From the NCBI GenBank assembly GCA_023544645.1, contig JAMJFO010000006.1, forward strand, positions 23,036 through 47,035: DNA of 24,000 bases. Reading direction: 5' to 3'. Origin of the DNA: Desulfobulbaceae bacterium (GTDB lineage Bacteria > Desulfobacterota > Desulfobulbia > Desulfobulbales > Desulfobulbaceae). The translations under genes and the position numbers were made by a program. The notes under the pieces are model-generated. The model saw nothing but the letters and a program-made list of their open reading frames with translations. It was not told the DNA's origin and made no database searches. Positions within the stretch are counted from its first letter, which is position 1; each line of letters opens with the position of its first letter. This document shows positions 1 through 24,000 of this stretch, in pieces.

Positions 1-107
1 TGCCGGTCGGTTATCTCCTGCTCTTTGCTGTAGATTTCCTGGTCAAACCCGTCAATTTCGGAGTCAATGGCCTGCAGATCAATAAGTTTGCTGATTTCTT
101 CGTTCAA
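1..107 (-). CDS. 5' fragment (35 codons, runs off the window) of a COG1579/DUF164-type coiled-coil zinc-ribbon protein
   Basis: TTG at 107-105 is preceded by AAGGAG (complement of 115-120, 7-nt spacer). It opens the frame (M)NEEISKLIDLQAIDSEIDGFDQEIYSKEQEITDR. The LxxLQxxDxEID opening is typical of the zinc-ribbon protein that often follows nif3 (e.g. HP0958 next to HP0959). It is absent from the ORF track because it is truncated. Confidence 0.45.
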   Translation of the reverse strand, partial: MNEEISKLIDLQAIDSEIDGFDQEIYSKEQEITDR

Positions 108-206
108 TTTTCTTCTCCTTTCATCATTACCTGAAAATAAATATATATAGCGGACGGATAGAACCGCATCTTACCCGTTATTCACTTCACCTGTGACCCT
201 GCCTGT

Positions 207-1010
207 TCACAACAGCAGCAATGGGGCAGCCTGCTGCCGTGTTATGTTCATATCCATCGGCCTGAACCGCCGCTTCACTTGATCCGCCAGTTTTTGGGCA
301 AAACCCTCCAGGGCCTGATTTTCCGTGGCAAAATGACCGGCGTCAACAACCCACAACCCAGCCTGTTCAGCCCAGCGCGCGGTACTGTGCTTGACCTCGG
401 AGGTGACAAACACCTGCGCGCCCTTTTCCAAGGCGGTTGCGGCAAGCTCAGAGCAGGCCCCCCCGCAGACGGCCACCCGACTGATGGACGGCGGCCGGTT
501 GGCGGTTGCCAGCAGCCAGGGCGGAGAACATGCCCCTTTGAGCTTTGCAATGAATTCATCGGCAGTGACCGGTGACCGGTATCCGCCGATGCGGCCCATG
601 CCGCACTGATCGGTTCCCGGACGGACTACCAGGGGCGCCGTATCGGCAAGGCCCAGCCGTCCGGCCAGCGAATCGCTGACTCCCCCTGTGGCGGAATCAA
701 GATTGGTATGGCAGCCGATCACGTTGATCCGGGCCTGGAGAGCATGTTGAACAAATCTTCCTTCAGGACTGCCGAGATTGATGGATTTTAAAGGATGAAA
801 CAGAAAAGGATGGTGAGTGATCAGGAGATTGGCGCCGCATGCCCCGGCTTCTTCAAGAAGCGGCAGGGTCGGATCAAGACCCATCAGGATGGACTCGACC
901 GGGTCGGCGGGGTTGCCGATCATGAGGCCGACGTTGTCCCAGTCCTCGGCCAGGCTGGCCGGAGCAATTGTTTCAATGATGTTGAGAATATCCTGTACTG
1001 TGACTGGCAT
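207..1010 (-). CDS. Nif3-like dinuclear metal centre protein (YbgI/YqfO family, 'GTP cyclohydrolase 1 type 2 homolog')
   Basis: 267-aa ORF. The N-terminus MPVTVQDILNIIETIAPASLAEDWDNVGLMIG and the motifs LLITHHP, IGCHTNLD and VVDAGHFATE are hallmark NIF3 family motifs. No Shine-Dalgarno is visible upstream. Confidence 0.9.
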   Translation of the reverse strand: MPVTVQDILNIIETIAPASLAEDWDNVGLMIGNPADPVESILMGLDPTLPLLEEAGACGANLLITHHPFLFHPLKSINLGSPEGRFVQHALQARINVIGCHTNLDSATGGVSDSLAGRLGLADTAPLVVRPGTDQCGMGRIGGYRSPVTADEFIAKLKGACSPPWLLATANRPPSISRVAVCGGACSELAATALEKGAQVFVTSEVKHSTARWAEQAGLWVVDAGHFATENQALEGFAQKLADQVKRRFRPMDMNITRQQAAPLLLL

Positions 1011-1021
1011 ATGAGCTGATT

Positions 1022-1060
1022 ACAAATAAAAAGAGGTACTTCCGCGGGGAGGTACCTCTT
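1022..1060 (-). terminator. Rho-independent terminator downstream of the tRNA gene
   Basis: On the minus strand, AAGAGGTAC (complement of 1052-1060) pairs with GTACCTCTT (complement of 1031-1039). This gives a 9-bp stem with a 12-nt loop, followed by TTTATTTGT. The plus-strand reading has no U tail, so it is oriented for minus-strand transcripts. Confidence 0.5.
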
Positions 1061-1192
1061 TAACTAGCCTTAAACCGGTTTAGTGGTTGTTTATATAGTA
1101 TTCGTTTTTCGGGGACGAACTGAATCTTCAAGTGTAATCGTTGTAATCTGTTGAACGCGGCAGTATGTTTTCTGCCGGAGTTCATATTTTTG

Positions 1193-1269
1193 TGGTGGGC
1201 CTACCTGGACTCGAACCAGGGACCGACCGGTTATGAGCCGGTGGCTCTAGCCAACTGAGCTATAGGCCC
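1193..1269 (-). tRNA. tRNA with CAT anticodon: elongator Met or lysidine-dependent Ile2; not initiator
   Basis: The reverse complement is GGGCCTA-TA-GCTC-AGTTGGCTA-GAGC-C-ACCGG-CTCATAA-CCGGT-CGGTC-CCTGG-TTCGAGT-CCAGG-TAGGCCC-A-CCA. It folds as a perfect 77-nt cloverleaf with encoded CCA. The G1-C72 pair and the absence of a GGG/CCC anticodon stem exclude the initiator. The GGGCCT...AGGCCC acceptor stem resembles bacterial tRNA-Ile. Confidence 0.95.
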
Positions 1270-1287
1270 ATTAGTGCAAAATATTCA

Positions 1288-1315
1288 ATCCTACCATAAA
1301 AAATTTTTTGGTCAA
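1288..1315 (-). promoter_or_regulatory. Candidate sigma70 promoter for the tRNA gene
   Basis: On the minus strand: TTGACC (complement of 1310-1315), a 16-nt A/T-rich spacer, then TAGGAT (complement of 1288-1293). The mature tRNA 5' end lies about 19 nt downstream. This is a sequence match only. Confidence 0.35.
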
Positions 1316-1506
1316 GTGTTTTTTGTGCCGTATAAGAAAAGGTATCATTCGTGATGTTTTCTCCCGCACTTTCATCCCGTCGGGGTAAAAGGATGCTTGC
1401 ATAATCCTGAATCCGTGACGGCTTTTTGCTTATGTGCTATGTAATGGTTTGAATACAACGAAGTATACACAGCGGCGCAGATTCATAATCAACGGTTCGG
1501 AATGGG

Positions 1507-3318
1507 ATGATATTTAACAATCTGCTTTATTTCCTGGTGGTCATATTTGTCCTGTCACTTGACAGCGCTCCCGAAACTCCCCGGCTCGCTCCTGCTGCCG
1601 GGTTTTTCACCACCCTGTCACTGTATCTTTTTTTCTATTTCCTGTCCGGCTGGGTTCATCGCAGGGCCAGACCCGGATCTGCCGGTTACTTTTCCGCGGA
1701 AAAGAATCTTTCCATGGCAGCGGTTCTCCTTTTTGTCTTTCTTCTTCACTTCGTCGACCTGAAATACTACCTCCACCCCCTGTCGCTGGACAACCGGCTG
1801 CCGATTCTGGAAAATATCGGCGGCCTCCTTTTCTTCTACCTCTTCCTGGTGCTGATGTGGCTGCGCGCACGTCCCTACTATCTGGTCATTTTTCAGCGGC
1901 TCTATTCACCATTGCCATTTATCGTTTCCAACACCAGGGTCAATCTGCCGATAATCCTTCCCTGGCTTCTGCTCTCCCTCGTCTTTGACCTGCTTGCCTG
2001 GTTTGAATTTCCCGCAGTGAAGCGGATTCTGGATTCCCCGGCCGGCGACCTGGTTCTGTTTGCCGTCTTTGTTTTTTTTCTCCTCCTCTTCTTTCCGCCG
2101 CTGGTACGATGGCTCTGGAACTGCACCCCCCTGCCGCCATCCCCTCTCCGGCAAGAGATCGAAGCCTTCTTCCGCAAACAGAAATTTTCTTCGGAAATCC
2201 TGCTCTGGCCCCTCTTTGAAGGTCAGGTCGTTACCGCCGCCATCCTGGGCATCCTGCCCGGAATGCGATACCTGCTGATCACCCCGGCGCTGCTGAACAC
2301 GATGAACAGGGATGAACTGGAAGCGGTGCTGGCACACGAGATCGGCCACGTGAAGAAAAAACACCTTCTTCTCTACATTTTTCTTTTTCTGGGGTTCAGC
2401 GTCCTGGCCGGCGCCGTCACTGAACCGCTGCCCTTTCTTTATCTGGGTTCGGATTGGTTTTACGCCCTGTCCAACCAATTGAACCAGTCCCCTGAGCCAG
2501 TGCTTGCCGTATTGACCGCTGTCCCTGTTCTGGTCCTCATGCTGATGTATTTCCGATTTCTGTTCGGGTACTTTATCCGCAACTTTGAACGACAGGCAGA
2601 TCTTCATGTTTTCAAGGCCCAGGGTCACTGCTGGGCTCTGATCAGTGCTTTTGAAAAAATCGCCATGCTGGCAGGCAATATCAGGGAGCAAAAAAGCTGG
2701 CACCATTTCGGCATCAGCGAACGGGTCGAGTTTCTCGAACGCTGCGAACAGGACCGGTCACTGCTGCGCAAACATGATCGCAAAGTGCATGCAAGCCTTG
2801 CCCTTTATTTTATCGTTATCGCCGCCGCCACAGTTTTTCTTGGCAGAGTGGATTATGAGCAACTGGCGGCAGGCTACGAAATCAGGTACATGGAGGCGGT
2901 AATCACCCACAAACTGCATCAGGAACCGGAGAACGGCCTCCTTTTCCTGCTTCTGGGCAACATCATGCAGGAAAAGAAAATGGAGCGCCGCGCTCTTCAA
3001 GCCTATGAACGCGCTCTTCTTCTCAATCCGGATCATGCGGATATCTACAACAACCTGTCCTGGCTGCTGTTGACGGCCCGGGACAGCACACTACTTGATC
3101 CTCCCCGGGCCCTCGCCCTGGCCGAGAAGGCTTTATCTCTTGATGAAAAGGGATATATCCTGGACACCCTGGCAGTCGCTCTCTGGGCCAACGGCCAGAC
3201 TGAAAAAGCCCTGGCCGCTGAAAAACGGGCCATGCGCATAGACCCTGAAAACTCAGGGTATTACCGTCAGCAGGCAGAAAAAATGGCCGCACAGGACTGG
3301 CAGGCCTCCCGCTCCTGA
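1507..3318 (+). CDS. Polytopic membrane M48-family zinc metallopeptidase with C-terminal TPR repeats
   Basis: 603-aa ORF. HEIGH (aa 277-281, nt 2335-2349) is followed by the downstream FERQAD motif (M48 ExxxAD third-ligand region). Multiple hydrophobic segments lie before and after the HEXXH. The C-terminal ~130 aa reads as TPR (ALQAYERALLLNPDHADIYNNLSWLL..., EKALAAEKRAMRIDPENSGYY). Confidence 0.85.
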   Translation: MIFNNLLYFLVVIFVLSLDSAPETPRLAPAAGFFTTLSLYLFFYFLSGWVHRRARPGSAGYFSAEKNLSMAAVLLFVFLLHFVDLKYYLHPLSLDNRLPILENIGGLLFFYLFLVLMWLRARPYYLVIFQRLYSPLPFIVSNTRVNLPIILPWLLLSLVFDLLAWFEFPAVKRILDSPAGDLVLFAVFVFFLLLFFPPLVRWLWNCTPLPPSPLRQEIEAFFRKQKFSSEILLWPLFEGQVVTAAILGILPGMRYLLITPALLNTMNRDELEAVLAHEIGHVKKKHLLLYIFLFLGFSVLAGAVTEPLPFLYLGSDWFYALSNQLNQSPEPVLAVLTAVPVLVLMLMYFRFLFGYFIRNFERQADLHVFKAQGHCWALISAFEKIAMLAGNIREQKSWHHFGISERVEFLERCEQDRSLLRKHDRKVHASLALYFIVIAAATVFLGRVDYEQLAAGYEIRYMEAVITHKLHQEPENGLLFLLLGNIMQEKKMERRALQAYERALLLNPDHADIYNNLSWLLLTARDSTLLDPPRALALAEKALSLDEKGYILDTLAVALWANGQTEKALAAEKRAMRIDPENSGYYRQQAEKMAAQDWQASRS

Positions 3319-3473
3319 TTTGGAGTAAATGGTCACAGGCGCCACATCTTCGTACCAACGCTCATGTCCCCCCATAAGGGAGTCATAGCGAACATTTCCG
3401 CTCGGAACCTACGCCCCATGGGCAAAGCTGCGCCACCCCTGATCATTTGCAGCTTTTTGGACAATCATGTCGG

Positions 3474-4361
3474 TTAGCTGCATACCCCGTGAGCATTTAC
3501 CATCCGCGCCTTGCCTGCGCCGTCCGCGCGGCATCTGCTGCTCCTGATATCCTCGGCGGTACGCATCACCTTGTTGTCGAGACAATTGAGCAGAACGGCA
3601 TCAATGCCGGCCCCGGCCAGCAGGGTGAGCATCCGGCCATGGAAACCGCTCTTCTGTTCCCGGGCCATCCCCTCTGAACCATTGCCCAGAGCCACGATGG
3701 TTTTGACCCTGTTGTCAAGCTGGCGGATCAGGTCGATGGCTTCAACCACCAAACCGACATCCGGCAGACCCCGGCTGACATACCAGGCCGCCGGATCAGG
3801 GCGGCAGGCCAGGACCGGGTCCAGGTAGAGCCGGGAAAAGGGCAGGCCTCTCAATGCCGCCTGCTCCAGAACCTCACTGGCCAACCGTATCCTGTCGTCG
3901 ATACCGGCCGTCGCCCCGCCGGATCGAACAAGCAGAACCACCAATCCGCTGCCATAATGGTTTGCGGCGCGCAGCGCCCGGTCCAGTTCATCATGGTTAG
4001 CGGTTACCGCATTAATAACAACCTGCGGTCCGCAGCGTTGCAGAACCTGTTCCTGCGCCAGGATATTGGCGGAAAAAAACAGGGGTACGTCGGTATGGTC
4101 CCGGATGACATCCACGACCCATGAAGTCCGCTGGCCCATTTCCCTGCCCGGCCCCAGGTTGACTGCCAGAGCCTGAGCTCCCGCGGCCAGCTGTTTTCTG
4201 ACAAGACCGGTGAGAAATGGTTGATCCTTCACCACCATTGACCTGTGAACCTGCTGATTGAGGACATGTATCGCGTCCCCGATCAGCATTGGTGCGGTTA
4301 AGCTGGCAATGGAATTCTCCTGATTGGCAACAAAATGTAGAGCTCGATTGTCCGGGGTCAT
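3474..4361 (-). CDS. Pterin-binding (DHPS / methyl-H4folate:corrinoid methyltransferase-like TIM barrel) domain protein, divergent
   Basis: 295-aa ORF with a strong RBS (AGGAGGAGG, 6 nt before the ATG). The motif order resembles MeTr/MetH pterin-binding domains: IGDAI, AGAQALAVNLG, VPLFFSAN, VINAVT, LYLDPV, ALGNGSEG. Several canonical positions are substituted, so the fold assignment is tentative. The gene lies directly behind a cobalamin riboswitch. Confidence 0.55.
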   Translation of the reverse strand: MTPDNRALHFVANQENSIASLTAPMLIGDAIHVLNQQVHRSMVVKDQPFLTGLVRKQLAAGAQALAVNLGPGREMGQRTSWVVDVIRDHTDVPLFFSANILAQEQVLQRCGPQVVINAVTANHDELDRALRAANHYGSGLVVLLVRSGGATAGIDDRIRLASEVLEQAALRGLPFSRLYLDPVLACRPDPAAWYVSRGLPDVGLVVEAIDLIRQLDNRVKTIVALGNGSEGMAREQKSGFHGRMLTLLAGAGIDAVLLNCLDNKVMRTAEDIRSSRCRADGAGKARMVNAHGVCS

Positions 4362-4404
4362 TATATTCCTCCTCCTGGCGCTGGATTATGCCTGGCCCGG
4401 GCAG

Positions 4405-4438
4405 AAAAAAAACCCGGACCGACAGATGCCGATCCGGG
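4405..4438 (-). terminator. Intrinsic terminator serving as the expression platform of the cobalamin riboswitch
   Basis: On the minus strand, CCCGGATCGGC-ATCT-GTCGGTCCGGG forms an 11-bp stem (including 2 G-U pairs) with a tetraloop, followed immediately by TTTTTTTT (complement of 4405-4412). It lies between the aptamer and the RBS. Confidence 0.75.
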
Positions 4439-4499
4439 ATGTCCCTTTTACCCACAGATACGATAACGGCTTTCCCTGGTCCGCGGGGAAATCCTTTTT

Positions 4500-4728
4500 C
4501 CTGAAAGGCAGGTCTTCTGACTTTCCCGATCATGCAGCAGCCTTCCCGTCCATCCTTTTTGCAGACAAAGGCAGACAGTGGCACACCGGCCGGTATTTGG
4601 CACGCCAATATACCGGTCAGGCTGATGACCTGTTCTTTTTCCCATGAAAAAGAGGGATTACAGCGGCGGGCCCGTCCCCGATTCACACAGGGTTCCCTTT
4701 TCATCCTCGGCTGGAGGAACCTGTCAGG
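4500..4728 (-). promoter_or_regulatory. Cobalamin (B12) riboswitch aptamer
   Basis: On the minus strand: AAAAGGGAACCCTGTGTGAATCGGGGACGGGCCCGCCGCTGTAA (4701-4658), GCCACTG (4582-4576), GGGAAGGC (4547-4540) and the B12-box AGTCAGAAGACCTGCC (4522-4507). These occur in the order of the cobalamin riboswitch consensus. A closing P1 helix forms between CCTGAcAGGT (about 4728-4719) and ACCTGcctTTCAGG (4513-4500). Confidence 0.85.
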
Positions 4729-4743
4729 TCTTGTACAGGTCCT

Positions 4744-4773
4744 TTCATAAAACACAGCGCCGGCTGCTGTCAA
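4744..4773 (-). promoter_or_regulatory. Candidate sigma70 promoter for the riboswitch-led transcript
   Basis: On the minus strand: a perfect TTGACA (4773-4768), an 18-nt spacer, then TATGAA (4749-4744). This places the transcription start a few nt upstream of riboswitch P1. Sequence match only. Confidence 0.4.
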
Positions 4774-4874
4774 GCAAAAATTGCAGATCACCACACCATA
4801 TAGCGTCACCAACAAATAGAGACACTTCATAATGTAGTATTATGTGCTGCAGAATGCCGGCGTCGACAAAAATT

Positions 4875-6395
4875 CTATAAAATATAATCGGCAGGCTGGA
4901 TATTGAAGACCGCGGGATGCAGACTTTCCAGAACCGGTCGGTTAAAACCCCGGGTGTGCTGATCCAGCGGTCCAAGATTGACAAGCTCTCCCTTGGCAAA
5001 CCCTCCCTGCTCAAGAGGCGTGAGCAACTGCACCCAAAGCTCCTTGCCGTCCCCTGATTCACCGCCGTATTTTGCCACCAAACCCATCTCATTGTTGTCA
5101 AGCCGGAGCAGGGTGCCGATGGGGTACACGCCGATCATGTTGATGAACACCTTGAGCAGCAGGGGATCGAAATCCTTGCCCGAACCCTCCTGCATAATGC
5201 CCAGGGCACGATCAGGACTGATGGGGAAAGTTCGGTAGACCCGCCTGGCGGTAATGGCATCAAAGACATCGGCAATACAGATTATCCGGCCAAAAAGGCT
5301 CAGAGGTTTTTTTCGCGGTGTCTGCGGATACCCGGACAGATCATATTTCAGATGATGTTCGAACGGGGGAAGCATCATCTCCGTTTTCCGTTGCTGTGAA
5401 GCCTTCAGCAGGATAATCTGCCGGACGCTGTAGATGGAATGATTCCGCATCTCTTTGAATTCATGTTCAGACAGTTTGCCCGGCTTGTTGAGGATTTTCT
5501 TGGGCACATCAATCTTGCCAAGGTCGTGAAACAGGGCGCTGAGGCTCAGCGATTCAAGCTGATTCTTATTCAAGCCGATACGACTGCCCAGGCACATGGA
5601 CAAAATGGCCACGTTCAGCGAATGGGTGAAGGTATAATCGTCGTAATCACGGATAGTGCTGAGGCTCAAAAGAACATTGCTGTCATCCATGACCGTATCG
5701 ATCATGATATGGACCATGCGCAATGCTTTTTTTATGCTCGCATTTTTATCGTTTGAAACTTTTTGCGAGACTTCCTGGAGGGAATTCAGTGCATACCCGT
5801 ATGCCTGAAGGGCTTTTTGTCTTTTATCCTGATCTTTGTCTACCTGTACAGGTTCTCTGTCCAGGTCTTTCTGCCGGTGTTCCTCTCCAATGGCAACGGC
5901 CTCTTCCAGTTCCGTATCGGAAAGCGGAATCGGATCGACCCAGGCATACTCAGCCGAGCTTACCTGTGCTTCCAGCCAGTCAGCGGGATTCTCCTCATGG
6001 AGGCACCGGCCCAGAAGACGGGCAAACGATGCGACATCCTTCAGCGGAGCATCAACTGCTGAAGGAAAAAAACGGAGTCCTTTTATCCCCCGCTTCTCAA
6101 AGAATACCAGCATGGTATTTATCAGGGCGGCGAATTTGGAAGAGTGCGGAACCTTTTCCAGCTGCAGGTAAAACCGGCCGGATGAGGCGAAAAGGGTAAT
6201 TTCGTCATCCTCCCGGAACAGTTTCTCAATGGTGATGACAAAATTTTCAACAGCGGAGACAAGCACGTGATTGTTATCTCCATAGACCTTGGCGGAACTG
6301 ATCAGCATGTGCAGACAATAGAGAAACTGCAGGCCATCTCCATCGGAGAAGTCTTTTGCCTGCACGGTCTGATTGACAGGAGGGATGGTATTCAT
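4875..6395 (-). CDS. HD-GYP domain phosphodiesterase (predicted c-di-GMP hydrolase) with an uncharacterised N-terminal module
   Basis: 506-aa ORF. It has the HD motif FHDLGK (H290/D291, nt 5528-5523), HHLKYDLSGYP (GYP at aa 355-357) and the C-terminal region typical of HD-GYP proteins. The start ATG overlaps the upstream gene's stop in ATGA (6392-6395). Confidence 0.9.
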   Translation of the reverse strand: MNTIPPVNQTVQAKDFSDGDGLQFLYCLHMLISSAKVYGDNNHVLVSAVENFVITIEKLFREDDEITLFASSGRFYLQLEKVPHSSKFAALINTMLVFFEKRGIKGLRFFPSAVDAPLKDVASFARLLGRCLHEENPADWLEAQVSSAEYAWVDPIPLSDTELEEAVAIGEEHRQKDLDREPVQVDKDQDKRQKALQAYGYALNSLQEVSQKVSNDKNASIKKALRMVHIMIDTVMDDSNVLLSLSTIRDYDDYTFTHSLNVAILSMCLGSRIGLNKNQLESLSLSALFHDLGKIDVPKKILNKPGKLSEHEFKEMRNHSIYSVRQIILLKASQQRKTEMMLPPFEHHLKYDLSGYPQTPRKKPLSLFGRIICIADVFDAITARRVYRTFPISPDRALGIMQEGSGKDFDPLLLKVFINMIGVYPIGTLLRLDNNEMGLVAKYGGESGDGKELWVQLLTPLEQGGFAKGELVNLGPLDQHTRGFNRPVLESLHPAVFNIQPADYIL

Positions 6396-8194
6396 TTTAC
6401 TTTTTCCAGGGCGAACTGGCAGGCCATGCGTATATCCGGCCGCAGACTCCTGACCCCCTTTTGCAGTACTGCCAATGCCTCTTCGGTCCCCAGAATCTTC
6501 AGGGCAATGGCTGAACCTTTTTTATGCACGGAGTTTATATTGCTGAACATTTGCGTCAATTTGCTCTCCATCAGGATCTGCTGCAACAGCTTGACCGACC
6601 GGAACGAGCCGCATTGGGAGAGCGCCTTATAATATTCGAACATGTGTGCATGCTCAATGCCTTCCGTCACAGCCTGTTCAAGATAACGCAGCAGCAGGGC
6701 CTCCGCCTCCTCGGGCTGGGCCCGGGAAAGAAGAATGGTCAGCAGCCTGCCGACGATGACATCATCTTCATCGTTCAACAGGTGATACAAGGCAGCAAAA
6801 TCAGGGGTTGACGCATGGGTGAGATATCCGCTGAGCCCGGCTCTCCTGACTTCCACTGAAGCGTGCCGGGTCATCTGCAGGCTGATTTTTTCCCCGGCCA
6901 TGCTGCCGAGATCCTCAACGACCGGGAACAGCAGGAGATTGATGTTTTCATCCGACTGCGCAAGAAGGGTATTGAATGCGTCGGGATCTTTTCTGGCCTT
7001 GCCGGCTATAAGTTCATACAGCTCGTTGCGGACATCAATATTGTCCGTACCGATGCTGCCCATCAGAGGACCGAGGGTGAAGATGATATCCGGAGTAAGC
7101 ATCCGGACAACATGCCAGAGAAATTTCTGATGCTCCTTGAAAAGAGTGGTCACCAGGAGCGGATTGTTGACCCAGGAGAGTTCCGTCCAATGTTCCGGCA
7201 GAGACAGCGAAGTGATAAAACTGTCCACCAGGTCCAGGGTCCACGGCCTGATCGCCTTGATCCGGTTCCTGATAGTCAGCACATTACTGCAGAGTTTATA
7301 GGCTAGGTGAAAATTCCCCTTGTTCAGGGTATCAAAAAAAACGGCCTCCAGGAACTTCAGAACCTGGGTGAAATGCAATTTGTTTTTCTGAGAGATGAGG
7401 ATAATGAGCAGGATCTCAATGATATCATTGGTATAGTCCGTCCGCTCCTCTTCTTCCACATAGGAGCGGAGGATTGCCTCCTCCTCAGGGGTTATCGCAA
7501 GAATTTTCAGCGCCTGTTCCATCCGCAGGAGATTGGTGACTGTTTCGCTCCGGGCAGGGGACTGGTCCTGGGCGGCAGTTGCTTCCGTTCCGGTTGTTTC
7601 GGCAATGGTGTTGACGGTTTTCGTCCTGGAATTGTCCGGCCCTGGTGCATCAGGCCTGTCGACGGCTGCGGCGGCAGACTCATCAGGCGCGGCCTTGAGC
7701 GATGCCAGATCAAAATTAAATCCCTCCAGGGCAAAAAGATCAACCTCCTCATACTCAAGATGCTGAAAATCGGCCTGCCAGAGAGAGGTGACTATATCGC
7801 CGCCCGATTCGTCCCCGGCGCTTCTGTGGCGATTGAGTATCCTGAACAACTGTGCTATCTCGACCGTGTCGATCCCCTGAAAAAAATCGAGACGAATGAC
7901 CCCGTCCCGGGTAAGAAGATAGGCTGGATTATTTTCTTCCGGCGGCCCGGCAAAAATTTTCTCCCCTTCATAGATCAGACTATTTTTTTCAATACCAAGG
8001 GACAGCTCTCCGTAGCTCGCAAGAAATGCTGCCAGCTGATTGGCGAATTTTTCGAGATTTGTCCGGCTGAAGACATGGTCTTCCGGATACAGCGAGTAGG
8101 ACTTGAAGGCGGCAGTGAAGGCCTGGATGGTTTTCAGGACAGCCTGCAGCTCTTCATCCTGCCCTGGTCTCTGTTTCACACTGGCTGAGGTCAC
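6392..8194 (-). CDS. Hypothetical protein with C-terminal HEAT/PBS-lyase-like repeats, co-transcribed with the HD-GYP gene
   Basis: 600-aa ORF with a GTG start at 8194-8192, preceded by GGCGGTGA 7 nt upstream. The central Ala/Pro/Thr-rich segment is probably disordered. The C-terminus has repeats of the form ...VEVRRAGLSGYL...LLNDEDDVIVGRLL... and ...GSAIALKILGTEEALAVLQKGVRSLRPDIRMACQFAL. The N-terminal ~110 aa resemble the N-terminus of the downstream HD-GYP protein. Confidence 0.75.
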   Translation of the reverse strand: MTSASVKQRPGQDEELQAVLKTIQAFTAAFKSYSLYPEDHVFSRTNLEKFANQLAAFLASYGELSLGIEKNSLIYEGEKIFAGPPEENNPAYLLTRDGVIRLDFFQGIDTVEIAQLFRILNRHRSAGDESGGDIVTSLWQADFQHLEYEEVDLFALEGFNFDLASLKAAPDESAAAAVDRPDAPGPDNSRTKTVNTIAETTGTEATAAQDQSPARSETVTNLLRMEQALKILAITPEEEAILRSYVEEEERTDYTNDIIEILLIILISQKNKLHFTQVLKFLEAVFFDTLNKGNFHLAYKLCSNVLTIRNRIKAIRPWTLDLVDSFITSLSLPEHWTELSWVNNPLLVTTLFKEHQKFLWHVVRMLTPDIIFTLGPLMGSIGTDNIDVRNELYELIAGKARKDPDAFNTLLAQSDENINLLLFPVVEDLGSMAGEKISLQMTRHASVEVRRAGLSGYLTHASTPDFAALYHLLNDEDDVIVGRLLTILLSRAQPEEAEALLLRYLEQAVTEGIEHAHMFEYYKALSQCGSFRSVKLLQQILMESKLTQMFSNINSVHKKGSAIALKILGTEEALAVLQKGVRSLRPDIRMACQFALEKVK

Positions 8195-8353
8195 TTCAAT
8201 TCACCGCCCTTGATTTTCACTATGTCCATCCATTGTTTCATCTCATAAATACAGTTTTTACTTTATACTATTTTTTCAAAAAAACGAAGAAGCTTGTACT
8301 GCAAGGAACCCACAGCACCGGCAACCGCCATTGGCGGAAAAATAATTCTCATC

Positions 8354-8382
8354 TTCCCGACACACCTCGTTTGCTGTACAAT
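8354..8382 (+). promoter_or_regulatory. Candidate sigma70 promoter for the 1417-aa gene
   Basis: TTCCCG (8354-8359), a 17-nt spacer, then TACAAT (8377-8382), about 54 nt upstream of the ATG at 8436. The -35 is weak. Sequence match only. Confidence 0.3.
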
Positions 8383-8435
8383 GGAGATGGAATTTTTCAA
8401 CGTACAACGTAACATCCTTTTCATTCTGTGAATGT

Positions 8436-11400
8436 ATGCCCATGAAGACGTTTCGCAACAGCGAACAGATACAATCAGACGCCCTGCGAGCCAATCTTGC
8501 GGAAACCGCCGGCGAGGTGGTGGTTGATCCGGCGTTTCAGCCATGCCAGGAGGTTGTGGCAAATTATCAGGGTCTTTCGGCCAAGCTTGATCACCTGTTG
8601 CAGGAAATCCACCACCCCTTTCGCAACTGGAATTTTATCATCCCGGAACTCCGCGCCTTTGTCCTGAAAAATCTGAACCATTACCTGCGGCACCAGAAAG
8701 GGGCGGTGTGTTTTTCCCTCTTTTGCGGGATCTTTCTCGATGCCCTGGCCGACGGCCGCAAAAACGGCAAACTGGTAGCCATGGTGATAGAGGCCATGCT
8801 TGCCTATACAGATAAACTCATCAACTCCATCGACCAGGACGGCCTCAACAGTTACCAGCAGGAGTTCAATACATTTTTCAAAAAGCTGACCGTTCTCGAC
8901 GAGATTGACGGCCAGGTCATGATGTACATGGTCCAGGGGCATCACCCCATGAAAAAAATGGCCCTCAGACTGGTATCGTTCAGCGACGGCGATTCGCCTC
9001 TGACCTATGATTTTGAGCCCCCTGCCCGTCTGATGAAGAAAATCCTGTCGCTCAATTACCAATACTGGCTGAGCGAAGATGATCCTCTGCCCTGGTTCAT
9101 GGAAAAGTGCGGCGAGTTCTGCGAGGACTGGCAGGCCAGCAAATCATTCGCCGCCATATCCCATGAACAGCTGCACCGCTACCAAACGGAGCTCGACAGC
9201 ATCAAGATCGACGATGATCCCCTTGCCGCACTCCGCAGAATCCTGAAACTCCCGAACCACATGGACATTGTCCGCCTGTACCGGGAAATACCCAACAAGC
9301 TGGCCCTGGAAAGCGAAGGCTACTCCCCGTTCATTGAAAACCGGAAACTGCTTTTCCTCTTCCGGATCATGGATACATCAGGTCTCCACCTGATCCACGA
9401 GGAAACGCTGCGGGAAATAAACCGGAGTCTTGTCCAGCTCATCCGCAAGCAGTCCTTTGAACAGATCGAACAGTTTTTTGTCACCACCTTCCAGCTGCTC
9501 AAGGCCAATGTCCGGCGTTATCCCCATACCTCTCTGCAGTGTATCCAGGTCATCGGCGGCGAGGTTTTCAAACGGGGCAATTCACGCCTTGTCGAAGCTT
9601 TTTTATGGGAAACCGTCCGTTTCGGCTTTCAATACGCCAATGTCATGGGTGTTGATGAAGACTGGCAGCCCATAACCAATCCGGCCCACCTGGCAAACAT
9701 CCGGGTCTGGCTCAACCTGATCATGCAGGAGCCCAAATGGTGTTCAACCCTGTTTTCCGCCCTGATCATCAACCTGAAGCTTTCCGGAACCTGTGTCAAA
9801 GATACAGATCTTTTTCAACGTGATATCACCGAATTACTAAATCATCCCATCGAGCCTATCTATAACCTGGCCAAACAGTTCACCAAGCTGATGCCGGTTT
9901 TTTTCAACGAGATCGGCGCGGAGGGCGAACTGCGTGATGTTTCCACCGAGCTGGATGAACTGCATAACCGTCGGGACGTCATTATCCATTTTCTGCGCAA
10001 GCAGAGCCATGTCGAATCGAGCAATCTTATCGTCGACTTTATCGAGGCGATTTTTACATTCTGGCTCAACTGCGATAAGGAGGCTCTCCGCCCCTTTCTT
10101 CCGGACGAGATATATCGGCAGCTGCAATCAACCGGCCCCTTTATTGATGAACAGCATATCCTGACCAACCGTATCCGCAATGATCTCAAGTTTCGCAAGA
10201 CAAAACATATCCTGCAATGGAAAGCTGAAGATCGCGAGACCTATCTTGAACGTCAACAGGATATTTCCCCGGTGGAGCGGCGCCGTTTTGAACTGCTGGT
10301 CAGGATGTTCAAACTCCTGCACCACAAGTACAATCTCGGCCTGCAGGAACTGCGCAACGAGCTGCACCAGGCAAGTCAGAGTGGTTTCCCCGAACTGGAG
10401 CATCTTCTGGAAATTCTTGACGACTGTGATACCTATACCTGCCTGGGGGCGGTGGTGGACCATCTTGAGCAGTTGAAGGAGATCATCCTCAGCCCGGAAA
10501 AATTCCCCCCCAGAGAGGAGATCTATCACAAACGTCATATCGCCGTTGACATCCCCTCGGTATACGGGCGCTACAGTGAACGGAAATTCGACGCCTTGGG
10601 TCTCACCTTCCGCCTGGAAAACCTGGCCAACATCTATCTGGAACGGCTGTCGGACACCATCAACCTGACCTTCATCACCCAGGCGACCTTTATCCGGATC
10701 ACCCGGTGCCTGAAGCTTTATATCCGGGCGCTCAACGTGGACGGCATAAGCAGCAGAAAACTGGATACCTACGTCAGCTTTCTGGCTTCATCCATCGGGA
10801 TCAAACGGTTTTCCTATACGCAGTACCTTGATATTTTCCGCGGCATGTCCGAAAGTATCAAGGATATAATCTACGCCTATTACACCAATGTCCACCAGAA
10901 CAACCTGTCAATCATCATTCCCCAGATCGGCGAGGAAAATCTGCTAACCAAGTACCGCCCCCACTGGGATGAACAGGAACTGTCGGTCACCATCCACAGG
11001 CTGTCGGAAACATTTTTCCGCGACCTCATCGCCACCACTTTCGGCCTCCAGCACCTGGATAACTTCATCACCAGGATCATGCAGACCCTGGAGGCGCAGA
11101 AGGACATCCTCGACGAAAACGATGTCGACCTGCTGATGACTTATAATCCCGAAATGACCATCAGCTCTCTGTACGACGAAAACCTGCGCACCCACAATCT
11201 CATCCATCTGGGCAACAAGGGATTCAATCTCATGGTAATGGCCGGTGACGGCAAACCTGTGCCCCCGGCCTTTGTCATCACCACGGAAATATTCCGCTGC
11301 TGGTCGGCGGTGCGGCGTTTCGGCCGGGCCAGGGATGAATTCATGCAGCGGGTCCGCAATTCAATCAACGGCCTGGAAAAGCTCACCGGCATGATATTCG

Positions 11401-12689
11401 GTGCGCCCGAAAATCCACTGCTGCTTTCGGTCCGTTCCGGATCCGCCATGTCCATGCCGGGCATGATGTCCACCATCCATAACGTCGGCCTGAATGAGGA
11501 TCTGGTCAACGAATATGTCCAGAAAACGGGCCGGGGGTACTTTGCCTGGGACAATTACCGGCGCTTCCTCCAGTCCTGGGCAATGGCCCAGGGCGTTGAC
11601 CGCGAGGAATTCCAGGAATTGATGAATGCCCATAAGCAGCGCTACAACGTTTATCTGAAAAGGGAATTTTCCCCTTTCGAGATGCAGGAACTGGCCCTGG
11701 AGTATAAAAAACTGGTCGATGCAAAGAGCCTGATCGTGCCTGATGACCCGTGGCTCCAACTCATCGGGGCCGTCGAGATGGTCCTGGATTCATGGCACAC
11801 AACCAAGGCCCACGAATACCGGCAGCTCATGGGCCTGTCCGAGGATTGGGGCACGGCAGTGATCGTCCAGGCCATGGTCTACGGCAACCTGGGCCAGAAC
11901 TCGGGCAGCGGGGTTCTCTTTACCGCCCACCCCTACCGCAAGGTCCGCCGGGTGGCGCTCTGGGGTGATTATGCCTCCGGCGATCAAGGGGAGGATATTG
12001 TTTCCGGCCTGGTTACCAGCCAGCCGATATCGGTGGAGCAGGCCCAGATCGATGGCCGGTCAGAGGAAAACAGTCTGGAAAAAAGGTTTCCCGATATTTA
12101 TGAAAAGCTCCTGGAAATCTCCCGGGACCTGGTCTACAATAAAGGATGGAATCCCCAGGAGATAGAGTTCACCTTTGAAGGGCCGGAAGCGGAAAAACTC
12201 TATATCCTCCAGACCAGGGACATGATAACCATCAAGGCCATGGAACGCTTCAATGTCTTTGCCGACAACGGCGCGGTGCAGCCATTCAAACTCGGCAAGG
12301 GGATCGGAGTGAGCGGCAGCGCCCTGAGCGGCAGGGCGGTATTTTCAGAAAGCAATATCAAGCAGTTGCGCCGGGACGATCCGGAAACATCGCTCATCCT
12401 CATCCGACAGGATACCGTCCCCGAGGATATCCGGGAAATATCCATGGCCGACGGACTGCTGACCTCCCGCGGCGGGCAGACTTCCCATGCCGCGGTCGTG
12501 GCCACCCGCCTGGAGAAAACCTGCGTGGTCGGCTGCCGGGATCTGCAGGTCTACGAATCCGAGGAATACGCGGAGATCGAGGGGCACCGCATAATGTTCG
12601 GCGATCCCATTTCCATTGACGGACGATCAGGGACACTCATCAGGGGCATGCACCCGGTCCGGGAAGAGGTTCACATCCTCCCGCTGTGA
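8436..12689 (+). CDS. PPDK/PEP-synthase-like phosphotransferase: ~915-aa unassigned N-terminal region, ATP-grasp nucleotide-binding domain and phosphohistidine swivel domain; no PEP/pyruvate TIM barrel
   Basis: 1417-aa ORF. From about aa 920 it follows the pyruvate phosphate dikinase N-terminal half. Matching motifs are LGNKGFNLMVMAGDGKPVPPAFVITTE, LLLSVRSGSAMSMPGMMSTIHNVGLN, GTAVIVQAMVYGNLGQNSGSGVLFTAHP, GEDIVSG, LYILQTR and LTSRGGQTSHAAVVATR. The catalytic-type His is H1351 (nt 12486-12488). The ORF ends 66 aa after that His. Confidence 0.9.
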   Translation: MPMKTFRNSEQIQSDALRANLAETAGEVVVDPAFQPCQEVVANYQGLSAKLDHLLQEIHHPFRNWNFIIPELRAFVLKNLNHYLRHQKGAVCFSLFCGIFLDALADGRKNGKLVAMVIEAMLAYTDKLINSIDQDGLNSYQQEFNTFFKKLTVLDEIDGQVMMYMVQGHHPMKKMALRLVSFSDGDSPLTYDFEPPARLMKKILSLNYQYWLSEDDPLPWFMEKCGEFCEDWQASKSFAAISHEQLHRYQTELDSIKIDDDPLAALRRILKLPNHMDIVRLYREIPNKLALESEGYSPFIENRKLLFLFRIMDTSGLHLIHEETLREINRSLVQLIRKQSFEQIEQFFVTTFQLLKANVRRYPHTSLQCIQVIGGEVFKRGNSRLVEAFLWETVRFGFQYANVMGVDEDWQPITNPAHLANIRVWLNLIMQEPKWCSTLFSALIINLKLSGTCVKDTDLFQRDITELLNHPIEPIYNLAKQFTKLMPVFFNEIGAEGELRDVSTELDELHNRRDVIIHFLRKQSHVESSNLIVDFIEAIFTFWLNCDKEALRPFLPDEIYRQLQSTGPFIDEQHILTNRIRNDLKFRKTKHILQWKAEDRETYLERQQDISPVERRRFELLVRMFKLLHHKYNLGLQELRNELHQASQSGFPELEHLLEILDDCDTYTCLGAVVDHLEQLKEIILSPEKFPPREEIYHKRHIAVDIPSVYGRYSERKFDALGLTFRLENLANIYLERLSDTINLTFITQATFIRITRCLKLYIRALNVDGISSRKLDTYVSFLASSIGIKRFSYTQYLDIFRGMSESIKDIIYAYYTNVHQNNLSIIIPQIGEENLLTKYRPHWDEQELSVTIHRLSETFFRDLIATTFGLQHLDNFITRIMQTLEAQKDILDENDVDLLMTYNPEMTISSLYDENLRTHNLIHLGNKGFNLMVMAGDGKPVPPAFVITTEIFRCWSAVRRFGRARDEFMQRVRNSINGLEKLTGMIFGAPENPLLLSVRSGSAMSMPGMMSTIHNVGLNEDLVNEYVQKTGRGYFAWDNYRRFLQSWAMAQGVDREEFQELMNAHKQRYNVYLKREFSPFEMQELALEYKKLVDAKSLIVPDDPWLQLIGAVEMVLDSWHTTKAHEYRQLMGLSEDWGTAVIVQAMVYGNLGQNSGSGVLFTAHPYRKVRRVALWGDYASGDQGEDIVSGLVTSQPISVEQAQIDGRSEENSLEKRFPDIYEKLLEISRDLVYNKGWNPQEIEFTFEGPEAEKLYILQTRDMITIKAMERFNVFADNGAVQPFKLGKGIGVSGSALSGRAVFSESNIKQLRRDDPETSLILIRQDTVPEDIREISMADGLLTSRGGQTSHAAVVATRLEKTCVVGCRDLQVYESEEYAEIEGHRIMFGDPISIDGRSGTLIRGMHPVREEVHILPL

Positions 12690-12698
12690 TCCCTGGAT

Positions 12699-13790
12699 TC
12701 AGGCAGGGGATATAATGTTCGCCTCGCCGGTTGCCTTGATTTTCAGCTGCTCGGCAAAATCAAGCATCCGCTTGACTGAAACCATCGCCTGCCGGCCCAC
12801 GGCCGGATCAACATGCACCTCATTCTCCCCGGTTTCCAGGGTATAGGCCAGCTCAACCAGCCCGTTCATGGCCATCCAGGGACAATGGGCGCAGCTCAGA
12901 CAGGATGCCCCGATGCCGCCCACGGGGGCCTCGATAAATTTCTTCCCCGGCGCCGCCTCTTTCATTTTGTGGAAAATGCCGTGATCCGTGGCCACGATGA
13001 ACAGGTCATTGGGCAACTCGGTCACTGCTTTGATCAACTGGGTGGTTGACCCGACGACATCGGCCTGCTGGATGACCTCCATGGGCGATTCCGGATGGAC
13101 CAGCACCCCCGCCTCCGGATGCCTGCGACGCAGGGCTTCCAGCTCTTCAGCCTTGAAGGCATCATGGACTACGCAGTAACCGGGCCACAGGAGCATATCC
13201 GCCCCGGTGACCTTCTGGATATAGCCGCCAAGGTAGCGGTCCGGCGCCCAGAGAATCTTTTCTCCCTTTTCATGGAGATGCCGGACAACCTTGACGCCGA
13301 TGCTCGAAGTCACAACCCAGTCGGCACGGGCCTTCACTTCGGCGCTGGTATTGGCATAGACCACAACTGTCCGGTCCGGATGGGCGTCGCAGAATGCGCT
13401 GAAAACCGCGGCCTCGCAGCTCAAGTCCAGGGAGCACTCGGCAGCCAGGGAGGGCATGAGCACCCGTTTTTCCGGATTGAGGATCTTGGCGGTTTCCCCC
13501 ATGAACCGAACCCCGGCAACAACGATGGTTCCGGCGGGATGGGAGTGGCCGAAGCGAGCCATTTCCAGGGAGTCGGAGACGCAGCCGCCGGTCTCGTCCG
13601 CCAGGATCTGGAGGTCTTCATCGGTGTAATAGTGCGCGACCAGCACCGCGTTCTTTTCCTTGAGCAGCTCCTTGATGCGTTTGATCAACTTCTCCTTTTC
13701 CGGGCCGGCAACCGCCAGGGCGGGTGTGGCTCGGGCCGCAAGTTCGTTGATCCGGGTTTCATCCACAGTTATATTGTCAATGGTTTTCAT
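12699..13790 (-). CDS. nadA: Quinolinate synthase NadA
   Basis: 363-aa ORF that is near-collinear with E. coli-type NadA. Shared motifs are KERNAV-like [82 protein letters not shown] and [15 protein letters not shown]. Confidence 0.95.
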
Positions 13791-13841
13791 GGTATGCCGC
13801 CGGGTAATGGTTTGTAAAAATCATCCGTCCATGACATAGAA

Positions 13842-16556
13842 TTACTGCGAGTCCCCATGCTTGTCAACCTGACTTTCCCTGGGAAAAATTTCAAGTTCCG
13901 GCGCCCAGGCGGTCCACTGCGCATCTTTTTGGTCATGCAGCTGAAAATGATCCCCATTCCGGGCCGGCTCCCCCATCTCTTCACTTTCCGGGGTTGCAAA
14001 TGAGATTCCCCCAACGATCAGGGCTTCCAGCGATTCGGCATCAAGCTGCAACCCGGAAAAAAGACCCCACGAAGCATTCATTCCGCTGGCCAGCCAGAAC
14101 TTTGTCCCGCTGTATACCAGTTTCGCGTATCCGGGATAAATATTCACCCTGACCAGCACTTTCTGCGCAGTCGCCGACAGGTTGTATCCGGTGACCTGTC
14201 CGACCTGGACCTGCCGGTAATACACGGGATTGCCGATATTGAGGAAACCGAGCCGCGGCGTCTCCAGAATAATATTCAACCCCCTGGATCCATGGGCTTC
14301 CGCCGAGTCAGGATACAGGATGAAATCCGAGCATAATTCGCCCTCGCCCGGCACCAGGTTGATGAAAGGACCGGTCAGAATGGTCGCAATATGGCGCACA
14401 CCGGTGAAATCAATACTCGGCCTGATCAGCTCCAGGCGGCTTTTTTCCCGGAACAGGGAAGCAGCCTCCTTCCTGACAGTTGCCGTGGCAACAACCTCTT
14501 TCATCTCCGGGCCGAAGCGAACGTCCCTGATGGAACCGATTTCCATGCCCTGGTATTTGATGGCGGTATTGTTTCCGACTCCTTCCGCCCGGTTCAGCCG
14601 GAGCGTGATGGTAACGCGGTCATGCTGCAGGGCGCTGGTATAATCCGCATGCAGGGTGAAATTGTGCCCGGCGCCGACAGAGTCCCCGGTTTCCGGAGTG
14701 ACAAAGGATATACCGCCGGAGAGAATGGAGGCGACACTGTCGGCCTGAATAGCAATGCCGCGAAGCCCCGCATCCACCGAAAAACCGGAACTATTATAAA
14801 ACAGGGTGGACCCGTTGATCAGGCCGGTGTATTTTTCATATACCAGGATGTCAAAGAGAACATTCCGCAAGTCATCGCTGAGACGGTGTCCGATCACCTC
14901 CCCGACCGGAACCTTCCTGTACAGGACAGGCGAACCGACCTCATAATGCAGATCAGCCGTTGACTGCAGCTGAAAAACCAATCCGGGAGGATGAAGGCCG
15001 CGAATACTGCGGGTTGCTTCTGCCAGGCTGGAGAAAAGATTAAAAGAGCTGCCCTCGGCGGCAGGCTCAGCAACAGGTTTATCCCCGGCCTTCGGGGTGG
15101 TGAAGGAAATCCCTCCCCTGAGCAGGGATTCCACCGTGCCGACATTGAGCCTGACCCCTGAAAAACCGGCATCAAACTTGATGCCGCTGCTGTTCCAGAA
15201 CACACTGTTTTCCTTTACCAGCTGGGTGTATTTATCGTATATCAAAATGTCGGTATGCACTGTCTGCTGGTCCTTGCCAAATCTTATTTCATAGACTTCC
15301 CCCACCTTCATCCGGTTGAACAGCACCGGCGAACCAGCCTCAACAAACCCGTTGTCCTCGGCAATAAGAGTAAAATGTTTGCCGTTTCTGAGAACCTGCC
15401 TGGGCATTGCTTCCTTTTCGACGATGAAATTATCCTTAAAAACTCCCTGCCCGGGCACGAACGTGATATATGGACCGCTGATCAGGGTGTCGATCTGATT
15501 GATCCCGGTCAGGGAAACCTCCGGGCGGACCACCCAGAAACGGGTGCCCTTTTTCAGGATGGATTCAGCCCGCGGGTCCAGAAGAATTTCTGCGGTAACC
15601 GAAAGGTTTTCATCATTGTTCACCCGTATTTTCCGGACAATCCCGGCCTCGATTCCCCGGAACATGACCTTGGTCTTGCCTTCAGTAATGCCTTCGCCGG
15701 AGGCGAGCTGCAGGGTCATGGGCAGCCAGTATTCGGCGGATTCATAGTCCGGATAGAGTTTATAAACCATTCCGCTGAGGGCCGGCGGGCTGGTATCGGC
15801 AAGAGGTTCCGGCGTGCCGCAGGAGATGCCGCCGTAGACCAGGGCGGCCAGGGACTCCAGCTTCAAGCTGAACCCTGATTGCAGGTTGCCTTCAAAGGAA
15901 AATCCGCTGGAATTCCAGAAGCGGGTGCCCATCTGGATGAGATGGCTGAACTCAGGTTCGATATACAGGTCGATCAGCACCGATCTGTCTTCACCAAGGT
16001 AGTAGTCCAACACCTTGCCGATCTTCAGGTTCCTGGTATAGACCGGCGAGTCCTTCTGCAGCGAATAGAGCGCGTCAGACATGAGTGTTATATGCAGACC
16101 AGGGCTGTCCGGTGGAAGGGTGGGGGCTTCCGGGAGGCCTTCGAATCGGGTAGCAAACTCGGTCGAACTCCCCGGCTGGACGGCAATATAACTGCCCGAG
16201 AGGATTGTTTCCAGTCCGCTCACCCTGCCGGCAGAGATCCGCGGCCTGACGATCCAGAACTTGGTATCGCTGACCAATCCGCGCCGGGCCTTCTTTTCCA
16301 CCTTGACGGTCAGGTTCACTCCCTGGAGATCTTCGTCAACCGTTATCTGTTCGACAATGCCGACAGCAACTCCTTTATACATTACCTGGGTTTTTCCCGC
16401 GGTAATCCCCTCGGCATTCTCAAAATGAATGGTGCAGGTTATTCCGGCATCCCGGTAACTGGCGTACAGCAGCCATCCGGCGATACACAGGGCAACGAGC
16501 GGCAATACCCAGATTGGCGAAAGTCCGCCGCCCTTTTTTATCACAGGTGATTCCAT
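13842..16556 (-). CDS. letB: PqiB/LetB-family MCE protein with seven tandem MCE domains
   Basis: I place the start at the ATG at 16556 (MESPVIKKGGGLSPIWVLPLVALCIAGWLLYASY, a PqiB-type N-terminal TM anchor), giving 904 aa. Seven repeats of the MCE signature are visible, e.g. AGKTQVMYKGVAVGIVEQI, DSPVYTRNLKIGKV, GKTKVMFRGIEAGIV, GSPVLFNRMKVGEV, GSPVLYRKVPVGEV, NTAIKYQGMEIGSI and GNPVYYRQVQVGQV. The track ORF extends to 16820, but that extension overlaps letA and has no homology. Confidence 0.9.
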   Translation of the reverse strand: MESPVIKKGGGLSPIWVLPLVALCIAGWLLYASYRDAGITCTIHFENAEGITAGKTQVMYKGVAVGIVEQITVDEDLQGVNLTVKVEKKARRGLVSDTKFWIVRPRISAGRVSGLETILSGSYIAVQPGSSTEFATRFEGLPEAPTLPPDSPGLHITLMSDALYSLQKDSPVYTRNLKIGKVLDYYLGEDRSVLIDLYIEPEFSHLIQMGTRFWNSSGFSFEGNLQSGFSLKLESLAALVYGGISCGTPEPLADTSPPALSGMVYKLYPDYESAEYWLPMTLQLASGEGITEGKTKVMFRGIEAGIVRKIRVNNDENLSVTAEILLDPRAESILKKGTRFWVVRPEVSLTGINQIDTLISGPYITFVPGQGVFKDNFIVEKEAMPRQVLRNGKHFTLIAEDNGFVEAGSPVLFNRMKVGEVYEIRFGKDQQTVHTDILIYDKYTQLVKENSVFWNSSGIKFDAGFSGVRLNVGTVESLLRGGISFTTPKAGDKPVAEPAAEGSSFNLFSSLAEATRSIRGLHPPGLVFQLQSTADLHYEVGSPVLYRKVPVGEVIGHRLSDDLRNVLFDILVYEKYTGLINGSTLFYNSSGFSVDAGLRGIAIQADSVASILSGGISFVTPETGDSVGAGHNFTLHADYTSALQHDRVTITLRLNRAEGVGNNTAIKYQGMEIGSIRDVRFGPEMKEVVATATVRKEAASLFREKSRLELIRPSIDFTGVRHIATILTGPFINLVPGEGELCSDFILYPDSAEAHGSRGLNIILETPRLGFLNIGNPVYYRQVQVGQVTGYNLSATAQKVLVRVNIYPGYAKLVYSGTKFWLASGMNASWGLFSGLQLDAESLEALIVGGISFATPESEEMGEPARNGDHFQLHDQKDAQWTAWAPELEIFPRESQVDKHGDSQ

Positions 16557-16653
16557 ACGTATTCCCGGTTCATTGATAAGCGGCCACAGGACTCCGCTAT
16601 AAATCCTGGCAAAAGCGCAATGCGTGGTTGCTCTGCCCCATGAGTATTTACAT

Positions 16654-17967
16654 TCATTGTTCCTGCATGTCCACCAGGTCCCAGAGCAGCCGCTGGTCAA
16701 AACTGATGGCGGCAAACATCGTGGCCAGGACCACACCAGTGAAAAAGACGGCGGCGGGGGCAACCTGGACAGTCGTGAAAAAACCGAAGTCAACCAGGGC
16801 GCAGAGCAGGGCGATGACAAAAATGTCGAGCATCGACCAGCGGCCTATGAACGCAATAAACCGGAACATAATCGATTTCTGGAGCAGCCTGGTCGCTCTC
16901 CTGAAATTGATGGAATAGAGCAGGACGCTCAGGCCGAGGATCTTGAAGACCGGCACCAGGATTGAGGCGCTTAAAATAATCAGGCCGATGGTGTGGGAGC
17001 CGTTCTGGAAAAAATAGATTATGCCGTCCAAGATGGTCGACTTTTCCGGCACGCCCAGAAACACCACCTCCATTATCGGCAGAAGGTTGGCAGGAAAAAA
17101 CAGGATCAGCGCGGTGAGCACCAGGGCCCAGGTCGTGCCGACGGAGTGCGCTATCCGCCAGTGGATTTTTGCCCCGCAGCGCGGACAAAAAAGCTGGTGC
17201 CCGGTAGCCGGCGGCTGTTCATGGCGGACGACCTTGTGGCAGGAGTGGCACTGCACCAGGCCCGATGTCATGGCCCTGGTGCCGATCATCCCCTTTGCCA
17301 GGTGCAGTGTCTCGGCAGGAGCCTTTGCCTCCTTGTCTCTTTCGGCCCGTAATTCCTCAATACGACGCCAGCAATACTGCCGGTCAAAAGTCGAGGATAT
17401 GCACGCCATGACAAGCACCAATCCCGCAAAACAGATAAACCCTGCCCCATAGGATATCCCGGTGGTGGGTTCCATTTTGATAATGGTCACCAGAATTGCG
17501 ATCAGATAGACCTCGGACATCCCCCATTCCTCGAAATGCTGATACCAGCGCAGCAGCAGGGGCAAGGCACCGGTATAAATCCGCCGCGAAATCCCCAGGG
17601 TGACACCAAACAGCATACCCAGCTTGAGGAGGGGAAAAATCTGGGCGGTCAGGACAACCACCAGGGAAACAACACCGTATTGCTGCCGGTACAGGGCTCT
17701 GATGCTGTCAAAGATCGAGCCGGCCTCATCCATCCCCAGCATGTCAAAGGTCAACAGGATCATGAAGTGCGCGGGAATGTACAGGATCAGACCGGTCAGG
17801 CTCAAGGCAAGAGTTCGATTGACCGTATCTTTGCGGGGGCTCCGCAGTTTGAACCGGCATCGCGGACAGAGCAGATGGCTGCCGTAGGGGACCTCCGCCT
17901 TTTCGGTAGCAACGATCATGTCACAGCCCGGGCAGACCAGTGGATCCTCGGCGGCAACGCTGTTCAT
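16654..17967 (-). CDS. letA: PqiA/LetA-family integral membrane protein (two PqiA modules, each with a CxxC...CxxC zinc ribbon)
   Basis: It has CPGCDMIV...CPRCRFKL and CHSCHKVV...CPRCGAKI, each followed by multi-TM regions. The ATG at 17967 (MNSVAAED...) is preceded by GGGAAG. The track start at 17988 is a TTG, which is an alternative. Confidence 0.88.
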   Translation of the reverse strand: MNSVAAEDPLVCPGCDMIVATEKAEVPYGSHLLCPRCRFKLRSPRKDTVNRTLALSLTGLILYIPAHFMILLTFDMLGMDEAGSIFDSIRALYRQQYGVVSLVVVLTAQIFPLLKLGMLFGVTLGISRRIYTGALPLLLRWYQHFEEWGMSEVYLIAILVTIIKMEPTTGISYGAGFICFAGLVLVMACISSTFDRQYCWRRIEELRAERDKEAKAPAETLHLAKGMIGTRAMTSGLVQCHSCHKVVRHEQPPATGHQLFCPRCGAKIHWRIAHSVGTTWALVLTALILFFPANLLPIMEVVFLGVPEKSTILDGIIYFFQNGSHTIGLIILSASILVPVFKILGLSVLLYSINFRRATRLLQKSIMFRFIAFIGRWSMLDIFVIALLCALVDFGFFTTVQVAPAAVFFTGVVLATMFAAISFDQRLLWDLVDMQEQ

Positions 17968-18208
17968 TTCTTCCCGCTGAAAAAACAACTGAAGTTCAAC
18001 GGCATGCCCTCCCGGTAAACAGTTATTCGATTCACTGGCCCGCTATCTCCCTTCTGCGCTTTTATGGCAGCACCGGCAGCCGGATTACCTTCTCACCTGA
18101 TTTGGCAACAAGTTACAACAACCTGCCTGAAAAACCTCACAAAAAGCAAGCATTGCTTAAACAAATACACCTCATAATCATAATCGATGCCGACATGTGC
18201 GCCGATGG

Positions 18209-18700
18209 TTATTCCCGGCAACGGAGCAGGACAACCTGCATGACAATGGGGTAATCATAGTGAACATCACCGTTCATCCATTCGTTGTACCCTATGCTGG
18301 CCCAATCACCCTGTTTTCCCCACTCTTTGAACCCGAAACTCCAGCCCGGCCATTGGGCCACCGGGTACTCCCGGTCCGGTCCGTAATCGGTGAAGGAGAG
18401 TGACGATTCAGTGGTGCATTGCCGAGAATGGCCGATGAGCATCATATCCGCCCCCCTGGATTTAGCCTCCTCGGAGATGCGGGCTCCAAAATCACTGGTG
18501 GTCATGTTGGCCGGCATGGTGGCAAACAGATGGGCGAACACCCGGCATGATGCCGGGGCCTGGCTTATCTGAAAAATCGGCGCAACCTGGTCGGTGGGGG
18601 GATAATGGCTTCCGGCAGGGCCGGAATCGGAAGAAGCGCATGCCGAAAGCAGGAAAACGACAACCGCCATACAGCTGAGCATGAATTGCTTGTTTCTCAT
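18209..18700 (-). CDS. Putative lipoprotein of unknown function
   Basis: The internal ATG at 18700 is preceded by GGAGAA. It gives MRNKQFMLSCMAVVVFLLSAC, a signal peptide with the lipobox LLSA-C. The mature part is Trp/Gly/Tyr-rich at the C-terminus. The track start at 18799 adds 33 implausible residues. Confidence 0.7.
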   Translation of the reverse strand: MRNKQFMLSCMAVVVFLLSACASSDSGPAGSHYPPTDQVAPIFQISQAPASCRVFAHLFATMPANMTTSDFGARISEEAKSRGADMMLIGHSRQCTTESSLSFTDYGPDREYPVAQWPGWSFGFKEWGKQGDWASIGYNEWMNGDVHYDYPIVMQVVLLRCRE

Positions 18701-18850
18701 TCTCTTATTCTCCGTGTTATGAATCATCAGTGACGTGGGGCGATCCCAATGGCATATCCGAAGATTGATGGCCACGAATATACTCTTCATTCCGCACACA
18801 CCTGGGGCGGCAGGGAGGCGATGTCCTCGTTATCCAGGAGTTGGGCCGGA

Positions 18851-21800
18851 TCACTCCTGCTCCGCTTCGCACCATTCATAGGCATTCTGGAACATCCGCA
18901 GCCACGGGGATACTACCAGGTTCTGCATGTCCGCGGGCAGCCAGTGCGCCTGCCAGGGAAGAAAAACCCGTTCCGGATGGGGCATCATGGCCAGGTGCCG
19001 GCCGTCATCGGAACACAGCCCTGCCAGACCCGCCGGCGAACCGTTGGGATTAAAGGGGTATGCCTCGGTCGCCTTGCCGCCGTCATCAACATAGACCACC
19101 GGCGCCATGCCCTCGCCAACAACCCTGTTCTGGATGGCCTGGTCCGGAAACAGCAGCCTGCCCTCGCCATGGTCGACATGGATGCCGAAAACCAGGTCCT
19201 GCATACCCTTGAGCATCATCGCCCGACTCTCCAGAACCTTCAGGGTCACCCAGCGCGATTCAAAGCGCCCGGAACGGTTGCGGACAAACCGCGGCTGCTT
19301 CCCGGCCTCAATTCCCTGCCATGGAACCCAGCCCAGCAGGGCAAACAGCTGACAGCCGTTGCAGATACCCAGGGTGAAAGTATCGGGACGGTGGTAAAAT
19401 TCCTGAAACATGTCCCTCAGCCTGTCGTTGAACAGGATGGTCGCGGCCCAGCCCTTGGCCGACTCCGGTACGTCGGCATAGGAAAAACCCCCGACCGCGG
19501 CAAGCCCCCGGAACATATCCAGATTTACCTTGCCCTGCAGGAGATCGGTCATGGTTACATCCCACGGCTCGAAGCCGGCCGCATAAAACGCCGAGGTCAT
19601 CTCCCGGTCAGAGTTGGAGCCTTCGTCCCGGAGAATGGCCACCCTGGGCTTGTTGCTTTTCGACAGCAGCGCCACCGGGGTCAGGCAGGGGGTGAAGCTC
19701 AGATTATATTGCGGACCCTGGCGGTCATGGATATTGTTCTTTTCCTCATCGGCGCAGGCCGGATTCATTTGCAGCCGCTCAAGCTGATAGCTGGTTTCTT
19801 CCCACCACTGGCGCAGCAGCCGCATGTCTTCGTCCAGCACGGTCTCATCGTTGTACTGTATGACTATCCTCTTCTCAGGACTGGTTAAGCCGATATTGGA
19901 GTAGGGAATATCCTGCTCCCGCAGGGCCTGCATGACCTGCTGGGCATCAAGCTCCCGGCATTCGATCACCAGGCCGAGCTCTTCGGAAAAGAGGGTTTCC
20001 AGCGCAGAATCCTCACCGTCGATGTAGAGTTCCAGCCCGCAGTTGCCGCTGAAAGCCATCTCCAGAACCGTGGTTATCAACCCGCCGTCGCTGCGGTCAT
20101 GGCCGGCCGAAATCAAATCGCGGTCGATCAAATCCTGGATGACCAGGAAAGCCTTGCGCAGCAGAAGCGGGTCATCAAGATCAGGAGATTCATGGCCCAG
20201 CGTGCCGAGGGTCTGGGCCAGCGCCGTGCCGCCCATACGGTTTTTTCCATAGGCCAGATCGATAAAGATGATATTGCTGGCCCCGGGGTGTTTCAGGTCC
20301 GGGGTCACGACCCGGGTGATATCGCCAATGGCACCATAGGCAGAAATAACCAGCTGGCGCGGCGACTTGACGGTCTCGTCGCCGACCATGGTGGCCATGG
20401 ACAGGCTGTCCTTGCCGCCGTCCACCGCCATGCCGATCTCGATCATGGCGGTGCGCAAGGCCTCGGCCGCATCGTAAAGAGCCGCCCCTTCACCGGCAAG
20501 TTTGGGCGCCCACATCCAGTTGGCCGAACATTTCACCTGATTCAGATCATCAATCCTGGCCCACACCAGGTTGGTCAGGGACTCACCCACGGCCATCCTG
20601 GCTCCTGCCGCCGGATTCACCAGCATCTTGATCGGCTGCTCGCCAATGGCCGTTGCCCCTCCGCTTCTGCTGAAATGGCTCTGGGCGACAACGGCGACAT
20701 CGGCAACGGTGAGCTGGAGAGGCCCGCAGCACTGCTGCCGGGCGACCAGGCCGGTCACCGCCCGATCCACCTTGTTGGTCAGGAAACGTTTGGAACCCAC
20801 GGCAACCAGGCGCAAAACATTATGCAGGGCGTCCCGGACATCAAGATCGGCGGGCAGGGCAAGCGGAGTCAGCTGAGGATCCAGGCGCCGGTCCTCAAAC
20901 GTCTTTTGCGGTATATTGCCCAGCACTTCGGACAGCTCAAGGTCAACCGGCGTGGACCCGTCCAGCTCGTCATGCACGACAAACCGAAGGTCGCCGGTCA
21001 CTTCCCCCAAAACCTCGCAGGCCACTTTTTCCCGAGCGCAGATAGCCTGGAATTGCTCAATGTTCCCGGGTCTGATGAGAAAACCGTTGCGCTCCTGGTA
21101 TTCGGCCACATAGATCTCCAGCACCGACATGGTGGGGTCGCCGACCCGGATATTACGGATCTCGATCCGCCCGCCCGAGTGCTCCACCAGCTCCTTGAGG
21201 ACATTGCCGGGGCCGCCCGCTCCCTGGTCGTGAATGACATCGATGAGGGTCTTGTCGCCCATCTCGTTGCAGGCCCGGATGACCCGGTTCATCTTCTGCT
21301 CCATCTCGGCATCGCCGCGCTGCACCGCGTCAAAATCGAGCTCAGAGACGTTCTCGCCCTGCAGCATGGATGAGGCTGCCCCGCCCCCGAAACCGACCCG
21401 GTATGCCGGCCCGCCGACCTGCACTATCTTCATCCCCTTGAGTTCCTCGCCCTTGTTGGTGTGGCGGGCATCGATCTGGCCGATGCCGCCGGTGAACATG
21501 ATCGGCTTGAGAAAACCCCAGCGTTCGCCGTTGTCGAGGCGCATGTCAAAGGAGCGGGTAAACCCCTGGATAAGCGGTTCACCGAACTTGTTGCCGTAAT
21601 CGGAAGCGCCGTTGCTGGCCTCTATCTCAATATTCAGGGGCGACGCCAGGTTGTCGGGATGGTCGAATGTTTGCTCCCAGGGCAGCGCATAGCCGGGTAT
21701 ATGGAGATTTCCCACACAGTAGGCGGCTGTGCCGGCAATCACCAGTCCTCCCTTGCCTGTACCCTGGATATCGCGGATCCGCCCCCCTGTTCCGGTTTCC

Positions 21801-22663
21801 GCCCCGGGAAAGGGGGCGACGCCGGTGGGAAAGTTATGGGTTTCAGCAGTAAAAATCACATGGTAGTTGACCGTGGCGGCGGAAAATTTTGATGGCTCAC
21901 CGGGCTTTTCCGGCAGGATGGTGCTGATCTCATGGCCCTGCACGCCGCTGGAGTTATCCTTGAAGGCAATTACACTGCCCTTGGGATTGGCGTGCAGGGT
22001 ATCGGTGACCAGCTCAAAAAGGGTTTTTTTCTGTTCCACCCCGTCGATGATCTGTTTGCCCCTGAAAAATCCGTGCCTGGAGTGTTCGCTGTTGGCATTG
22101 TTGAGGTCCATGATCTCGACAATGGTCGGATTGCGCTGATGCCTGGTGACGAAATACTCATAGTAAAAGTTCCGGTCCCACTCGTCCATGGATATCCCGG
22201 GAATATCGAGCAGACCATCAGGCCCGCCGTTTATCAGGTCCACTTCGTATACCGGCTCCGGTTTGATGCCGGTGGCAAAGGTGGTCAAAGGTTCCGGATA
22301 GGGACACTCGGTCATCCGGTCATGGTGTTCGGCAATAAACTGCTGCATGTCCTGGTCAGCATCGACAAGATATCGCCTGGAACGCTCGACCCGGGTCACC
22401 TTGTCCAGCCCGATGGCCCGGCAGATGGACACCATATTGGACGACCAGGCGGTTGCGAAATTCAGCCGCGGCCCCATCTCAACCACCCGATCACCGGCCA
22501 GGACAGGCGAAAGGGAAGCCGTATCCGGGAGGAAGCCTTCAGCCAGGACCAGCTTCAGTTTATGTAGTTCAGCCTGGCTGAGCTGGCCATTTGATTCAAC
22601 ATTAAAACAATATTCCATCCCGGCATCAATACTGCGATAGAGCCGGATGACTGTATCTCCCAT
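18851..22663 (-). CDS. purL: Phosphoribosylformylglycinamidine (FGAM) synthase, single-chain large PurL
   Basis: 1270-aa ORF. It has duplicated AIR-synthase-like domains (AETHNFPTGVAPFPGAETGTGGRIRD, DYGNKFGEP, VHDQGAGG) and a C-terminal class I glutaminase with LGICNGCQL and MPHPER. Confidence 0.97.
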   Translation of the reverse strand: MGDTVIRLYRSIDAGMEYCFNVESNGQLSQAELHKLKLVLAEGFLPDTASLSPVLAGDRVVEMGPRLNFATAWSSNMVSICRAIGLDKVTRVERSRRYLVDADQDMQQFIAEHHDRMTECPYPEPLTTFATGIKPEPVYEVDLINGGPDGLLDIPGISMDEWDRNFYYEYFVTRHQRNPTIVEIMDLNNANSEHSRHGFFRGKQIIDGVEQKKTLFELVTDTLHANPKGSVIAFKDNSSGVQGHEISTILPEKPGEPSKFSAATVNYHVIFTAETHNFPTGVAPFPGAETGTGGRIRDIQGTGKGGLVIAGTAAYCVGNLHIPGYALPWEQTFDHPDNLASPLNIEIEASNGASDYGNKFGEPLIQGFTRSFDMRLDNGERWGFLKPIMFTGGIGQIDARHTNKGEELKGMKIVQVGGPAYRVGFGGGAASSMLQGENVSELDFDAVQRGDAEMEQKMNRVIRACNEMGDKTLIDVIHDQGAGGPGNVLKELVEHSGGRIEIRNIRVGDPTMSVLEIYVAEYQERNGFLIRPGNIEQFQAICAREKVACEVLGEVTGDLRFVVHDELDGSTPVDLELSEVLGNIPQKTFEDRRLDPQLTPLALPADLDVRDALHNVLRLVAVGSKRFLTNKVDRAVTGLVARQQCCGPLQLTVADVAVVAQSHFSRSGGATAIGEQPIKMLVNPAAGARMAVGESLTNLVWARIDDLNQVKCSANWMWAPKLAGEGAALYDAAEALRTAMIEIGMAVDGGKDSLSMATMVGDETVKSPRQLVISAYGAIGDITRVVTPDLKHPGASNIIFIDLAYGKNRMGGTALAQTLGTLGHESPDLDDPLLLRKAFLVIQDLIDRDLISAGHDRSDGGLITTVLEMAFSGNCGLELYIDGEDSALETLFSEELGLVIECRELDAQQVMQALREQDIPYSNIGLTSPEKRIVIQYNDETVLDEDMRLLRQWWEETSYQLERLQMNPACADEEKNNIHDRQGPQYNLSFTPCLTPVALLSKSNKPRVAILRDEGSNSDREMTSAFYAAGFEPWDVTMTDLLQGKVNLDMFRGLAAVGGFSYADVPESAKGWAATILFNDRLRDMFQEFYHRPDTFTLGICNGCQLFALLGWVPWQGIEAGKQPRFVRNRSGRFESRWVTLKVLESRAMMLKGMQDLVFGIHVDHGEGRLLFPDQAIQNRVVGEGMAPVVYVDDGGKATEAYPFNPNGSPAGLAGLCSDDGRHLAMMPHPERVFLPWQAHWLPADMQNLVVSPWLRMFQNAYEWCEAEQE

Positions 22664-23017
22664 GACAAAACCTTTTAACTCGTTGAAACTATATTATTAA
22701 TTTTAACATGTGCTGCATGCCGCCAGCACTACAGGAAGTCTATCATTAAACAGGATTTTTTTCTGTAGAAACTTGCAGTTGGAACGGAAAATTTGTGTCC
22801 GCCCGCCCTGATTAACGGCAATAACGAATAATTTCAATTTATTAACCGCAAGCAACTCCCCTGGATCAGCGATGAATTTTGCCGTGCATTCTGCAACACT
22901 TTGAATGTCTGTCTTAACTTGAAGTTCATGCCGCATATTCCGGTGCACCCAACCCCTGCGCGGCGCTCCATAGCAATGCATATCAGGACCGGCGCGCCTG
23001 CCGGGAACGTCTTGTTG

Positions 23018-24000
23018 TCACACCAGCCGGGCCATGACCTGGTTGGCGAAAACCATGCCGGCCGGCGAGAGACGAAGCCGGTCATTGCTCTGCTCCACAA
23101 GGCCCTGCTCTTCCAGGCGCAGCAGAATATCACCGTAATACGCAAGGATATCGACATTGAAACGCCGGGCGATCTCAGTCATGGAAATTCCATCGGTCAT
23201 CCGCAGGCCCATGATCACGGTCTCCCGCAAACGTGCTTCCGCATCCAGCTCTTCGATATCCGACCACCATTCCTTTCCCGAGCCGATTCTCCGGCAGAAC
23301 TCGTCGATATCCTCGATGGCCCGGCAGCGCCGCCCGGCGAGACAGGAAACCGCACCAGGCCCGAGACCTGCATACCAGCCGTTGCGCCAGTAGTTGATAT
23401 TATGGCGGCATTGTTTGCCGGGTCTGGCATAGTTGGAAATCTCATAGCGGGAAAATTCTGCCTGGGCGGTCCTTGCCGCCGTTACGGCCATCATTTCCAT
23501 GACCTCGTCTTCACCGGGCAGGCAAAGGCTTCCCTGCTGCCTGCGACGGGCAAACGGGGTTCCCTCTTCAATGGTGAGCTCGTAGACGGCCAGGTGGTCA
23601 GGCTCCAGTTCCATGGCCGCCACCAGGGTCTGCTCCCAACTGGCCACCGTCTGGGCCGGCAGGCCATACATCAGGTCCATGTTCAGGTTGGCAAATCCCG
23701 CTCCCCGCGCCTCATGTACCGTGCGGATTGCCTCTGCCGCGGTATGCGGCCGCCCAATTTCCCGCAGCTCCCTGTCAACAAGGGACTGCACCCCGATGGA
23801 TATGCGGTTGTATCCGGCCCGGCACAGCCGGGCCAGTTCCGCACCCCCCACGGTTGCCGGATTGACCTCTACCGAGGTCTCCACCTCCTCCGCGGCCATG
23901 GGGAAGTGGCGGCGGAAATATGCCAGCAGAGCGGCAAGCTGCTCGGGTTCCAGCAGCGAAGGGGTGCCGCCGCCGACAAAGATGGTGGCCGCCTGTCGAC
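23018..24000 (-). CDS. hemW: Radical SAM HemW / HemN-like coproporphyrinogen III oxidase family protein (N-terminus outside the window)
   Basis: The frame stays open to the window edge (TIFVGGGTPSLLEPEQLAALL... upstream of the track's Met at 23899). Motifs are NRISIGVQS, NMDLMYGLPAQT, HLAVYELTIEEGTPF and YEISNYARPGKQCRHNINYW. The CxxxCxxC cluster motif would lie beyond 24000. Confidence 0.9.
   Translation of the reverse strand, partial: RQAATIFVGGGTPSLLEPEQLAALLAYFRRHFPMAAEEVETSVEVNPATVGGAELARLCRAGYNRISIGVQSLVDRELREIGRPHTAAEAIRTVHEARGAGFANLNMDLMYGLPAQTVASWEQTLVAAMELEPDHLAVYELTIEEGTPFARRRQQGSLCLPGEDEVMEMMAVTAARTAQAEFSRYEISNYARPGKQCRHNINYWRNGWYAGLGPGAVSCLAGRRCRAIEDIDEFCRRIGSGKEWWSDIEELDAEARLRETVIMGLRMTDGISMTEIARRFNVDILAYYGDILLRLEEQGLVEQSNDRLRLSPAGMVFANQVMARLV

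What the first reader, a model, noticed from the sequence alone, without database searches (positions are those of the whole stretch)
8436..12689. 1417-aa 'half-dikinase': PPDK ATP-grasp and phosphohistidine domains fused to an unassignable ~915-aa N-terminal region, with no PEP/pyruvate barrel
Residues from about 920 to 1417 carry every landmark of the nucleotide-binding and swivel-His domains of pyruvate phosphate dikinase / PEP synthase. This includes the GGxTSHAA phosphocarrier motif (His1351, nt 12486-12488), with the Thr two residues upstream retained. The protein stops 66 aa after the His, so the C-terminal TIM barrel that binds PEP/pyruvate is missing. In its place, about 915 residues precede the ATP-grasp. 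By composition they look helical, and I could match no motif in them. Characterised enzymes that reuse this ATP -> His~P -> acceptor chemistry on other substrates put a dedicated substrate-binding domain elsewhere in the chain (rifampin phosphotransferase, glucan water dikinase, phenylphosphate synthase). By analogy, the N-terminal region would be a new acceptor-binding module, and the acceptor could be a small molecule, polymer or protein. I do not know of a characterised family with this architecture, but I cannot search to confirm that.
Basis: partly seen in the sequence, partly recalled or inferred. Interest (0 to 1): 0.75.

Follow-up and report, generated by a model that had tools for sequence, protein, structure and literature searches.

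The report
Barrel-less dikinase partnered with GAPDH
This 1417-residue protein joins the ATP-using half of pyruvate phosphate dikinase to a large helical module with no known relative; across several bacterial phyla its gene sits next to a glyceraldehyde-3-phosphate dehydrogenase gene, which suggests an undescribed phosphoryl-transfer step or control point in lower glycolysis/gluconeogenesis.

Summary
ORF 8436-12689(+) encodes 1417 aa. Residues ~919-1406 align with PPDK residues 15-510 (E 2e-79). The carrier His is H1351 (nt 12486-12488), and the chain ends 66 aa later with no PEP/pyruvate barrel.

Residues 1-915 match nothing in Pfam, NCBIfam, PDB sequences or PDB folds. AlphaFold2 models them confidently (pLDDT 89) as an almost all-helical body with one beta-hairpin. 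Two stretches of this module are as conserved as the catalytic His motif and carry about 20 invariant polar residues, so it looks like a second active site.

The fusion is old and widespread: at least 582 species genomes, including Desulfobulbales, Desulfotignum, Syntrophobacteraceae, Thermodesulfobacterium, Thermodesulfovibrio/Nitrospiraceae, Magnetococcus and Miltoncostaeaceae. Databases label it PPDK or PEP synthase.

New here: the gene is coupled to GAPDH. Six of seven informative distant lineages have an unusual 402-453-aa GAPDH downstream (five of them within 0-109 bp). Two such GAPDHs picked without reference to the gene both have it 4-17 bp upstream. 45 of 82 Desulfobulbales-type loci have glgA-like-gap directly upstream. 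This window lacks that linkage.

Best guess, unproven: a swivelling-His dikinase working with GAPDH, possibly 3-PG + ATP + Pi <-> 1,3-BPG + AMP + PPi. The main rival is a VadK-like regulatory kinase.

The parts
8436..12689 (+). Whole gene 'X': 1417-aa barrel-less dikinase. An alternative start at Met3, nt 8442, gives the 1415 aa annotated in the identical NCBI protein.
8436..11180 (+). N-terminal module, aa 1-915. It is almost all alpha-helical, has no known homologue or fold match, and is the proposed second (acceptor-side) site.
   Evidence: AF2 pLDDT 88.9 / pTM 0.82; no Pfam, NCBIfam or PDB hit
9627..10076 (+). Conserved hot spot 1 of the N-terminal module, aa 398-547. Motifs: DTDLFQRDI, PVFFNEIGAEGELRDVST, IHFLRKQSHVES. 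Invariant residues: H418, D456, E496, G497, R500, D507, D514, R521, K522, H525.
   Evidence: window conservation 0.57-0.73
10503..10616 (+). Conserved hot spot 2, aa 690-727. This is the only beta-hairpin of the module (strands 693-701 and 706-714). Motif: IYxKRHIAxDIPSVYGRYxExKFDALGLTFRLE. Invariant residues: K699, H701, S708, G711. It contains the most conserved 30-aa window of the whole protein.
   Evidence: conservation 0.79
11190..12230 (+). PPDK-type ATP-grasp nucleotide-binding domain, aa ~919-1265. PPDK catalytic residues are retained: K22=K928, R92=R1000, G101=G1009, M103=M1011, R135=R1043, Q240=Q1145, D321->E1242, E323=E1244, Q335=Q1259, R337=R1261.
   Evidence: the residue list used for PPDK verification is in PMC13147460
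12291..12653 (+). Swivelling phosphohistidine (PEP-utilizers mobile) domain, aa ~1286-1406.
   Evidence: (2fm4 match, 2.2e-19)
12486..12488 (+). Codon of the phosphocarrier His1351 in GGQTSHAA. Thr1349 is two residues upstream.
   Evidence: near-invariant in the family alignment

Best explanation
X is a swivelling-histidine dikinase derived from PPDK.

Steps shown by homology. The C-terminal half keeps the complete machinery for the first PPDK partial reactions: ATP + Pi + E-His1351 -> AMP + PPi + E-His~P. The ATP-site residues and the residues I recall as forming the PPDK Pi site are all retained.

Steps that are inferred. In place of the lost PEP/pyruvate TIM barrel, a ~915-aa helical module of unknown fold, fused at the N-terminus, provides the second site onto which the His domain swings. 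That site would be built from two highly conserved segments, aa ~400-530 and the hairpin 693-714, which are rich in invariant His, Asp, Glu, Arg and Lys.

Linkage to GAPDH. The gene forms a tight and evolutionarily old two-gene unit with a phosphorylating GAPDH. In most lineages this is a special 402-453-aa GAPDH downstream, within 0-109 bp in most of them. In Desulfobulbales it is an ordinary gap plus a glgA-like gene directly upstream. In one clade it sits beside pgk-tpiA.

Proposed reaction. From this I infer that the acceptor/donor is the GAPDH product/substrate pair: 3-phosphoglycerate + ATP + Pi <-> 1,3-bisphosphoglycerate + AMP + PPi. The labile acyl phosphate would be handed directly to or from GAPDH. 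My arithmetic from textbook hydrolysis energies puts this reaction near equilibrium (about 0 to +5 kJ/mol), against about +19 kJ/mol for PGK in the same direction. It could therefore drive gluconeogenesis or glycogen synthesis at low energy charge. Run in reverse, it could make ATP from AMP + PPi, which are the two by-products of sulfate activation in the sulfur-cycle anaerobes that carry the gene.

In this window the gene stands alone with no gap neighbour, but it keeps every invariant residue.
For: Dikinase half. PPDK_N and PEP-utilizers are found. The half aligns at 2.3e-79 with PPDK residues 15-510. It superposes at 2.9 A rmsd on 1kbl. The catalytic residues K928, R1000, G1009, R1043, Q1145, E1244, Q1259, R1261 and H1351 are invariant or nearly invariant across the family.

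No barrel. The chain ends 66 aa after the His. PF02896 is absent from the protein, from the window, and from every neighbourhood listed.

N-terminal module as a site. It has about 22 invariant residues, mostly polar. Its conservation peaks of 0.79 and 0.73 exceed the 0.71 of the His-motif window. The fold prediction is confident. The fusion is retained down to 25-30% identity.

GAPDH coupling. 45 of 82 Desulfobulbales-type loci have type I gap a median of 149 bp upstream on the same strand, and 44 of 82 also have a glgA-like gene. A long GAPDH lies downstream in Magnetococcus (+109 bp), Syntrophobacteraceae (+1 kb), and the clades of P0296 (+35 bp), P0304 (+54 bp), P0198 (+14 bp) and P0271 (overlapping stop/start, with gap upstream and pgk-tpiA-secG divergent).

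Reverse test. Two long GAPDHs chosen without reference to X both have X 17 and 4 bp upstream.

The long GAPDHs look active. They keep the catalytic Cys and His and both phosphate-site motifs, and they score as type I GAPDH.

Precedent. GWD has an all-alpha acceptor-side domain onto which a His domain swivels (PMC13553574).

Carrier organisms. Named carriers are mostly sulfate or sulfur anaerobes.
Against: There is no biochemical evidence at all, and the acceptor is inferred from gene order only.

PGK is encoded next to the cluster in one clade, so X is not a replacement in pgk-less genomes.

A 915-aa module is very large for binding a three-carbon acid.

One clade has an N-terminal hemerythrin fusion and no GAPDH neighbour, which looks more sensory or regulatory.

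The only characterised barrel-less PPDK, VadK, appears to be regulatory (PMC13400623).

The window itself and its closest relatives lack any gap neighbour.

I could not inspect model coordinates, so I have not shown that the invariant residues cluster in 3D or that the His domain can reach them.

In the AF2 model the His domain sits on the ATP-grasp, as in 1kbl. That says nothing about a second docking site.
Confidence: 0.35

Rival explanations
1. X is a regulatory kinase or phosphotransfer protein, like VadK. It autophosphorylates His1351 from ATP and then passes the phosphate to, or allosterically controls, a protein partner. The partner could be the adjacent GAPDH or other enzymes of lower glycolysis or glycogen metabolism, or a PTS-Ntr component. 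The large helical N-terminal module would act as a protein-docking or sensing scaffold.
For: VadK is a barrel-less PPDK that autophosphorylates and interacts with metabolic enzymes (PMC13400623). The module is a large alpha-helical body, and its only fold neighbours are protein-binding solenoids, weakly. One clade has an N-terminal hemerythrin fusion. In Syntrophobacteraceae the gene sits right after rpoN-hpf-ptsN-rapZ-EIIA. The partner GAPDH carries lineage-specific insertions that could be docking elements. PGK coexists with X.
Against: Invariant clusters of His, Asp, Glu, Arg and Lys that persist at 25-30% identity, and are more conserved than the catalytic His motif, are more typical of an active site than of a docking surface. 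X scores below the VadK/short-PPDK model cutoff (NF004531, 299 vs 456) and has 915 extra residues. Tight translational coupling with a single metabolic enzyme resembles enzyme pairs such as gap-pgk.
Confidence: 0.25
2. X is a non-homologous functional PPDK or PEP synthase. The helical N-terminal module would bind pyruvate/PEP in place of the TIM barrel, so the database names would be functionally right. The link to GAPDH would simply reflect shared membership of gluconeogenesis.
For: The dikinase half is closest to true PPDK: 33% identity in the Foldseek alignment to 1kbl, with TIGR01828 the best model. Neighbours are central-carbon genes: sucAB-lpd, gap, pgk-tpiA.
Against: None of the barrel's PEP/pyruvate/Mg ligands (R561, R617, E745, D769) has a counterpart, because the fold is entirely different. 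The gene is tightly coupled to GAPDH, which is not the next step after PEP formation. A genome survey that checked full PPDK/PEPS active sites describes Magnetococcus marinus as relying on a dikinase-plus-PEP-carboxykinase route (PMC13147460); X would fail that survey's barrel-residue check, so a canonical pyruvate dikinase probably coexists with X there.
Confidence: 0.1
3. X is a bacterial alpha-glucan (glycogen) dikinase, analogous to plant GWD. The helical module would present glycogen chains to the phospho-His.
For: A glgA-like GT5 gene lies two genes upstream in 44 of 82 Desulfobulbales-type loci. GWD is of similar size and uses an all-alpha central domain as its acceptor side (PMC13553574).
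Against: The glgA linkage is confined to Desulfobulbales, whereas the family-wide partner is GAPDH. No CBM or any carbohydrate-binding domain was detected. Domain order differs: GWD is central-His-ATP, X is module-ATP-His. There is no sequence similarity to any PDB entry.
Confidence: 0.07
4. X phosphorylates some other small molecule, either unrelated to GAPDH or only indirectly related. Examples are glyceraldehyde, glycerate, a cofactor or a xenobiotic, as with rifampin phosphotransferase, PigC, phenylphosphate synthase or HpeHI.
For: The superfamily repeatedly recruits new acceptor modules, as shown by the weak hits to Rph, PigC, RedH and HpeI. The module has the look of an active site.
Against: It would leave the two-way, multi-phylum GAPDH coupling unexplained. 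The gene has a housekeeping-like, single-copy distribution and is very strongly conserved: 78-81% identity where neighbouring genes are 34-60%.
Confidence: 0.15

Closest known systems
Pyruvate, phosphate dikinase (PPDK, EC 2.7.9.1; e.g. Clostridium symbiosum 1KBL/1DIK)
   Same: The ATP-grasp nucleotide-binding domain, linker and swivelling phospho-His domain are the same. They come in the same order, at about 33% identity and 2.9 A rmsd. The GGxTSHAA motif and K22, R92, G101, R135, E323, Q335 and R337 are all retained.
   Different: X lacks the whole C-terminal PEP/pyruvate TIM barrel and its ligands, and has 915 extra N-terminal residues of unrelated fold. It scores 376.7 against the TIGR01828 cutoff of 843.45.
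VadK (M. tuberculosis Rv1127c) and other short 'PPDK' proteins (NCBIfam NF004531)
   Same: It is also a PPDK derivative that ends after the His domain. It was shown to autophosphorylate its His with ATP/Mg (PMC13400623).
   Different: VadK has about 490 aa and only two domains, with no N-terminal module. X scores below its model cutoff (299 vs 456). VadK occurs in actinomycetes and is linked to the methylcitrate cycle, not to GAPDH.
Glucan, water dikinase (StGWD1)
   Same: It is a large dikinase of roughly 1400 aa, in which a swivelling His domain shuttles between an ATP-binding domain and an all-alpha-helical 'central' domain that has no clear PDB equivalent (PMC13553574).
   Different: Domain order differs: CBM45-CBM45-central-His-ATP in GWD, module-ATP-His in X. 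X has no CBM45. No sequence similarity was detected. A structural comparison with 9HA9/9QVI could not be run here.
Rifampin phosphotransferase, PigC/RedH, phenylphosphate synthase and HpeHI-type dikinases
   Same: They use the same ATP -> His~P -> acceptor chemistry with a dedicated, family-specific acceptor module. X gives weak HMM and Foldseek hits to them.
   Different: In these enzymes the acceptor domain is inserted between the ATP-grasp and the His domain, or sits on a separate subunit. Scores are far below their cutoffs, and the ATP-grasp of X is of the PPDK type, not the Rph type.
Phosphoglycerate kinase (a functional analogue under the best hypothesis)
   Same: It would make or use 1,3-bisphosphoglycerate next to GAPDH. 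X occupies the gene position next to gap that pgk commonly holds.
   Different: There is no sequence or fold relationship. X would use ATP/AMP + Pi/PPi through a phospho-enzyme instead of ATP/ADP by direct transfer. This comparison is entirely hypothetical.

Membership tests
Pyruvate, phosphate dikinase (TIGR01828 / EC 2.7.9.1) | N-terminal ATP-grasp nucleotide-binding domain with K22, R92, D321/E323 and R337 | tested here: met
   PF01326 at 4.7e-29. K928, R1000, E1242/E1244 and R1261 are aligned and conserved.
Pyruvate, phosphate dikinase (TIGR01828 / EC 2.7.9.1) | Central swivelling domain with the catalytic His in GGxTSHAA | tested here: met
   PF00391 at 5.7e-17. H1351 lies in GGQTSHAA.
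Pyruvate, phosphate dikinase (TIGR01828 / EC 2.7.9.1) | C-terminal PEP/pyruvate-binding TIM barrel (PF02896; R561, R617, E745, D769) | tested here: not met
   The chain ends 66 aa after the His, at about PPDK residue 520. There is no PF02896 hit. No barrel gene was found in the window or in any related locus listed.
Pyruvate, phosphate dikinase (TIGR01828 / EC 2.7.9.1) | Score at or above the curated equivalog cutoff | tested here: not met
   376.7 bits against a cutoff of 843.45.
PEP synthase (TIGR01418 / NF005057) | Score at or above the curated cutoff, and a C-terminal PEP-binding barrel | tested here: not met
   68-77 bits against cutoffs of 598-740. No barrel.
VadK / short barrel-less PPDK (NF004531) | PPDK ATP-grasp plus His domain, ending without a barrel | tested here: met
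VadK / short barrel-less PPDK (NF004531) | Two-domain protein of about 490-534 aa that scores above the model cutoff | tested here: not met
   X has 1417 aa, with a conserved 915-aa N-terminal module. It scores 299.1 bits against a cutoff of 456.
VadK / short barrel-less PPDK (NF004531) | ATP/Mg-dependent autophosphorylation of the catalytic His | not testable with these tools
   This needs purified protein. Every residue required for it is conserved.
Glucan, water dikinase | N-terminal CBM45 starch-binding domains | tested here: not met
   No Pfam domain of any kind in aa 1-915. The model is all-alpha, with no beta-sandwich.
Glucan, water dikinase | Domain order central(alpha)-His-ATP-binding | tested here: not met
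   The order in X is module-ATP-grasp-His. The GWD order is taken from PMC13553574.
Glucan, water dikinase | Homology of the helical acceptor-side domain to the GWD central domain (9HA9/9QVI) | tested here: inconclusive
Rifampin phosphotransferase / PigC-RedH type dikinases | Acceptor-binding domain inserted between the ATP-grasp and the C-terminal His domain, and a score above the model cutoff | tested here: not met
   18-40 bits against cutoffs of 999-1700. There is no insertion between the two domains.
PTS Enzyme I | His domain plus HPr-binding subdomain plus C-terminal PEP-binding barrel | tested here: not met
   Only a weak His-domain hit: TIGR01417 at 14.5 bits against a cutoff of 341.7. 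No barrel.

The most novel reading that the evidence does not exclude
X together with its partner GAPDH forms a previously unknown module of central carbon metabolism. X would be a '3-phosphoglycerate, phosphate dikinase', a phospho-histidine enzyme that interconverts 3-PG and 1,3-BPG using ATP + Pi / AMP + PPi at an active site of entirely new fold, and that channels the acyl phosphate to or from GAPDH. This would be a dikinase counterpart of PGK, as PPDK is of pyruvate kinase. It would let sulfate-reducing and other energy-limited anaerobes drive gluconeogenesis at low energy charge, or regenerate ATP directly from the AMP and PPi produced by sulfate activation.
Probability: 0.3. Interest if true: 0.9.

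Novelty: new variant of a known kind. Interest (0 to 1): 0.72.

Why it matters
Lower glycolysis and gluconeogenesis are treated as fully catalogued. Yet here is a 1400-residue enzyme found in at least several hundred species of environmentally important anaerobes, including cable bacteria, sulfate reducers, syntrophs, Thermodesulfovibrio and Magnetococcus. It is better conserved than its neighbours and is wired to GAPDH across phyla, but it has never been characterised.

It is currently annotated as pyruvate phosphate dikinase or PEP synthase, which it cannot be in the canonical sense. Metabolic reconstructions of these organisms may therefore be miscounting a PEP-forming step.

If the acceptor is 3-PG/1,3-BPG, this adds a new reaction to central metabolism and a new piece to PPi-based energy economy. 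If the protein is regulatory, it extends the newly described VadK idea, that PPDK has been repurposed as a kinase, to a far larger and older family.

Either way, the N-terminal module is a confidently modelled fold with no solved relative and a well-marked candidate active site. Cultured carriers exist, so the question can be tested directly.

Tried and rejected
- A profile of the conserved core (A2) and the single N-terminal sequence, searched against PDB sequences, returned only coiled-coil or stathmin noise.
- Pfam scans of 13 diverse cores and NCBIfam scans of three N-terminal regions gave no consistent hit.
- The window's own neighbours were checked for conservation: the HEAT-like and HD-GYP pair upstream, nadA convergent downstream, and pqiAB. 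They are shared only with the four closest relatives, so I rejected them as functional partners.
- No Rfam family reached its gathering score upstream of X, in the window or in seven distant loci. The promoter and terminator scan was at background level.
- I tried to read NAD or NADP preference of the long GAPDH from the residue equivalent to Asp32. The alignment is ambiguous by one residue, so I make no claim.
- A split PPDK with the barrel on a separate gene is rejected, because PF02896 appears in no neighbourhood examined.
- The second AF2 job (aa 218-1417) was meant to show where the His domain docks. It docks on the ATP-grasp as in 1kbl.
- Literature searches for this architecture, for a dikinase-GAPDH operon, or for a 'phosphoglycerate dikinase' found nothing relevant.

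Full report
**1.

The window contains an uninterrupted ORF at 8436..12689 (+) of 1417 aa. The identical protein is in NCBI from a Desulfobulbaceae MAG, annotated from the second Met as 1415 aa and named "PEP-utilizing enzyme" (P0001). The motif GGQTSHA begins at aa 1346. His1351 is the CAT codon at nt 12486-12488, Thr1349 is present, and 66 residues follow the His.

Pfam finds PPDK_N (968-1265, 4.7e-29) and the PEP-utilizers mobile domain (1320-1399, 5.7e-17), but no PEP-utilizers_C barrel. Against PDB sequences, residues 919-1406 align end to end with residues 15-510 of Clostridium symbiosum PPDK (E 2.3e-79). The protein therefore stops in the linker that precedes the TIM barrel in PPDK.

The best NCBIfam models are PPDK (TIGR01828, 376.7 bits against a cutoff of 843) and the short mycobacterial "PPDK" (NF004531, 299 against 456). 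Both fall well below their cutoffs.

**2. The dikinase half looks catalytically complete**

I mapped the PPDK residues from the alignment onto the family alignment of 58 sequences reaching down to about 25% identity:

| PPDK residue | X residue |
|---|---|
| K22 | K928 (invariant) |
| R92 | R1000 |
| G101 / M103 | G1009 / M1011 |
| R134 / R135 | R1042 / R1043 |
| Q240 | Q1145 |
| T253 | S1158 |
| D321 / E323 | E1242 / E1244 |
| Q335 / R337 | Q1259 / R1261 |
| T453 / H455 | T1349 / H1351 |

K22, R92, D321, E323, R337 and H455 are among the residues a recent genome survey used to validate PPDKs (PMC13147460). The barrel residues from the same list (R561, R617, E745, D769) have no counterpart here.

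An AF2 model of aa 218-1417 (pLDDT 89.1, pTM 0.76) superposes on 1kbl/1dik at 2.9-3.6 A over about 540 columns. That is the conformer with the His domain docked on the ATP-grasp. It fits the PEP-facing conformers poorly, at 10-15 A.

Retention of R135, G101, M103 and R337 suggests a Pi-dependent, PPi-forming reaction as in PPDK. These are the residues I recall as forming the PPDK Pi site, so this last point is inference.

**3. The N-terminal 915 residues are a real module of unknown kind with the marks of an active site**

- *Sequence searches.* There is no Pfam or NCBIfam hit at E<=1 for the window protein or for diverse relatives. There is no PDB sequence hit for the single sequence or for a 13-sequence profile of the core.
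- *Conservation.* Across the family, 22 N-terminal positions are invariant and most are polar. They include H418, D456, E496, R500, D507, D514, R521, K522, H525, K631, Y632, K699, H701, S708, R862 and D875. In 30-residue windows, the hairpin segment 698-727 is the most conserved stretch of the entire protein (0.79), and 488-517 scores 0.73. The phospho-His window scores 0.71.

A docking scaffold would not be expected to keep such a set of charged residues at 25-30% identity. I read it as a second catalytic or ligand site. This is inference, because I could not access model coordinates to test 3D clustering.

**4. The family is large, old and misnamed**

- The N-terminal region alone retrieves more than 2245 proteins. 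Of the top 120, all but a few shorter entries are 1412-1444 aa and carry both Pfam domains.
- In the 1.84-billion-protein library of cluster representatives there are 605 matches. Full-length members of 1335-1540 aa reach down to 28% identity.
- Named carriers are Desulfobulbaceae, cable bacteria (Electrothrix, Electronema), Desulfocapsa, Desulfurivibrio, Desulfolithobacter, Desulfogranum, Desulfotignum, Syntrophobacteraceae, Thermodesulfobacterium geofontis, Thermodesulfovibrio, Nitrospiraceae, Magnetococcus marinus MC-1 and Miltoncostaeaceae. Most are anaerobes of the dissimilatory sulfur cycle.
- Source annotations read "pyruvate phosphate dikinase", "phosphoenolpyruvate synthase" or "PEP/pyruvate-binding domain-containing protein".
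- I found no paper describing the architecture.

**5. The main new finding is a family-wide link to GAPDH**

In the window itself the gene stands alone. A HEAT-like and HD-GYP pair lies divergently upstream, and nadA converges on it with 9 bp between the two stop codons. These neighbours recur only in the four closest relatives.

I clustered all neighbours across 82 loci that carry the gene (mostly Desulfobulbales). A type I GAPDH lies immediately upstream on the same strand in 45 loci, at a median gap of 149 bp. A glgA-like GT5 gene lies before it in 44.

Outside Desulfobulbales the partner is a distinctive long GAPDH of 402-453 aa, downstream on the same strand:

| Lineage | Position of the long GAPDH |
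|---|---|
| Magnetococcus | +109 bp |
| Syntrophobacteraceae | about +1 kb |
| P0296 clade | +35 bp |
| P0304 clade | +54 bp |
| P0198 clade | +14 bp |
| P0271 clade | start overlaps the stop of X; ordinary gap upstream; pgk-tpiA-secG divergent |

One further lineage was informative and lacks the GAPDH; it carries an N-terminal hemerythrin domain instead. One more contig ended at the gene and says nothing.

I then ran the reverse test. I picked two long GAPDHs from a search that did not involve X, one from an uncultured Desulfobacterota genome and one from Nitrospiraceae. Both have a 1376-1410-aa PPDK_N + PEP-utilizers gene 17 and 4 bp upstream.

The long GAPDHs keep the catalytic Cys (SCTT), the His, the TGAAKA motif, and the Arg and Thr residues of both phosphate sites. 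They score as type I GAPDH at 290-406 bits against a cutoff of 367. They are therefore most likely active on GAP/1,3-BPG.

**6. Mechanism proposed**

*Shown by homology.* ATP + Pi + E-His1351 -> AMP + PPi + E-His~P at the ATP-grasp.

*Inferred.* The His domain then swings to the conserved pocket of the N-terminal module. This is what the His domain does towards the barrel in PPDK and towards the all-helical central domain in GWD (PMC13553574).

*Inferred from gene order.* The acceptor is tied to the GAPDH reaction. The simplest chemistry that makes X and GAPDH consecutive is 3-PG + E-His~P <-> 1,3-BPG + E-His. Phospho-His to carboxylate transfer has a precedent in succinyl-CoA synthetase (my own knowledge). 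From textbook hydrolysis energies, the overall reaction 3-PG + ATP + Pi -> 1,3-BPG + AMP + PPi comes to about 0 to +5 kJ/mol. PGK in the same direction is about +19 kJ/mol, and the survey paper lists +11.5 kJ/mol for PPDK. This is my arithmetic.

Such an enzyme could pull gluconeogenesis and glycogen synthesis at low energy charge, which fits the glgA-gap-X arrangement. Run in reverse, it could regenerate ATP from AMP + PPi, the by-products of sulfate activation. Tight coupling to GAPDH, and the insertions in the long GAPDH, would make sense for channelling the labile 1,3-BPG.

I give this specific reaction about 0.3-0.35. I give the more general statement, that X is a phosphoryl-transfer enzyme functionally tied to the GAPDH step, about 0.7.

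**7. Rivals**

- *VadK-like regulatory kinase or phosphotransfer to a protein (0.25).* The only characterised barrel-less PPDK behaves this way (PMC13400623). The module is solenoid-like. One clade carries a hemerythrin sensor domain. In Syntrophobacteraceae the gene follows the PTS-Ntr cluster. PGK coexists with X.
- *Non-homologous PPDK, with pyruvate/PEP bound by the new module (0.1).*
- *Glycogen dikinase like GWD (0.07).* This is supported only by the Desulfobulbales-specific glgA neighbour.
- *Another small-molecule acceptor (0.15).*
- *A split PPDK with the barrel encoded elsewhere.* Rejected, because PF02896 appears in no neighbourhood examined.

**8. Comparison with known families**

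X works like the PPDK/PEPS/GWD/Rph class of swivelling-His dikinases. It is not a member of any defined family:

- It fails the PPDK and PEPS definitions, having no barrel and scoring below the cutoffs.
- It fails the VadK/short-PPDK model on score and carries 915 extra conserved residues.
- It differs from GWD in domain order and lacks CBM45.
- It differs from Rph and PigC in the position of the acceptor domain.

I class it as a new variant of a known kind: a known engine joined to a new second site and a new metabolic partner.

**9. Verdict**

The added GAPDH linkage makes the function directly testable in cultured carriers. Interest 0.72.

Noticed in passing
window 4490-4739 (-), upstream of ORF 3474..4361 (-): A cobalamin riboswitch (RF00174, 74.7 bits) precedes a pterin-binding methyltransferase-like gene of the MeTr/CODH-ACS methyltransferase type, which scores below the curated cutoffs.
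   Followed up: partly
window 4875..6395 (-) and 6392..8194 (-): A 600-aa HEAT-repeat-like protein overlaps by 4 nt with a 506-aa HD-GYP (HD_5) protein. The pair is transcribed divergently from the dikinase gene. It recurs only in the four closest relatives and evolves much faster (34-60% identity) than the dikinase (78-81%).
   Followed up: partly
window 12689 / 12699: The dikinase gene and the convergent nadA (quinolinate synthase) gene end 9 bp apart. No convincing intrinsic terminator lies between them.
   Followed up: partly
window 13842..17988 (-): A pqiA-pqiB pair, in which PqiB has seven MlaD domains. The mechanically called PqiB ORF overlaps pqiA by about 170 nt, so its true start is probably further downstream. 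pqiAB also lies near the dikinase gene in Desulfogranum (L002).
   Followed up: no
L091 6001-10623: One clade of the family (1540 aa) carries an N-terminal hemerythrin domain (PF01814) and has no GAPDH neighbour. This hints at O2, NO or iron sensing, or redox control, in that lineage.
   Followed up: no
L085/L086 4070-13278: In Syntrophobacteraceae the gene directly follows lptCAB-rpoN-hpf-ptsN-rapZ-EIIA(man)-GNAT, a position where, from memory, ptsH-ptsI follow this cluster in some Deltaproteobacteria. A long GAPDH follows about 1 kb downstream.
   Followed up: no
L084, L085, L088-L090, L092-L094 (genes downstream of X): The partner GAPDH is itself an uncharacterised, well-conserved subfamily of 402-453 aa. 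Members are more than 60% identical across Desulfobacterota and Nitrospirota. Several insertions are present, including about 40 residues before the WYDNE motif, and all catalytic and phosphate-site residues are kept.
   Followed up: partly
L047 5211-6833 and 43 other Desulfobulbales-type loci: The glgA-like GT5 gene upstream of gap-X scores below the GlgA cutoff (258.7 vs 328.45 bits) and is longer than typical GlgA (541 aa). It may not be an ordinary glycogen synthase.
   Followed up: no
family-wide: Nearly all named carriers are organisms of the dissimilatory sulfur cycle: sulfate reducers, sulfur disproportionators, cable bacteria and Magnetococcus. Their sulfate activation or APS chemistry produces or consumes AMP and PPi, which are the co-substrates of the reverse dikinase reaction.
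   Followed up: no
window 1196-1269 (-): A tRNA gene (RF00005, 68 bits) lies between the NIF3-family gene and the M48 peptidase/TPR gene.
   Followed up: no
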